Source: an uncultured Verrucomicrobiae bacterium (lineage in GTDB: Bacteria; Verrucomicrobiota; Verrucomicrobiia; Chthoniobacterales; UBA10450). Taken from it: a DNA stretch of 64,000 bases. Under the pieces are notes generated by a model. It worked only from the letters and a program-made list of their open reading frames with translations, did not search any database and was not told where the DNA came from. The position numbers and the translations under genes are program-made. The number at the start of each line of letters is the position of its first letter. Positions within the stretch are counted from its first letter, which is position 1. Shown here in pieces: positions 1 to 64,000 of this stretch. Location: contig CAVRYN010000012.1 of assembly GCA_963725505.1 (NCBI GenBank), positions 18,164 through 82,163 of the forward strand, given 5' to 3'.

Positions 1-324
1 TCCGTACACCATTTGGCATGATCGAAGCTAAGTACGAACGTCGCCGATCTTTGGGAAAAATAGGGAAATATCGGCGATACGACCTTATGAAAGCCCACTC
101 GAAGCTCCGGAGAGAGTTTCCAAAGAGCGCGATCGCGCTCTGAACCACCGGTTGTCAGACCTTGTCCCGAAAATTTCAAATGTCTGAAATGTGTTCCTTA
201 GATCCCTTATAGAGATGTAGCAATTCAACGATGAACACGGCGATGAAAATTATCCGAAGACACGCCGTATCGTGTGCGTGCCGACCTACTCGCCGATGAA
301 TCGCCCCGAAAGCAGGATACCAAT

Positions 325-1582
325 ATGAGCGAGCCCGGTCCACGAGTCGTGATTGTCGGTGGAGGATTTGGCGGCCTTGCTGCAGCCAAGGCTCTGCGCA
401 CAGGCACCAACGCACAACGTTCTGATCGACCGCAATAATCATCACGTCTTTCAGCCGTTGCTTTATCAGGTGGCGACATCGGTGCTCGGCCCCGCGCAAA
501 TCAGTTCTCCCATCCGGCAATATTGCGGAAACAGAAAAACACGACCGTGATCATGGGCGACGTCACCGGCGTGGACAAGGAGCAGCGTTGTGTGTTTGTC
601 AATGACGCCGACCGCGAGCATGTGCCTGTGCCCTATGACTATCTCATCCTCGCTACCGGAGTGCGGCACAGCTACTTCGGGCACAACGAATTTGAAAAGT
701 TCGCTCCAGGTCTAAAGAGTCTTGCCGATGCGGTTGAGATTCGAAACAAGATTCTTAAGGCATTTGAGATAGCCGAGGCCGAAGAAGACGTTAGCCGTCA
801 TCGCGATCTGTTAACCTTTGTCCTGGTCGGCGCTGGTCCGACCGGTGTGGAGATGGCTGCGGCGCTGGCGATTTTTGTTCGCACCACGCTGCGTTCAGAT
901 TTCCGGCGGATCGATCCTACCTCAGCCCGGATTGTCCTGCTTGATGCTGCACCGAAGGTTCTCGGACCGTTTGCGCCTGATCTTTCTGAAGCTGCGCCAA
1001 GAACCGCCTGGAAAAGCTCGGTGTCGAAGTTCGTCTCGGCCACGCCGTCGAAAAGATCGACGAAGAGGGCGTTATTGTCGGCGGCGAGCGCATTCCGAGC
1101 AAGGCGGTCATCTGGACGGCGGGCGTCGCGCCTTCACCGGCGGGGAAGTGGTTAGGCGTCGAGACCGATCGCGCCGGTCGAGTTCGCGTTCAACAAGATC
1201 TTCGTGTTCCGGGTCATCCCGGAAATCTTCGTCATCGGTGATACCGCATCACTCGATCAGGACGGCAAGCCATTACCCGGCGTCGCTCAAGTAGCGATGC
1301 AACAGGGACGCTACGTCGGGAAATTAATTAGCCGGCATATTGCTGGGAAGAACTGGCCTCAAACCTTTTCGTTACTTCGACAAAGGTAACATGGCGGTAG
1401 TCGGCAAAGGCTACGCCGTTCTGCAAAGCGGCAAGCTTAAGATGCACGGTTTGCTCGCCTGGTTCGCCTGGGCCGCCATCCATATCCTCTACCTGTCACA
1501 AAATAGCCTGAGGATCAGCGTCTTCTTGCAGTGGCTCTGGACATTTCTTCACCGGCCAGCGCGGTTCGCGACTCATCGTTGA
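325..1582 (+). pseudogene. ndh: Type II NADH:quinone oxidoreductase (NDH-2), copy 1, broken by about 5 frameshifts
   Basis: ATG 325 gives [24 protein letters not shown] (GxGxxG). Homology continues through ORFs 353-550, 523-1155, an unlisted frame ~1005-1220 (RLEKLGVEVRLGHAVEKIDEEGVIVGG..VIWTAGV), 1204-1389 (EIFVIGDTA) and 1340-1582. Frame changes near 400, 520, 1000, 1217, 1355. Confidence 0.8.
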
Positions 1583-1677
1583 AAAGACACCCGAAGAAAC
1601 GGCCAAGTCGAACACACCTTCCGCAACAATTCCTCCTAACGAAACCAAACCCGAACTTCAACCAACTCACTAAAACT

Positions 1678-2640
1678 ATGGCAACAACATCAACACAACC
1701 GACCGAGCAACGCGCAAACGGACTCTGAAAGCTAAAACTAAGACTGCGCGCTTGTTCGTTCTCGATATCGCCGATGGCCGCGATCTTGTCGGCGAATCCC
1801 GATGGCACCGATAAGAAGGTCATCGTCACGGGTTGTCCGATGCCTGATGGCATCGTTGTCGATGCCGAGGCGGGGCACATCTACTGGACTAACATGGGTG
1901 CTGACCTTAAGCAGAACGATGGCTCGATCGAACGCGCCGACTTCGATGGAAAGAATCGCACGACGATCGTGCCTGAAGGCGGAACGTTCACGCCGAAGCA
2001 GCTAACGTTAGATAGGAAGAACGGTAAGATCTATTGGTGCGATCGCGAGGGGATGCGCGTCATGCGCTGCAACCTCGATGGCTCGACGATCGAGACGCTG
2101 GTCGATACGAGCAAAGGCGATCCGCGACCGGGTCCCGACGCTAAGAAATGGTGCGTCGGAATCAGCGTCGATCACCGACCGCGGCCAATTCTATTGGACG
2201 CAGAAAGGACCGGACGATGCGGGACAAGGTCGCATCTTTCGCGCGAATATTGAAATGCCGAAAGGTGAAACTGCGGCTAATCGGAGCGACATCGAAGTTC
2301 TCTACGATGGTCTGCCTGAGCCGATCGACCTGGAGCTCGATCTCAAGAATCGGCTGATCTACTGGACCGACCGCGGCGATCCTCCGCGCGGTAACACCGT
2401 GAATCGCGCACCAATGGATGCGGAGTTCAAGAAGCGTCCGGCGCCTGACATCCTGCTTCACCCACTTGATGGAAGGAATTGGGCATCGCGATCGATTTCG
2501 CGGGGAACCGGATGTTCCTCACCGATCTGGCCGGGTCCGTCTATTCCGCAAAGCTGGATGGCTCTGAGAAAAAGCCGGTGCTTTTCGCGCAGGGAAACCT
2601 TACCGGCATTGCCTACGCAGAAGTAACCGCAAACCGTTGA
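1678..2640 (+). pseudogene. YWTD/NHL-type six-bladed beta-propeller protein, 3-4 frame changes
   Basis: Repeated blade motifs GHIYWTNMG, GKIYWCDREG, GQFYWTQKG, RLIYWTDRG, NRMFLTDLAG spread over ORFs 1774-2253 and 2078-2626 plus a terminal frame ending at TGA 2638-2640. Shifts near 1780, 2170, 2462 and possibly 1722. Start is uncertain. Confidence 0.6.
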
Positions 2641-2678
2641 ATCGTTAAACCTCAAACCAAACAAATCGGAGAAAAATC

Positions 2679-3678
2679 ATGTCATATAACAAACCTATCC
2701 GTCGCATCGCCATCGTCGGCACTGGAGTCATCGGCGCCAGTTGGGCGGCTCAGTATCTCGCTCGCGGATTCGATGTCGTCGCGACTGATCCCGCGCCCAA
2801 CGCAGAAGCCAACTTGCGCAAGTACGTCGATGAAGCCTGGCCAGACCTAACGAACATCGGTCTGTCGAAAGGCGCGTCGCGCGACCGCTTGAGCTTCACG
2901 ACCGACATGAAGGAAGCGCTTTCGAAAGCCGATCTCGTTCAGGAAAACGCACCGGAGCGTCCGGACTTCAAGATGAAGCTGTACGCCCAGATGGACGAGG
3001 TGACTCCGGTTGATTCGCTTCTCGCTTCGAGTTCATCGGGAATAACACCGAGTGTGATCCAATCGAAGTGCAAGCACCCAGAGCGTGTTGTCATCGGCCA
3101 TCCGTTTAATCCGCCGCACATCATCCCGTTAGTAGAGGTTGTAGGCGGGAGTAAGACCTCGCCGGAAGCCATCCAACAAGCAATGACGTTCTATGCTTCG
3201 ATTGGCAAGAAACCGATTCATTTGAAGAAGGAACTTCCCGGACATGTGGCCAACCGGTTCCAAGCCGCGCTTTATCGCGAGATGCTTTATCTCATTCAGG
3301 AGAACGTGCTGAGCGTCGAGGACACGGATGCTGCCGTTAGCTACGGACCGGGGCTTCGCTGGGGCGTGATGGGCCAAAGCCTGCAATGGCACCTGGGCGG
3401 CGGCGCGGGCGGGATCAAACACTTCATGGATCATCTTATGGATCCACTAGCATGGCATGATGAAGGCTCTCGGAACTCCAAACATCACGCCCGAGCTGAA
3501 GCAAACAGTCGTCGATGGCGTAATGCGCGAAGCGGACGGACGCTCGGTCGATCAGCTCGCTCAAGATGAAAATCGAGTGTTAATTGGGCTGCTCAAGCTG
3601 AGGAATATAGCGGCAGGGACAAAGTCGGACCAACCTAAGTCATCCTCGCAGAGAGCAACAACCGGAGCCAGCGCATAA
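2679..3678 (+). pseudogene. NAD-dependent 3-hydroxyacyl-CoA dehydrogenase family, L-carnitine-dehydrogenase-like; one frameshift near 3455
   Basis: IAIVGTGVIGASWA Rossmann motif and HPFNPPHIIPLVEVV. The C-terminal ~70 aa continue in ORF 3457-3678 (different frame). Confidence 0.75.
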
Positions 3679-3744
3679 GAAAAAACGACTAAACTGAGCC
3701 ATTAACAAACGAATTCAATCTCAACCAAATGAAGGAGAACTAAA

Positions 3745-4965
3745 ATGCCAGCCGAAGCTAAACCCACCAAACCGCAAAAACCACTGCCAGCACCTAACAG
3801 CGACTTTTACCAACTCGCTGAAACGCTGCCCTCCGACGATCTCGCGGATCTGAGAAAGGTCCGTCAGTTCATGGAGAACAAGGTCGCGCCGATCATTAAC
3901 AAGTACTGGGCCGAAGACTCGTTCCCGTTCGAGCTCGTGCCGGGGGTCAAGGCGCTGAACATCGCCGGCGTGGGGTTGGAGGGATATGAGTGTCGAGGGG
4001 GGAGTGCGCTGCTCACCGGCCTTATCGCGATGGAAATGTCGCGAGTCGATGGGTCGATCGCAACCTTCTTCGGCGTCCACAGCGGCCTGGCGATGGGTTC
4101 GATTTACATCGTCGGGTCGGAGGAGCAGAAGCAGAAGTGGCTTCCGCCAATGGCGCGCATGGAGAAGATCGGTTGCTTCGGCCTAACTGAGCCGTTGGTG
4201 GGATCGGGCACGGGCGGTGGGCTAACAACGACGGCGAAACGCGACGGCGATACTTGGATACTTAACGGTCAGAAGCGGTGGATCGGTAACGCGCCGTGGT
4301 GCGATATTTCAATCATCTGGGCCAGGGACGTCGCCGACAATCAGGTCAAAGGCTTCATCGTTGAGAACAAGACTACGCCCGGCTTCAGTGTTGAGAAAAT
4401 TGAAAACAAAATCGCACTCAAGGTAGTGCAGAATGGCCAGATCACCATGAAGGACGTCCGGTTGCCGGACGCGAACCGCCTCCAAGGCGGCGAACAATCG
4501 TTCCGCGACACCGCGAAGGTGCTTCGTCAGACGCGGTATCTCGTCGGCTGGGAGTCGACGGGCTGCCAGATGGGCGCCTACGAGCACGCGCTCAAATACG
4601 CCCAGGAGCGTTTGCAGTTCGGTAGGCCGATTGCCTCGTTCCAGCTCATCCAGGAGTTGCTCGCCCGGATGCTCGCGAACATCACGGCCTGTCAGTGCAT
4701 GGTGGTTCGCACGGCGCAACTGGACGACCAGGGTAAGCTGACGGACGCGCAGGCGGCGCTCTCCAAGGCATTCACCACGTCCAAGATGCGCGAGACAGTC
4801 GCATGGGGCCGCGAGATACTCGGCGGCAACGGAATCGTCCTCGACTACGACGTCGCTCGTTTCTTCGCGGACGCCGAGGCGTTCTACTCCTACGAAGGGA
4901 CGTTCCAGATGCAAAACCTGATCGTCGGCAAGGCGATAACAGGATTTAGCGCCTTCGTACACTAA
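3745..4965 (+). CDS. Acyl-CoA dehydrogenase, glutaryl-CoA-dehydrogenase-like
   Basis: 406-aa intact ORF with CFGLTEP..GS motif, RWIGNAPWCD and a C-terminal QMQNLIVGKAITG typical of the ACAD fold. Confidence 0.9.
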   Translation: MPAEAKPTKPQKPLPAPNSDFYQLAETLPSDDLADLRKVRQFMENKVAPIINKYWAEDSFPFELVPGVKALNIAGVGLEGYECRGGSALLTGLIAMEMSRVDGSIATFFGVHSGLAMGSIYIVGSEEQKQKWLPPMARMEKIGCFGLTEPLVGSGTGGGLTTTAKRDGDTWILNGQKRWIGNAPWCDISIIWARDVADNQVKGFIVENKTTPGFSVEKIENKIALKVVQNGQITMKDVRLPDANRLQGGEQSFRDTAKVLRQTRYLVGWESTGCQMGAYEHALKYAQERLQFGRPIASFQLIQELLARMLANITACQCMVVRTAQLDDQGKLTDAQAALSKAFTTSKMRETVAWGREILGGNGIVLDYDVARFFADAEAFYSYEGTFQMQNLIVGKAITGFSAFVH

Positions 4966-5013
4966 TATGCAATGTGAACAGATGACCAGACCTTCTAGAC
5001 AGGAGATAACATT

Positions 5014-5817
5014 ATGAGTCAGACAGGAACAGCACTAACCCTTGAGAATGTTTTGTACGAAAAAAAGGGCGCCATCGCTTATGTAACTCTTAATCGTCCC
5101 AAGGTGCTCAATGCTCTCAGCCAAAGAACGTGGGAGAATCTGAGAGCAGCTTTCGAGGATGCACGGGATGACGCCGCGGTGCGTGGCGTGATCCTGACGG
5201 GAGCAGGCGACAAAGCATTCGCCGCCGGAGCGGACATCAGCGAACTGGCTCAAGCCTCTGCAATCGATGCAGAAAAGTCGAGCAGTTTCGGGCAAGATGT
5301 CCTCAATCTTGTTGAGAACCTTGGCAAGCCGGTCGTAGCAGCCATCAACGGCTTCGCCCTTGGTGGCGGCTGCGAAACAGCCATGGCTTGCACCATCAGG
5401 ATCGCGGTGGATAACGCCAAGTTTGGTCAGCCCGAGATTACTCTAGGTCTTATTCCCGGCGGCGGTGGCACACAACGTCTGCCGCGGCTGGTTGGAAAGG
5501 GTCGAGCTCTGCAGCTCATTCTCTCTGGAGGGATGATCACTGCACAGGAGGCCTATCGCATAGGTCTCGTTAACGAAGTCGTTCCGGCCGCGGAGCTGAT
5601 CACGCGCGCCGAAGCAATCTTGAATCAAATCTTTAGGAACGCTCCGGTCGCAGTGAGGTACTCACTCGAAGCGGTGAACAAAGGGTTGGAGACAAATTTG
5701 GCCGAAGGCCTGGCCCTGGAAGCTTCTTTGTTCGGCCTTTGCGCTGGAACGGAGGACAAGAAGGAAGGCACAAAGGCCTTTCTCGAAAAGCGCAAGCCGC
5801 AGTTTCAAGGAAAGTGA
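5014..5817 (+). CDS. Enoyl-CoA hydratase (crotonase family)
   Basis: 267 aa. VILTGAGDKAFAAGADI, INGFALGGGCE and GLIPGGGGTQRLPRLVG are classic crotonase motifs. Confidence 0.9.
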   Translation: MSQTGTALTLENVLYEKKGAIAYVTLNRPKVLNALSQRTWENLRAAFEDARDDAAVRGVILTGAGDKAFAAGADISELAQASAIDAEKSSSFGQDVLNLVENLGKPVVAAINGFALGGGCETAMACTIRIAVDNAKFGQPEITLGLIPGGGGTQRLPRLVGKGRALQLILSGGMITAQEAYRIGLVNEVVPAAELITRAEAILNQIFRNAPVAVRYSLEAVNKGLETNLAEGLALEASLFGLCAGTEDKKEGTKAFLEKRKPQFQGK

Positions 5818-5839
5818 ATCAATAAGGAAGGACTTACAT

Positions 5840-7078
5840 ATGCCTAACGACAATATCTTTTCAGGACTAAAAGTTGTAGATTTCGCAAGCTTTATCGCAG
5901 GCCCGGGTGCTGCCGTGATCCTGTCCGATTTCGGCGCCGACGTCGTCAAGGTGGAGCCGCCCAAGGGCGAGATGTGGCGAATGGGCCAGAAGATCCCGCC
6001 GCAACCGAATTCTGATATCGCTTATCCCTTCCAGCTCTCGAACCGCAATAAGCGCAGCCTCACACTCGATCTGAAGTCTCCAAGCGCTGGTCCGGTTCTC
6101 GAGCGCCTGGTTAAGTGGGCTGACGTGTTCATCGTCAACACGCCACATCCGGCGCGCAAGAAATTGAGGCTGGAATATGAGGATGTCGCCGAATGGAATC
6201 CGCGCCTGATCTATGCTGATCTTACCGGCTTCGGCGAAAAGGGTCCCGATGCCAGTCTTCCGGGTTTCGATCTCACGGCCTTCTGGGCGCGCAGCGGTTT
6301 GTTATCTATGACCCGCGACGCTGGCTCGCCGCCGACCTGGCCGGTTTCAGGCAGCGGTGACAACGCAACTGCCGTCGCCATTTATGCCGCGATCGCCACC
6401 GCGCTTTATCGTCGCGAACGGACTGGCAAAGGATCCTACGTCACGACCTCGCTCCTGGCTGCAGGTGTTTGGTCGGCCGGTGTCTTCATCCAGGCCGCAC
6501 TAGCCGGTGCAAGCTTCTACGGGCTGCATGATCGAACACATCCGGCCAATGCGGCTTTGAACGTGTACCGCTCCTCGGACGGGACTTGGTTCCTCCTTGT
6601 CGCCCCACCCGACAAGATACCAGCGGTCCTGAAAGCCATGGGAAAGGAGGAACTGCTGACCGATCCGCGCTTCTCCGATCCGAAGAAGCTGGCAGAGAAC
6701 CGTCCGCAGCTAACAGCAATGCTTGACGATATCTTCGGCTCGCAGCCGATGTCGCATTGGAACGAGATCTTCAGCGGCGTTCACGTCCCCTTCGGCGCGG
6801 TGCGTGATCCACACGAAGTGATAAACGACCCGCAACTCCGACCAAATAACATTGTCGTTCCGCTGGAAGGAGCAGGTGACAAGCTTAACTCGACGATCAG
6901 CAGTCCTATTCAGGTGCATGGCATCGATAAGGTACCCGCAAGGCGCGCTCCGGGAATCGGAGAGCACAATGATCAGGTGCTTGGTGAACTCGGTTTCAGC
7001 GCGACGGAAATCGAGGGGTTGCGCACGAGCGGCGCCGTCCCGAAAGCAAAACAACCCGCGTTAGCGGCCGGTGGATAG
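5840..7078 (+). CDS. Family III CoA-transferase (CaiB/BaiF family)
   Basis: 412 aa. N-terminal GLKVVDFASFIAGPGAAVILSDFGADVVKVEPP is typical of CaiB/BaiF/Frc. Confidence 0.9.
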   Translation: MPNDNIFSGLKVVDFASFIAGPGAAVILSDFGADVVKVEPPKGEMWRMGQKIPPQPNSDIAYPFQLSNRNKRSLTLDLKSPSAGPVLERLVKWADVFIVNTPHPARKKLRLEYEDVAEWNPRLIYADLTGFGEKGPDASLPGFDLTAFWARSGLLSMTRDAGSPPTWPVSGSGDNATAVAIYAAIATALYRRERTGKGSYVTTSLLAAGVWSAGVFIQAALAGASFYGLHDRTHPANAALNVYRSSDGTWFLLVAPPDKIPAVLKAMGKEELLTDPRFSDPKKLAENRPQLTAMLDDIFGSQPMSHWNEIFSGVHVPFGAVRDPHEVINDPQLRPNNIVVPLEGAGDKLNSTISSPIQVHGIDKVPARRAPGIGEHNDQVLGELGFSATEIEGLRTSGAVPKAKQPALAAGG

Positions 7079-7109
7079 GTTATTCCCAAACTGTCACAGG
7101 AGATGAAAG

Positions 7110-7892
7110 ATGAGTGACATTATTACAGAACGTTCCGGAAGCATCCTTCGGATCGAATTCAATCGTCCGGCAAGCAAAAACTCCATGACTTCGGCGATGT
7201 ACATCACCATCGCGGATCTACTTAACGACGCGGCGAAAGACGATCAGATTCGCGTCGTGCTCTGGCATGGTGCTGGGGATTCGTTTTCAGCAGGCAACGA
7301 CATACAAGATTTTCTAAAGAACCCGCCTGGACCCGGTGAAAGTCCACAAGCTCGCTTGATGGAAGCGCTGATTAACTTCGACAAGCCAATCGTTGCTGCG
7401 GTGCAAGGCGCGGCAATCGGAGGCGGAACCACGATGTTAACTCACTGCGACTTCGTGTTCGCGGGCGAGAGCGCAAAATTCCAAATGCCGTTCGTTAATC
7501 TCGCTTTGGTTCCGGAGTTCGGATCGAGCTGCACAGTTCCAGCACGGATCGGATATCTCCGAGCGGCCGAGCTGATTCTGCTCGGATCACGCTTCGATGC
7601 TAAACGCGCCACCGAGCTTGGTTTGGTGACACGAGTTGTGCCCGATCAGGAATTGCTCGCCACAGCAACTGACACGGCGCGCAAATTAGCGGAGAAAGCG
7701 CCGGCTGCGCTGCAGGCCTGCAAACGATTGATGCGAACGTCAACGCGCGATCAACTCGAGCGAGCCGTTAAACTCGAGAACGAGGAATTCTCAGCGCGCG
7801 TACGATCGGCCGAAGCCAAGGAAGCATTCACGGCGTTCCTTGAGAAGCGTCAGCCGGACTTCACAAAACCGAAGGAACCTGCTACCGCCTAA
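7110..7892 (+). CDS. Enoyl-CoA hydratase/isomerase family protein
   Basis: 260 aa. VVLWHGAGDSFSAGNDI and VQGAAIGGGTTML crotonase-fold motifs. Confidence 0.85.
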   Translation: MSDIITERSGSILRIEFNRPASKNSMTSAMYITIADLLNDAAKDDQIRVVLWHGAGDSFSAGNDIQDFLKNPPGPGESPQARLMEALINFDKPIVAAVQGAAIGGGTTMLTHCDFVFAGESAKFQMPFVNLALVPEFGSSCTVPARIGYLRAAELILLGSRFDAKRATELGLVTRVVPDQELLATATDTARKLAEKAPAALQACKRLMRTSTRDQLERAVKLENEEFSARVRSAEAKEAFTAFLEKRQPDFTKPKEPATA

Positions 7893-7979
7893 GCTAGACA
7901 TCATCATCACCAAACAGAAATTAGTTTTCATTAACAACGCCCCAAATTGTAACAAACCGATAGGAAGAAAGGAAGTATT

Positions 7980-8207
7980 ATGGCTAAACAAGATAAATCA
8001 AATGACTCAGTCTATAAGGTAACGGAAGTAATCGGCACCAGCACGAAATCCTGGGAAGACGCGGCGAAGACCGCGGTCGAAACTGCCTCTGGCACATTGC
8101 GTGATCTGCGCATCGCCGAGGTGGTGAAGATGGATGTGAAGATCGAGAACGGAAAGGTGTTGGAATACCGTACGCGGTTGCAACTGTCGTTCAAGTACGG
8201 GAGCTGA
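7980..8207 (+). CDS. Dodecin-family flavin-binding protein
   Basis: 75 aa. VYKVTEVIGTSTKSWEDAAKTAVETASGTLRDLRIAEV matches the dodecin (DUF1458) pattern from memory. Confidence 0.8.
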   Translation: MAKQDKSNDSVYKVTEVIGTSTKSWEDAAKTAVETASGTLRDLRIAEVVKMDVKIENGKVLEYRTRLQLSFKYGS

Positions 8208-8237
8208 AGACCTTCTTTCGATCCGGAGCATTTAGGG

Positions 8238-9728
8238 ATGATTCACATCCACTCGTTAGGAAGAGCGGCACGGTACCATCCGGAACAACCGGCGCTCGTC
8301 TCCGGCGAAGGTCGACTTAGTTTCCGTGAGCTGCACGAGCGGGTCGGTCGCATTGCTGCTTCCCTGCACGAGCATGGCTTCAAAGCCGGAGACCGGTTGG
8401 CCATTCTTCTGCCAAACGAGCCAGATTACCTGGAGCTAATCTACGCCTGTGCCTGGCTTGGAGTCGTTGCGGTTCCGTTGAACACGCGGCTGTCGATTCC
8501 GGAAATGGATCATGTCCTTACTGATGCGTCGCCACACGCTTTGGTTAGGCATTCAGCGCTAGCTACGCCGAAAGTTCGGCCGCCGTTGGAGGTCGTCCTG
8601 GACGAACAACCGCTGCATCTTAACGATAGCCCTACTCCGGAACCGGTTTACGATCCGGAAGCGATACTGGCTCTTATTTATACCAGCGGGACTACGGGCA
8701 AGCCGAAGGGCGTAGCGCTAATCCACGCCAACATCTGGGCCAACGTAGACCACCTTAACTACTGGATAGTTTACCGCGACGCCACAGTCTATCTCCATGC
8801 CGGAGCGCTTTTCCATATTCTGGATTTCCCGTTCGTATTCGCAGCGCCCGCGCTCGGGATCGCTCAGACCACCGTTCCGAAGTTCAGTCCGCAAGATTTC
8901 TGCGAGGCCGTGGCGCGCGAACGAGTTAGTCACACGGTCCTGGTCCCGACGATGCTTAATCTGTTGACGCAATTCGACAGAATCAGCGAGTACGACCTAA
9001 CAAGTCTAAAGGTGATTGCCTACGGCGGCTCGCCTATCGCGCCCGAGCTGATTCACCGTGTGCAGCAAATCCTGCCAAATGTGAGGTTGTTTCAAGGCTA
9101 CGGGCTCAGTGAAACGGGCTTCCTGACTGGTCTCCAGAATCAGGAGCACACACCGGATCGACTTACTTCCTGCGGGCGCCCGTGTCCCGGCATCGACCTG
9201 CGCGTTGCGGACGAGTCAGGAAACGAAGTCGAAGTGGGCCAGCGCGGCGAGCTAGTAACTCGCGGAGCGAACGTCATGCGTGATTACTGGGATAACTCCG
9301 ACGAAACAACCCACGCCTTTCGAAATGGCTTCTTTCGGACTGGCGACGTTGGTTACCGGGATAGCGAAGGCTACTTCTATATTCTCGATCGCATTAAGGA
9401 CTTGATCGTCACGGGTGGCGAAAACGTTTATTCCGGCGAAGTCGAAGCAGTTCTTTACCAGCATCCGGCCGTTCGTGAAGCGGCCGTCTTTGGCATCCCT
9501 GATCCAAAGTGGGGCGAGCTCGTTATGGCTTGCGTAGTGTTAAAGCCGGGAAAGGCTCTCAGCGCGGATGAGCTGATTGCTTTTTGCCGCCGATCTCTGG
9601 CCAATTACAAAATTCCACGCCGCATCGAGTTCTCAGAAACCGAGCTCCCGAAGAGCGGCTCTGGTAAGATACTTAAGAAGGTCCTGCGTGAGCCTTTCTG
9701 GGCTCATCAAGAACGGGCCGTTGGTTGA
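8238..9728 (+). CDS. AMP-dependent acyl-CoA synthetase/ligase
   Basis: 496 aa. IYTSGTTGKPKGV AMP-binding motif, GYGLSET, TGDVGYRDSEGYFYILDRIKD, C-terminal SGKILKK. Confidence 0.9.
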   Translation: MIHIHSLGRAARYHPEQPALVSGEGRLSFRELHERVGRIAASLHEHGFKAGDRLAILLPNEPDYLELIYACAWLGVVAVPLNTRLSIPEMDHVLTDASPHALVRHSALATPKVRPPLEVVLDEQPLHLNDSPTPEPVYDPEAILALIYTSGTTGKPKGVALIHANIWANVDHLNYWIVYRDATVYLHAGALFHILDFPFVFAAPALGIAQTTVPKFSPQDFCEAVARERVSHTVLVPTMLNLLTQFDRISEYDLTSLKVIAYGGSPIAPELIHRVQQILPNVRLFQGYGLSETGFLTGLQNQEHTPDRLTSCGRPCPGIDLRVADESGNEVEVGQRGELVTRGANVMRDYWDNSDETTHAFRNGFFRTGDVGYRDSEGYFYILDRIKDLIVTGGENVYSGEVEAVLYQHPAVREAAVFGIPDPKWGELVMACVVLKPGKALSADELIAFCRRSLANYKIPRRIEFSETELPKSGSGKILKKVLREPFWAHQERAVG

Positions 9729-9743
9729 CCAAGGCAATAAAAG

Positions 9744-10331
9744 ATGAACACACCTATTCGTATTCTCGGGATAGCTGGGAGTCTGCGGCGCGAATCGTAC
9801 AATCGTGCCGCTTTGCGCGCTGCTACCAAACTCGTGCCAGAAGGCGCGATTCTCGAGACGTTCGAGCTCGACGGAATCCCTGTCTTTAACCAAGACGAGG
9901 AGCAGAATCCGCCCGCCAAAGTCACGGAGTTGAAGCGGCGGATACGCGAGGCGGACGCCATTTTGTTTGTGACGCCGGAATACAACTACTCGGTGTCTGG
10001 TGTCTTGAAGAATGCCATTGACTGGGTGTCGCGCCCCTACGGCGACAACGCGTGGAACGGCAAACCGGCGGCGATCATGGGCGCATCGCCAGGAGCCATC
10101 GGCACCGCGCGCGCGCAATATCATCTGCGGCAGATGCTCGTTTTCTTAAACATGTTCCCGATCAATCAACCAGAGGTGATGATCGCTCACGCCGAGGAGC
10201 GCTTTGATCAGGAAGGAAATCTGACCGATGTGATCACGAAGGAATTCATCCTCGCGCTTTTACAGAACCTCGTAGAGTGGACTCGACGAATCGGTACGCT
10301 GCCACCTCAGTCCCGAGTGAAGGACGTATGA
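9744..10331 (+). CDS. NADPH-dependent FMN reductase (ChrR/YieF-like)
   Basis: 195 aa. ILGIAGSLRRESYN and FVTPEYNYSVSGVLKNAIDW are hallmark motifs. Confidence 0.85.
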   Translation: MNTPIRILGIAGSLRRESYNRAALRAATKLVPEGAILETFELDGIPVFNQDEEQNPPAKVTELKRRIREADAILFVTPEYNYSVSGVLKNAIDWVSRPYGDNAWNGKPAAIMGASPGAIGTARAQYHLRQMLVFLNMFPINQPEVMIAHAEERFDQEGNLTDVITKEFILALLQNLVEWTRRIGTLPPQSRVKDV

Positions 10332-11215
10332 CTCAGCCCGAGCGATTCCAATTGACAAGTACTGACGGCCTTTCGATTGCCTGCGTGAAGTGGGTCCGCC
10401 CGCAAAAGGTTCGTGGAATCATCCAGATCGCCCATGGTCTCGGCGAACACATGGGTCGTTATGCGGAGCTCGCCGAGATTTTGTTGGAGGATGAGTTTGC
10501 AGTCTACGGCAACGACCACCGCGGGCACGGCCTGACGGCAAAGCCTTCCGGAAGTTTTGGCGAATTCGGACCCGGTGGTTTCGACCAACTCGTCGAGGAC
10601 ATGGTTTCTCTTCGCGTCATCGCAAAGGATGAACATCCAGGCAAACCTTACATCCTCTTAGGTCACAGCCTCGGTTCGTTTGCGGCGCAGCAATTCGTAC
10701 TCGACCACGGTCACTCAATCGACGGCCTGGTGCTATCAGGTTCGGGCACACTCGACGGCCTGGCTCGCGCTGTGCAATCGGTCCCTCCAGGAGAAGACCC
10801 GATGAAATTGATGAACGCTCCTTTTGAGCCGGCGCGCACGCCCTTCGATTGGCTTAGTCGTGACAACGCCGAAGTAGATGCCTTCATCAACGACCCGCTC
10901 TGCTTTCCAAGCCTCAAGCCAGAATCGATGCAGTCGTTCCTCGACGCCTTCCCACGATTGGCTAATCCGCGCGAGATTCGCAAGGTGCCGGACGACCTTC
11001 CCACGTACATTTTCTCGGGCAGCGAAGATCCGGTCGGACTAAGACTGGAACGGGTGCGTGTGCTGATCGACCGCTATCGCAGCGCAGGTCTCACATCGAT
11101 TAGTCACGATTTCTATGCAGGCGGCCGGCACGAGATGCTACACGAAACAAATCGCCGCGATGTGTTCACGAACTTGCTCGTTTGGATTTCCGGAATCTTA
11201 GAAAAGAGATCGTGA
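10328..11215 (+). CDS. Alpha/beta hydrolase (lysophospholipase/monoacylglycerol-lipase-like)
   Basis: ATG 10328 overlaps the upstream stop (ATGA). HGLGEH, the GHSLGS nucleophile elbow and C-terminal GGRHEMLHE are present. Confidence 0.8.
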   Translation: MTQPERFQLTSTDGLSIACVKWVRPQKVRGIIQIAHGLGEHMGRYAELAEILLEDEFAVYGNDHRGHGLTAKPSGSFGEFGPGGFDQLVEDMVSLRVIAKDEHPGKPYILLGHSLGSFAAQQFVLDHGHSIDGLVLSGSGTLDGLARAVQSVPPGEDPMKLMNAPFEPARTPFDWLSRDNAEVDAFINDPLCFPSLKPESMQSFLDAFPRLANPREIRKVPDDLPTYIFSGSEDPVGLRLERVRVLIDRYRSAGLTSISHDFYAGGRHEMLHETNRRDVFTNLLVWISGILEKRS

Positions 11216-12147
11216 TGCAGACTTCAAATGCTCTAGATCCACAGTCGCCGCAGGCACGCGCGATTTACGATTTGGCGATCCCTTCGACGATTATCTTCGC
11301 TCTGATTTTCGTCATCGTAACCGGCGCGATCATCTATGCGATTCTTCGCTTTCGCGGGCGCGCGGGTGAGCCCGACCCGAGGCAGGTCCCGGGTAACAGG
11401 AAGGTGGAAATCGCGTGGACGATCATTCCGTTCCTGATCGTCATTCTTCTTTTAGCCATGACACTTAGCGCGATGAATCGCGCTGATCCGCTGTCGGCCC
11501 CTTCGCCTGATTTAGTAATAACCGGACATCAATTCTGGTGGCAGGTGGATTACCCGGGCTCCGGAGCAATTACAGCAAACGAAATCCATATTCCCACCGG
11601 CAAACCTTTGTCAGTGCGCCTGGAGTCAAAGGATGTCTTGCACGAATTCTGGGTACCGGAGTTGACCCGCAAAATGACCAATGTGCCGGGCCAACCTAAC
11701 CACATCTGGTTACAAGCCGACAAACCGGGCACTTACATCGGCCAGTGCTCGGAATTTTGCGGAACGCAACATGCTTGGATGCGCATCCTGGTTATTGCCG
11801 AGGAGCCTTCTAAGTTCGAAGAATGGCAACGTGCTCAGTTACAACGAGGTCAGGCGGCGACAAGTGACGTTACGGCAAAAGGACTGGCACTGTTTCAGAC
11901 GTCGACCTGCATCAACTGTCATGCTATTCGCGGAGTAGCTGGAGCAGATCTTCGTGTCGCGCCGGACCTGACGCACGTTGGCAGCCGCAGACAACTAGGC
12001 GCTGGCATTATTGAGAATACGCCAGCGAACATGCGGCTCTGGCTCAAGAGTCCGCAGCACATTAAGCCGGGCGCCCTCATGCCGGACTTTAACTTCACCG
12101 ACGAGCAGCTCGATCAACTCGCGGCATATCTGTCCACGCTACAATGA
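11215..12147 (+). CDS. coxB: Cytochrome c oxidase subunit II with C-terminal cytochrome c domain (caa3-type)
   Basis: Two N-terminal TM helices, CuA motif CSEFCGTQHAWM and heme-c site CINCH in the C-terminal extension. Confidence 0.9.
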   Translation: MQTSNALDPQSPQARAIYDLAIPSTIIFALIFVIVTGAIIYAILRFRGRAGEPDPRQVPGNRKVEIAWTIIPFLIVILLLAMTLSAMNRADPLSAPSPDLVITGHQFWWQVDYPGSGAITANEIHIPTGKPLSVRLESKDVLHEFWVPELTRKMTNVPGQPNHIWLQADKPGTYIGQCSEFCGTQHAWMRILVIAEEPSKFEEWQRAQLQRGQAATSDVTAKGLALFQTSTCINCHAIRGVAGADLRVAPDLTHVGSRRQLGAGIIENTPANMRLWLKSPQHIKPGALMPDFNFTDEQLDQLAAYLSTLQ

Positions 12148-14381
12148 ACGGCACCACGACCACCATTGCAGAATTCCGGGACGCCGTCCTCGATCCGGCC
12201 AAGCGCAGACACTATCAGCTCGCCTGGCTCTCCACGGTTGATCACAAGCGCATCGGCGTTCTCTACATGCTGACCGCACTGTTCTTCTTCGTGGTCGCAG
12301 GTATCGAAGCGCTTTTGATGCGCCTGCAGCTTGCCATACCTAACAACCACTTTCTCCAGCCCGACACGTTCAACCAACTCTTCACTATGCACGGGACGAC
12401 GATGATCTTTCTCGTCGTCATGCCGCTAATGTTCGGCTTCGTCAATTACGTCCTGCCATTGCAGATCGGCGCGCGCGACATGGCTTTCCCGCGTCTGAAC
12501 GCTTTTGGGTATTGGTGCCAGCCGTTTGGCGGAATTCTTTTGCACTTTAGCGTGCTTGCCGGCGGCGCTCCCGCCGTCGGCTGGTTCTCCTATGCGCCCT
12601 TGAGTGAGACGCCGTATTCTTCATCTCCCGGAGTCGATTACTGGGCGATAGCTATCTTCGTCCTGGGTCTCGGCACGATTAGTTTCGGGATCAACACCAT
12701 CGCAACCGTGATCTCCTGTCGGGGGCCAGGAATGACGATGCGTCGTCTTCCCCTCTTTACCTGGATCAACTTCGTTAACGCCTTCATCATTATTTTCGCT
12801 CTGCCAGTCTTAAATGCCGGCCTGGCGATGATCCTGATCGATCGCCAGCTGCACGGCCATTTCTTTCTACCCATTGGCGGTGGTTCGGCCGTTTTATGGC
12901 AACACATCTTCTGGGCCTTCGGCCATCCGGAAGTGTACATCATGGCCCTTCCCGCCTTCGCCATTGTCTCCGAAATCATCCCGGTTTTTTCGCGCAAACC
13001 GATCTTCGGTTACGAATTCGTAGCTGCTTCTAGTGTAGCTATCGCCGTCCTAAGCATGCTTGTGTGGGGACATCATATGTTCACTGTCGGAATGGGTCGT
13101 CCGCTTGATGTGTTTTTCGCCATTTCCTCCATGCTCATCGCAATTCCAACCGGCGTAAAAGTCCTCAACTGGACGGCAACGATGGTTGGCGGGCGAATCC
13201 GTTTTCAAGTGCCGATGTTGTTCTGCATCGCCTTTCTTATCCAATTCCTTGTCGCGGGCTTGACCGGAGTGAGTCATGCCAGCGTGGCGCTCGATTGGCA
13301 GACTAAGAACAGCTACTTCCTCGTTGCGCATTTCCACTTTGTCGCGGTAGGCGCGATCGTCTTCGCCGCTTTCGCCGGTATCCAATATTGGTTCCCAAAG
13401 ATGACCGGCCGAATGATGTCGGAGTCGTTAGGTAAGTGGAGCTTCTGGCTGATGGTCATCGGCTTTAATCTTACCTTCCTCATCCAGCATGTTCTTGGCT
13501 TGTTAGGTATGCCACGCCGCATCTATACCTATCCCGATCTTCCACATTGGGGTTGGATGAACTTCGTTTCGACCAGCGGAGTCTTCTTCATGAGCGCCGC
13601 CGCCCTTATCCTGGTTTGGAACCTGGCTACTTCATTTTTCCGAGGCAAAGTAGCGGGCAATAACCCCTGGGAGGCATGGACCCTCGAATGGGCGACAACG
13701 TCGCCGCCGCCGCATGAAAACTTTGTCGCGCTGCCCCCGATCCGCAGCCGGCGGCCGCTATGGGACCTGGCTAACCCCGACCGGCCTGACCCGATCGTAG
13801 GAAAGAATAGCGCCGCTGTAACCCTTCCCGATCACAACAAGGTTGGCATTCTGACTTTCATTCTTTCCGAAGCAGGATTCTTCGGGGCGCTTATCCTTGC
13901 TTATCTGTATTTCTACGCTCGGCCACAAGCAGGTCCCGGACCAAAGGAGTTGGATGTTCCGCGGACATTGGTGTTCAGCGTTTGCCTTTTCGCGAGCAGT
14001 TTCACTTTTTGGCGATCTGAGGTTGCCCTAACGAAACAGCGTCGCGCTTCCATGCTCGGCTGGCTCGCGCTGACGATCCTGCTCGGCGGTGTCTTCCTCG
14101 GTGGTCAGGCGAACGAGTATTGGAAACTGTTTCAGACCGGCGTCGATCTTAGCACCAATATGTTTTCGACCACATTCTTCACCCTGACCGGCTTCCACGG
14201 TTTGCACGTGCTCATTGGTCTAATCGCGCTACTGATCTTTCTGTGGCTCGCGTGGGAGGGCGATTTCGCTTCTTCTCGGCCCGGCTCCGCCTTTAAAGCT
14301 GCCGGTTACTACTGGCACTTTGTCGATGTCGTCTGGGTTTTTGTTCTACTCACTGTTTACATCCTTCCACTTATTCGATGA
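12144..14381 (+). CDS. ctaD: Cytochrome c oxidase subunit I fused to subunit III
   Basis: 745 aa. WAFGHPEVYI and GHHMFTVG are subunit I motifs. The C-terminal ~200 aa (FFTLTGFHGLHVLIGL, YWHFVDVVW) are subunit III-like. Start overlaps the coxB stop. Confidence 0.9.
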   Translation: MNGTTTTIAEFRDAVLDPAKRRHYQLAWLSTVDHKRIGVLYMLTALFFFVVAGIEALLMRLQLAIPNNHFLQPDTFNQLFTMHGTTMIFLVVMPLMFGFVNYVLPLQIGARDMAFPRLNAFGYWCQPFGGILLHFSVLAGGAPAVGWFSYAPLSETPYSSSPGVDYWAIAIFVLGLGTISFGINTIATVISCRGPGMTMRRLPLFTWINFVNAFIIIFALPVLNAGLAMILIDRQLHGHFFLPIGGGSAVLWQHIFWAFGHPEVYIMALPAFAIVSEIIPVFSRKPIFGYEFVAASSVAIAVLSMLVWGHHMFTVGMGRPLDVFFAISSMLIAIPTGVKVLNWTATMVGGRIRFQVPMLFCIAFLIQFLVAGLTGVSHASVALDWQTKNSYFLVAHFHFVAVGAIVFAAFAGIQYWFPKMTGRMMSESLGKWSFWLMVIGFNLTFLIQHVLGLLGMPRRIYTYPDLPHWGWMNFVSTSGVFFMSAAALILVWNLATSFFRGKVAGNNPWEAWTLEWATTSPPPHENFVALPPIRSRRPLWDLANPDRPDPIVGKNSAAVTLPDHNKVGILTFILSEAGFFGALILAYLYFYARPQAGPGPKELDVPRTLVFSVCLFASSFTFWRSEVALTKQRRASMLGWLALTILLGGVFLGGQANEYWKLFQTGVDLSTNMFSTTFFTLTGFHGLHVLIGLIALLIFLWLAWEGDFASSRPGSAFKAAGYYWHFVDVVWVFVLLTVYILPLIR

Positions 14382-15154
14382 CTACCTACCAATTCTTCAC
14401 TACCGTCTGGACGTGGAATTTTATTGTTCTCATTCTCAGCGCGCTTGCACTCGTGGGTTACTTTCTCGCCTTCGGACAACGAGGCAGGCCGCTCTATTTC
14501 GCGGCTGCGGTTGTTGTGTTTCTTTTGGCTTTCATCTCACCGTTTGGTGCACTGGCTAACGGTTACCTCTTCAGTGCGCACATGCTTCAGCACATTCTCC
14601 TCGTGCTCATCGTTCCCGCGCTCTTGTTGCTAAGTCTCCCCCGGTCATTCTCGCTTCGTCCTTCCCTAACTTATCTTACTCATCCACTCGTCGGATGGGT
14701 TGCAGGAGTTGGTGCGATGTGGCTGTGGCACGCGCCCACACTTTGTAACGCCGCGGCAACGTCGAGGAGTGTCTCGGCGATTCAGACAACTTCACTTCTA
14801 ATAATGGGAAGCGTTTTTTGGTGGCAGGTCCTCGCGCCGCGTGAAGAGCAACGGCTTTCACCGCTCGCCGGGATTGTTTACCTCTTTACCGCATGCACTG
14901 CCTGCAGTGTGCTCGGCATTATCCTGACCTTTGCCCCAGTTTCGATTTGTCCGGTTTACCAACATCCCGTCGATCGATTGGGAATGCTCAGCACGATTCG
15001 TGGCGACTGGGGCCTAACGAGTGATCGTGACCAACAGATCGGCGGACTACTGATGTGGGTTCCCATGTGTGCGATTTATGTAACGGCAATTCTCGCCCAG
15101 CTCTCTCGCTGGCATTCGTGCCCGGCGCCACAAACGGAGGAATCAAATGCCTGA
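14378..15154 (+). CDS. ctaG: Cytochrome c oxidase assembly factor CtaG (Bacillus/caa3 type)
   Basis: 258-aa polytopic protein with SAHMLQHILLVLIVPALL (HMxQH-type motif). Translationally coupled to the oxidase gene. Confidence 0.75.
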   Translation: MTTYQFFTTVWTWNFIVLILSALALVGYFLAFGQRGRPLYFAAAVVVFLLAFISPFGALANGYLFSAHMLQHILLVLIVPALLLLSLPRSFSLRPSLTYLTHPLVGWVAGVGAMWLWHAPTLCNAAATSRSVSAIQTTSLLIMGSVFWWQVLAPREEQRLSPLAGIVYLFTACTACSVLGIILTFAPVSICPVYQHPVDRLGMLSTIRGDWGLTSDRDQQIGGLLMWVPMCAIYVTAILAQLSRWHSCPAPQTEESNA

Positions 15155-15386
15155 CGAACAATCAACCACGCAACAATCGGACGTCGTACCACCCGGCTGG
15201 CAGGTGCTACCCGATACACCATTGCCGCACCCAACCTACTTCCCGGCCGGGCTAGCCATGGGAGCCGCCTTTCTCTTTTGGGGATTGATCACCACCTGGG
15301 TTGTTTGGCTGGTCGGTGTTGTCCTCTTCATCGCAGCGCTTGCCGGTTGGATCACGGATATCCGCCATGAATACAAATCTCACTGA
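15147..15386 (+). CDS. Small two-TM membrane protein of the respiratory cluster
   Basis: 79-aa ORF overlapping the ctaG stop and the Rieske start. Has hydrophobic helices. Family not recognised. Confidence 0.5.
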   Translation: MPDEQSTTQQSDVVPPGWQVLPDTPLPHPTYFPAGLAMGAAFLFWGLITTWVVWLVGVVLFIAALAGWITDIRHEYKSH

Positions 15387-15906
15387 GTCGTCGTCTGCGC
15401 CGCTAACTGAAACTCCGGAGGAGATCAGTCGGCGGCGATTTTTTGAAAAACTCTCAATCGGTCTGGTCGGACTCTGTAGCGCGATTGTTGGAGTACCGTT
15501 GATCGGATTTCTCGTCGCGCCGTTCTTTCGAAAGGTGCCCGAGAAATGGGTGACGCTGGGCAAGCCGGATGATTTTCAAATCGGCAAGACCGTGGCCGTG
15601 ACGGTGACCGATCCTTCATCGCTGCCGTGGGCTGGTGTGACTGCGAAGAGCGCTGTCTGGTTGCGTCGAGTTAGCCAGGATAGCTTCATTGCCTTCTCCG
15701 TTAATTGCACGCATCTCGGATGCCCGGTGCGCTGGCTCGAAGGCGCGGAATTGTTCATGTGCCCCTGCCATGGCGGCGTCTATTATAGTGACGGCGATGT
15801 CGCTGCCGGCCCGCCGCCGAAGCCTCTCTTTCGCTATGACGTGCGGGTAACAAATGGCGAAGTGCAAATGAGACAGGCGATCGTTCCGATTTCCACCGCG
15901 CTGTGA
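15367..15906 (+). CDS. Rieske 2Fe-2S subunit (QcrA/PetC-like) with Tat signal
   Basis: ATG 15367. Twin-arginine SRRRFFEKL, cluster ligands CTHLGCPV and CPCHGGVY. Confidence 0.85.
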   Translation: MNTNLTESSSAPLTETPEEISRRRFFEKLSIGLVGLCSAIVGVPLIGFLVAPFFRKVPEKWVTLGKPDDFQIGKTVAVTVTDPSSLPWAGVTAKSAVWLRRVSQDSFIAFSVNCTHLGCPVRWLEGAELFMCPCHGGVYYSDGDVAAGPPPKPLFRYDVRVTNGEVQMRQAIVPISTAL

Positions 15907-17357
15907 TCAAGCTATTCAAAACGATCTGGCAGTGGCTCGACGATCGGCTCGGGATCAGCGTCCTGCTCTCCCCGGCGCTGCATATCGCGCCACAGGACGC
16001 GAAGTGGTGGTACGTATTTGGCAGCGCAACACTGGTTGCCTTTATCGTGCAGGTAGCAACCGGCGTTGCGCTGGCGTTCTCATACATCTCTTCGTCGTCA
16101 CAAGCTTACGAGACTCTTCTATTCATAACTAACAACGCGCCATTTGGCCGCTTTCTGCGCGGACTTCATTACTTCGGCGCGTCCGCGATGGTGTTGATGA
16201 TCGGAGCGCATATGGCGCAGACCTTTTTGTTTGGCGCCTACAAGTTTCCGCGCGAGATGACATGGACCACCGGAATCCTGTTACTGACTTTTACTCTTGG
16301 AATGGGATTTACCGGCCAGCTACTGCGGTGGGATTCAACCGCGGCGTGGTCGGTCGTCGTCGCAGCAGAGCAGGCGGGGCGTATTCCAATTATTGGGGAC
16401 TGGGTGGCACGCTTTATCCTGGGTGGTAATAGTATCGGCGGCGCGACGCTCACTCGCTTCTTCGCCATCCATGTCTTCGTTCTGCCTGGAATCATGTTCG
16501 CCTTTATCGGTCTACATCTCTGGCTTGTCCTTCGTCATGGCATCTCCGAACCGCCTGTTGCCGGAAAACCGGTAGATCCGGCAACGTATCGCGCGGAATA
16601 CGAAGAGTTGCTCAAGAAGAGTGGCAAGCCATTTTGGCCGGACCTCGCCTGGCGCGATGTGATTGTCTCCACCCTTTTGATCATCGCGATCGCGCTCGCC
16701 GCATTCTTCGTCGGGCCTCCGGTGTTGGATAAACCGCCGGACCCGAGCATACTGGCGGCCAATCCGAGACCGGATTGGTATCTTCTTTGGTACTTCGGGC
16801 TGCTTTCGCTCATCCCGGACAGAATCGAAGGCTATGTCATGATCGGCTTTCCAATCCTGATCGGACTATTCTTGCTGTTTGTTCCTATTTGGAACCATAA
16901 AGGCGAGCGCGCTGCATCACGCCGCCCCTGGGCGATAGCAGCGGTGTTACTCTCCGTGATCATGATTGGCGCGCTTTGGTGGGAAGGCCAGCAGTCGCCC
17001 TGGTCGCCTAACTTCGAGGCTCAGCCGCTAAGCGAGAAAGTAGTGGGAGCAACAAGCGGCCCGGTCTTCACGGGTGCTCAATTGTTTCATGCCAAAGGAT
17101 GCCTCAACTGCCACCTCATTCAGGGCGACGGCGGTCGCCGCGGACCCGAACTGACCTACATTGCGGATAAGCTAACGCACGACAATCTTGTCATCCGCAT
17201 TGTCAATGGCGGCACGAATATGCCAGCTTTCGGTCCTTCGCTTAAGCCGGGCGAACTCGATGCGTTAGTTGCATTCTTGGAAACCCGCAAACGTCATCTG
17301 CGACCGCAAGATCGACCAACTGAGGCTCAAGCATCCGTAACTTCGACCATGAAATGA
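15903..17357 (+). CDS. Cytochrome b (b6 + subunit IV type) fused to a C-terminal mono-heme cytochrome c
   Basis: 484 aa. N-terminal b-type helices (GLHYFGASAMV, FFAIHVFVLPG), PDWYLLWYF, and C-terminal CLNCH heme-c site with GGTNMPAF. Confidence 0.85.
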   Translation: MIKLFKTIWQWLDDRLGISVLLSPALHIAPQDAKWWYVFGSATLVAFIVQVATGVALAFSYISSSSQAYETLLFITNNAPFGRFLRGLHYFGASAMVLMIGAHMAQTFLFGAYKFPREMTWTTGILLLTFTLGMGFTGQLLRWDSTAAWSVVVAAEQAGRIPIIGDWVARFILGGNSIGGATLTRFFAIHVFVLPGIMFAFIGLHLWLVLRHGISEPPVAGKPVDPATYRAEYEELLKKSGKPFWPDLAWRDVIVSTLLIIAIALAAFFVGPPVLDKPPDPSILAANPRPDWYLLWYFGLLSLIPDRIEGYVMIGFPILIGLFLLFVPIWNHKGERAASRRPWAIAAVLLSVIMIGALWWEGQQSPWSPNFEAQPLSEKVVGATSGPVFTGAQLFHAKGCLNCHLIQGDGGRRGPELTYIADKLTHDNLVIRIVNGGTNMPAFGPSLKPGELDALVAFLETRKRHLRPQDRPTEAQASVTSTMK

Positions 17358-17400
17358 GCCCGCCACTTAGTGATGGTCTCAACTAGGCAAACAAACCCGA

Positions 17401-17682
17401 ATGGCTTCCGGTCCAAAAATGAACATATATATGCATATGCTCGCACAGATTAATCCTACAGTTCTGCCGGCTCTTCGAATCGCCGCGACATTTTTTTTCA
17501 TCGTCAATTTGTTAGGCGGCGCGTATATTTTTCGCAACCGTCACCGATTCTTTGACCGCGATCCAAATGTCGAGGATGACATCCCAGCCGTTCGCAAGTT
17601 GAGAGTCGAGGTCGTCATGGTTCCGTGGCTCGTTTTGACTACGCTTATCCTGATTCTGCTGATCGGTTTCTGGCTCGCTTGA
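17401..17682 (+). CDS. Small two-TM membrane protein (hypothetical)
   Basis: 93-aa ORF between the cyt b-c gene and NDH-2 with two hydrophobic segments. No family recognised. Confidence 0.4.
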   Translation: MASGPKMNIYMHMLAQINPTVLPALRIAATFFFIVNLLGGAYIFRNRHRFFDRDPNVEDDIPAVRKLRVEVVMVPWLVLTTLILILLIGFWLA

Positions 17683-17706
17683 TAAAATCCCATTCGGAGC
17701 AATTGC

Positions 17707-19078
17707 ATGAAGACGACTAGAATAGTCATTGCCGGTGGCGGCTTCGCCGGGCTTTACGCGGCGATGCACTTCGACAAACGGCTCGCGCGTCGATCGGACG
17801 TAGAGGTGACGCTGATCAGTCGCGAGAATTTCATTCTCTTTACGCCGATGCTGCACGAGGTCGCAGCGGGCGATCTTTATCCGGGCGACATCGTTAATCC
17901 GCTCCGGCGAATTCTTCGTCACGTGAAGGTTGTCGAAGCCGATGTATGCACGGTGTGATCTGACCGGCCGAATAGTCGGCTGCAGAGGCGGCATAGCGGA
18001 GCGCGAGCTGAATTTCGAGTTTGATCATCTGCTTCTGACACTCGGGTCGGAAACAAACTTCTTCAACATGGACGGCGTCCGTGACTGGGCGGTGACCATG
18101 AAAAATCTGGCGGACGCGTCACTCTTGCGTAACCGCATGGTCGCGCTTTTTGAAGAGGCGGTGTTCCAGACCGATGACGAAGCGCGCCGGGAGTTACTCA
18201 CGTTTGTCACAGCCGGTGGCGGTTTTTCGGGCACCGAAACAACGGGCGCCGTTAACGACTTCGTGCGGGAAACCGTGCGCTATTACCCGCAGTTGAGCGA
18301 GCAATTGATTCGAGTTGTGGTCGTTCATCCGGGAAATTTCCTGTTGCCGGAGTTAGGCGAAGAACTCGGGCGTTACGCCGAACGCAAATTGCGCCAACGC
18401 AAGGTGGAAGTGATCAAGGGCGCACGCGTGGCAAACTACGATGGGCTGGTCGTCACGTTAAGCGATGGCACATCGATTCCTGCCAGGACTCTGATCTGGA
18501 CGGCGGGTGTGAAACCAAGTCCGGTCATTGCACCATTATCTTGCGAGAAGGAACGTGGTCGACTCCTGGTTAGTGAGTACTTGGCGGTGACGGGTGTTCC
18601 TGGCTTATGGGCGGCAGGCGATTGCGCAGCCGTGCCTATCCTAAACACCGAAAACTTTCATCCACCAACGGCGCAGCACGGCTTACGGGAAGGAGTGACG
18701 GTTGCGAAGAACATCGAAGCTACGATTCTCGATCGGCCGCTCAAGCCGTTCCGTTTTAAAATGTTGGGACAGTTGGCGAGCATTGGTCATCATACCGGTG
18801 TGGCGATGGTGTTTGGGATCAAGTTTTCCGGTTTTATCGCCTGGTGGTTCTGGCGATCAGTGTATCTAATGAAGCTTCCACGCCTGGCTAAGAAGTTGCG
18901 AGTCATGGTGAGTTGGACACTTGATCTTTTCTTCGGCCAGGAAATCGAGCAGATGATCACGCTGCGCGATGTCGAAGAGCTAAGCAGCCAGTGGGCTCGA
19001 ATCCGCGCGCGCGCAAAGCAATCAAAGGCCGTCCCTTCTTCTGTGCTCGCCAATTCAGGTCACGATCAGGCAAAATGA
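17707..19078 (+). pseudogene. ndh: Type II NADH:quinone oxidoreductase (NDH-2), copy 2, one frameshift near 17945
   Basis: MKTTRIVIAGGGFAGLYAA (GxGxxG) in ORF 17707-17958. The remainder (second fold GGGFSGTE, WAAGDCA) is in ORF 17930-19078 in another frame. Confidence 0.8.
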
Positions 19079-19084
19079 ACGTCG

Positions 19085-20651
19085 ATGAAACCGTGGTGGG
19101 GACTTCGACAGGCTGTGGTGCAAACCTCTTTCATTGTAGTCGCAGAATCATTGGTGATTGTCGGCATCGCCTATGCGCGCGATGAGCCGCCCCCCTCGCC
19201 TGTGCGACCGTGGGCACCGCCAGCGCTTCCGAGGTACGAAGGAGAACTTCGCCAGTACCAACCGACTGAAGCTGAACGCCGTTATTTGCCTGCGATCAAT
19301 CCGCGCAAGACTTACAACCTCGCGGAGCTGATTGACATCGCGCAGCGCAGTAACCCGGAAACACGTGTTGCCTGGGAGCGCGCCCGGATGGCAGCGGCTG
19401 CCGTCGGTCTCACAGAGAGCGCCTATTACCCCTATATCGTCGCGGCTGCAGTCGGAGGATACGACCGCGCCTTCATTCCGTTTCCGCAGTTACGGACGAA
19501 GCTTCAACCGCCGCCGACCAACGGTAACCTCCCCAACGTGGAGATTGTCGGCGGAGGTACGTTAGTCACTGAGTCGTTGTTGGCACGGGCCGAGCTGAAC
19601 GCAAAGTGGTTGCTGATCGACTTCGGCGAACGCAACGCGATCCGGGCAGCAGCGCGAGAGAAATTGATGATGGCGAATGTCGGCTTCAACGGAACGCACC
19701 AAAAAATCGTCTTTGATGTCACCGATCGCTTTTACCAACTCGGCACTACGCGACAAAAGGTGATGGTCACTCAGAGCGCGCTGGAAGCGGCGAAAACTGT
19801 GGAGCAGGCGGCGCAGGCGCGATTCGACACCGGGCTCGCCACGAAACCTGAATTGCTCCAGGCCCAACAGCAGAGTGCGCAATCCAATTTTGATCTTCAG
19901 GCCAGTCTTGGCGCGGAGAGCGACGCCAGGGTCGCTCTAATCGAGAGCATCGGCCTTCTGCCGACTGTGACGCTCAAGGTGGCGGACCTGCCAGCGAAAA
20001 GTCGTGCCGATGCTCAGACTGAAGATTCTGTTGGTGATTTGATCACGAAAGCTTTGGCGCAACGGCCGGATCTCGTTGCAAAACTAGCCAACGTTCGTTC
20101 AAAGGAATATGAGATTCGCAAGATCCGCGCCGAGTATTATCCAAAGGTCACTTTGGACACGCACTTTAGCGAAACGGACCTGCAGGTCAGCGTCGCCAAA
20201 TCGGACTACTTCGGTGGCACCCGGCCGACCTTTGGCGCGTTTCTCAACGCTGGACGTGCCGATCTTCGATGGGTTCGCTCGCGGGCACAAACTCGACATG
20301 GCCGAGGCCGACTTGCATCAAGCGGAGAATGAACTTGCTGGAGCGCGCGACTCGGCTGCGCGAGATGTGTGGAAGGCGTACACCGGTTATAGAACAGCGC
20401 TCAAAAAACAGGACGCGGCTGAAAAGTTAGTCACGGCATCGAAGAGCGCATTCGACGCGGTGCTCGAATCCTACAAGCAAGGGCTGAGCACGTACACCGA
20501 GGTTGTTACTGCGGAACGAAATCTAACCGCGGCGCTTGCGACCAGTCACGACACGCAGGCAGCAATTTACACCACTCAAGCGGCCCTCGCACTGAGCGTC
20601 GGAGATCTTGCCCGCCCGGCGCCACCACTCGTCAGGAAGCCACGAAGATGA
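19085..20651 (+). pseudogene. Outer-membrane efflux protein (TolC/OMF family), one frameshift near 20250
   Basis: Two OEP repeats (AQRSNPETRVAWERARMA.., ALAQRPDLVAKLANVRS..). The C-terminal part continues in ORF 20109-20651. Confidence 0.8.
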
Positions 20652-20995
20652 AAACGGAATTTGCGCCAGTCGCCCCGGGCAGCAGCAACAATCCTCCACG
20701 AGTCCGGCGCGATCGGTCTCGGCCGGTCGTGCTTGTTGGGTTGCTCCTGCTCATCGGGGCATTGGTGTTCGTGGTTCGACCGTTGAGTCACCGCTCACCT
20801 ACGATCGATATCCTCGGTTCCTATTTTCCGGCCTGGATGATCTGCATTGTAAGCGGGCTGACGCTGACGCTTGTCGCGCACTGGATTGTGCAAATATGCC
20901 ATCTGAAGCCATATCTCGGTCCGGCGCCGCTCGTTTATTCATGCCTGATGATCATCTTCACGTTTGCGACCTGGATTCTTTTTTATCAAAACTAA
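20648..20995 (+). CDS. DUF1656/AaeX-like small inner-membrane efflux accessory protein
   Basis: 115 aa. The C-terminal 70 aa (ILGSYFPAWMICIVSGL..LVYSCLMIIFTFATWILF) resemble AaeX. Coupled to the OMF and HlyD genes. Confidence 0.6.
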   Translation: MKTEFAPVAPGSSNNPPRVRRDRSRPVVLVGLLLLIGALVFVVRPLSHRSPTIDILGSYFPAWMICIVSGLTLTLVAHWIVQICHLKPYLGPAPLVYSCLMIIFTFATWILFYQN

Positions 20996-20996
20996 A

Positions 20997-21941
20997 ATGC
21001 ATCAAGCAGCCCGTTCTTCAGACGAGAATGTCGCAGGCGTTACTGCCTCAGCGGGTGAAGCTGTCGAGCGCGGCAAGTTCATTCGCAAGATTACATCGCT
21101 GATCATCGTCGCGGGCGCGGTGCTGATCACACTCTATGTCTGGGGAATTATCGAACGACATCCCCGGACCGATGATGCCACAGCGCGCGCCAACGTGGTG
21201 GGCATTGCGCCGCGTGTGGCTGGTCAAATCCTTAAGCTGAATGTGCAAGACAACCAAGCGGTGAAAGAAGGCGACGTGCTTTTCGAAATCGACCCGGAGG
21301 ATTACAGACTCGTCCTGCAAAAGGCCAAAGCTGAATTGGCCGCTCTGGATCGACAGATTGCGCAAGCTCATAGCACCTTGCAGCGCCTGGAACCGCTCCT
21401 GCCCAACCACTTTACGACGGCCGAAAATATTGATGAAGCCCGAACGAAAGAGACGACCTTGCAGGCTCAGCGCCAAGGCGTGGTGGCCACCATCAACCTC
21501 GAGGAACTCCATCTCTCCTACTGCAAGGTCATCGCGCCTTTTTCCGGACGTGTCATCAATCTCAACATTTCGGCCGGCGCCCATGTGACCACCGGGGTTC
21601 CCGTCTTCTCGTTGCTAGACACGAGCAAATGGTACGTGATCGCGAATTTTCGCGAAGCGGAAGTCAGACATATGGCTCCGGGCAGCGAAGCGATTGTTTA
21701 TCTCTCGTCCGCGCCTAACCAGCGATTTCGGGGAAGAGTGCAGGGAATTGGATGGGCAGTGAAGCCCGAAGGCGAGACCGATTTGCCCTTTGGCGCTGTG
21801 CCGATTGTGAAACGCGAACTGAACTGGGTACGGGTCGCGCAGCGTTTTCCCGTTCGGATCGAAGTCGAAAATCCGGATCAGAATCTTTTCCGGATGGGCG
21901 CATCGGCAGTTGCGATCATCAAAGGTCCGCCGCGGAAATAA
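20997..21941 (+). CDS. HlyD-family membrane fusion protein (MdtN/AaeA-like)
   Basis: ATG 20997 two bases after the upstream stop. TM anchor, VGIAPRVAGQILKLNV lipoyl-like motif, coiled-coil, then beta-barrel segment. Confidence 0.85.
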   Translation: MHQAARSSDENVAGVTASAGEAVERGKFIRKITSLIIVAGAVLITLYVWGIIERHPRTDDATARANVVGIAPRVAGQILKLNVQDNQAVKEGDVLFEIDPEDYRLVLQKAKAELAALDRQIAQAHSTLQRLEPLLPNHFTTAENIDEARTKETTLQAQRQGVVATINLEELHLSYCKVIAPFSGRVINLNISAGAHVTTGVPVFSLLDTSKWYVIANFREAEVRHMAPGSEAIVYLSSAPNQRFRGRVQGIGWAVKPEGETDLPFGAVPIVKRELNWVRVAQRFPVRIEVENPDQNLFRMGASAVAIIKGPPRK

Positions 21942-21944
21942 TTT

Positions 21945-23045
21945 ATGAGCGCGACGTTTGTCGAAGCGCGACCGATCGATTCCGATTGGATCGGCTGGCT
22001 AAGACGCGAGCTGGCGCCGACGCGCGAGCGCGAAATTAGAACAGCCATCATCGTCGGCGGTGCGGTCTTGTGCGTCATCATTTCCATGACGTTGCAAGTG
22101 CCGCAGCTGGCTACCAGCGCCTACATGGTTTTCTTCGCCTCCAAGGAGAACAAGCGTCTCACGACGATTACAGGAGTCGGCGGAATTTTCGTCCTAACCA
22201 TCGGGATTATCGGCACCCTTCTACTGTACAAGTTCACTTATGGTCATCCCGAATTGCGCATTCCCGGAATGGCAATCGCGCTCTTTCTTGGAATGTGGTT
22301 GTCCCGGGCCTTGGTAATCGGGCCGCTCGGATTCCTCCTTGGCTTTGTTATCGCCGTCTCTCAATCCGTTGGCGAAGAGATTCCGTCACCTGAATATTTG
22401 GTTCGTCAACTTCTGTGGCTATGGGTGGCGCTGACCTACGCCATCGCAGTCACCGTCGTGCTGAACCGGTTGTTTTTGCCAGACACGCCGAAGTCCGCTG
22501 AACATCGGTCGAAACCGAAGAGTTTATTTGTGCCGGACGCGTTCACCAATTTCGCGCACGTGCATTTCGCCCTTAAAGTCACCTTCGCCGCGATGTTCTG
22601 CTACGTCGTTTATGAGGCGATCGATTGGTCGGGAATCCATACGGCGTTCATTACCTGCACGTTCATCGCGCTGGAGAGCACTGAGGCGACGCTCTACAAA
22701 GGAACTTTGCGATTCGTCGGTTGCCTTATCGGCGGCGCGCTCGCGCTTTTTTCGATCGTATTCTTGATGCCGCACATGGAAACGATCGCCTCGCTCGTCG
22801 TACTCGTCGCTTGTGCCTCGGCCATCGCGGGCTGGGTCGCGACCGGAAGCCAACGAATCAGTTATGCTGGGCTGCAACTCGCATTCGCTTTCTTCTACAG
22901 CGTCTTTCAAGGTTACGCGCCCGACACAGATCTCGATAACGTCCGCAATCGCGTCGTCGGCATCCTCTTTGGCCTAATCGTCACCGGACTTGTGTTCCAA
23001 TATATCTGGCCCGAGCGGGCTCGAATCGGATCTGGCGAATCATAA
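21945..23045 (+). CDS. Compact MdtO/FUSC-family inner-membrane efflux protein
   Basis: 366 aa. The N-terminus aligns from memory to E. coli MdtO (WL..EL.P...R..R..)(Q.TA..VGG..L.VIISMT). The second TM block is DAFTNFAHVHFALKVTFAAMFCYVVYEAIDWSGIHTAFITC. Lacks the long soluble inserts of MdtO/AaeB. Confidence 0.7.
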   Translation: MSATFVEARPIDSDWIGWLRRELAPTREREIRTAIIVGGAVLCVIISMTLQVPQLATSAYMVFFASKENKRLTTITGVGGIFVLTIGIIGTLLLYKFTYGHPELRIPGMAIALFLGMWLSRALVIGPLGFLLGFVIAVSQSVGEEIPSPEYLVRQLLWLWVALTYAIAVTVVLNRLFLPDTPKSAEHRSKPKSLFVPDAFTNFAHVHFALKVTFAAMFCYVVYEAIDWSGIHTAFITCTFIALESTEATLYKGTLRFVGCLIGGALALFSIVFLMPHMETIASLVVLVACASAIAGWVATGSQRISYAGLQLAFAFFYSVFQGYAPDTDLDNVRNRVVGILFGLIVTGLVFQYIWPERARIGSGES

Positions 23046-24685
23046 TGAAGTCGACGCCCGTTCTCTTCCAAGGTCTGCTTCTCGTTGGATTATGCGGGTG
23101 CGCCTCTCATCTGGCGACGGTAAAAACAATACCGGCGCGTCTATCCACGGGGCTACGGGTGGAGGAGCCACTTGATTCTGCCACAAAATATCTTGCGGCA
23201 GCAGAACATGAACAGGGCTTGCCGGCTTTGGGCCATGACCTGCTCGCTGTTAAAATTTCCGAGGGAGTGTTGGAACGACAGCCAAAAAACGAATCAGCGC
23301 GAAGTCTCTACAACTTCGCTGTAGCGCGTGTCGTTCAGGATGTTGATCGAACAGATCTTGAGCCGTGGCGGCATCCCGTCACTGTCGTGACGGATGAAGG
23401 TCGTTATACTCTCGTATCTCCCAAGCCCGTCGACGCGGACCATGATCCGAGTCGATACGATTTATTTCCGACCGACACGTTGAAGATCGGCGGAACATTC
23501 TTCAAGACCTACTCGACTGTGAGTGGCCTTGGCGCGCCGATTGCAGTGGTTGGGCGGACAGAAAGTCCACACTTCCGTCAGCAATACAAACTTCGCCGCA
23601 TTTACGCGCCGATCACCGCGATCGTCCGCTTCTCCGGCCGGAAAGCGCACCTGGAGTTCATGGATCCATTAAACGCCGAAAGAACCACACTGAACAAACA
23701 AGTCTTTCCTCTTGCCGCTGATTTTGATGCGCCTACGGCACTCCTGGTCGCTCGTGAACGCCCGGAACGGCTTGGGCTGTCGCGGGTCATGAACCCGGAA
23801 GCCTATGCAGATACAGCGATGCTGACTCGGTTGCAGCAATTCGATCCCGCGCGGACGCCCGTGATTTTCGTTCACGGCTTGCAAGAAACAGGAGCGAGCT
23901 GGGCGCCAATGATCGGCTCCCTCCGTCATGACCCCGCGATAAGGAAGCATTATCAGTTCTGGTACTTCAGTTATCCGAGTGGTTATCCCTATCCCTATGC
24001 TGCAATGCTCTTTCGCCGAGATCTGAATGGGATTGAGCGCGCCTTTCCCAAACACAAACGAATCGTCCTCATTGGTCACAGCATGGGCGGATTGCTTTGT
24101 CGATTAATGATCACGGACGCGGGCGACAAAATTTGGCGCGATTTTTTTGCCACGTCTCCCGGCAAAACTCCGCTAGCGCCGGATACGCGCAAACTTTTGG
24201 AAGAAGCGCTGATTTTTAGTCATCAGCCGGATGTTCAACGGGTCATATTTATTTCGACGCCGCATCGAGGAAGTGAGCTGGCGTCGAACTGGATCGGGCG
24301 CATCGGCGCTGCTCTCGTCAGAACTCCGCGATTCTTCACGTCGGTCTACGCTGCAACCAAACCGCTCCTTGTCGCTGATCCTGCGGCCAGACCGCTGAAT
24401 CGCATGCCGAATAGCGTCGATACCCTTCAGCCTAACGATCGCTTTGTGGAAGCTGTTAACAAACTGCCAATCTCGCCGGGAATTCCTTATCATTCGATCA
24501 TGGGAGACCGCGGCCGGGGCGACACACCCAATAGTTCCGATGGTGTGGTCCCCTACTGGAGCTCTCATCTCCCAGGCGCGCAGTCGGAGTTAATCGTGAA
24601 TTCAGATCACGGCGCGCAGTATAATCCGCAAGCAATTCGAGAAGTTGAACGGATTCTGAAAAAGAATCTGAGCGCCTCCCGGTAG
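23045..24685 (+). CDS. Secreted, probably lipid-anchored alpha/beta hydrolase (lipase/esterase-like)
   Basis: 546 aa. Signal peptide ending LVGLCGC, GHSMGG nucleophile elbow, FVHGLQETGASW oxyanion region, C-terminal SDGVVPYWSSHL..SDHGA (Asp/His). Confidence 0.7.
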   Translation: MKSTPVLFQGLLLVGLCGCASHLATVKTIPARLSTGLRVEEPLDSATKYLAAAEHEQGLPALGHDLLAVKISEGVLERQPKNESARSLYNFAVARVVQDVDRTDLEPWRHPVTVVTDEGRYTLVSPKPVDADHDPSRYDLFPTDTLKIGGTFFKTYSTVSGLGAPIAVVGRTESPHFRQQYKLRRIYAPITAIVRFSGRKAHLEFMDPLNAERTTLNKQVFPLAADFDAPTALLVARERPERLGLSRVMNPEAYADTAMLTRLQQFDPARTPVIFVHGLQETGASWAPMIGSLRHDPAIRKHYQFWYFSYPSGYPYPYAAMLFRRDLNGIERAFPKHKRIVLIGHSMGGLLCRLMITDAGDKIWRDFFATSPGKTPLAPDTRKLLEEALIFSHQPDVQRVIFISTPHRGSELASNWIGRIGAALVRTPRFFTSVYAATKPLLVADPAARPLNRMPNSVDTLQPNDRFVEAVNKLPISPGIPYHSIMGDRGRGDTPNSSDGVVPYWSSHLPGAQSELIVNSDHGAQYNPQAIREVERILKKNLSASR

Positions 24686-24691
24686 CGACGT

Positions 24692-25727
24692 ATGAAGCGA
24701 ATTCTTTTCCGATTCTTCGTTTTGTTTGCGATCTCAAGCCAAGTCGCGTGGAGCGCGGAAACGCCCGCTTTAATTGATCGGCCAGCGGCCGGTGCCGGGC
24801 CAACTCAAGTTTCCGTTGGAATCTGGATTGTCGACATCACTAACATCGACAGCGCCCAACAAAACTTCACCGCCGACCTCGCTATCGTCTTTCGCTGGAA
24901 GGACGCTCGACTTACGCACACGGGAACAGGTGTGGCGTACCTACGCGCTCGATCAAATCTGGACTCCGCGAGTAGGTATCGCGAATGAAACGAATTCAGT
25001 CGTTCGCAAGTTCCCGGAGTCGGCCGAGGTGGAGCCTGATGGAACTGTTCTCTATCGGCAGCTTTATGTCGGAGCATTCACTCAACCTTTGCGGTTGAGA
25101 TCGTTTCCGTTCGACCGGCAGGCTTTTCACATTCAGCTCGTTGCGGTCCGATATCCACCTGACGAAGTAATGTTTGTCGCAGATCAAAATTGGATAAACA
25201 ACGGCCTCAAAGAAGGGGCTGGAATCGCGCCATCGATTACACTGCCAGACTGGACGATTGAAAAGTGGGGTACCAAGCCGGTGACATACGCGCTGGCGCC
25301 GGGTTTCGAGTACTCTGGTTATGCTTTCGAATTCACCGCTTCGCGCAACGTGCTGCACTACATTCTAAAGGTAATTCTTCCTCTTGTTCTGATCGTCATC
25401 ATGTCATGGGTTGTTTTTTGGATTGAGCCAAGTGAACTCGGCATCCAATTCAGCATTGCGATGACCTCCATGCTTACTCTTATCGCCTATCGTTTTGCCG
25501 TTGATACCCAGCTGCCTCGCCTCCCTTACACGACCCGACTCGACACTTTCATTCTAACAAGCACCCTGCTTGTCTTTTTTTCTTTGATCGAAGTCTTGGT
25601 GACGACAATTCTCGACAACAAAGAGCAGACAAAAGTGGCCAAGAGAATCGACCTATACTGCCGTGTAATTTTCCCGGTGATTTTCGCGCTCGCCACAATC
25701 GGCATCTTTTTCCATGCACGTGACTAA
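24692..25727 (+). pseudogene. Prokaryotic pentameric ligand-gated ion channel (Cys-loop receptor homologue), one frameshift near 24930
   Basis: Signal peptide. Extracellular beta-sandwich domain (VSVGIWIVDITNIDSAQQNFTADLAIVFRWKD, FPFDRQAFHIQL). Four TM helices (YILKVILPLVLIVIMSWVVFWI..; MTSMLTLIAY; TLLVFFSLIEVLV; VIFPVIFALATIGIF). Split between ORFs 24692-24988 and 24774-25727. Confidence 0.8.
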
Positions 25728-25750
25728 CTTGGAATGGATGCTCGAAATTC

Positions 25751-26314
25751 ATGAATATTGAGTCGATCGAACCGGTTATAAAAAAAGCATCCGGATGGGT
25801 GATCGTTTGGGGTGTTGTGACTTTTGTTTGCGGGATACTGGCGATAGTTCTTCCTTTGACGTTCTCTTTTGGAATCGCGCTCATCATTGGTTGCCTTGTA
25901 TTGGTCGCAGGAATCGCGCATTTAGTTTTCGCTTTTCAGACACGGAGCGTTGACGGTTTTCTCTGGCAAATATTGGTGAGCGTACTCTATGGAGTAGCGG
26001 CAATCTGCCTTCTGGTGAACCCGCTTTTGAGTGTTCTTTCAGTGACGTTGTTTCTGGCGATTTTTCTTCTCCTGGAGGGCATTTTTGAACTTGCTCTTTA
26101 TTTCTGTCTGCGGCGATTTCGCCACTCCTTCTGGTTGCTGATTGACGGGATTGGTACTTTGATTCTTGGGATCTTGATGATCAGGCGATGGCCACCAGCT
26201 TCTCCAGAGATAATAGGAACGTTGGTTGGTATTAGCTTGATGCTAAGCGCCGTCTCCAGAGTTGTCCTTTCGCTCGCGGTTCGCACAATAAATCCGGCGC
26301 CGGCTACCGATTAA
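25751..26314 (+). CDS. HdeD/DUF308 family membrane protein
   Basis: 187 aa with six hydrophobic helices and the repeated GILAIVLP../GIAHLVFAF pattern typical of HdeD. Confidence 0.75.
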   Translation: MNIESIEPVIKKASGWVIVWGVVTFVCGILAIVLPLTFSFGIALIIGCLVLVAGIAHLVFAFQTRSVDGFLWQILVSVLYGVAAICLLVNPLLSVLSVTLFLAIFLLLEGIFELALYFCLRRFRHSFWLLIDGIGTLILGILMIRRWPPASPEIIGTLVGISLMLSAVSRVVLSLAVRTINPAPATD

Positions 26315-26598
26315 CGAAGCTCGTGTAAAAGACGCGGTATTCCACCGCTCACGGAATGTCAAAAGGGGTATCAAACGCGGGTCCATAACCCCAAAATCTG
26401 ACCACGTTCGCCCGATGTTTTGTGAGCGATGTCAAATAGGTTCGGACCCCACGCCTTCACGGGCTCCCGCCTTCGCCTAGCTACGGCGCGGCAGGCGACC
26501 CAGGAGAAATGGTCTTCCGAGATTTTCCGTTTCGGCTAAGGAAAAGCCGCAAGTGACAAAATGGTACCGGACCGTGTAGGCTCCGGATTTATTTTTCG

Positions 26599-27315
26599 TC
26601 ACTTCGGGGTGAACTGCGCAAGATCGTAAATGCCAAGGCGCTTCTCGATCCCGGCGACTCTATCCACCACCGTTTCGAATCCGTCCTCGCCGAACAGTTC
26701 GTCTTCCTTCTTCTCGAAGTCTTCGCCCAGAGAATCGAATTCATGCGGCGAAACGATCTTGCGAAATGCGGGGAAAAGGACCGTGTCCTCTCGCGCTTCA
26801 TGCGGGTTGTACATGTTGATGAATTGCTGCAAGGAATTGATGAGCTGTGCCCGCTCGGAGTCATTTTTCAGTGATTGCAAATTTGCAAAGCGCAACGTGA
26901 TGTCCGTAACGCGTCGTCCGGCCTGGTGCTGCGTGCGAAGCACTTTCACCAGATCGACGAGCTGATTTGCCTTTTCGAACCGCGGGAAAAGAAAATCTTC
27001 CTCCAGCTTTTCGTGATAATCTTCAACGAAGCTGCGAATAATTCCCGCGGCATCAACCAACGCGTCCGGCGGCAAATCTTGTTTGGCATAGAGCCGGTGC
27101 AACGCTTCGCCGTAAATCAGAAGCACGCGCTTCAAAACGCCATGCTCGCGCATCAGGTCTTCCGGTGGGCCAATCTCGATTTCCTCACTTTGCTTCTCCT
27201 TCTCCGCGCCACGCAACAGTGCCGCTCCAGCCAACGCTGCGCCGCTGAAAATAATTCCGCTCCTGAGAAAAACTCTGCGATTAACGATGTGCTCGTGTTG
27301 ATGTCGATCTTTCAT
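26599..27315 (-). CDS. Hemerythrin-domain protein with Tat signal peptide
   Basis: 238 aa. NRRVFLRSG twin-arginine motif followed by a hydrophobic h-region. HHE-type metal ligands (LMREHGVL, EDYHEKLEED, RTQHQAG, NPHEARED). Confidence 0.75.
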   Translation of the reverse strand: MKDRHQHEHIVNRRVFLRSGIIFSGAALAGAALLRGAEKEKQSEEIEIGPPEDLMREHGVLKRVLLIYGEALHRLYAKQDLPPDALVDAAGIIRSFVEDYHEKLEEDFLFPRFEKANQLVDLVKVLRTQHQAGRRVTDITLRFANLQSLKNDSERAQLINSLQQFINMYNPHEAREDTVLFPAFRKIVSPHEFDSLGEDFEKKEDELFGEDGFETVVDRVAGIEKRLGIYDLAQFTPK

Positions 27316-27396
27316 ATTTTGATTGCCTGCACCTAAATCGGAGGATCGAGTCTCACTTCACCCATGAGCGTATCAGCGAAAAAGCGCGCGTCGAGT

Positions 27397-27717
27397 TCAA
27401 CGTCGCATGATGTGGATGGAAAGAATCCGGCTTTGATGACGGGCAAGCAAATAATCGACGAAGTCGCCAATGATTGAGTTCGGCTTGTTTCCCAATTTGG
27501 TGACGACACGGCAAATCAAAGTGTGGCTGCGCCCGTGCCATTCCAGATTGATGGCGCCGTGCGCGGTTTCGCTATGGATTTTCGCCCAGCCGTGGGGACG
27601 ACCCGGGCGCTGATGTTCAGTGGGAATCAGTTCAAACCGCCGAAGTTGCGGATCGGTCATGATCTTTTCCCGCAGCGATCCGCGCCCGGTTGTGATGATT
27701 TGGATCACGGTTTGCAT
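27397..27717 (-). CDS. Hypothetical protein
   Basis: 106-aa ORF (possibly starting at MTDPQL, 27661) downstream of the GNAT gene on the same strand. No family recognised. Confidence 0.4.
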   Translation of the reverse strand: MQTVIQIITTGRGSLREKIMTDPQLRRFELIPTEHQRPGRPHGWAKIHSETAHGAINLEWHGRSHTLICRVVTKLGNKPNSIIGDFVDYLLARHQSRILSIHIMRR

Positions 27718-27822
27718 TTCACGCCTAGGTTCAGCAGGAAATCAGTCCTTTTGCAATGCTTCTTTCACGTGACGCAGGCAATCTTGCCTGCGAGCTTTGA
27801 GACGCAGACAGGATTGTCCGCG

Positions 27823-28314
27823 TCACGTCAGCAACGAGCGGTACATGACGTAAACATCGACATATCCCTTTTCAGGATGGTGAAACGCGCCTGGCAAAGT
27901 GCCGACGATTTTAAAACCGAGTTGCTCCCAAAGATGGATCGCCGGCGTGTTCGTAGAAACAACGAAATTAAATTGCATGGCGCGAAAACCCATTCGGCGC
28001 GCCTCATCCAAACAATGCTCGGCCATGCTGCGTCCCACTCCGGAGCGCTGCGCGTCTGAAGCCACCATGAACGCGGCGTTGGCGACGTGCGAGCCGGGAC
28101 CGAGTTGATTCGGTCTTAAGATATAAGTGCCGACGACGCGGCCATCTTTTTCCACCATGTAAGTATGCGTATCGGCTCGAAACCAATAAGCAAGCGCCTC
28201 CTCGCGGGACATTTTCGGATCAAACGCATAGGTATCGCCCGCCGCGACGATCTCTTGAAAAATATTCCAGATCGCGTCGCGATCCGATTCAGTTGCCGCG
28301 CGTATTTTCATCAC
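27823..28314 (-). CDS. GNAT family N-acetyltransferase
   Basis: 163 aa. Acetyl-CoA binding Q/RxxGxG/A-type motif (AQRSGVGRSMAEH) and the conserved beta4-alpha3 region. Confidence 0.85.
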   Translation of the reverse strand: MMKIRAATESDRDAIWNIFQEIVAAGDTYAFDPKMSREEALAYWFRADTHTYMVEKDGRVVGTYILRPNQLGPGSHVANAAFMVASDAQRSGVGRSMAEHCLDEARRMGFRAMQFNFVVSTNTPAIHLWEQLGFKIVGTLPGAFHHPEKGYVDVYVMYRSLLT

Positions 28315-28353
28315 TCACAGCAAAGGCACTACAACTCATCTCATAAATGGCGC

Positions 28354-28447
28354 TGTCATGTTGAGCGAAGCGAAACATCTCCGTCTATTTCCGTTGCTGG
28401 ATCGGTCTAGATTTGATCCGAGATTCTTCGCTTCGCTCAGAATGACA
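28354..28447. repeat. REP-like palindromic intergenic element, copy 1
   Basis: Arms tgtcatgttgagcgaagcgaaacatctc (28354-28381) and gagattcttcgcttcgctcagaatgaca (28420-28447) are near-complementary. A second copy lies at 41507-41599. Confidence 0.7.
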
Positions 28448-28496
28448 TCATGTGATGGCTTTAGTATCACTCTTGCTCTTGCTCATGGATTTCCCG

Positions 28497-29081
28497 CTAA
28501 CAAAGCGCCAGCCACGCAGCAAGCGCAGCGAGTTTCTGTTCTGCGCGCCATGGTCCTTGCGCAACTCGGCCAAAATCCCGGATCATACGTTGCACGTTGT
28601 CATTCGAGTCTTTGAGTTCCGCGGCGGCTTGCGCGTACGCGTTCCGCTCGACAAGAATCTCCGTGCGAATGCGGCATGCCTGCAAGGCTTCCCCGAGCAC
28701 GGAGCGAAATAACTGGCCTTCGAATGCGTGCGCGCGGATGTGTGCATTTGCGATCGAATCGGGTTCGACCTGGCTTCCCACCACAAGGGCCGCGCGCCTG
28801 ATCGCGTAACCTTTCTGTCGATAACTGGCAAGGAGCGTCGCAATCGACTGTTGTGCAATGCTTCGCACCACACTCACGCGCCGGTCTATTTTTGTGGTGT
28901 CCGTTTCGAGTTTTCCCATCGCGGCGTGATACGGCTGTCGCGTTTCAGGAAGCCGCGGATCGGACAGGTCTATCCGCCGGACATCGCACAGCTGAGGCGA
29001 AAGAGTTGGACCCGTCAGCAGCACAGCAGCCGCCCAGCCGGATTTTACTCGAAAACCGAGCGCCGCAAGTTGCGGCTTCAT
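28497..29081 (-). CDS. Hypothetical cytoplasmic protein, translationally coupled to the upstream TonB_C-fusion gene
   Basis: 194-aa ORF. Its ATG overlaps the upstream stop (ATGA at 29078-29081). N-terminus is ALGFRVKSGWAAAVLL. No family recognised. Confidence 0.5.
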   Translation of the reverse strand: MKPQLAALGFRVKSGWAAAVLLTGPTLSPQLCDVRRIDLSDPRLPETRQPYHAAMGKLETDTTKIDRRVSVVRSIAQQSIATLLASYRQKGYAIRRAALVVGSQVEPDSIANAHIRAHAFEGQLFRSVLGEALQACRIRTEILVERNAYAQAAAELKDSNDNVQRMIRDFGRVAQGPWRAEQKLAALAAWLALC

Positions 29082-30149
29082 CGGATTCTAAATGTCACAG
29101 GAACTGTTACAACCCATCCCTGGCCCGGTGAACATTTCCATTGCCGAAGCGTTCTGATGGCAGATTCATCAAAGAGCCGATTTCCTGTGGATTGAACCAG
29201 CTGGATATTCGTTACGTTTCCTTGGGCATCGAAACTTAGACGAAAGCGGCCTGTTCCCGAAAGGCCGGGCAGAGAGGCCCCGGGAGGAAAGGCTGGGGCG
29301 GGCGCATAGACCAATCGCGGTTTCGGTGTTGCCCGTGGTGTAGCGCTCGCGGCTGTTGCCGGCCAGTTCGACTGGGTGCCAGCCGCAACGCGAGACAACA
29401 ACGAGTCCAATGCGGCAGAAGGATGCGCAATGGTTCTTTCCCCGCCTGATGTAATGATGCCTACTACTTCGCCACTCTAGGTTGACGACCGGAGATCCGA
29501 CGGCACTGAGAGGAGTCGCTCCAGTAATTTCCAGACGTTCGGGGCCTTGTGAAGCAATCGTCATTTCACGAGCGCTGCCCTCACTTCCGGCCAGCGCGCT
29601 GCCGACCACCGCAACGCCTGTGCCGACCGTTAGATCGGCGTCTTTGTGTAACTCGAGAAACCGCAAAAGTTTCCGGGGCTTCACGTCGGCCTGTAGAACT
29701 GCCAGGTCCAATGCTTTCGAAGCCGCGAGAATGCCACTGACATTGTAGATTCCGCCGTCTGCCGTCTTTGCGACGGCATTGATTCCGCCTTCGATTGCAC
29801 CTTCCGTAGTAACGAATCTACCGTCTGGAGAAATAAAGAAACCGCTCTGCGTCCGCAGCAAATTCCCCTTTGCATCAAAGACGGTCACCCAAATCACCGA
29901 AGGCCGGACCCTTGTTTCCAGTTTTGCTAAATCGGACGACGGACTTTGATCGGCTTTTGCTCCAGGCGACGGAGTGGTTGACGGCGCGACAGCCGGCGAT
30001 TGAGTTGCAGTGGTGACCCGCGATACCGATGACGACTGCGCCACGGGTGAGCCGCTGACAACCTGGCTCATCGATTTTCGCCCGTATCCAACAGCCGCAA
30101 AGACAGCCAGCCAAAGAGCGTATCGAAGCAGCGGCAGTCGGGGATTCAT
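29078..30149 (-). pseudogene. Secreted trypsin/HtrA-like (apparently catalytically dead) domain fused to a TonB C-terminal domain; one frameshift near 29476
   Basis: Signal/anchor MNPRLPLLRYALWLAVFAAV, a Ser/Pro-rich linker, then an HtrA-like fold (QSGFFISPDGRFVTTEGAI, DLAVLQ, GSPVVNLEGEVVGIITSGG). C-terminal TonB_C (RLVYAPAPAFPPGA..GRFRLSFDAQGNVTNIQLVQSTGNRLFDESAIRTLRQWK) lies in ORF 29078-29410. Confidence 0.65.
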
Positions 30150-30224
30150 TTGCTTCCTTCGAATGTATTGTCGCGCCTTGGACCACACTTGATCAAGGCC
30201 ACGAAATTCTCCCTGTCTTCGCGA

Positions 30225-30485
30225 CTACTCGAGAAAATAGACGTCAGGTTTATCGCTCACTCCGGCCTTTTGCATCGCCTGGCGAAGGTCATCCGAAGCG
30301 GCGAACGCTTTCGCCTTGTCAGGATCTTCCACTGAAAACAGCAGAATCACTTCATTTGGGTTCTCGATGTTTCGCAAAAGATGAACCTCTTTCAGTCCGG
30401 CCTTCTGTCGTGCCGAAAGATGGTCATCATAAACGGGTTTCCATTTCGCGAAATCAGCAACTCTGTGACGAACCAGCATGTGCAT
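30225..30485 (-). CDS. Small ABM/Dabb-fold protein (hypothetical)
   Basis: 86 aa. MLVRHRVADFAKWKPVYD..ILLFSVEDPDKAKAF pattern of ferredoxin-like small proteins. Confidence 0.55.
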   Translation of the reverse strand: MHMLVRHRVADFAKWKPVYDDHLSARQKAGLKEVHLLRNIENPNEVILLFSVEDPDKAKAFAASDDLRQAMQKAGVSDKPDVYFLE

Positions 30486-30534
30486 ATCGATTGGTCTCCT
30501 TCCTACCGCTCTTTTATCGTCGCCGTGAAAGGAG

Positions 30535-30684
30535 TCAATAACGTTTGAAGTACTGCACTGCTTTCTCGTGTTTCTTCGCAGCAGCTTTTGTCTTGAAGGT
30601 GCCGAGATTTCTTCGCTTACCCGTCTTCGGATTTTTCTTGCGGGAATACAGCCGGTACTTGCCAGATTTCAGCTTCCTGATCAT
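30535..30684 (-). CDS. Small basic protein (KSGKYRLYS..GTF..AAAKKHEKAVQYFK family)
   Basis: 49 aa from MIRKLKSGKYRLYSRKKNPKTGKRRNLGTFKTKAAAKKHEKAVQYFKRY. I recognise the motif as a recurring small protein but cannot name the family. Confidence 0.5.
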   Translation of the reverse strand: MIRKLKSGKYRLYSRKKNPKTGKRRNLGTFKTKAAAKKHEKAVQYFKRY

Positions 30685-30795
30685 GAGCCCATCGGGTATT
30701 CGCACACCAGCTAGATTCAGCGCGTCCACAATCAACACCTGGCTAAAAGCCGTGTGTTAGTGAGACGAACGCATCTGTGTCGTCAGTCGAATATT

Positions 30796-31884
30796 TTAAC
30801 ACAGCGGACCGAGACTCTGGAAGAGTGCGCGCCGCGTAGAGCGCGCCTGCTTCTCCGCAGTCTCAAAGCGGATCGACATCATCCGCAGTGCGAATGGAAT
30901 CAGCGCGCTCTTCTGTTCGGGCAACTGTACCGCGCCGATGTTTCCGCCACTGATCTTGCAAAAAGGCCACCGATCAAAAAGCCATTCCGCCCCGTACGAT
31001 GCCCCCCAAGGTGATGTCTGACCAGCTTCTGCTGCCCGACGGCCTATCGTGCCCCATTGAATATCGTGCAGCACAATCCAACCTCCGCTCTGCACGTAAG
31101 GCGTGAGCCGGAGCAAATCCAGCAGCGGCATAGGATGGCGGTGGTCGGCGTCGATAAAGGCAATCCTCAATTCGTCGCGCCGTGCGATTTGCGAGGCGAA
31201 GCTCGAGTCGCATGGAATGTGCAGACGAACCATCGGCACAAGTTGCGGAAACAATTCTGCAATCTCAAATCCGCTCTGGCGCGTCCGATCGATGGCGCAT
31301 TGAACGTTGATGTCGATCGTGTCAACCCAGCTCGCGCCGTGCCGGCGACGGAGCGCAGCCGCAATAACGCCAGCTGAAAAGCCGGTCAAAGTTCCGATCT
31401 CGACGACTCGTTGCGGCGCGAGAATACTGAGAAAGGCAGTCAAAAAAAGATAATCACTCGGTCCAATCGTGCCAGGATAATAGGTCCGGCGCTTGCCGAT
31501 TAAATCGAGAAACGTCAGCTCGCCAGCCGACGGACTTTTGCCAGTTTCCCCCAGCATCGTGGCCAGGCGAGCATAACCTGACTCAAAGTCGGCCAATGAA
31601 TTGATCTCGCAAACCTCGGCGGGTTTAGCCGAAGGCGGCGCAAACAGCGAACTAATCGATCGCCGAAAAATTTTCAGCCGATAACCACGTGGCGCGTTCC
31701 GAACCGCGCTGAGCAGAATCACAATTGGCCGCCTCGCGATTGCCGCAGTTGCGTGATCTACCTTGAAAAACGCGCGGCCGGCTTTTCGGAGCTTTCGCAG
31801 GCAGTCGCGCGCCGCGTGCGATAGCTCCCTTATTCGCAAAATTTTCACCGAATGAGCGTCCAGATGGCGCCGAAGCATAAACAA
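30796..31884 (-). CDS. Class I SAM-dependent methyltransferase-like protein
   Basis: 362 aa. VVEIGTLTGFSAGVIA (motif I), IAFIDADH and GGWIVLHDI resemble the O-methyltransferase family 3/class I fold. Start uncertain. Confidence 0.6.
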   Translation of the reverse strand: MFMLRRHLDAHSVKILRIRELSHAARDCLRKLRKAGRAFFKVDHATAAIARRPIVILLSAVRNAPRGYRLKIFRRSISSLFAPPSAKPAEVCEINSLADFESGYARLATMLGETGKSPSAGELTFLDLIGKRRTYYPGTIGPSDYLFLTAFLSILAPQRVVEIGTLTGFSAGVIAAALRRRHGASWVDTIDINVQCAIDRTRQSGFEIAELFPQLVPMVRLHIPCDSSFASQIARRDELRIAFIDADHRHPMPLLDLLRLTPYVQSGGWIVLHDIQWGTIGRRAAEAGQTSPWGASYGAEWLFDRWPFCKISGGNIGAVQLPEQKSALIPFALRMMSIRFETAEKQARSTRRALFQSLGPLC

Positions 31885-31914
31885 CTGGCGACACCTCCAT
31901 CTTCCTGCGTCACG

Positions 31915-32374
31915 CTATGCCGGCAATTCCCGCCGGCGAACGCAGAGCAGAAAGATCACCAGCGCTAGCAAAATGAGATTTGTCACCAAGTGCGCAGGGA
32001 AGCTCCAGTGTTGGCTGGCGTGACCGAAACAGCCGCAGGTAATGTCGAGGCCGCGCACTTTTGCGGCGACGGTGGCGAGCGTGAAGACCAGGATCAGCGC
32101 GGTTAAGATTGATAACGCACCACGATACAACAAGCGAACAACCAGTGCGAAGCCGCAGAAAATCTCCAGCCACGGCAAATAAAAGGCCAGGACGACACTG
32201 ACGGGCCACGGCAGAATTTTGTAATTGTCGATGTCATTGGCGAACTGAACTGGATCGAATGACTTTGATCACGCCGGCGTAAATGAAAATGCCGGCAACA
32301 ATTACGTCCACAATTCGCCAGGGGAATTGTGGACGAGTTGAGAGTTGAACGTTGAGAGTTGAGGGCCCGCTCAT
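31915..32374 (-). pseudogene. MauE/DoxX-family membrane protein, one frameshift near 32245
   Basis: C-terminal part in ORF 31915-32178 (LPWLEIFCGFALV..ITCGCFG). N-terminal part from ATG 32374 (MSGPSTLNVQLSTRPQFPWRIVDVIVAGIFIYAGVIKVI) joins after a 1-nt shift (..DPVQFANDIDNYKILPWP..). Confidence 0.7.
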
Positions 32375-32394
32375 CACCTGTCACCGTTCACTCG

Positions 32395-32820
32395 TCACTT
32401 GCTTTTGAGCCACGCTTCCCATCCGCCTTCGAGCACGAACACGTCAGGAATTTGCGCTTCCTTCCGTAGCCGCCGTGCAACTTCGCGGCTGGCGTTGCAA
32501 CTCAGGCTGCTGCAATAGACGACGATTTTTTTGCCCGGCGACCACACCGCCAGAAATTGCGGCAGCAATTCGTTCCACCGATCTTCATTCAACGAGAGCG
32601 CGCCGGGAACGTGATCGCGAGCGAAATCTTCATCCGGCCGGGCATCCACCCAGATAACGTTTTCGCCCCATGCGCGCGCTTGAGCGACCGTAGCCAGTTC
32701 TGAGGGCGGGATAGCCGACTGCCACGATATTTTGTGACGGAAATAAACCGCCTCGCCCATCCCGGGAACGAGCGCGAGCGCTGCAAGAATCAGCGCCTGG
32801 CGTGCCAGGGAAAATTTCAA
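32395..32820 (-). CDS. Periplasmic rhodanese-domain protein
   Basis: 141 aa. Signal peptide, VIWVDARPDEDFARDHVPGALSL, and active-site loop VVYCSSLSCNAS. Confidence 0.8.
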   Translation of the reverse strand: MKFSLARQALILAALALVPGMGEAVYFRHKISWQSAIPPSELATVAQARAWGENVIWVDARPDEDFARDHVPGALSLNEDRWNELLPQFLAVWSPGKKIVVYCSSLSCNASREVARRLRKEAQIPDVFVLEGGWEAWLKSK

Positions 32821-33536
32821 TGTGTTTGACCAGCCGGAGTCGTCGGAGCAACCGGGCCTTTCGGAGCAACCGGAGGAACCGGAGCCGTCGGCGCGTTTGT
32901 GATGCGCGCAGTAGCATAGAATACCTTCTGTGAATCCTCCGGTTGAATCGTCAGCGTCGAAGCGGTAATGCTGTTCGTATCCTTGGGTTGAACGTCGATT
33001 TTGAACTCGCCCTTACCGGTTTCCTCCACCTTCGTTTGATAATCCGGACTCGATGACGTCACCTTGATATGGTTCACAGTAAACTCTTTGCCCACTTTCA
33101 CCGTGATCACCTTCGGGTCCGGCTTTTCGCCTTGCTTCCAGAAAACAAACGTTGGCGTTATCTCCAGTTGCTGCGGGATGATTGTTTTGAGTGTGAGTAC
33201 TGTCCTCGGATTCGCGGCATCATCGGTCTCCACGGTCACCGTTTTCACTTGAGTGCCAGTGCGATCGCCAATGTTAAACGTCGCCGTTACCTCGCCTTTT
33301 TCTCCCGGCGGCACTTCGTCCTTCTGAGTTTGCGCAGCCGTGCACCCGCAAGATGCCTTAACAGACTTAAATTTTACAGGGGTCTTGCCGGTGTTCTGAT
33401 AAGTGAAATGGCCTATTGCCTGTTTGTCGGCAGGCGTCGGATGCAACTCGAGTTCAGTCTTATCAAACTTCAATTCGGCGCGTGCGCCAAAGCAAACGCT
33501 GATCGACAAGGTAAAAGCAAGGATTTGTGTTTTCAT
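32817..33536 (-). CDS. DUF1573 domain protein (secreted)
   Basis: 239 aa. Signal peptide and the FTYQNTGKTPVKFKSVKASCGCTAA hallmark of DUF1573. C-terminal Pro-rich tail. Confidence 0.75.
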   Translation of the reverse strand: MKTQILAFTLSISVCFGARAELKFDKTELELHPTPADKQAIGHFTYQNTGKTPVKFKSVKASCGCTAAQTQKDEVPPGEKGEVTATFNIGDRTGTQVKTVTVETDDAANPRTVLTLKTIIPQQLEITPTFVFWKQGEKPDPKVITVKVGKEFTVNHIKVTSSSPDYQTKVEETGKGEFKIDVQPKDTNSITASTLTIQPEDSQKVFYATARITNAPTAPVPPVAPKGPVAPTTPAGQTH

Positions 33537-34406
33537 TTTTTGGAATAGAAACGCCTAATATAATCAGCAACCGCGTCTCGCCAAGTGCGAGGTGATGTGC
33601 CGGTGAGTTGGGCATATTTGGCAGTGGAAAGCACGGAATAAACCGGGCGGCGCGCGACCCAGCCCCGCATGTCCTTCAATCTAAGCGCGCCCACCGTTCT
33701 CGCTTTCGTCGGCACGCCAAACTCTCTGCAACAATCCAGCGCCCATTGTGCGTACTCCTGCCAACTGCATTTGCCGGCATTGGCAAAATGCAAAATGCCG
33801 CCTTCGATGTCACCTTCGAAAAATTGAGGCTAACATCTTGGCAATGTCGTGAGTGTAGGTAGGCGTGGAAAATTTGTCCGCGATTGCATCGACTTTTTCA
33901 TTTTCCTGCGCTCGCTTGATCATTCCGTCGATAAAACTCGGACGGTCAGGACCAAACACCCAGGAGACACGCACAACGAGATGCCGGTTTTGCGCGGCGA
34001 GCACATTCTTTTCTCCGGCTAGCTTCGATTCGCCGTAAATGCTGATCGGATTCGCTTCATCTTCCTCGGTGTACGGTGCGCGTTTCTCTCCATCGAAGAC
34101 ATAATCCGTACTGAAGTGAATCAGCTTCGCGTTCTTATCGTCGCAAATCTCGGCGAGCACACGCGGCGCTTCGGCGTTGATGCGAAAAGCCTGGTCAGGC
34201 TGTGTTTCGCAAAGATCGACGTTCGTGAACGCGGCCGCGTTAATGAGCACATCAAAATCTGTCTCACCGAGTTTCTCGCGAACCTTATCCAAATTCGAGA
34301 GATCGAGCTGTGCGTGATTGAATCCTGTGCTGTCGAATTTCTCCCGGTATTCGCGCAGCAGCGCCGCCCCTAGCCGCCCACCCGTGCCGACAATCACAAT
34401 TCTCAT
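33533..34406 (-). pseudogene. rfbD: dTDP-4-dehydrorhamnose reductase, one frameshift near 33818 (T5 run)
   Basis: MRIVIVGTGGRLG, STDYVFDG and YGESKLAGE in ORF 33810-34406. The C-terminus (ILHFANAGKCSWQEYA..) is in ORF 33533-33793. Confidence 0.85.
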
Positions 34407-34470
34407 TTCTTGCGTTTGAATCTTCTACGTCGCGAGTGAGAAGCGAGTATCCTGCGCCGCGGGCGTGCTC

Positions 34471-35460
34471 CTAATATCTTCCCGCGCGCTCCAGCAAAGG
34501 CTGCCACCAGGATGCATTGGCAACGTACCACTGAATCGTTTCCTCCAAGCCTTCTTTGAAATTGCAGCGCGGTTTCCACTTCAACTCCCGTTGCGCGAAT
34601 GAAGAGTCGATCGCGTACCGGCGATCGTGACCAAGTCTGTCGGGCACAAACGAAATGAGGCTGTGTGGTTTGCCCAGCTGATCGAGAATCATTTTTACCA
34701 GATCGATGTTGGCCATCTCGCTGTCGCCGCCGAAATTGTAAATCTGGCCCGGTTTCCCTTCGAAAAGCGCGGCCACAATTGCGGCGCAATGATCGGTCAC
34801 CTGGATCCAGTCACGGACATTCATCCCATCGCCATAAACCGGGAGCGGCTCGTCCCGGAGCGCCTTGATTATCATGAGCGGAATTAGTTTTTCCGGGAAC
34901 TGATACGGGCCATAGTTGTTCGAGCACCGGGTTACCAGCACCTCCTGGCCATAAGTTTTGTAAGCGGCGATTGCCAGAAGATCGGCGGCGGCTTTGCTGG
35001 CTGAATACGGGGAACTGGGATCCAGAGGCGATTGCTCGATGAATTTGCCCGCCGGGCCAAGCGAGCCATAGACTTCGTCTGTTGAGATTTGGATGAAGCG
35101 CTGGACGCCGTGGCGGCGCGCGCAATCCAGCAGCACGCTCGTGCCGATTACGTTCGTGTGAATGAAGTTCAGAGGATCGTTGATGCTCCGGTCCACATGC
35201 GATTCTGCCGCGAAATTGAGCACCGCGTAAAACCGGTGTTCCGTCATCAGAGCGTCCATTTGATCGGCGTTAGCGATATCGGCTTTGAAAAATTCGTAAC
35301 GCTCGCCATGTTCTTCGACCACGCCATTGAGATTGGCGAGATTGCCCGCGTAAGTGAGCACGTCCACATTGGTCACGAATGCCGGCTTGTAATGTTGCAA
35401 AATATATCGAATAAAGTTGCTCCCGATGAATCCGCAGCCACCGGTTACAAGGATGCGCAT
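34471..35460 (-). CDS. rfbB: dTDP-glucose 4,6-dehydratase
   Basis: ATG 35460 gives MRILVTGGCGFIGSNF. Also STDEVYG, YSASKAA and NNYGPYQFPEKLIP. Confidence 0.9.
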   Translation of the reverse strand: MRILVTGGCGFIGSNFIRYILQHYKPAFVTNVDVLTYAGNLANLNGVVEEHGERYEFFKADIANADQMDALMTEHRFYAVLNFAAESHVDRSINDPLNFIHTNVIGTSVLLDCARRHGVQRFIQISTDEVYGSLGPAGKFIEQSPLDPSSPYSASKAAADLLAIAAYKTYGQEVLVTRCSNNYGPYQFPEKLIPLMIIKALRDEPLPVYGDGMNVRDWIQVTDHCAAIVAALFEGKPGQIYNFGGDSEMANIDLVKMILDQLGKPHSLISFVPDRLGHDRRYAIDSSFAQRELKWKPRCNFKEGLEETIQWYVANASWWQPLLERAGRY

Positions 35461-37096
35461 GGCAGCGCGTACTAGCAGCGCCGACAAGAGCGCGCCAGCA
35501 GAATCTTCTGCCGCAGTCGCGGGAGTGCGCCGTTACCTGGAGCACTGGCAGGCTGCGCTGGCGGGAACCGATTGGGTCCCGTGGGCAATCATGGGGCTCG
35601 CAGTCTTCCTGCGCTTTCTCCTGCTCGGCATGAAGCCGCCACACTTTGACGAGGGCATCAACGGATGGTTCGTCGATCAGGTGGTGAAAAATGGGTTTTA
35701 CAGATACGACCCGACGAACTACCACGGGCCGCTTCACTTTTACGTCCTGCTGCTCGCGCAGAATTTATTTGGGCGCAACCTGTGGGCATTGCGACTGCCC
35801 GTCGTGCTTGTGAGCATCGGTTCTCTCTGGCTGATATTTAAGTTCGAACCGCTGGTAGGTCGAAATGTAAGCCGCATAGCAGCTCTGGCCATGGCGATCT
35901 CGCCCGGCTTCGTTTTCTACGGACGCTACGCAATTCACGAAGTGTGGCTGCAATTGTTCTCAACCATGTTCATCTTGGGACTGCTTGGTTTGTGGAAGTT
36001 CGGCAGGCTGAATTACCTCTGGTATGCCGGCATGGGATTAGCCGGCATGATTCTGACCAAGGAAACCTATGCCATCCATCTCGCCTGCGCGATCCTTGCG
36101 ATTCCGGCCCTGGCGGTTTCCTATGCGCTAAGCCGCGTCCCGGACGCGAAGCCGGCGAAGCAAACCTGGACCTGGATCGATCTCGCAATGGTTCTCGGTG
36201 TCGGCACCGCTGCGATCCTCTTTTTCTACTCGGGAACTTTTCTCAACTGGGATGGTGTCAAAGGTCTTTATCTAGCGTTTAAAGCGTGGACCGAGACCGG
36301 CACCGCGGGTCACGGCCATGAAAAGGCCTGGGACTACTGGTTCAAAATAATGGGGCCATCGTGGGAAGCCGGCGGAGAAAATTTTACAGCCTATGAACTG
36401 CCAATGTTGGCGGGGTTAATCCTCTGCCTGTTTTGCCAGAAGTTTAAGAACCTCAGTCTGCGTTATCTGGCGATCTACGGCGTAGGAAGCCTGGTCGCTT
36501 ACAGCTACGTCAAATACAAAACGCCATGGTGCATAATCAGTTTCGGATGGCCATTCCTGTTTATCTTTGGCGCGTGGGTGCTGCTGGTTCGGCCAAAAAA
36601 TCTTCGCAAAGTGTACATGGCGATGGGCGTTCTATTGTGCTTTTCGCTCGGCCGATCCGTTTGGCTGAACTACTTCCGGTGCTCGTCGCCCACCGAGACG
36701 TACGCGTACGTTCAGACATACAACGACATTTTTAAGCTGAGCAAGCCGCTGCTTACGCTGGCAAAACGCGATCCGGCTTACTATCACCTCACCGGTCATC
36801 TGATCCGATCCAGCGTTTATCCCCTTCCGTGGACGCTGGGCGATTTCGATCGAGTCGGCTACTACGAAGGAGGCAACATGCCGGCGAATCTCGATGGCGA
36901 TTTTCTCCTCGTGCAACAAGACAAAATCAAAGACGTCGAGTCAAAGCTGAAAGGCACGTATTACACCGAGATGATGACGCTTCGTAACTACCAGGAGCCA
37001 TCCAAGATCTTTTTTAGCGCCAAAGTGTTTAAGGAATTTTTTCCAGGCAAAGCACCGGACTTTGTCGGTAACGCACAGAGTCCGGCAACGCCCTAG
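35459..37096 (+). CDS. GT-C fold glycosyltransferase (family 39/ArnT-like, TIGR03663-like)
   Basis: ~545-aa polytopic protein with first-loop motif PPHFDEGINGWF and many TM helices. Start uncertain: ATG 35459 overlaps the rfbB start in a CATG. Confidence 0.7.
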   Translation: MAARTSSADKSAPAESSAAVAGVRRYLEHWQAALAGTDWVPWAIMGLAVFLRFLLLGMKPPHFDEGINGWFVDQVVKNGFYRYDPTNYHGPLHFYVLLLAQNLFGRNLWALRLPVVLVSIGSLWLIFKFEPLVGRNVSRIAALAMAISPGFVFYGRYAIHEVWLQLFSTMFILGLLGLWKFGRLNYLWYAGMGLAGMILTKETYAIHLACAILAIPALAVSYALSRVPDAKPAKQTWTWIDLAMVLGVGTAAILFFYSGTFLNWDGVKGLYLAFKAWTETGTAGHGHEKAWDYWFKIMGPSWEAGGENFTAYELPMLAGLILCLFCQKFKNLSLRYLAIYGVGSLVAYSYVKYKTPWCIISFGWPFLFIFGAWVLLVRPKNLRKVYMAMGVLLCFSLGRSVWLNYFRCSSPTETYAYVQTYNDIFKLSKPLLTLAKRDPAYYHLTGHLIRSSVYPLPWTLGDFDRVGYYEGGNMPANLDGDFLLVQQDKIKDVESKLKGTYYTEMMTLRNYQEPSKIFFSAKVFKEFFPGKAPDFVGNAQSPATP

Positions 37097-37101
37097 TTTC
37101 C

Positions 37102-39252
37102 ATGAAGTGGCTTACGGCAGTTCTTACCTTTGCTAATTTGTCGGTCATCTGCGGCCTTGTTCTGGGAATGGCCGGAAGAGGCTTGAACACGTTGACGGCG
37201 GCTCTCGCATTGATATGCGGCGCTGCGTTTGCGGTTGCGGCGTTTCTTGGAACTTCCGATCCGGCAAGTCGCGAAAAAACTGCAAATCCTCCGGAACCGG
37301 AACGGAAGCCGCGGAACGCCACGGAAAGTCAGCCAAATGCACGGATTTGGTCGGCACTCATGCGCTACCGCCGTGTGTGGTTCTGGGCTATGGCCGTGTT
37401 TTTTGCCATGTTTGCCGTCCGATCGTTTTGCTGGTTGTTCTACATCGACGGCAGCGACTATAAAATCCAATCGCCCAACAATCTCGGCGATCTCTCGCTG
37501 CATCTGACATTGATCAAAACTTTTGCCAACGGCGTCCCGCTTTGGCCGGATAATCCCATCTACGTCTTCAGCAAACTGCGGTATCCGGCAGGGATCGATT
37601 TGTTCAATGCGCTGCTTTTACTGGTTCACGTCGATCTGATCACCGGGTTGGTTTGGGTCGGTCTGGTTGCATCGCTCGCAACGTTCTACGGGTTCTATCG
37701 CTGGGGCGGCACCTTCGCGATTGCAGGTTTCTTGTTCAACGGCGGAATAGCCGGTTTCCAATTCTTTAAGACGTGGAAGTTTTTGGATTATCAGGGCACA
37801 GCGGCGGATATCGCCCACAAACCGATCGCATGGAAAAGCATTCCGTTGTCCATGTTCGTGACGCAACGCGGCTGGCTGTACGCGATCCCGGTAGCCTTAG
37901 TGCTTCTCTGGCACTGGCGAGAGAAATTTTTTCGCCAAAACGCTGTAGCCTGGGGCGGTGACCCCGGCGGCTCCGCCGCAGTCTCAGCGCCGGCGGACGA
38001 CCCTGGCCAATCCGCAGCAGTCGAGATCCGTGGCCCCCGAAGGGGTCCCCTGCCCTTCTGGGTCGCGTTCTCCCTTTACGCATCAATCCCCCTGTTCAAT
38101 CTGCACACGTTTATCGCTCTGACTGTCGTGCTGGTCTTTGCGCTGGTTCTTGAACCTCCCAGCGAAATTAAGTTTATCGTGGATTTAGCTCGCAACGAAG
38201 GCAGCTCTGGACTCGGTCGCCTGATTTCGCACCCGCGAATGTGGCCGGAAATTTTCCGTGGCGCGCCGATTCGCAGATACGCGGCCGCGATGCTGGCCAT
38301 TGCATTGATTCCAGCAAGTTTCTTTGTCTGGCTGGTTACCGATCACTTTCGCGCAAGATCGGTAATCCAATGGCATCCCGGCTGGGCACAAGATTCGCAG
38401 GAATTTGCCGCGCCCTTTTTCCGAATGGGTGGCGCTGCGAATTTTGGATCGTCCACGGCGTTTGGTTCGCTGTTGCAAAAAACGTGGAACGGCGTCATCG
38501 CTCCGTTTTTTCAATTTTGGCTAACAAACTTCGGCTTGTGGATTCCTTTGGCGCTGGTGCTCGTGGGCTTGGTCGGCTGGCGTATTTGGAAAGCTCGATG
38601 GCGCTGGGGTGACAGGCCTCCAGCGGATGTAGCCTTTGTCTTGCCCGCCGTTGCGATCTTCGCGTTGGGTTACTTTTTCAAAACCGCACCATGGGAATGG
38701 GACAACCTCAAGCTCATGGTCTGGGGCTACTTTCTCGTTTTGCCTTTTCTGTGGAGCGATATCCTCGGGCGCTGGGCCTTTCCGGAACGGGCGGCGCTTT
38801 GCATCGCGCTGTTTGGTTCAGGCTTTATCACTTTGCTGGGCGGCTTGTCCGCCGGGCACCCGGGCTTTGGACTCATCGAGCGCGCGAGACTCGATTACGC
38901 CGGCGCAGCGATGCGGCCGTTGCCGCTCGAAGCCCGCTTCGCCGCATACCCGACGTTCAACTGTCCGGTCTTGTTACAAGGCCGCAAAGCTGTGCTGGGA
39001 TACCCAGGTCATCTGTGGACGGAAGGATTTGAATTCGGCGACGTAAACAATCAGCTGACGGCTTTAATGAACGGAGCCGCAAACTGGCGCGACGCTGCGA
39101 AGACCTTGGGCGTCCGCTATATTTTTTGGGGTCAGGACGAAAAGACCAACTACCAATCAAGCAGCCGCCCGTGGGAAGCTACGTCGTTTCTGGTGGCGTC
39201 CGGCGATTGGGGCGCAATTTACGACCTGGCGACGGCAGCTCCTCAGCACTAA
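37102..39252 (+). CDS. Large polytopic membrane protein, possible second GT-C-like transferase
   Basis: 716-aa intact ORF with >12 hydrophobic segments, directly following the GT39-like gene. No family firmly recognised. Confidence 0.5.
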   Translation: MKWLTAVLTFANLSVICGLVLGMAGRGLNTLTAALALICGAAFAVAAFLGTSDPASREKTANPPEPERKPRNATESQPNARIWSALMRYRRVWFWAMAVFFAMFAVRSFCWLFYIDGSDYKIQSPNNLGDLSLHLTLIKTFANGVPLWPDNPIYVFSKLRYPAGIDLFNALLLLVHVDLITGLVWVGLVASLATFYGFYRWGGTFAIAGFLFNGGIAGFQFFKTWKFLDYQGTAADIAHKPIAWKSIPLSMFVTQRGWLYAIPVALVLLWHWREKFFRQNAVAWGGDPGGSAAVSAPADDPGQSAAVEIRGPRRGPLPFWVAFSLYASIPLFNLHTFIALTVVLVFALVLEPPSEIKFIVDLARNEGSSGLGRLISHPRMWPEIFRGAPIRRYAAAMLAIALIPASFFVWLVTDHFRARSVIQWHPGWAQDSQEFAAPFFRMGGAANFGSSTAFGSLLQKTWNGVIAPFFQFWLTNFGLWIPLALVLVGLVGWRIWKARWRWGDRPPADVAFVLPAVAIFALGYFFKTAPWEWDNLKLMVWGYFLVLPFLWSDILGRWAFPERAALCIALFGSGFITLLGGLSAGHPGFGLIERARLDYAGAAMRPLPLEARFAAYPTFNCPVLLQGRKAVLGYPGHLWTEGFEFGDVNNQLTALMNGAANWRDAAKTLGVRYIFWGQDEKTNYQSSSRPWEATSFLVASGDWGAIYDLATAAPQH

Positions 39253-39269
39253 GCTGCTACGCGCGTTTT

Positions 39270-40004
39270 CTATCTCATCGCGGCGGCGATTTTCCGCCGT
39301 AGCCGGAACGGGTGCGCAAGGAAAACAAAATAGATCGCGCTCACAAGATCGGTGAAACTGCAAGGAGGACTGGTTAGGCGCAATGGGCCGTTGCGCAAAG
39401 CCGCGAAGATATTTTCGACAGTAAGCGCAGGCGGTATCGGGATGCTGGTGTAATGCTGCCCAAAGGCGTGCAGTCGATGCGCGTCGGAAGTGGCAATTAA
39501 TGGTTTGCCGAATCGGGATGCCACCCTTTTCGCGCGCCAATTTGGATTGAACAGGCCAATGTGAAAATGGCACAGCTCGATCGCATCGAAGCAATCGATT
39601 TCCGTGAACAGACGCGCTCCGATTGAGCCGCCAAGAACGTAAAACGGATGCGGCGCAATGGTAAATATAGAACTTCCCCGCTACGCTCGCAGCCGTCGCA
39701 GATCGTCAAAATTTTTTAACTGCGCGACTTCTTCAGAAGTCACATTGAGCACGATGACGTCAGCGCCACACAAGCGCATCTCGGCCGCTGGAATAAGCAG
39801 AATGCCCATTGCGGCCGCATCCGCGAACACTTCCTTTCGGTCGAACACAGCATCGTGCAGCGTGATCGCGAGGACGCCAAACCCAAGCGACCCCGCGCGC
39901 TCCAGCAATTGATGAGCGGAAAAATCCACCGCGTCCCTTGGATCATCGAGCGTGTGAATGTGCAGATCGATTTTGATCCAATCAGATTCGTTGGTCTTAC
40001 TCAT
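39270..40004 (-). pseudogene. PHP-domain metal-dependent phosphoesterase with one in-frame TAG
   Basis: MSKTNESDWIKIDLHIHT.. (PHP His motif). The frame is continuous through a TAG at 39681-39683 (..LRRLRA*RGSSIFTIAPHPFYVLGG..IATSDAHRL). This is a nonsense codon, not a frameshift. Confidence 0.7.
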
Positions 40005-40208
40005 GCTCTCGCGCCCATGCTCAAATTTCGATGCTTTATCATCAATCCTTGATACTGGATGAAAGCGAAACAGCTCCGCCAAGCAAACATCCAGCATCTC
40101 AGTATCCACTCTCTGACATGACCCGACAAAGCGCTTGCGAGCCGCTCTCCTCCATTTACCATTCACCAGTCACTATCCAACGGGAAGCCGACGGCTTCCC
40201 CTACAGAA

Positions 40209-40293
40209 GCTCGGGTGGTGGAACTGGCAGACACGTACGTTTGAGGGGCGTATGCCGAAAGGCTTGCGGGTTCGAGTCCCGCCCCGAGCACCA
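40209..40293 (+). tRNA. tRNA-Leu (anticodon GAG)
   Basis: Acceptor GCTCGGG/CCCGAGC. Anticodon stem TACGT/GCGTA with loop TTGAGGG. Long variable arm, T-arm GCGGG-TTCGAGT-CCCGC, encoded CCA. Confidence 0.9.
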
Positions 40294-40445
40294 TTTCCAA
40301 ACGAAATCGTTGACTCGTTGAAACGTTAAAACCTTGAAGCGTCGGAGCGCGACCCAATTTAACGTTGAAACTTCTTAACGTTTTAACTCGGTCGCTGAAT
40401 TAGACCTTTTCGCCCCGTTTCTCTTCCGATAATCTTCGCAGCAAT

Positions 40446-41462
40446 ATGGACTCACTTTATCTCGTCGGCATCGCGGTGCTGGCGCTCATCGGGTTTGTGC
40501 TTGTAGTTGTTGTCTCGAAATACTTCATGACGTGGCTGCGGGCCCGTATTGCGAACGCACCAGTCAGCATCGGAAAAATGATCGGGATGAGCCTGCGCCG
40601 GGTGCCAGTCGGTTTGATTGTGGACAATCGCATCACGGCGGTGAAAGCGGGTCTCGATGTCCGGAGCGATCCGCTGGAAGCGCATTATCTGGCGGGCGGA
40701 GACGTGAGCCACGTGGTGCTCGCGTTAATCGCCGCTGACAAGGCGGGCATTTCGCTCGATTTCAATCGTGCCTGCGCCATCGACCTTGCTACGAAAGGAA
40801 CTGGCAAAACTGTCTTGGAAGCAGTGCGCACGAGTATCAATCCAAAAGTGATCGACGCGCCCAATCCGGCGATGGGTCGCACGACCATCGATGGAGTGGC
40901 GCAGGACGGCATCGGCGTAAAAGTCAAAGCGCGTGTGACGGTGCGCTCGCATCTCGATCGATTCGTCGGTGGCGCGACTGAGGAAACAATCATCGCCCGC
41001 GTCGGCGAAGGCATCGTCAGCGCAATCGGCTCCGCGCATTCCTACAAGGAAGTGCTGGAGAATCCAGATCGGATTTCCAAAACAGTTCTGGCCAAAGGGC
41101 TCGATAGCAATACAGCCTTTGAAATTCTTTCCATCGACATCGCAGATGTGGATGTCGGCGACAATATCGGCGCAAAATTGCAGACCGAACAAGCCGAGGC
41201 GGACAAACGCGTCGCGCAGGCGAAAGCGGAGGTGCGCCGCGCAGCAGCTGTCGCTGTGGAGCAGGAGATGCGCGCCAAGACTCAGGAAATGCGAGCGAAA
41301 GTTGTCGAGGCCGAAGCGCTCGTCCCCCAGGCAATGGCAGACGCATTTCGCTCAGGCAACCTCGGTGTTATGGATTATGTCCGAATGAAAAATGTCCAGG
41401 CCGACACCTCGATGCGCGAATCGATCGCTGGCGGAGACAAGCCGCGGACGGATGGAACGTGA
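40446..41462 (+). CDS. floA: Flotillin-like protein FloA (UPF0365/SPFH family)
   Basis: 338 aa. N-terminal TM helix, [28 protein letters not shown] and [11 protein letters not shown] are typical of FloA/YqfA. Confidence 0.85.
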
Positions 41463-41506
41463 TTTGTTGAAGCGCTAAAGCGGTTGAACCGGGTGAGCGT
41501 TGTCGT

Positions 41507-41599
41507 TGTCATGTTGAGCGAAGTGAAACATCTCAGATTGTTGCGTTAGAATTTGTCGCAGGAATTGAGCAGAGATTCTTCGCTTCACTCAGAATGACA
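41507..41599. repeat. REP-like palindromic intergenic element, copy 2
   Basis: tgtcatgttgagcgaagtgaaacatctc ... gagattcttcgcttcactcagaatgaca. Same architecture as 28354-28447, with a compensatory C:G to T:A change in the stem. Confidence 0.7.
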
Positions 41600-41642
41600 A
41601 TGCCCTTTGACAACAATTTAACGATTTAACTGCAACTAACCA

Positions 41643-42287
41643 ATGCTCGCGGCCCATCTCGAGAATCTGCTTTTCCTTCTGCTTCTGGCCCTCGCCGGCT
41701 TGTTCCAGTTGCTAGGGCGAGCGGCACGCAAGACGAGCGGAGATGATGAAGAGTCAACGCCAAGACCTGCGCCGCGAATGCCGAAGCCAATTCCACGCGC
41801 ACCGGCAGAATCGGATGAAGAACGCATTCGCAAATTCCTGGAAGCTCTTGGCCAACCGGCTGCATCAAGGCCGCCTCCGCCTGTGGCGCCTCGCACAGAC
41901 ATTCCACCCAGACCGCTGGCGCCGGTGCAGCCACCTCTGGCCCGAGCGTGGAAAGTAATCCGAGAAGAACGACGCAAGCCCGACGTCATTCGAAGAGGGA
42001 GTCCTCCGCGTGAAACTGCGAGACGCGTGGAGAAAATATTCCCGCCAGCGATAACGGGTGCGCCTGCGTTCGAAGTTCACGATGGACCGTTACCGATCGA
42101 ACCGCCGCCGATTATCAAGACGCCAGTGGAAGCTTACGCAGCAGCCACGCGTCCAGTCCGCAAAGAGGCAGAGTTGAAAACAGACATCGCTACCTTGCTT
42201 GCATCGAAATCCGGTTTGCGCGACGCAATCATTCTACGCGAAATTTTCGGGCCGCCCCGAAGCATGCAACCTCTGGATCTACTGTAG
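41643..42287 (+). CDS. Membrane-anchored proline-rich protein (hypothetical)
   Basis: 214 aa. N-terminal TM helix (LLFLLLLALAGLF), then low-complexity P/R/A-rich sequence. Confidence 0.45.
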   Translation: MLAAHLENLLFLLLLALAGLFQLLGRAARKTSGDDEESTPRPAPRMPKPIPRAPAESDEERIRKFLEALGQPAASRPPPPVAPRTDIPPRPLAPVQPPLARAWKVIREERRKPDVIRRGSPPRETARRVEKIFPPAITGAPAFEVHDGPLPIEPPPIIKTPVEAYAAATRPVRKEAELKTDIATLLASKSGLRDAIILREIFGPPRSMQPLDLL

Positions 42288-42365
42288 CCGTCGCCCTGTG
42301 GGCGACGCGACCCTCAGCGTGCGAGCGGCAGCGGCGGCAGGCTTCGCACAGCGAAGCCGCTACAG
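42282..42365. repeat. Pair of inverted CTGTAGCC-hairpin units
   Basis: Unit on + strand: CTGTAGCC GTCGCCC TGT GGGCGAC (42282-42306). Unit on - strand: CTGTAGC GGCTTCGC TGT GCGAAGCC (42340-42365). Confidence 0.55.
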
Positions 42366-42512
42366 CTGACAAGCGGTTAAAAATCGCCTACGATCGGCCT
42401 GATGGACGATTCGTGCAGAAATTTGCGAGGTCGAGGCGACCAAACCAGCTTTTGAATCCGAACCGAACCTTTGATCGTTTCTCGGTTTCTCCCCGGAAGG
42501 AAGTCAAAAACC

Positions 42513-42737
42513 GTGGACATCTACGTATACATGCAGGGCCAACGACGCGGGCCTTACGAAAAGGCGCAACTGGAAGAAATGTGGAACCGCGGCCAACTTC
42601 CTAAGGACACGTTGTATTGGCACGACGGTATGTCCAAGTGGGCGGTGATCTCTGATCTGTTCGCAAACACCAGAATGCCGCCTCCTTTGTCTATGGACAC
42701 CGGCAACGCCGAATCGATGACGTTTCCCGCCGCATAA
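42513..42737 (+). CDS. GYF_2 (DUF4339) domain protein
   Basis: GTG 42513 lies 13 nt after GGAAGG. VDIYVYMQGQRRGPYEKAQLEEMWNRGQLPKDTLYWHDGMSKWAVISDL matches the GYF-like domain pattern. Confidence 0.6.
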   Translation: MDIYVYMQGQRRGPYEKAQLEEMWNRGQLPKDTLYWHDGMSKWAVISDLFANTRMPPPLSMDTGNAESMTFPAA

Positions 42738-42827
42738 TGAATGCGGATCACCGCATGTGAGTAGCCAAGAAAATTGTTTCTGCTTCGAAATCGGTGGTGC
42801 GTGCCGTCCGGCCACGTTAAACCAGGC

Positions 42828-43178
42828 TCAGCTCGCGGCCAGCGCAGCATCTACATCTGGGAAAATCTGAAATATTTGATCAAGTCGCGAACTTTCGAAA
42901 ATCGAGCGCATGGTTTCGTGCAGACCAGTCAGAAAAAACTTGCCACCATAGGCTTCAACCTTTTGCATGGCTAGAATAAGCGCTGCCAGGCCCGAGCTAT
43001 CGATGTAAGTCGCGCGGGAAAGATCTATCACTATCCGCTCCGGCTGTTTCTCGGTCATTGCGTTAAGTGACTCTGTGACAGCAGGCGAAACGTGCAGATC
43101 GATTTCGCCTGTAAGCGGCAGGACATTCGGGCGGTGTTGACGCGGCACCGGAGTGGCTGGGAAAGCGCTTTTGTTCAT
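42828..43178 (-). CDS. STAS-domain anti-sigma-factor antagonist (SpoIIAA-like)
   Basis: 116 aa. IDLSRATYIDSSGLAALILA contains the conserved phosphorylatable Ser context. Confidence 0.8.
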   Translation of the reverse strand: MNKSAFPATPVPRQHRPNVLPLTGEIDLHVSPAVTESLNAMTEKQPERIVIDLSRATYIDSSGLAALILAMQKVEAYGGKFFLTGLHETMRSIFESSRLDQIFQIFPDVDAALAAS

Positions 43179-43250
43179 TTAATTCCTTCAATCGTGAATG
43201 CATCACCATCCGGGCGTATCGATTATGTTTTTCACATCGGAAAGATCATC

Positions 43251-43355
43251 CGCGATGCGCGTCAGCAATCCAGATTGTTCGCCGGTTGGAATCAATCGCC
43301 GATACGCAGCCCAACTCCAACCGGCTTTGCTGAGATTGTCAGCGATGATTTCCCA
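43251..43355 (-). pseudogene. Relic of a small conserved ORF (WEII.DNLSKAGWSWG..GRTIWIADAHR family), copy 1
   Basis: Minus strand reads WEIIADNLSKAGWSW(g-deletion)..RRTIWIADAHRG*. No start codon and a 1-nt deletion relative to copy 50161-50266. Confidence 0.5.
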
Positions 43356-43639
43356 TTACTTTTTCACACATAAAGAGAATGCTCGGTTTGATGCGCCTTG
43401 CGGTGCGATGGCCAAGCAAAACCCTGCCGCCCTTGATGCGAAAACCCTTATCATCTTTGCTCTCCACACAGCAATTACAAGAATCTCGTTAGCGCATGAG
43501 CACGCTGGCGAGTTCAGAGAGTGGTGAGCGATCCCGTTTGGGATTTCGAGCCGAACAAAAAGCCGCCACGATGCCGCCGACGATGAGCGATTCTCACCGG
43601 CGGTGGCATCAGATCTCCGAATTAATCGAGCACGCGAAA

Positions 43640-44089
43640 TTACTTCAGCGTAATTTCGCGCATAAGCTTGGTGCCGATGATCTCGCGAATATCGAGGCGT
43701 TTCACTGCCATCGCCTGCTGTTGATCGGTTGTGCCCACGACTTTTCTGGCGATCGGATCGAACTTTTCGCGCCCGTTATCGAGCGCGGCCATGTTCTTCG
43801 ATTCCACCATTATCAGGATGTCGAAGTCCTGCGATGTGGCGGCGTTGCCGAGCAGGATCTTGTAATCGAGGACTAGATTCTGCTTCTTCGCTTCCTCAAG
43901 CGTGCCTCTCAATGTCTTGGCGAGGCCTTTGAGGTATTCATCGGTCATGCCGGACTTGGTTTTGACCATCGTGACGTTCCAGACCGGGCCTTCGGTATAA
44001 GGCGCATCGCTCTGTGCGGAGCACAGACTTGCAACGCAGAGCGAAAGCGCAGCGAGCGCGACGATTTGTAGTTTCTTTGTGATTTTCAT
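43640..44089 (-). CDS. Secreted hypothetical protein
   Basis: 149-aa ORF with a clear signal peptide (KKLQIVALAALSLCVASLCSAQS). Family not recognised. Confidence 0.5.
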   Translation of the reverse strand: MKITKKLQIVALAALSLCVASLCSAQSDAPYTEGPVWNVTMVKTKSGMTDEYLKGLAKTLRGTLEEAKKQNLVLDYKILLGNAATSQDFDILIMVESKNMAALDNGREKFDPIARKVVGTTDQQQAMAVKRLDIREIIGTKLMREITLK

Positions 44090-44227
44090 TAGGAGCTAAC
44101 TTTCTTGGTTTGGGTTGCTATCGAAGCTGAGACTTGAGCCGTTCTTGCGAATCGTAAATCTCACTCAGCGAGCGGTTAGACAACCAGAACGGCATTTCGT
44201 TTGAGAAATTCCGGTACTCAATGGCGA

Positions 44228-44318
44228 CGCGATGTGCGCCAGCAACGAAGATCGTTCGGCCGCGAGGACCCACTCCTGAGACGGAGCCCTAACTCCAACC
44301 AGCGATGCTGAGATTGTC
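44228..44318 (-). pseudogene. Diverged relic of the same small-ORF family, copy 2
   Basis: Minus strand reads DNLSIAGWS*GSVSGVGPRGRTIFVAGAHR with an in-frame stop. Nucleotide blocks ccaactccaacc / gctgagattgtc are shared with 43251-43355 and 50161-50266. Confidence 0.35.
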
Positions 44319-44547
44319 TATAGCTTTACGGATTGTTGAGAACGCAAGCAGGTGCGCATACGTAAACGTGTGCCTTTAGGCCGTCAAACAGCGTAAACCT
44401 GTATGCTTACTCGTAAACACAAGTAGATCGCAGAGCATAACGAACCCCTAGACTGAAAAAGGCTTCTATTACCCTGTTAGCGCGCTCCGGACCAATCAGG
44501 CCGTGATGATTTGCGCCTCTCAATGCTTCCTATACTCTGAACAAATC

Positions 44548-45561
44548 ATGATTGCGCCGGAACGCGAACAATTCCTCCAGCGCCTAGCTGTGTTCGGCGA
44601 TCTCGAGGCCGGCGAGCTCCGCGCGCTTGCCGAGGTCGCCCAGGTCGTCCAGTTCCCCGCCTCGGCGCTCATCTTCCGGGAAGGCGAAGCCGGCGACTGC
44701 GCCTACGTTGTCGTCCGGGGTTCGCTGGAGGTCTTCGCCATCGATCGGAACGGTGACGAAGTCGTCCTGGCGCAGCTCAAGGAGCTCGACCATGTCGGTG
44801 AGCAGTCGTTGTTACCCGGCCGCTCAGGCCGTCGCAACGCGAGCCTTCGCGCGTGTGAGGACACCACGCTCCTCCGAATCCCCAAGGCGGAATTCCAGAA
44901 GATCCTCACGCAGCGACAGACACTGAAAGACCTGTTGTCCGCGACAGGCCAGCAGCAGGTCCGAGCGAACGTGATCCGCACTACGAGGTTGGCCCGGATG
45001 TGGGCGCTCTTCATGTTCATTAACGGCTTCATCAGTATCGGTATCCTCTGTGGGCTGGCGATGGTCTTCCGGACGCCGTTCATTTTTCCATCGCTCGGGG
45101 CCACCGCGTTCCTGGTGTTCTTCACGCCCACGACTCCCGCGGCGAGTCCGCGGAACGCGCTGTGCGGTCACGCAATCGGTATCGCCTGCGGATACGCATC
45201 GCTGTGGATGACAGGGTTACAGTATGCCGGGCCGGCCATCGTCACGGAACTGGGCTGGGCGAGGATCCTGGCCGCGGCTCTCTCCCTGGCGACGACGGGA
45301 GCGCTGATGATTCGCCTGAACGTTCCGCATCCTCCGGCGGCGGCGACGACGTTGATCGTTTCCCTTGGCGTGGTGAGCAGGCCCGCGTACCTCGTCGTCC
45401 TTGAGGCCGCAGTCGGTCTGCTCGTGGGACAGGCGATCATCATCAATCGACTGACCGGTGTGAGGTACCCGTTCTGGGCCAGCGTCCCGGCGCCGAAGAT
45501 CGGCGTGCTGGCCAGCCGAGGCGCGCTGCAGCGGTTCACGCGGTTCCTCTGGCTCGGTTGA
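44548..45561 (+). CDS. Cyclic-nucleotide-binding domain fused to an HPP-family membrane domain
   Basis: N-terminal cNMP domain (FREGEAGDCAYVVVRGSLEV, GEQSLL..RRNASLRA). C-terminal TM block with FPSLGATAFLVFF and NVPHPPAAATTLIVSLG (HPP motif). Markedly GC-richer at third positions than its neighbours. Confidence 0.75.
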   Translation: MIAPEREQFLQRLAVFGDLEAGELRALAEVAQVVQFPASALIFREGEAGDCAYVVVRGSLEVFAIDRNGDEVVLAQLKELDHVGEQSLLPGRSGRRNASLRACEDTTLLRIPKAEFQKILTQRQTLKDLLSATGQQQVRANVIRTTRLARMWALFMFINGFISIGILCGLAMVFRTPFIFPSLGATAFLVFFTPTTPAASPRNALCGHAIGIACGYASLWMTGLQYAGPAIVTELGWARILAAALSLATTGALMIRLNVPHPPAAATTLIVSLGVVSRPAYLVVLEAAVGLLVGQAIIINRLTGVRYPFWASVPAPKIGVLASRGALQRFTRFLWLG

Positions 45562-45636
45562 TGCCTCGCGATCGACTGGCGTGATCAGCTAATCGCGGCA
45601 GCTGGTCATTAACCGGCTTTCCTTGATTGTCAGCGC

Positions 45637-45924
45637 TCAATCGTGAGCTTTGATCGGCCCTTCTATAATCTCGGGTTTCTGCGTGATAAGTTTAGACAGA
45701 TGCTCTTGGACGTAGTCCGCAGCCAGGTGCACTGACTCATCTGCGCCGGCTTTGTCCCTAAAGACGCTGACGGACGCGCCCTCGCCCTTACCAGTATCAA
45801 GCCAATAGTAGCGCACAAATCCCTTCGCTTTTTTAACGATGGGCACGAAGTCCTCGCGTACCCGGCGATCGATCTCTGCACTGTCCTTCGGATTAAAGTG
45901 GTAGTGGCGTATGACGGCGAACAT
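45637..45924 (-). CDS. ABM/Dabb-fold small protein (hypothetical)
   Basis: 95 aa. MFAVIRHYHF..VKKAKGFVRYYWLDTG..ASVSVFRDKAGADES is typical of the monooxygenase-like ferredoxin fold. Confidence 0.6.
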   Translation of the reverse strand: MFAVIRHYHFNPKDSAEIDRRVREDFVPIVKKAKGFVRYYWLDTGKGEGASVSVFRDKAGADESVHLAADYVQEHLSKLITQKPEIIEGPIKAHD

Positions 45925-46120
45925 GATGTTTCTCCTTAGCTTAAATTTTTGCGGTTTGTAACTCTATTTCTCGGATTCGTCTGCGGCGCCGCTCGTGTCA
46001 ATCCTGAATTGCTGATTTCAAGTTCAATAAATGCCCGTAGCTTTTTATCCGCTTTTGCATTTTTCCTCGTAACCTCGCGCCGGATTTCCCGCATTACGTC
46101 AGTGGAAAGGAATTTGAAAA

Positions 46121-46285
46121 ATGAAAACCTTTATTGTTTATGATTTGGATTCACAAATACCCGTTGCTGTTGGCGAACAAGTAAGCGCCGAAACCGCGCG
46201 ATATTGTGCAAGCGAGGCAACTGGGATTTTCTACGCAAACCTTTTGGCAGAAGAAATTGACCTGGAAAAACCAGTTACCTACTGA
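46121..46285 (+). CDS. Possible small ORF (54 aa) in an AT-rich islet
   Basis: ATG 46121 preceded by GGAAAGG at 46105-46111. Below the ORF-track cutoff and no homology recognised. Confidence 0.25.
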   Translation: MKTFIVYDLDSQIPVAVGEQVSAETARYCASEATGIFYANLLAEEIDLEKPVTY

Positions 46286-46304
46286 ACCACAATGGGAAAC
46301 GTCT

Positions 46305-46481
46305 ATGAAGGTATTCCTGCCAACAAAAATGACGTGTGCGGTAGTGTCTGCACTCATTTCCATTGCGTTCTTGCCTCAAGCATTCGCAGTTTTACGACCG
46401 CTTGTTCCAGCCAAACCCGAGCCGCCATTTAACGGCGAACCCATTATCATAGAAGAGGATTCGGTGGCCGGAACTGTTTGA
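46305..46481 (+). CDS. Possible small secreted peptide (58 aa)
   Basis: MKVFLPTKMTCAVVSALISIAFLPQAFA is signal-like, followed by a Pro-rich tail. Internal ATG of ORF 46206-46481. Confidence 0.3.
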   Translation: MKVFLPTKMTCAVVSALISIAFLPQAFAVLRPLVPAKPEPPFNGEPIIIEEDSVAGTV

Positions 46482-46553
46482 GGTTCACCTTTGATTTCGT
46501 AGCTTCAGGCTTTTTCTCGCCCGCGCGTCAGCTTGCCCTGACAATGCGAGCCC

Positions 46554-47714
46554 TTACATCTTCAGTGCAGCGCGCAGATGCGGGACGAGACGTTTACTGA
46601 ATTCCACCGAATCGCCAGCAGATAAGTGCGACCATTCGGGACAGTTAAACGCAGAGAGCTCCGGAAAGTCAGAGTAATAAATTCCGTGCGCGCCGGTCAT
46701 TTTCAAAAGCGGATCCCAAGTTCTTTCCCGTGGCGTGATCCGGTCCTCGAGCTCCTTCAACCCACCGGCGTTGGGAAACCGGACGAAAACAATGTTTCCA
46801 CCGCGCGATCGAATTTTTTCGATGGCAGCGGTCACGTCAGCAAAACGCTTTTGGATTGCTTCATTCATTTCGCGAAGAAAAACATCTTTCGGCACGTAAG
46901 TAGGTGGCGGCGGCGGCGTGAAGAGCGGAATCCAGATCTGTTGGATCTTTTTCGCTAATTCGCTCCCGGGTTCAGCGCATTTCTCCCACATTCGTGCGCG
47001 ACGTTCTCGATCTTCAGTTTGAAAGTAGGGCGGAAAACGCGGAGGCACCAACGCACCGGGCCGATTCGGGATCGGCAATTGGTTTAAAAGCGCTTCGAGA
47101 CTTAAATCATCAGGCTTTAAAAATGCGACATGCTCTTCCAGCGGCATTGCGAGATATTCGCTGACACGCTGGGCGGGCGTCTGATTGTGAAACCGCTTTA
47201 CTCCTTTTTCGGCACGGTCCATCGGCGGAGAGCCCGGCGGCGCGAAAAACAAATACGGGACAACGCTACAAATGATGGTGCCGTGAAAATTTTTGTCATT
47301 CGCGAGATCGGCCAACGCAGGCCAAGCGGTCGAGCCAGCCATGGCAAGTTGAATCGGTCGTTTGCCCAACCCCTTTTGGAATTCATCCAGGTCGACATCG
47401 AACCAGGCGCGAGAATCGCCGATAATCACAATGGATTCCGGCGCAACAATACGCCGGCGCAGCGTCCACAGATCCTCGTTATCATTGAGCGTCGGGGCGT
47501 AGCCAAGCGAGCGGCAGTATAACTCCCACGCCGTGGTCGCAGCGATTACAACGATGGTCACAACAACGGCGATTCCGCGCCAGGGCGCAGGCGGAATCGG
47601 GCGCTCAAATTCCAGAGGTGGACCGCCGTGAATCTGTTCCTCCCGCGAAGGTTTGCGGAAAAACAAGCGCGGTAGCCGGAGCCGTTCCTTAAAATTGGAA
47701 ATAGATGAACGCAT
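46554..47714 (-). CDS. Membrane-anchored SGNH/AlgJ-PatB-like partner of the MBOAT
   Basis: 386 aa. One TM helix (IAVVVTIVVIAATTAW), then VIIGDSRAWFD (SGNH block I GDS-like). Overlaps the MBOAT gene's 3' end by 26 nt. Confidence 0.55.
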   Translation of the reverse strand: MRSSISNFKERLRLPRLFFRKPSREEQIHGGPPLEFERPIPPAPWRGIAVVVTIVVIAATTAWELYCRSLGYAPTLNDNEDLWTLRRRIVAPESIVIIGDSRAWFDVDLDEFQKGLGKRPIQLAMAGSTAWPALADLANDKNFHGTIICSVVPYLFFAPPGSPPMDRAEKGVKRFHNQTPAQRVSEYLAMPLEEHVAFLKPDDLSLEALLNQLPIPNRPGALVPPRFPPYFQTEDRERRARMWEKCAEPGSELAKKIQQIWIPLFTPPPPPTYVPKDVFLREMNEAIQKRFADVTAAIEKIRSRGGNIVFVRFPNAGGLKELEDRITPRERTWDPLLKMTGAHGIYYSDFPELSAFNCPEWSHLSAGDSVEFSKRLVPHLRAALKM

Positions 47715-49107
47715 TACTGGTTCCTTGAGTGAAAATGACTGCGCACGCCATCGCGGACCCGATCGCGGTAATCGCCCAGTGCGGCGAACGCATTACGGCG
47801 GTCTCAAACGTGTTATCGCGCATCGCCCAATGCATCGCGATCACACCGGCGGTGACGCTTCCAATTTGCAATAATTCGCGCGTGGTAAGAATCGCGTCGC
47901 CGTGTGGGTGTTGGCCGAACATACCGCCCAGCATCCGGCTCGCGATCGTGAAATCAGGCGCGCGGAAAAATACCCACGCAATGCAAACCGCCGCGTAAGT
48001 GGCAAAACCGGCGAGGACGCGCACCGGCAACGTGCTCGCCCACCGTTTGGCTTCGAACAAAACGCGAAAAATCCGTTCAATGACTAAATAAGAGCCGTGC
48101 AATAAGCCCCACACAACAAAAGTCCATGCGGCGCCGTGCCAAAGGCCACCCAGGAACATGACGATCACAAGATTAAGCGCCGCACGAAAAGGTCTGACCT
48201 GATTGCCACCGAGCGGAATGTAAAGGTAATCGCGAAGAAAAGTGGAAAGCGAAATATGCCACCGTCGCCAAAAATCAGAGAAGCCGATCGCCGCATACGG
48301 AAAGCGAAAGTTGTCTTTGAGATGGAATCCCAGGGTTAAGGCAGCGCCGATGGCGCAGATGGAATAACCGGCGAAGTCGAAAAAGATTTGCCCCGCAAAC
48401 GCGAGCACGCCCGCCCACGAATCAAGCGCGACCAGCGGCCCGGCATAGCCGAACACACGGTCGGCCGAGACAGAGAGCAACGTGTCCGCCAGCACAATTT
48501 TTTCAAACAGTCCCAGCGTCATCAGCGCCAGTCCCCAAAAGAACTGGCCTTCTTTGAGTCGCGGAGGGTGCCTAAGCTGCGGCAAAAAATCGCCAGCGCG
48601 CACAATCGGTCCGGCAACGAGCTGTGGGAAAAACGAAACCGCTAGCACGAAATCGCGCAAAGACCGCGTCGGCTGAAGCACGCCGCGATAAATGTCCAGC
48701 GTATAAGAGAGCGAATGGAAGGTGTAAAATGAAATGCCGACTGGCAGCAAGATGTCGAGATGCGGCGGTTGGTAAACGATTCCGATGCGCGCAAGCAACC
48801 ATTGGAAATTTTGCAGGAGAAAATTTCCATATTTGAAGAACCCGAGCATGCTCAGGTTCATGCAAACGCTGGCAACCAGCCAGCGGCGCTTCCGATGCGC
48901 TTGCGCCCTGGCAATCTGACGGCCGAGCCAGAAATCCATGCAGGTTGTCGAAAAGAGCAGCGCGGCAAATGGCGGGTTCCACGCGCCGTAAAAAATATAG
49001 CTCGCTACGACCAGCAGGTTTTTTCTCAGCTCCCACCCCTGAAGGCTCCAGTAAAGCGTGACGACAATCGCGAAGAAGACAACAAATGTGAGTGAATTGA
49101 AAAGCAT
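47689..49107 (-). CDS. MBOAT family O-acyltransferase (AlgI/PatA/DltB-like)
   Basis: 472 aa. FWRRWHISLSTFLRDYLYIPLGGN with the conserved His, and WHGAAWTFVVWGLLHG. Confidence 0.9.
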   Translation of the reverse strand: MLFNSLTFVVFFAIVVTLYWSLQGWELRKNLLVVASYIFYGAWNPPFAALLFSTTCMDFWLGRQIARAQAHRKRRWLVASVCMNLSMLGFFKYGNFLLQNFQWLLARIGIVYQPPHLDILLPVGISFYTFHSLSYTLDIYRGVLQPTRSLRDFVLAVSFFPQLVAGPIVRAGDFLPQLRHPPRLKEGQFFWGLALMTLGLFEKIVLADTLLSVSADRVFGYAGPLVALDSWAGVLAFAGQIFFDFAGYSICAIGAALTLGFHLKDNFRFPYAAIGFSDFWRRWHISLSTFLRDYLYIPLGGNQVRPFRAALNLVIVMFLGGLWHGAAWTFVVWGLLHGSYLVIERIFRVLFEAKRWASTLPVRVLAGFATYAAVCIAWVFFRAPDFTIASRMLGGMFGQHPHGDAILTTRELLQIGSVTAGVIAMHWAMRDNTFETAVMRSPHWAITAIGSAMACAVIFTQGTSNAFIYFQF

Positions 49108-49209
49108 TGCGACCCCGGCGATTGAAAACGCAAACTTCTAGGGATTGTTTCGCCGAATGCAAGACGGAGATGTGCTTTCGGTCAGCCGTAGCACGACAGG
49201 CCGAGCTTG

Positions 49210-49234
49210 CTGTAGCCACCGTCCTGCGGGCGGT
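49210..49234 (+). repeat. Single CTGTAGCC-hairpin unit
   Basis: CTGTAGCC ACCGTCC TGC GGGCGGT. Same architecture as the units at 42282, 42340, 59006 and 59058. Confidence 0.4.
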
Positions 49235-49649
49235 CTCTTCGGAAAAAACGCCGTCAGCTTTTCATCCGCCCGCACAACCTAACGCTTTCCGGCATCGCGG
49301 TGTGCATCTGCGAGAATTTCCCAATAACTTCATGCGCGACCTCAGCACAGTAACGAGTTGCCAATTGACTCGACAGGCCGCCATCATGATGCCTATCCGA
49401 TCTCTAATCATCTTCGCAATCACAGTCGCGCCATTAGTGGTTGGCAAAGCTTGGGGATTGTTGGGATTGAAAGGGAAACAAATTTAGCAGCTCAGAACGC
49501 GACGTACGAACCCTGTTCCGATCTGAGTCGACAAGCTGCGTCTTTTGCGGCGGGACGGCTCGGAGAAGACTGATTCAGTTCGACTTGAACTGAAACAAAG
49601 ATACGATCTCCACAGCTGGACAGCAAAACAGTCACAAGGAGATCACCAC

Positions 49650-49952
49650 ATGACCACGAAAGCCTTACTTGTTAAGCTGGAGGCAAAACCAGGCAAAGAA
49701 AACGAAGTCGCCAAATTTCTGCGCGACGGGCAGGGCTTGGTTGCACAAGAGCCTGCAACAACCGCCTGGTTCGCAATTCGACTTGGCTCAACCACGTTCG
49801 CCATCTTTGACGCATTTCCGGATGATGCCGGACGCGACGCGCACCTGTCGGGAAAAGTTGCCAAGGCGCTGATGGAGAAAGCTCCCGAGCTACTGGCGGA
49901 GCCGCCGAAGATTGAGAAGGCAGACGTATTGGCAGACAGGTTACCGGGTTAA
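49650..49952 (+). CDS. ABM-domain (putative quinol monooxygenase-like) protein
   Basis: ATG 49650. MTTKALLVKLEAKPGKENEVAKFL..WFAIRLGSTTFAIFDAFPDDAGRDAH is typical of the ABM fold. Confidence 0.65.
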   Translation: MTTKALLVKLEAKPGKENEVAKFLRDGQGLVAQEPATTAWFAIRLGSTTFAIFDAFPDDAGRDAHLSGKVAKALMEKAPELLAEPPKIEKADVLADRLPG

Positions 49953-50137
49953 TCGGCCTAAAGGTGTCCTGCTGCGTGGCGAGCTGCGACTAGGGAGAGC
50001 AAGGCAATCAAATCGGTCGGTAAAATGCCCGCCGGAGCCGATGCCAACACAGCACGTTCAAATTCGCGACCGCTGTCGCGCCGACTCTCGACACCCGTCC
50101 CAGATCGACGCGTGACTATGCCAGCGAAAGCCGACCC

Positions 50138-50275
50138 TCAGACCCGTCTGGATGTCTCATCGCGATGCGCGTCAGCAATCCAGATGGTTCGTCCCTCAGA
50201 ATCAAGGGCTGATACGCAATCCCAACTCCAATCGGCTTTGCTGAGATTGTCGGTGACGATTTCCCAGTAATTCAT
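50138..50275 (-). CDS. Small ORF of the WEI..DNLSKA.WSW..GRTIWIADAHR family (45 aa, possibly truncated), copy 3
   Basis: Minus strand from ATG 50275: MNYWEIVTDNLSKADWSWDCVSALDSEGRTIWIADAHRDETSRRV*. About 85% nucleotide identity to 43251-43355. Confidence 0.45.
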   Translation of the reverse strand: MNYWEIVTDNLSKADWSWDCVSALDSEGRTIWIADAHRDETSRRV

Positions 50276-50301
50276 TTAGACTTTGCTTGCATCGTTGCTT
50301 G

Positions 50302-50680
50302 TCATTGAAAACGACGACGGACGACAACAAACACCACGCCGGCAATGATGATTGTCCCGGCAACGAAGAACATGACAACGGCAGTCGGATTTGCCTTCAC
50401 CGCTGCCGAGCCCCCTAACTTGATCGGCTCGTGCTGGCGCTGTGCTGCGGCGGTCTTCGCGGGACTGGGATGAAACCGTTCCTGAACGTCATTAGGGAGT
50501 TCAATGAAATAGACCTTAGAAATTCCCGTTTTGGTTTTAAGCACAATCCCATTCCGATTCGACACGGATGATCGTGGCGTCCTTGTATAACTTACCCCTA
50601 ACCGTTTTGAAGTCCTCGGCCAGCGCGAGTGACGCAAACAGCGACGCTGAAATTGCCAGTGCGGTTCCCGAGTATTTCAC
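50302..50680 (-). pseudogene. Membrane-anchored protein with N-terminal DFKT..GISKVYF domain, one frameshift near 50550
   Basis: GTG 50680 gives a signal peptide, then AEDFKTVRGKLYKDATIIRVES (ORF 50537-50794). Continues NGIVLKTKTGISKVYFIELPNDVQERFH..C-terminal TM (ORF 50302-50637). Confidence 0.55.
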
Positions 50681-50909
50681 GCGGCAGATTCTGCCGCTTT
50701 TGCTCTCCACATCGCAATGACAAAATGATATGAACGGGCGCAATGACGCGGGGCCCACCGCGCGGTTTGCGAGCGCTCGATACGATCGGAACATAGGCTT
50801 GCAGCCTGTGTGCCCAGCGGGCTTTCAGGCAGTTGCTTCCTTGGCCAACTCCAAACAGCCAAAATGGCTGTTTGCCGCACAGGCAAAATGCCTATGTTCC
50901 TGCGAGCAC

Positions 50910-50993
50910 GCCGGCGTGGCGGAACTGGCAGACGCGCTGGACTCAAAATCCAGTGGCCGCAAGGCCGTGTGGGTTCGAGCCCCTCCGCCGGCA
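50910..50993 (+). tRNA. tRNA-Leu (anticodon CAA)
   Basis: Acceptor GCCGGCG/CGCCGGC. Anticodon stem CTGGA/TCCAG with loop CTCAAAA. Long variable arm. The T-arm has one U-U mismatch. No encoded CCA. Confidence 0.85.
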
Positions 50994-51107
50994 GTTCTTC
51001 CGTTCGACGTTGGATGTTCGATGTTCGGCGTTTAAAGGCGTGAATGGTTTGGCTGCCGCCAGTTGAACCCGGGCATTAACGCAACTTTCCGCTGAGGACA
51101 GCGGACG

Positions 51108-51527
51108 CTACAGCGGCGCTGTTGAAAACAATGTCCTCACAGACTCTCGCGAGAGCGCAATAATCGTGAAGACTCCGAGAATTGTTCCAAAGGGAATGAA
51201 GAGGCATTCAACGCACGCCATCACGAGAGCGAAAGTGTAACATTTGCAGCGGGAAAGGCATCTCCCAGCAATCAAAATGCAAATCGCCATCGCAATCCCG
51301 AGTAAAAACAAGAACGAACCGAGTCCGACAAAAATCCAGCCAAGAAATTCGGGCGGCAATTCCTCACCTGGTTTTGGTCCGGCAGCTGCCGGATGGCGCG
51401 CCACGAATATGAAAATCGCGCCGATCGTCGTGTAAAGAAGCGGGAAGAACGAGAAGAGCGCAGCGAGCCCAGCCACGATGTAGTGGAATATCGCAAGCAA
51501 CCGCAGATGTTCTTTCTCCTGGTTCAT
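51108..51527 (-). CDS. Hypothetical four-TM membrane protein
   Basis: 139-aa ORF with four hydrophobic segments. Family not recognised. Confidence 0.5.
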   Translation of the reverse strand: MNQEKEHLRLLAIFHYIVAGLAALFSFFPLLYTTIGAIFIFVARHPAAAGPKPGEELPPEFLGWIFVGLGSFLFLLGIAMAICILIAGRCLSRCKCYTFALVMACVECLFIPFGTILGVFTIIALSRESVRTLFSTAPL

Positions 51528-51559
51528 TTGCTTACAGGCTGCGCTGTCTCTTGCTCTCG

Positions 51560-51616
51560 CTCTTACTCATGCTCATCCGCCAACTTGATTCTAAAGAGCA
51601 TGAGCACGAGTAAGAG
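51560..51616 (-). other. Long imperfect hairpin between amtB and the downstream gene
   Basis: ctcttactcatgctcat (51560-51576) pairs with atgagcacgagtaagag (51600-51616), 16 of 17. No U-tract, so not a canonical intrinsic terminator. Confidence 0.4.
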
Positions 51617-51622
51617 GAAGAC

Positions 51623-53089
51623 TCACGAAGTGATATAGCCTTCTTCGCCGTGTTGATTAATGTCGAGGCCCTGTCGCTCGATCTCCGGCGCGATGCGCAG
51701 ACCGATCGCACCTCTAACGATGGCGCCGATGATCGCGCTTCCCACCACGGCCAGCACGATCGTGATCAAAATTGCTTTTAACTGTTCGATCCACAACGTG
51801 TGACCAACAATTCGCGCCAATCCGTTTTGCGTGGCGGGATTGAGCGATCCGGCGACGCTTAACGAAAGATTTGGATTCACAGTCGCCGTGGCGAACACGC
51901 CGGTGAGAAATGCGCCGAGCGTTCCGCCCACTGCGTGGATGCCGAAAGTATCGAGCGCATCATCATAGCCAAGCCAGGATTTTAATTTCGTGCAGGCAAA
52001 AAATGGGACGATCCCCGCAGCGACACCGATAATCACTGCGCCACTGGGAGCGACATATCCACAAGCCGGTGTAATTACCACCAGCCCGCCCACTGCGCCG
52101 GAACAAAATCCGAGCACGCTCGGTTTGCCGCGCAGCGCATACTCGAGCATGGCCCATGTGAACGATGCCACTGCCGTCGCAAGTGTTGTGGTCATGAATG
52201 CGTTTGCGGCGATTCCATCCGCCGCCAGGGCGCTTCCAGCATTGAAACCGTACCACCCCACCCAAAGCAAACCGGTCCCGACCATGCAAAGCACCATGCT
52301 GTGTGGCGCCATGATTTCTTTTCTAAATCCGAGCCGGTGTCCGAGAAGAATGCACAAGACGAGCGCCGACCAACCAGAGGTCATGTGAACGACGGTGCCG
52401 CCGGCGAAATCGATGGCGGTAATTTTCGCCGCGGGATTCCACACGCCGTTCATCCAGCCATCGATTCCCCATACCATGTGCGCGATTGGAAAATAAACTG
52501 CAAACATCCACACCCCGACAAAAACCAGCACAGCAGCGAATTTCATTCTCTCAGCAACTGCGCCTATGATTAACGCCGGCGTGATGATGGCGAACATCAG
52601 CTGATACATCGCGAAGACATTCTGCGAAACCCAGTACGAATAATCGCTGTTCGGTCGCGCATCGACGCCGTTCAAAAAAGCAAACTTCAATCCGCCGATG
52701 AAGGGCGTTCCACGGGAAAAAACGAGAGAATACCCTGCCGCCCACCAAAGAATAGTCACCAGCCCGGCAATGCCGAGACATTGCGCCAGTACTGAAAGGA
52801 CGTTCTTTGCGCGGACAAGGCCGCCGTAAAAAAGCGCCAGCCCCGGCAACGTCATAAAAAGCACCAGCGCGGCGCACGTCATCATCCACGCATTGTGGCC
52901 GGGGCCTGGACCCGCGATGTTCGACACCATTGGCGAGCCGGTATCGGCGCCGCGCGCCGAATTATTTACATAGGCTTCAAGATCAGCTATGCGCTGCTCA
53001 AGCGACGGTGAAGCAGAAGGCGACGACGTTTGCGCATGCAGCGGAGAGACGAACGCAACGATCCCGATCAGAAAAAAGATCCGCATCAT
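51623..53089 (-). CDS. amtB: Ammonium transporter
   Basis: Start at MMRIFFLIGIVAFVSPLHA (signal). Conserved AmtB blocks: DFAGGTVVHMTSGWSALV, GWYGFNAGSA, DDALDTFGIHAVGG. Confidence 0.9.
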   Translation of the reverse strand: MMRIFFLIGIVAFVSPLHAQTSSPSASPSLEQRIADLEAYVNNSARGADTGSPMVSNIAGPGPGHNAWMMTCAALVLFMTLPGLALFYGGLVRAKNVLSVLAQCLGIAGLVTILWWAAGYSLVFSRGTPFIGGLKFAFLNGVDARPNSDYSYWVSQNVFAMYQLMFAIITPALIIGAVAERMKFAAVLVFVGVWMFAVYFPIAHMVWGIDGWMNGVWNPAAKITAIDFAGGTVVHMTSGWSALVLCILLGHRLGFRKEIMAPHSMVLCMVGTGLLWVGWYGFNAGSALAADGIAANAFMTTTLATAVASFTWAMLEYALRGKPSVLGFCSGAVGGLVVITPACGYVAPSGAVIIGVAAGIVPFFACTKLKSWLGYDDALDTFGIHAVGGTLGAFLTGVFATATVNPNLSLSVAGSLNPATQNGLARIVGHTLWIEQLKAILITIVLAVVGSAIIGAIVRGAIGLRIAPEIERQGLDINQHGEEGYITS

Positions 53090-53109
53090 TACGCGTTCTC
53101 CGTTAGATT

Positions 53110-54135
53110 TCACTTCCCACCGACGTTGAGCACCACGCGGAAACGCGCCTTGCCGCTCATCATGCGCTCGTAAGCCTCGGCGGCTCGCTCCAGCGGAAAA
53201 ACTTCGTTCATCGAATGGACGCTGTTCAGCGCGCTGAAGTTCAGCGTGTCTTGTGAATCGATCGATGTCCCGGAGTACCAGCCCTTGACTGATCGGCAAC
53301 CGGTAATGAGCAGAATCGGATCCACGGAGACCGGGCCGGCTGCGCCGATCACAATGAGCACACCGTTCGGCGCAAGTCCGCCGAGCACCGCTGTCATCGC
53401 ATCGGCGTTCGTGACAGTCGCGATCACAACTTGTGCGCCGCCGAGCTTGTTCAGTTCCGCCGCTGGATCAGATGCCCGGCTATCGATGTAATGATGTGCG
53501 CCGAGTTGTTTCGCAAATGCTCCCTTGTCTTTTCCGCGCGCGATCGCGACGGTTTTGAATCCCATTCTGGCTGCGAACTGCACGCCGAGGTGACCGAGTC
53601 CGCCAATCCCGAGGACCGCAACGACATCACCGCCTCGCGCGCCGCTGTTTCTGAGCGCGTTGAAAGTCGTCACGCCAGCGCACATCAGAGGCGCTCCATC
53701 CACAGCAGAGAGCTCGTCGGGCACAAGAGCCACCGCCTCCGCAGGCGCAACCATGTATTCGGCGTAACCGCCATCGAAAGAGATGCCGGTCGTCAACAGC
53801 GCAACTTCGCACGCAAAGAACTCGCCGCGCCGGCAATGATCGCAATAGCCGCAGTTGCCGCCGTGCCAACCAACACCGACGCGCTGGCCACGTTTCCATG
53901 GCTTCACGCGTTCACCCACAGCATCGACAACTCCAATCACCTCGTGCCCCGGCACGCGCGGATATTGAATACCGGGCCAGAGTCCTTCTTTGACTAATGA
54001 ATCGCTGTGACAAACGCCACACGCGTCAACTTTGATCCGCACCCATCCCGGCTGCGGCTCGGGAATATCTCGTTCAATGAGTTCGAACGGTCCGCCAGCA
54101 CGCGGGACCTGCACAACACGCATTGTTTTAGCCAT
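53110..54135 (-). CDS. Zinc-dependent alcohol dehydrogenase
   Basis: 341 aa. CGVCHSD, GHEVIGVV, a structural Zn Cys cluster (CGYCDHCRRGEFFAC) and GIGGLGHLG Rossmann motif. Confidence 0.9.
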   Translation of the reverse strand: MAKTMRVVQVPRAGGPFELIERDIPEPQPGWVRIKVDACGVCHSDSLVKEGLWPGIQYPRVPGHEVIGVVDAVGERVKPWKRGQRVGVGWHGGNCGYCDHCRRGEFFACEVALLTTGISFDGGYAEYMVAPAEAVALVPDELSAVDGAPLMCAGVTTFNALRNSGARGGDVVAVLGIGGLGHLGVQFAARMGFKTVAIARGKDKGAFAKQLGAHHYIDSRASDPAAELNKLGGAQVVIATVTNADAMTAVLGGLAPNGVLIVIGAAGPVSVDPILLITGCRSVKGWYSGTSIDSQDTLNFSALNSVHSMNEVFPLERAAEAYERMMSGKARFRVVLNVGGK

Positions 54136-54241
54136 GAATTTTCAATCGCCTGTTCTCACAAAAAGACAAGGGCTCAGAACGACCGGTGTAGCGACGCGAA
54201 AATTATTGACGCAAAACGAGAATCCCGATTCGATCGAGCGC

Positions 54242-54706
54242 ATGAAAACACAAACGATTGGATTGACTGTAGCGTTTTGCTTTCTGGCAGGCGGACTTTG
54301 TTTTGCTGCGGACCTACAAATGGGCACGTGGAAGCTGAACGAGGCCAAATCAAAGGCCACCCCGGGGATGGGGAAAGTCACCATGGTTACCTATAAAAAC
54401 ACACTGGGGAATGTGAAGGTGGCCGTAGATGGCGTGGACGCTAAGGGCAAACCCACTCACAACGAGTGGTCGGGCAAAATCGACGGGAAAGATTATCCTG
54501 TCACCGGCGATCCGACTTCAGACGCGCGTTCCTACACGAAGGTAAATGATCGAACAATGGACTTCGCCGTTAAGAAAGGCGGAAAAACCACAACTACGGG
54601 TCGAATTGAAGTTGCTGCCGACGGCAAAAGCCGCACGGTCACCGCGACCAGGACCGATCCGAACGGCAAGAAGGTCAAGAGCACGTCGGTTTACGATGAG
54701 CAGTAA
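54242..54706 (+). CDS. Secreted beta-rich hypothetical protein
   Basis: ATG 54242. Signal peptide MKTQTIGLTVAFCFLAGGLCFA, followed by a Lys/Thr/Gly-rich beta-strand pattern. Confidence 0.5.
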   Translation: MKTQTIGLTVAFCFLAGGLCFAADLQMGTWKLNEAKSKATPGMGKVTMVTYKNTLGNVKVAVDGVDAKGKPTHNEWSGKIDGKDYPVTGDPTSDARSYTKVNDRTMDFAVKKGGKTTTTGRIEVAADGKSRTVTATRTDPNGKKVKSTSVYDEQ

Positions 54707-54752
54707 AATCAGCCGTCAGTAGTCAGTCTGCCGTGGTCGCGATCTGATCCGA

Positions 54753-55364
54753 TCAACTGCCGGTCTTCGCTTGCGCGACGTAAGCTTTGACCTGGTCGAA
54801 ATCGACGCCGAACACATTACCGACGAGCCTCCCGCCGCGATCGTAAACGTTAACCTGCGGAACGGAGTGGATGTTGAATTGCTGCGCCACGGGTGTTCCC
54901 CACCTGACGATGTCGATCTTGCGCAGCGCTACCTCAGGATCGATTTGCGCCATCTGCTCCAGGCTTGGTGAGAGGCGTCTGCACGGGCCGCACCAGTCCG
55001 CATAAAATTCGACAACGGTCACATTGCCTAGTGCGAGACACTGGTTGATGTCCACCTGCTCGCCATGAGAAATCACTTCGCTTGGCTGACCTCGACCAGC
55101 AATGGCCGCCGTCGCCTGATTGACTTTTTGTTGCGCAGAGTGAGCAGAGGCAATCGCGGGATTGTAATGAAAGCGGTCCTGCACCTCTTTAGGCAGCTCG
55201 ACAAAATAAACCTTCGAGATTCCCGACTTGGTTCTGAGCACGATGCCGTCTGGTTCGACTCGGCTAACCGTGACGTCCTTGTATTCCTTACCCTCAATCG
55301 TTTTGAAATCGTCAGCGAGCGCGACTGCCGCGAAACATAGTATTAAAGAGGTGAGAATCTTCAT
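54753..55364 (-). CDS. Secreted DFKT..GISKVYF domain fused to thioredoxin
   Basis: ATG 55364. Signal peptide, DDFKTIEGKEYKDVTVSRVEPDGIVLRTKSGISKVYFVELPKEVQDRFH, then a thioredoxin fold with WCGPC. Confidence 0.75.
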   Translation of the reverse strand: MKILTSLILCFAAVALADDFKTIEGKEYKDVTVSRVEPDGIVLRTKSGISKVYFVELPKEVQDRFHYNPAIASAHSAQQKVNQATAAIAGRGQPSEVISHGEQVDINQCLALGNVTVVEFYADWCGPCRRLSPSLEQMAQIDPEVALRKIDIVRWGTPVAQQFNIHSVPQVNVYDRGGRLVGNVFGVDFDQVKAYVAQAKTGS

Positions 55365-55541
55365 CTTGCCTTTTACTGCAAAGAATCGCGTGCCTGATCG
55401 CTCAATGACAATGTGATTACGGCGAGACTTTGGCGGCTTATGAAGTGTGATCAAGACGAAAACGAGACGTCCTCAACTCGGCGCGAGCCGTGAGCAATCT
55501 CCTTCTTGCTCGAGCGCTGGGCGTGTGGCAGAAGCCATGCA

Positions 55542-57581
55542 ATGAATCCGAAGAATTTCTTCGGGGAACTGAAGCGTCGCAACGTTTACAAAGCTGCGGT
55601 CGCTTACATCGTCGCAGGCTGGGCGCTCGCCCAGGGAATCGCGCAAGTCTTTCCGGTGTTCGACGTTCCGAACTGGGTCGTTCGACTGATCGTTGTCTTA
55701 GTTATCATCGGTTTTCCGATCACGCTCATTTTGGCATGGGCGTTCGAGATCACTCCCGAAGGAATCAAAAGCACCGAAGAAGCCGACGCGATGCCGCCAT
55801 CGTCGCGGCCAAGCAATCGCACCTGGATTTACATCGTTGTCGTCGGCGCCGCAGTGTCGCTATCGTTGTTTTTCCTCGGTCGCTACACGGCGGGAAATAG
55901 AACAGCGTCGTCGGGCGATAGGAAATCGATCGCCGTGCTGCCGTTCGCTAGCTCTGAGCGAAAACAAGAGCGACGCCTACTTCGCCGATGGCGTCCAGGA
56001 TCAGATCCTGACCAATCTCGCCAAGGTCTCCGATTTAAAGGTGATCAGCCATACCAGCGTGCGCCAATACAAGACCGGCGCCGAACGCAACATGCGCGAA
56101 ATTGGCCAGCAGCTCGGCGTCGCTTACATCATGGAAGGTTCGGTTCGACGGGACCGAGACCGTCTTCGCATCAACGCGCAGTTAATCGACGCCCGGACTG
56201 ACGCTCATATATGGGCCGAAACTTACGATCGCACCGCGGCTGATTTGTTTGCAATCCAGAGTGAGCTGGCTCAATCGATTGTCACCCAACTGAAGGCGAC
56301 ACTTTCGCCGCAACAGAAGGCGGAAATCGAAGAGCGCCCGACTCAAGACCTGGATGCTTTCGAGCTTTACCTTCAGGCCAAGCCATCCATCGACAGCTAT
56401 CTTAATGCGACCGACGTGCGGGCGGCGTTGCTTCAGGCGCTGAAGTCGCTCGAGGAAGCGACCCAGCGCGACCCGAACTTCGTTTCCGCTTATTGTTATG
56501 CGGCGCGCGCGAACGATCTTCTTTTCTTTTTCGATCTCGATCCAAGCCAGGAGCGCGTTTCTCTCGCCGACGCTGCAGTCAAGGCAGCGCTGCAGCTGCT
56601 CCCCAATTCAGCGGAAGCGCATTTCGCCCAAGGGCGATTACTACTTCCGGTGCCTCCGCGACTACGATCGCGCCCAGGAAGAGCTGGCGATCGCGCGGTC
56701 CGGGCTGCCGAACAGCACACCGTTCTTTATTCTCTCCGGTTACATCAATCGTCGCCGCAACCATTTTGCCGACGCCGAACGCGATTTCTCCACCGCGTTC
56801 GCACTCGATCCGCGAAATCCGAATGCTTACAATCTTCTGGCTGACACCTATGTGCTGCGAACGCCGGTTTTCTGAAGCGGTCCACGTCTATGACAACGTG
56901 CTTGCTGCCGGCGAGGACGTCCCAATTGTCCGCTTCCGGCGCGCCTCATGCGCGTTTTCTGGGACCGGCGACTCTGGACCGCTCCGTGATATTCTGGCAA
57001 AATTTCCAGAAATGGAATTTGCCGGCTCCCAAACGCCGGCCCGCGTCTTGATGGCAATGCTCGACGGCAACTACGCCGAAGCGGACCGCGCCCTGGCCGA
57101 CTCGCCTCGACAAGACTTTCAAGACACCGACCTTAGCTTTTATTTCCCGAAGAGTTGGTACCAGGCAATGATCGCGCGCGCGAAAGGCGATTCAGCGCGT
57201 GCGACCGCGGCTTTTCGTGAGTGTCGCGGGATTCTGGCCCAGCGATTAATCGTCAAACCGGAACACGCGCGGACGATTGCTGTCCTCGCGCAGGTCGATG
57301 CGGGATTGGGCGAGAAGGATTTGGCCATCCGCGAAGCGCAACACGCGATCGATCTGATGCCAATTTCGAAAGACATTTACGATGGCGCATTGGTTCTGGA
57401 AGGGCTTGCCCAGGTTTACACCTGGAGCGGCGAGCGCGATCGCGCGATTGAGTTGGTACAGAAACTCGTGACCATGCCCAGCTACATCAACTACGCCCGC
57501 CTGAAATTACACCCGCTCTGGAGTCCGCTCCGCGGCGATCCCCGCTTCGAAAAGATCGTCGCTTCCCTTGCACCGAAATAG
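55542..57581 (+). pseudogene. Membrane-anchored TPR protein (FFGELKRRNVYK N-terminal family), 3 frameshifts
   Basis: MNPKNFFGELKRRNVYKAAVAYIVAGWALAQ, then KSIAVLPFA.LSENKSDAYFADGVQDQIL (TolB-N-like), then TPR repeats. Pieces in ORFs 55506-56201, 55837-56844, 56498-56875, 56493-57581. Shifts near 55947, 56632, 56855. Confidence 0.7.
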
Positions 57582-57628
57582 TCGAGTCAACGGCGTGTTC
57601 CCAACGTGTCCATCAATAGCCACCGGGC

Positions 57629-58969
57629 TTATTCTTCGTCCCAGGAAAGGCCCTCCGTGAAGATTTGCACCTGGCTACCTCCGTTCTCCGGCTTCACAAA
57701 GATCGTGAGCGAAGCGTCTCCCCGTTTCCGCTTCAGTATTGAAGAGGCCGGCGTGACCAGATCGCTGCCGTCGTTGGTCCAGCCTTGAACCTTGAGATTC
57801 GCGGCTAATTCAGCGCAGACGCTTTTCACGTTGGCCTTGCTCTTGAAGAGAATGTGTTCAACAAGCTCCTTATATTCGACGTCGGACGCGTCTTTCGTGA
57901 GGGCCAGGTCCTTGGCGTTGAGTTTGTCCTGCGCTGGTTCGAGCGCAGCTTTTTCACTGAGCTCAGTCGTCGGCTTGTCCGCTGCGTCCTTTTCGGGCTT
58001 TTCCGAATCGGCGACCTGAAACTCTTTTGGGATCTCTCCAAGCGGCGCGACAAACTTGAGATTGACCTCCCAGGTCTCGCCGAACACTTCGGCCTGACCA
58101 TCGGTAGTCAGTTCTCCCTGCACTTTGCCGTCCGCAAACTCGAAATTGTTTGTCTTGATCTGGCCGATCGAGCTGAAGCCCTGCTTCTTATGCGCGGTGT
58201 GAACCACCTCGCAGCCAAAGATGTCGCCGTCTTCGTGGAGCGAGATGATCAGCGCGCTGCCGAATTTACCAAACACGGCATTAAAGTCGGGCTTCTTATC
58301 TTTGGAATGATCCTTCTCAGTGAACACCAGCACCATGGACGGCTTATCGCCAAAGGGCTCGCGCCAATGTGCCGACACATAAGCCAGCTTCGCCTCCTTG
58401 CCGTTCCCTTTGAAGACGCCCGTCACCGAAGGCTTCACGTTGGCTGCCGGGCCCGGCTTTTTGGCGACTGTGGCCGGCATCGATTCCCCGGCGCGGAGCA
58501 GCGCCACATCGAAACGGACGTCAAAGCCGTCGGAAAACATCTCCTCCGTCTCATTCGGCTGGCTGGCTTTGCCACTTACCCGGCCATCCTGCAGCTTTAG
58601 TTCCCCGGTCGCATTACCGCGACGCCTGCCCAACGACGTGTTGCCGGCGCTGGCGCTCCACAGCTTGAGCGCCCCTGCCTTTGTGAACTCCAGCTTGATA
58701 TAGGGCCGTTTAAAATCGGGGTACCCACCATCTTTTTCTTTTTCGATCGCCTCCTTGAGCCTTTCGCTGGAAATCGCCTGACCGCTCAGAACCACCGCGA
58801 TCAGTTCCTCATCATCGCTCGTGGTCTCATAGGCGAGCGCGTGCGTCAGAGGATAGTTCTTACCGTTAACCATCAATGTCCCCTCGGCGGCGTTTGCTGG
58901 CTTGGCCCCTTCTTGCGCAAAGAGCGTCGCCGCGCCGCCGATGACCGCCAGTGCCGCCAGTAAACTCAT
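57629..58969 (-). CDS. Secreted hypothetical protein (446 aa)
   Basis: Start at MSLLAALAVIGGAATLFAQ (signal). Two similar ~150-aa segments, an acidic linker and a C-terminal ~90-aa domain. The ORF-track N-terminal extension runs through an intergenic repeat. Confidence 0.5.
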   Translation of the reverse strand: MSLLAALAVIGGAATLFAQEGAKPANAAEGTLMVNGKNYPLTHALAYETTSDDEELIAVVLSGQAISSERLKEAIEKEKDGGYPDFKRPYIKLEFTKAGALKLWSASAGNTSLGRRRGNATGELKLQDGRVSGKASQPNETEEMFSDGFDVRFDVALLRAGESMPATVAKKPGPAANVKPSVTGVFKGNGKEAKLAYVSAHWREPFGDKPSMVLVFTEKDHSKDKKPDFNAVFGKFGSALIISLHEDGDIFGCEVVHTAHKKQGFSSIGQIKTNNFEFADGKVQGELTTDGQAEVFGETWEVNLKFVAPLGEIPKEFQVADSEKPEKDAADKPTTELSEKAALEPAQDKLNAKDLALTKDASDVEYKELVEHILFKSKANVKSVCAELAANLKVQGWTNDGSDLVTPASSILKRKRGDASLTIFVKPENGGSQVQIFTEGLSWDEE

Positions 58970-59005
58970 GAATTTCTTAGTAGCCGTCTCATAAATCCCC
59001 GCGCG

Positions 59006-59081
59006 CTGTAGCCACGGCGCTGTGCGCCGTCCGGAACGGCGGCCTCCGAAGATGCAGACGCCCCACAGGGGCGTGGCTACA
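59006..59081. repeat. Pair of inverted CTGTAGCC-hairpin units
   Basis: + strand: CTGTAGCC ACGGCGC TGT GCGCCGT (59006-59030). - strand: TGTAGCC ACGCCCC TGT GGGGCGT (59058-59081). Confidence 0.55.
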
Positions 59082-59405
59082 ACAGTTGTGCGATGGCTTG
59101 TAGTCATAATAAATGCTTCTAGTGCGGCGGATGGATTCATCAAAGCCGCTGCCGATGGCAGATATTTCAGCAGCACAACAATGAACTGCCAAGAACGAAA
59201 TCGATGGACCGTTTCAAAAAATCTTGGCCGTCCGGAGCCAAAGACAATCCATTAACAACTTCTAATGCCTGCTCGCAAAGTGGTTCGGAATTGAGATCTG
59301 ACCCACGGCTCTCCCCCAAGGTCTCTCCCTCTCGATACCGTATGTGGCAGAAATTTGATGATCGTTGTCATCGCTGCCAATCGAGTTTCCGCAAAAGTTA
59401 CGATC

Positions 59406-60058
59406 ATGAAAGAATTAACAAACAACACCAGCAAATCAGAAAACGAACACGAGGAATCTACTTATGCACTTCTGATACGTTCGGAAGAGAAAAGACGCAA
59501 TCTGATCGAGATGACACTCTACTCGTTCTTGATTCTCGGGGCGGTCATCGCGATCTGGCAATTCACGCAACAACCAGTCGACATTCCGACAGCTGGATTG
59601 AAAGGAGCAGCCTGCGTTGTCACGAGCACCGACGAGCTTATCAATTGGGCGCGCACGGGCTCGTTGATGTGGATGACGTTCGGTCTTGCCTGCTGCGCCG
59701 TCGAGATGATGCAAGCCTCGATGCCGCGTTATGATGTGGAGCGCTTCGGCTTCGCGCCGCGCGGCAGCCCGCGCCAATCCGACGTGATGATCGTCGCTGG
59801 TACGCTTTGCAACAAAATGGCGCCTGCTCTTCGTAAGGTTTACGACCAGATGCCGGAACCGCGCTATGTCATCTCCATGGGCAGCTGCGCGAATGGTGGC
59901 GGAATTACCACTATTCCTATTCTGTCGTCAGGGGATGCGATCGCGTCGTCCCGGTGGACGTTTATGTCCCCGGCTGCCCGCCGAGCGCCGAAGCCCTTGT
60001 TTACGGCATCATGCTTCTTCAGAAAAAAATCCGCCGCACGGGCACGATCGAACGCTAA
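59406..60058 (+). pseudogene. nuoB: NADH-quinone oxidoreductase subunit B, chimeric N-terminus and one frameshift near 59905
   Basis: From ~59600: [50 protein letters not shown]. After a 1-nt deletion: [39 protein letters not shown], with stop at 60056-60058. The first ~65 codons are unrelated and AT-rich. Confidence 0.85.
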
Positions 60059-60074
60059 CAGCCGGAGCTAAGCA

Positions 60075-60793
60075 ATGACGGAAACGGGGAAGCTTGAAGC
60101 CCTGGCCGAGGCTGTGAAGACTGCCTTTCCCGATGCGGTGCTGGGCACGCGCCTCGCCATCGGGGAGCTGACGCTCACGGTGGAGCGCGCCCAAATCGCC
60201 GAGGTTGCGCAGTTTTTGCGCGACGATCCCGCTTGGCGGTTCAAGATCCTGATCGACATTTGCGGCGCGGACTATCCCGAGCGCGCGCGAGCGGTTTGAG
60301 GTGGTTTATCACTTCTTGAGCGTCTACGAGAATTTGCGGGTGCGCCTCAAGCTGTCGACAGACGCCATCTCGACCGTTCCAGCATTGTAAGCGTGTTCCC
60401 GGCGGCAAACTGGTACGAGCGCGAGGCTTACGATCTTTACGGCATCCTTTTCGAAGGCCATCCGGATCTTCGCCGACTCCTCACGGACTACGGTTTCCGA
60501 GGCCACCCGCTGCGCAAGGACTTCCCGCTCACCGGCTTCGTCGAGGTTCGCTATGACGAGGAGCAGAAGCGCGTGGTCTACGAACCGTGAAACTGCCGCA
60601 GGAGTTCCGCAGCTTCGATTTCCTGAGCCCATGGGAAGGCGCCCACTACGCGCCGCTGCCGGGCGACGAGAAAGCGGCAACGAAAGATAAGAGGCGAACG
60701 GCAGACGGGGCCGCAGCTTTGACCGGGAGTTTCGAGATGCGAGAGTTATTTACAATTGCAGTTACACCCTGTTATGGCGCGAAAGTTGTATAG
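60075..60793 (+). pseudogene. nuoC: NADH-quinone oxidoreductase subunit C, 3 frameshifts
   Basis: ORF 60075-60299, then [20 protein letters not shown] (frame 1), then ORF 60393-60590 ([34 protein letters not shown]), then ORF 60587-60793 ([17 protein letters not shown]). Shifts near 60288, 60388, 60588. Confidence 0.8.
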
Positions 60794-61461
60794 AATCGCT
60801 CTTGGAGGTTGTACGTCTGCACTGGAAGGCGCTTTGCGCATAAGTGCGGGCTCGACAGATTTGGAAGGCTGGAGAAGTGTCGCATCGAAGGACGTCAAAG
60901 AATGCTGGCGTGACCGTGCGCAACTTGCGGCGGCATTCTTAAGACCTGGAGATATCGTCTGCGATCTCGGAGCCGGCGCCCAGCCCCTCAGGAGCTTCCT
61001 TCCTGAAGGAGCATTATATATTGCTGTCGACTGCGTCGACACGCTTCCCGGAACCCACCTTGCGGATTTCAATGCGCCGGATTTCACCCTCCCCCACTGG
61101 ATTTCAACGTGCTCACCGCGCGGCGTAGAATTGGCTGAAGGACGAGGAAGCTTTTGTCGCGCGTCTCTCCCAGCTTGCCGAGGGCAAGTTCTTCATTTTT
61201 ACTTACGATCTTTGGGCCGCGCAGCGGGAGCTTGGTTCGCTCGAAGGGTGCATGGCGGTTTTCTCCCGATATGTAAGAAATCTCGCGCCGGCCATCGTCT
61301 TGCGGAGACGCGTCTTTTTCACAGGGAAATTAGGGCGCGGCGAAACAAATGGCGCTTTCAGGACGCCCGCAACGAACATATATTTGAAATATCTGCGGCC
61401 TCAGGAATACTTGGTGCTAAAGCTTCTGAAGCTGAAAATGATGCCACGATGGCTTGCCTGA
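60774..61461 (+). pseudogene. Small class I SAM-methyltransferase-like gene between nuoC and nuoD, about 2 frameshifts
   Basis: IVCDLGAGAQPLRSFL (motif I), YIAVDCV, then PLDFNVLTA.., then AEDEEAFVARLSQLAEGKFFIFTY..MAVFSRYVRNL across three frames (ORFs 60756-61553 and 61252-61461). Shifts near 61095 and 61125. Confidence 0.5.
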
Positions 61462-61495
61462 CAAAGGCGGCCTTTCCCGGAAAGAGAGCGATACG

Positions 61496-62740
61496 ATGGC
61501 TGATGGGGGTGGAACACCTGAAGCGGGAGGCGCGGGCTCGGACCTTTGCGTGAGGCCGCCCGACAACCGCAATTTCACCATCAATTTCGGCCCTCAGCAT
61601 CCGGCCGCGCACGGCGTGCTGCGCATGATTACGGAGCTCGACGGCGAGGTGGTGCGAAGGATCGATCCGCATGTCGGCCTTTTGCATCGCGGCACTGAAA
61701 AGCTCATCGAGTACAAGACCTATCTTCAGGCAATCCCTTATTTCGACCGGCTCGATTATGTCGCGCCGATGAATCAGGAGCACGCGTTCTGTCTGGCGAT
61801 CGAGCGTCTCCTCGGAATCACAGCGCCGATCCGCGGCCAGCTCATCCGCGTGCTCTTTAGCGAAATCGGGCGCATTCTGAGCCATATCCTCAACGTAACG
61901 ACGTTCGCGCTCGACGTCGGCGCGCTGACGCCTCCGCTTTGGGGGTTCGAGGAACGCGAAAAACTCATGGTGTTCTATGAGCGCGCGAGCGGGTCGCGTC
62001 TGCACGCGAACTATTTCCGGCCGGGCGGCGTGCATCAGGATCTGCCGCAGGCTCTGATTGACGACATTGCTGCGTGGTGTGATCCGTTCCTGAAGGTTCT
62101 TGCCGACATCGACGAGCTTCTTACCGACAACCGCATCTTCAAGCAGAGAAACGTCAATATCGGCGTTGTCAGCCTGGAAGACGCGATGGCCCACGGCTTC
62201 ACGGGCGTGATGATGCGTGGCTCCGGCGCTCCCTGGGATTTGCGCAAGGCCCAGCCTTACGAATGCTACGCGGATCTGGAATTCGACATTCCGATCGGCA
62301 AGAATGGCGACAACTGGGACCGCTACCTCATCCGCATGGAGGAGATGCGTCAGGCGGTCCGCATCATGAAACAGTGTCTTGAGCGGCTGAATTCACCGGC
62401 CGGGCGCGGCCCGGTCCTCCTGCCGAACCACAAGGTCACGCCTCCGCGACGCGCCGAAATGAAGAAGACGATGGAAGGCGTGATCCATCACTTCAAGCTC
62501 TACACCGAGGGCTTCCGCGTGCCGGAAGGCGAGGTTTACGCGGCCATCGAAGCGCCGAAGGGCGAGTTTGGCGTTTATCTCGTGGCCGATGGCACAAACA
62601 AGCCTTACCGCTGCAAGATCCGCGCGCCCGGCTTTCCGCATCTCGCGGCCATGGACTTCCTCTGCAAAGGCCACATGCTCGCCGACGTGGCCGCTGTGCT
62701 CGGCAGCCTCGATATCGTCTTCGGCGAGATCGACCGTTAG
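61496..62740 (+). CDS. nuoD: NADH-quinone oxidoreductase subunit D
   Basis: [46 protein letters not shown] and [13 protein letters not shown]. Intact. Start is ATG 61496 or the upstream 61454. Confidence 0.9.
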
Positions 62741-62788
62741 GCGGAACATCGCCTGCAGGCTCCGGTTCATCACTTCGATGAACTGGAG

Positions 62789-63196
62789 ATGCAAGTGGCC
62801 AAAACGTCAAAGAAAACCGAGCCTGCGCTTTGGGAAAAAGTGAAAGAGGGTGTGACCGCGGGCGACAAGGGCGGCCGTCCCGGGCAGTGGTCGGCCCGCA
62901 AGGCCCAAATGGCCGTGCAGGAATACAAAGAGGGCGGTGGTTATATCGGCCCTAAGAGCGAAGACAACTCGCTCGTGAAGTGGACCGACGAAGACTGGGA
63001 CACGAAATCGGGCAAGAAGAGCACGGAGACCGGCGAGCGCTATCTCCCCAGCGATGCACGCAAAGCGCTTTCCCCCGCCGAGTATTCCAAGACGACAGCC
63101 AAGAAGCGGCGCGACACGGCGAAGGGGCGGCAGTTCTCGCGCCAGCACAGAAAGAGGGCGATTGCAGAACATGCGGCCTATCGATGGACGGCCTGA
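62789..63196 (+). CDS. Small basic protein (GQWSARKAQ..KWTDEDW family; I believe DUF5872, unverified)
   Basis: 135 aa. EPALWEKVKEGVTAGDKGGRPGQWSARKAQMAVQEYKEGGGY..LVKWTDEDW. Confidence 0.5.
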   Translation: MQVAKTSKKTEPALWEKVKEGVTAGDKGGRPGQWSARKAQMAVQEYKEGGGYIGPKSEDNSLVKWTDEDWDTKSGKKSTETGERYLPSDARKALSPAEYSKTTAKKRRDTAKGRQFSRQHRKRAIAEHAAYRWTA

Positions 63197-63790
63197 CTAA
63201 GGAAGCAGCTGATCCGGAAAGCGAGGCCGTGGCATCAATGGAAGACGCTAGGCCAATACAAGATGAGCTTTCACGAGCTATCGCGTCCTGCTGAGAGTCG
63301 GTGCATGCAAGCAGCACGGGAAAAGGCCTGATGAAGAGGACTGCGAGCTGCGACGTTCGGCTGGCTTTATCATGTCCGACGACGTCAGCGAGTTGGCGAT
63401 CGGCTCAAACTGAGGAAACCAATCGGTTGGCTGGCATTATGGGGGCGAGCACAAGTCCATCGAGCCATTGAACCGTGGCGCGTCATGATAGACTCAGCGA
63501 AGCACGACAGCGGCCTCTCGAAGACACCGTGCCGACATGAAGTCGTCGCTATATCAAGCGGCACCTTGCGCAGCGCCCGCACCACGATGTTGAACATACC
63601 GCTGGCGCTACTCGCTCATGAACTGGGACGCACTCGTTGAAGGAGATACTCGCCGCCCGGCTCGCTGCAGGTTCGATCGACTCGGCCAAGTCGAAGTTGG
63701 TCGGATACCGCAAAACCTTAGGAAGGCGTCTCATCTACGCTATACCCCGGATAAGGCTGCGCTGTTCCTTGAGAGGAGGAATGACCGTCC

Positions 63791-64000
63791 TTATTGGTTG
63801 CGGCGCGCAAACGAAATCGGATAGGCGGCGTTCCGGATGTCGATCATCGGATCGTCGGACTGCTCGATCCCGTCCGGGAGCTGGCCGGGGAGGAACAGCA
63901 ACTTATTCTGGGCCTCGAAAGGATCGGCAGCCACCTTGGCGATGGTCAAGACGCCGATGTCCACCTCTTTGCGGTCATCCGGCCAGGGCTTCGACCCATC
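63791..64000 (-). CDS. C-terminal end of a catalase-related peroxidase (partial, runs off the window)
   Basis: Minus strand reads DGSKPWPDDRKEVDIGVLTIAKVAADPFEAQNKLLFLPGQLPDGIEQSDDPMIDIRNAAYPISFARRNQ*, with stop at 63791-63793. Resembles the SrpA-type catalase-related family. Confidence 0.6.
   Translation of the reverse strand, partial: DGSKPWPDDRKEVDIGVLTIAKVAADPFEAQNKLLFLPGQLPDGIEQSDDPMIDIRNAAYPISFARRNQ

Follow-up and report, generated by a model that had tools for sequence, protein, structure and literature searches.

A contig binned as Candidatus Udaeobacter switches at one point to Rhodomicrobium-like nuo genes and is very probably an assembly chimera

The locus described here shares with inter-genome chimeric contigs, a problem that GUNC and similar tools address (cited in PMC12313526), a switch of taxonomy and composition at one point, sides that are collinear with different organisms, truncated genes with no mobile-element signature, and a junction that was not reproduced elsewhere. 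It differs from them in a microhomology of 4-5 nt, which is more specific than a random join needs, and it is known here from sequence alone. Horizontally acquired pseudogene fragments likewise combine foreign DNA, junction microhomology, truncated and frameshifted genes and unameliorated composition, but at this locus selection is unrelaxed (dN/dS 0.02-0.13), no second junction is visible in the window, related host genomes lack the fragment, and host genes of the same contig are similarly frameshifted. The complex I genes of Hyphomicrobiales/Rhodomicrobium resemble those at the locus in family models scoring above cut-off, in local gene order and in their extra ORFs, whereas the window lacks nuoA and ~45 N-terminal codons of nuoB, and its nuoB and nuoC are frameshifted.

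The 64-kb stretch of DNA analysed here, the window, is part of a metagenome contig of 85.7 kb that had been binned as Candidatus Udaeobacter; many related contigs originate from metaFlye plus Medaka Nanopore soil assemblies (PMC12313526). Comparison with relatives placed everything 5' of a junction near 59.6 kb in Candidatus Udaeobacter (Verrucomicrobiota), and the ADH, hydrolase and FloA of the window had matches that either bear the name Udaeobacter or group with a protein labelled Verrucomicrobia, in line with an earlier, sequence-only reading that the rest of the window was not alphaproteobacterial in style. The stretch from 59,617 to base 64,000, the last of the window, shares 91-92% identity and full synteny with Rhodomicrobium-like alphaproteobacterial MAG contigs. 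The closest of these are L001 and L002, with L001 serving as the reference for indels, identity and dN/dS, while the Udaeobacter relatives L051, L052 and L055 were used for the native continuation of the other side. Only the left Udaeobacter flank of the alphaproteobacterial block lies inside the window, and no return to Udaeobacter sequence was found within the 64 kb, as alphaproteobacterial synteny reaches base 64,000. The contig is very probably an assembly chimera of two organisms and not a product of gene transfer, since the organism changes at a single position, the two sides follow the gene order of different lineages, the host does not reappear in the window, the junction has no mobile-element look, and frameshifts occur across the whole contig. 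The sequence-only reading had offered a decaying, horizontally acquired complex I fragment or a chimeric assembly join, and it is the second of these that is favoured and the first that is not.

Udaeobacter sequence could be followed gene by gene up to the junction. A lineage-specific gene for a secreted protein (57,629-59,176, reverse strand, with its true start likely near 58,966) shares 86% amino acid identity with its counterparts on MAG contigs of Candidatus Udaeobacter and has 47 related loci, mostly in Udaeobacter or Chthoniobacterales; it is intact and shows 0-2 gaps against its relatives. It is followed by a conserved 35-nt palindromic motif, a candidate Udaeobacter leader or operator (59,345-59,379, forward strand; TGGCAGAAATTTGATGATCGTTGTCATCGCTGCCA), which occurs once in the window, where 0 matches are expected by chance, and which has no match to an Rfam family. 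A degenerate form covering the observed variants matched 10 Udaeobacter loci, lying 5' of a DJ-1/PfpI-YHS gene in those inspected. The presence of this motif means that Udaeobacter sequence reaches as far as the next gene, the 5' part (~71 codons) of a small membrane-protein gene at 59,406-59,620 on the forward strand. Its homologues are 94-96% identical over the whole 70 aa, and the native protein has 89 aa from the same start. At the point where the window turns into NuoB sequence, the homologues go on ...AACVVCVDQFKTVGEARHSKVKG, and ungapped DNA homology to L051 (94.8%) ends at 59,620. L051, L052 and L055 all carry the small gene intact, then the leader motif, then the DJ-1/PfpI-YHS gene.

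On the other side, nuoB (59,617-60,058, forward strand) is present from about codon 46 to its stop, matches PF01058 and NF005012, and is Rhodomicrobium-like in alignment to L001. Its start is missing, with homology beginning 136 nt after the nuoB start in L001, and a 1-nt deletion at 59,902 leaves it an incomplete and interrupted coding sequence. Even so, the translation scored above the family cut-offs (171 bits against 116 for NF005012, 63.7 bits against 27 for PF01058) and carries cysteine motifs including VPGCPP, which in this family form the site of the N2 iron-sulfur cluster. The full-length nuoC (60,075-60,690, forward strand) is broken by five 1-nt indels into pieces that match NF004733 and cover positions 1-36 and 75-123 of PF00329. 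Next comes a lineage-specific ORF with several indels (60,813-61,461, forward strand; L001 gene call and tblastn), ~79% identical in two frames by tblastn and with a dN/dS of 0.32. Its counterpart has 217 aa in L001, is partly deleted in L002 and is absent from R. vannielii, and it showed no match to a Pfam family. The nuoD gene (61,496-62,740, forward strand) is intact and encodes 414 aa, with scores of 606.8 bits for NF004739 (cut-off 360, profile positions 1-384) and 566 bits for TIGR01962 (cut-off 459), and coverage of positions 1-271 of 271 in PF00346. NuoD is 98% identical to the best MAG proteins (including P0001), up to 95% to Rhodomicrobium sp. MAG proteins and 87% to R. vannielii; these identities bear out the alphaproteobacterial type of nuoB-nuoC-nuoD that had been read from the letters. 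A small basic ORF (62,789-63,196, forward strand) then follows nuoD, as it does natively: it has weak DUF5872 similarity (PF19197, 26.2 bits, slightly below the cut-off) and ~80% identity to the ORFs after nuoD in L001 and L002. The 3' end of a convergent catalase-family gene (63,786-64,000, reverse strand) runs off the window in native alphaproteobacterial synteny, with a product 95.7% identical to that of the PF00199 gene in the corresponding place in L001 and L002.

Of the 14-gene nuoA-N operon, the locus thus holds only a partial nuoB, nuoC and nuoD. The truncation at the 5' end that had been noticed from the sequence is real and can be sharpened to 59,617, ~45 codons into nuoB. The missing nuoA and nuoE, the small basic ORF and the convergent catalase-type end were likewise all found as described. 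The claim that the block is also incomplete at its 3' end did not hold: its gene order, including the small ORF and the convergent catalase, is that of L001 and L002, where nuoA lies upstream, the downstream genes are as in the window out to base 64,000, and nuoE is absent within 10 kb. Nor is the interruption between nuoC and nuoD an anomaly, as the extra ORF is also found in the nearest alphaproteobacterial contigs; in R. vannielii the nuo cluster is interspersed with other genes, with two ORFs between nuoD and nuoE. It is proposed that the nuo block serves its true owner as an unremarkable, working portion of complex I. The loss of nuoA and of the nuoB start, and the frameshifts, are attributed to the chimeric join and to consensus errors rather than to the biology of that owner.

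Three-way alignment of the window with L051 and L001 showed a single clean switch at 59,617-59,620, with alphaproteobacterial homology beginning at the first of these bases and Udaeobacter homology stopping at the last. The four letters between them, TTGT, are common to both parents, and the shared letters become TTGTC when L055 is taken as the Udaeobacter parent. Both genes are cut in mid-ORF, the 89-codon Udaeobacter gene after about codon 71 and nuoB at its entry at codon 46, and the two reading frames agree across the join, as would happen by chance in one case out of three. Native continuations were found for both parents, on the Udaeobacter side in L051, L052 and L055 and on the alphaproteobacterial side in L001, L002 and L054. 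No IS elements, terminal repeats or tRNA genes were found at the junction. Blunt ends joined at random would share a microhomology of 4-5 nt with a probability of ~0.016; such an overlap is as compatible with in vivo illegitimate recombination as with in vitro template switching, and is not expected for a simple ligation chimera. The 26-mer across the junction had 0 matches in 241 million JGI metagenome records, a search for exact matches in one collection and hence weak evidence.

If scaffolding, bin curation or the concatenation of two contigs had created the join once assembly was complete, no sequenced molecule would ever have spanned these bases. The abrupt change of organism, the truncation of both genes and the collinearity of the sides with different lineages would suit such a join, and public MAGs of the Udaeobacter group are visibly contaminated by mis-binned contigs, with Udaeobacter-type loci filed under Nitrospirota, Alphaproteobacteria, Acidobacteria and Pirellulaceae. 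However, the join contains neither a run of N nor a linker, its 4-5 nt overlap and unbroken frame suggest a real or chimeric molecule rather than two ends pasted together, and the raised error density nearby is better explained by a thin bridge of reads, so that I consider a post-assembly origin highly improbable.

The composition also changes at the junction. GC rises from 0.47 at 59,200-59,599 to 0.61 at 59,600-59,999, and GC3 from an average of ~0.63 in the upstream genes to ~0.77-0.80 in the nuo genes. The tetranucleotide profile of 59,617-64,000 correlates at 0.86 with Udaeobacter loci and at 0.935 with the non-homologous part of L001, while for the preceding 4.4 kb the order is reversed (0.94 and 0.874, respectively). 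A breakpoint in composition had been suspected from the letters, and this check showed it to be real but modest. These values also bear on the idea that Udaeobacter inherited nuoBCD vertically as native genes that only look alphaproteobacterial, for which nothing speaks but their location on a contig binned as Udaeobacter. Against it stand the switch in tetranucleotide profile and GC3, the DNA identity and full synteny with Rhodomicrobium-like contigs, a nuoB without its first 45 codons and with no nuoA, and the DJ-1/PfpI-YHS gene that occupies the position in Udaeobacter relatives. Native Udaeobacter nuoBCD genes, extremely improbable on these grounds, are refuted by the alphaproteobacterial identity and synteny, the composition switch, the native continuation in the relatives and the alignment at the breakpoint.

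Relative to L001, nuoB has one frameshift, at 59,902 (-1), adjoining a substitution, and nuoC has internal frameshifts at 60,287 (+1), 60,378 (-1) and 60,583 (-1) plus two more 1-nt insertions, at 60,682 and 60,687, in its last three codons. That makes six frameshifting indels in the 1.07 kb of nuoB-nuoC, against zero in the 1.25 kb of nuoD. The counts made from the sequence alone had been one for nuoB, three for nuoC and none for nuoD. After correction of the frameshifts, amino acid identity to L001 was 98.6% for NuoB, 96.0% for NuoC and 97.8% for NuoD. The dN/dS values were 0.02, 0.13 and 0.03 for nuoB, nuoC and nuoD, respectively, none of them approaching 1 as under relaxed selection. In nuoB and nuoC, the two frameshifted genes, nearly every substitution is synonymous; nonsynonymous changes are rare and conservative, with two of them immediately beside indels.

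Frameshifting is a property of the whole contig. In the Udaeobacter part, both NDH-2 genes, an OEP gene and 3HCDH are split across frames, and a YWTD-repeat protein and a TPR protein probably are as well. The NDH-2 frameshift at 17,956 is one inserted T, the sole indel against an independent MAG contig of 99.25% identity, in which NDH-2 is intact at 456 aa. The earlier description of the nuo genes as decaying is therefore not upheld, given their purifying-selection dN/dS, their synonymous changes and the absence of a frameshift of the same kind from the 99.25%-identical assembly. Indel density was ~0.2 per kb in the Udaeobacter part (9.35 kb against 99%-identical references) and 5.6 per kb in nuoB-nuoC, roughly 25-fold higher than on the adjacent Udaeobacter side. 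As a proxy drawn from indels, this inequality suggests unequal read support on the two sides. The Udaeobacter side bordering the junction is free of indels, and the high-error stretch covers ~1.9 kb of the alphaproteobacterial side; since the indels are confined to this stretch and nuoD is clean, an account by low coverage needs a local dip rather than uniformly low coverage.

The main competitor of a chimeric contig is a real and very recent transfer, in which at least 4.4 kb of Rhodomicrobium-like DNA would have entered the Udaeobacter chromosome by microhomology-mediated illegitimate recombination, destroying the small membrane-protein gene by fusing it in frame to nuoB codon 46 and leaving a non-functional nuoBCD fragment whose indels would reflect genuine decay at an early stage or else mistakes in sequencing. 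A clean junction with TTGT(C) microhomology and no junk is a classic footprint of illegitimate recombination, the unameliorated composition and the 91-92% identity to the donor would suit a recent event, the acquired side has more than its share of indels, and assembly and binning treated the contig as a single molecule. Nevertheless, the window shows one junction only, followed by alphaproteobacterial sequence in native order to its end. Real decay with six indels predicts dozens of neutral substitutions, at odds with a dN/dS of 0.02-0.13 and an indel-free nuoD; if the indels are errors instead, the ~25-fold gap in density implies a difference in read depth that is not expected within one chromosome. 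Three Udaeobacter relatives show the native continuation, and the exact 26-mer of the junction is absent from the JGI metagenomes. Transfer, which is very unlikely, is further disfavoured because a streamlined soil bacterium fixes a random piece of non-functional DNA far more rarely than metagenome assembly yields a chimeric contig. That the contig records a capture of at least 4.4 kb prior to amelioration, with an in-frame fusion of the small Udaeobacter membrane protein to NuoB residues 46-192, is quite improbable. The observation is most likely biologically ordinary, with no gene transfer behind it.

The identity of each side, the position of the breakpoint, the native synteny of both sides in relatives, the marks of purifying selection in the nuo genes and the frameshifts along the contig, one of them specific to it, were observed directly. 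I infer that the join arose from a technical step and not in vivo, and that long reads were assembled. Bases 1-59,620 derive from Udaeobacter (Verrucomicrobiota); bases 59,617-64,000 are the nuoB-nuoC-ORF-nuoD-ORF-catalase region of a Rhodomicrobium-like member of the Hyphomicrobiales (Alphaproteobacteria), and the two parents were probably united in vitro or in silico. A well covered genome may have been bridged to a poorly covered one by a chimeric long read or template-switch product, with the join falling on a microhomology of 4-5 nt that lies mid-gene in both parents. The frameshifts of nuoB and nuoC would be uncorrected consensus errors in the poorly covered stretch by the join rather than pseudogene decay. 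Frameshifts that coincide with intact purifying selection and a contig-wide background of frameshifts give a practical rule for telling consensus error from decay without reads.

The value of the case lies mainly in quality control, as at least 4.4 kb of a public MAG contig labelled Candidatus Udaeobacter is alphaproteobacterial. A reader who trusted the label would ascribe mitochondrial-type complex I genes, or a transfer between phyla, to Udaeobacter, and either reading would distort metabolic reconstructions and HGT surveys of one of the most abundant soil bacteria. A real join would offer a rare glimpse of illegitimate recombination across phyla, yet the fragment would still be non-functional.

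The nuoB-nuoC-nuoD block of the window was observed accurately, and the reading that suits it best is an assembly artefact in which unremarkable genes of two equally unremarkable soil bacteria were joined. The sequence-only reading had offered two alternatives, a decaying acquired fragment or a chimeric assembly join, and the second is supported by a switch of organism at one point that coincides with a change in composition. Complex I genes are recognisable in the interval, namely a partial nuoB (~59,617-60,058; PF01058, and NF005012 at 171 bits for a cut-off of 116), nuoC (60,075-60,690; PF00329 and NF004733, matched piecewise), an ORF without a Pfam family, and an intact nuoD (61,496-62,740; NF004739 at 607 bits and TIGR01962 at 566 bits). 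A small basic ORF (62,789-63,196) lies 3' of nuoD, and 63,786-64,000 holds the 3' end of a convergent gene of the catalase family. The closest matches of NuoD were MAG proteins at 98% identity; identity to proteins named Rhodomicrobium sp. was at most 95%, and to R. vannielii ATCC 17100 87%. A native Udaeobacter origin of the nuo genes is refuted.

Two Rhodomicrobium-like alphaproteobacterial MAG contigs (L001 and L002) carry the 98% NuoD homologue in the order nuoA-nuoB-nuoC-217-aa ORF-nuoD-88-aa ORF-convergent catalase gene, with the 217-aa ORF complete in L001 only and partly deleted in L002, and neither has nuoE within 10 kb. Other genes are likewise interspersed in the R. vannielii nuo cluster, where nuoA and nuoB are separated by a GT25 glycosyltransferase and nuoD and nuoE by two ORFs. 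The block had been described as interrupted and, for want of a nuoE after nuoD, as incomplete at its 3' end; these gene orders show that both features are native to the alphaproteobacterial lineage and are not damage. DNA identity between the window and L001 was 91-92% from 59,617 through nuoD and patchier (77-90%) beyond nuoD, reaching base 64,000. The cluster is naturally broken up in the Rhodomicrobium lineage (L001 7605-13198, L002 8011-13200, and L054 7225-14908), and the MAG lineage nearest to the window is the one in which nuoABCD with the extra 217-aa ORF is followed by a catalase-family gene.

The upstream side belongs to Candidatus Udaeobacter. The neighbouring 515-aa ORF (57629-59176, minus strand) shared 86% identity with MAG contigs of Candidatus Udaeobacter, and its relatives comprised 47 loci, overwhelmingly from Udaeobacter or Chthoniobacterales; exact look-ups of window products returned identical proteins named Candidatus Udaeobacter sp. 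Five of the loci (L024, L030, L037, L040, and L042) place a Udaeobacter-type 515-aa gene of 66-75% identity in MAGs labelled Nitrospirota, Acidobacteria, Alphaproteobacteria, Pirellulaceae, and Terriglobia, which suggests mis-binned Udaeobacter contigs in those MAGs. The AT-rich ORF running into nuoB (59406-59620, plus strand) is a Udaeobacter-specific small membrane protein with homologues 94-96% identical over all 70 residues. These homologues continue ...AACVVCVDQFKTVGEARHSKVKG to a native total of 89 aa, while the window enters NuoB sequence instead and lacks the native 3' end of the gene (…GTCTGCGTAGACCAG…). Three loci show the small gene in its native context (L051, L052, and L055): next comes a conserved leader motif and then a DJ-1/PfpI-YHS gene, and in L052 and L055 a homologue of the 515-aa gene also lies upstream. 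The native continuation was seen in these homologues of the small ORF and not among the 47 loci of the 515-aa gene, whose neighbourhood is poorly conserved in synteny and in which a tblastn search with the small ORF matched the leader motif only.

Homology to Udaeobacter (L051, 94.8%, gapless) stops at 59,620 and alphaproteobacterial homology begins at 59,617, leaving TTGT common to both parents, or TTGTC when L055 is used; the small gene and nuoB are both cut mid-ORF and fused in frame by chance. An extension of the alphaproteobacterial part by 30 nt upstream of 59,617, where weak similarity to the nuoB 5' region is seen, was rejected because these bases match the Udaeobacter homologue almost perfectly. 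The composition break proposed at the start of the block was borne out, with both GC3 and the tetranucleotide profile changing at the junction: GC3 rises from ~0.63 to ~0.77, and the profile of 59,617-64,000 correlates at 0.935 with the non-homologous part of L001 and at 0.86 with Udaeobacter loci, compared with 0.874 and 0.94, respectively, for the preceding 4.4 kb. The microhomology of 4-5 nt, for which a random blunt join gives a chance of ~0.016, is also the footprint of illegitimate recombination in vivo and leaves some weight on a real, very recent insertion between phyla, as does the error-rich zone being local instead of spread over the whole alphaproteobacterial side. Such an insertion is nonetheless judged quite unlikely. 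Signs of a mobile element or an integration site are lacking at the junction: a repeat scan detected neither IS-like repeats there nor direct or inverted repeats flanking it, and a tRNA scan placed the nearest tRNA gene 8.6 kb away. The junction 26-mer had no match among 241 million JGI metagenome records, and a Udaeobacter-side probe retrieved the native continuation only.

Whether the nuo block is decaying was assessed against L001. The frameshifts previously counted in nuoB (one) and nuoD (none) were recovered, and the three given for nuoC became five frameshifting indels, two of them within the last three codons. With indels removed, nuoB and nuoC showed 98.6% and 96.0% amino acid identity and dN/dS of 0.02 and 0.13, and nuoD showed 97.8% and 0.03. 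The nonsynonymous differences were few and conservative (e.g. I to V, S to A, F to L), and two, the Y to N change at 59,903 and the P to T change at 60,584, directly adjoin indels, a pairing that resembles compound base-calling or consensus errors. In bacterial pseudogenes substitutions are several-fold commoner than indels, and by a rough estimate tens of neutral substitutions, mostly nonsynonymous, would be expected alongside six real neutral indels in 1.07 kb. The nonsynonymous excess predicted for neutral decay was absent from nuoB and nuoC, and if indels accrued neutrally at 5.6 per kb, ~7 would be expected in nuoD, where none was observed. The reading as a decaying, horizontally acquired fragment is not supported.

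The Udaeobacter part carries frameshifts too, so the nuo block is not unusual in having them. An NDH-2 gene (353-1,582) is broken across two frames or more, a 3-hydroxyacyl-CoA dehydrogenase (3HCDH) has lost its C-terminus (~3447), and a second NDH-2 (~17,950) and an outer-membrane efflux (OEP) gene (~20.1-20.3 kb; ~20100-20330) are split. For a YWTD-repeat protein (1,774/2,078; 1774-2626) and a TPR protein (55.5-57.6 kb; 55506-57581), the frames overlap and a split is probable, with Pfam matches that do not link the pieces. These Udaeobacter frameshifts cluster at the window start. Once corrected, the second NDH-2 shared 99% identity with a 456-aa protein that is intact in the independent Candidatus Udaeobacter MAG GCA_049800455.1, whose contig matches the window at 99.25% over 2,275 nt with a sole indel, an inserted T at 17,956 that breaks NDH-2; judged from this alignment, the frameshift has the look of a consensus error and not of a pseudogene. 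Over 9.35 kb of 99%-identical comparisons (L003, L053, and L056), the window showed two single-base indels and one 30-bp indel, a background of ~0.2 single-base indels per kb versus 5.6 per kb in nuoB-nuoC. Genuine frameshifts throughout, as in a mutator Udaeobacter lineage, were rejected as the main explanation, since nuoD is free of indels, a nonsynonymous excess is missing, and the NDH-2 frameshift is absent from the 99.25%-identical MAG. Frameshift errors are suggested to be common in this class of assemblies; in the long-read MAG MFD02242.bin.2.32 (L047 10546-11370), the homologous 515-aa gene is broken into three frames when compared with that of the window.

The data are most simply explained by an error-prone metagenome contig: a chimeric read or template-switch product could have bridged reasonably covered Udaeobacter sequence to thinly covered Rhodomicrobium-like sequence, and indels would then stay uncorrected in the 1-2 kb beside the bridge. 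The assembly is probably long-read, and many related contigs come from metaFlye and Medaka Nanopore soil assemblies (methods in PMC12313526). A join made after assembly appears even less probable than a real insertion. Exact look-ups at NCBI/ENA placed FloA, an alcohol dehydrogenase, an alpha/beta hydrolase, another window protein, and NuoD all on one 85,671-bp contig; FloA was additionally matched to a 1.3-kb Logan contig. The analysis spans the 64-kb window, with 21.7 kb of that contig falling outside; among the cluster members listed, no downstream alphaproteobacterial genes or Udaeobacter DJ-1 gene were seen on it.

On the Udaeobacter side, a 35-nt nested palindrome, TGGCAGAAAT(T/A)TGATGAT(C/T)GTTGTCAT(C/T)GCTGCCA, is conserved in Udaeobacter, where it precedes the small membrane-protein gene and the DJ-1/PfpI-YHS gene adjacent to it, ~25-30 nt before their start codons. 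It occurs at 59345-59379 of the window, L055 1313-1347, and L052 10186-10220, and in eight further loci (L011, L012, L016, L017, L018, L023, L034, and L050). An Rfam scan of 58.9-64 kb returned zero RNA families, the palindrome included; it may serve as operator for the neighbouring AraC/GlxA-type regulator or form an RNA hairpin. An imperfect inverted repeat with 36-nt arms (TGTAGCCACGGCG...CGTGGCTACA; 59007-59081 / 58987-59072) lies upstream of the 515-aa gene, with a similar copy elsewhere in a Udaeobacter contig (L052 13089-13175), and the window lacks, at ~50802, a GC-rich hairpin-like segment of 30 bp (..GCCACGGCGAGTCCGTCCTGTGGCGGACT..) that L053 carries. Both the inverted repeat and the 30-bp segment may be REP or MITE-like elements.
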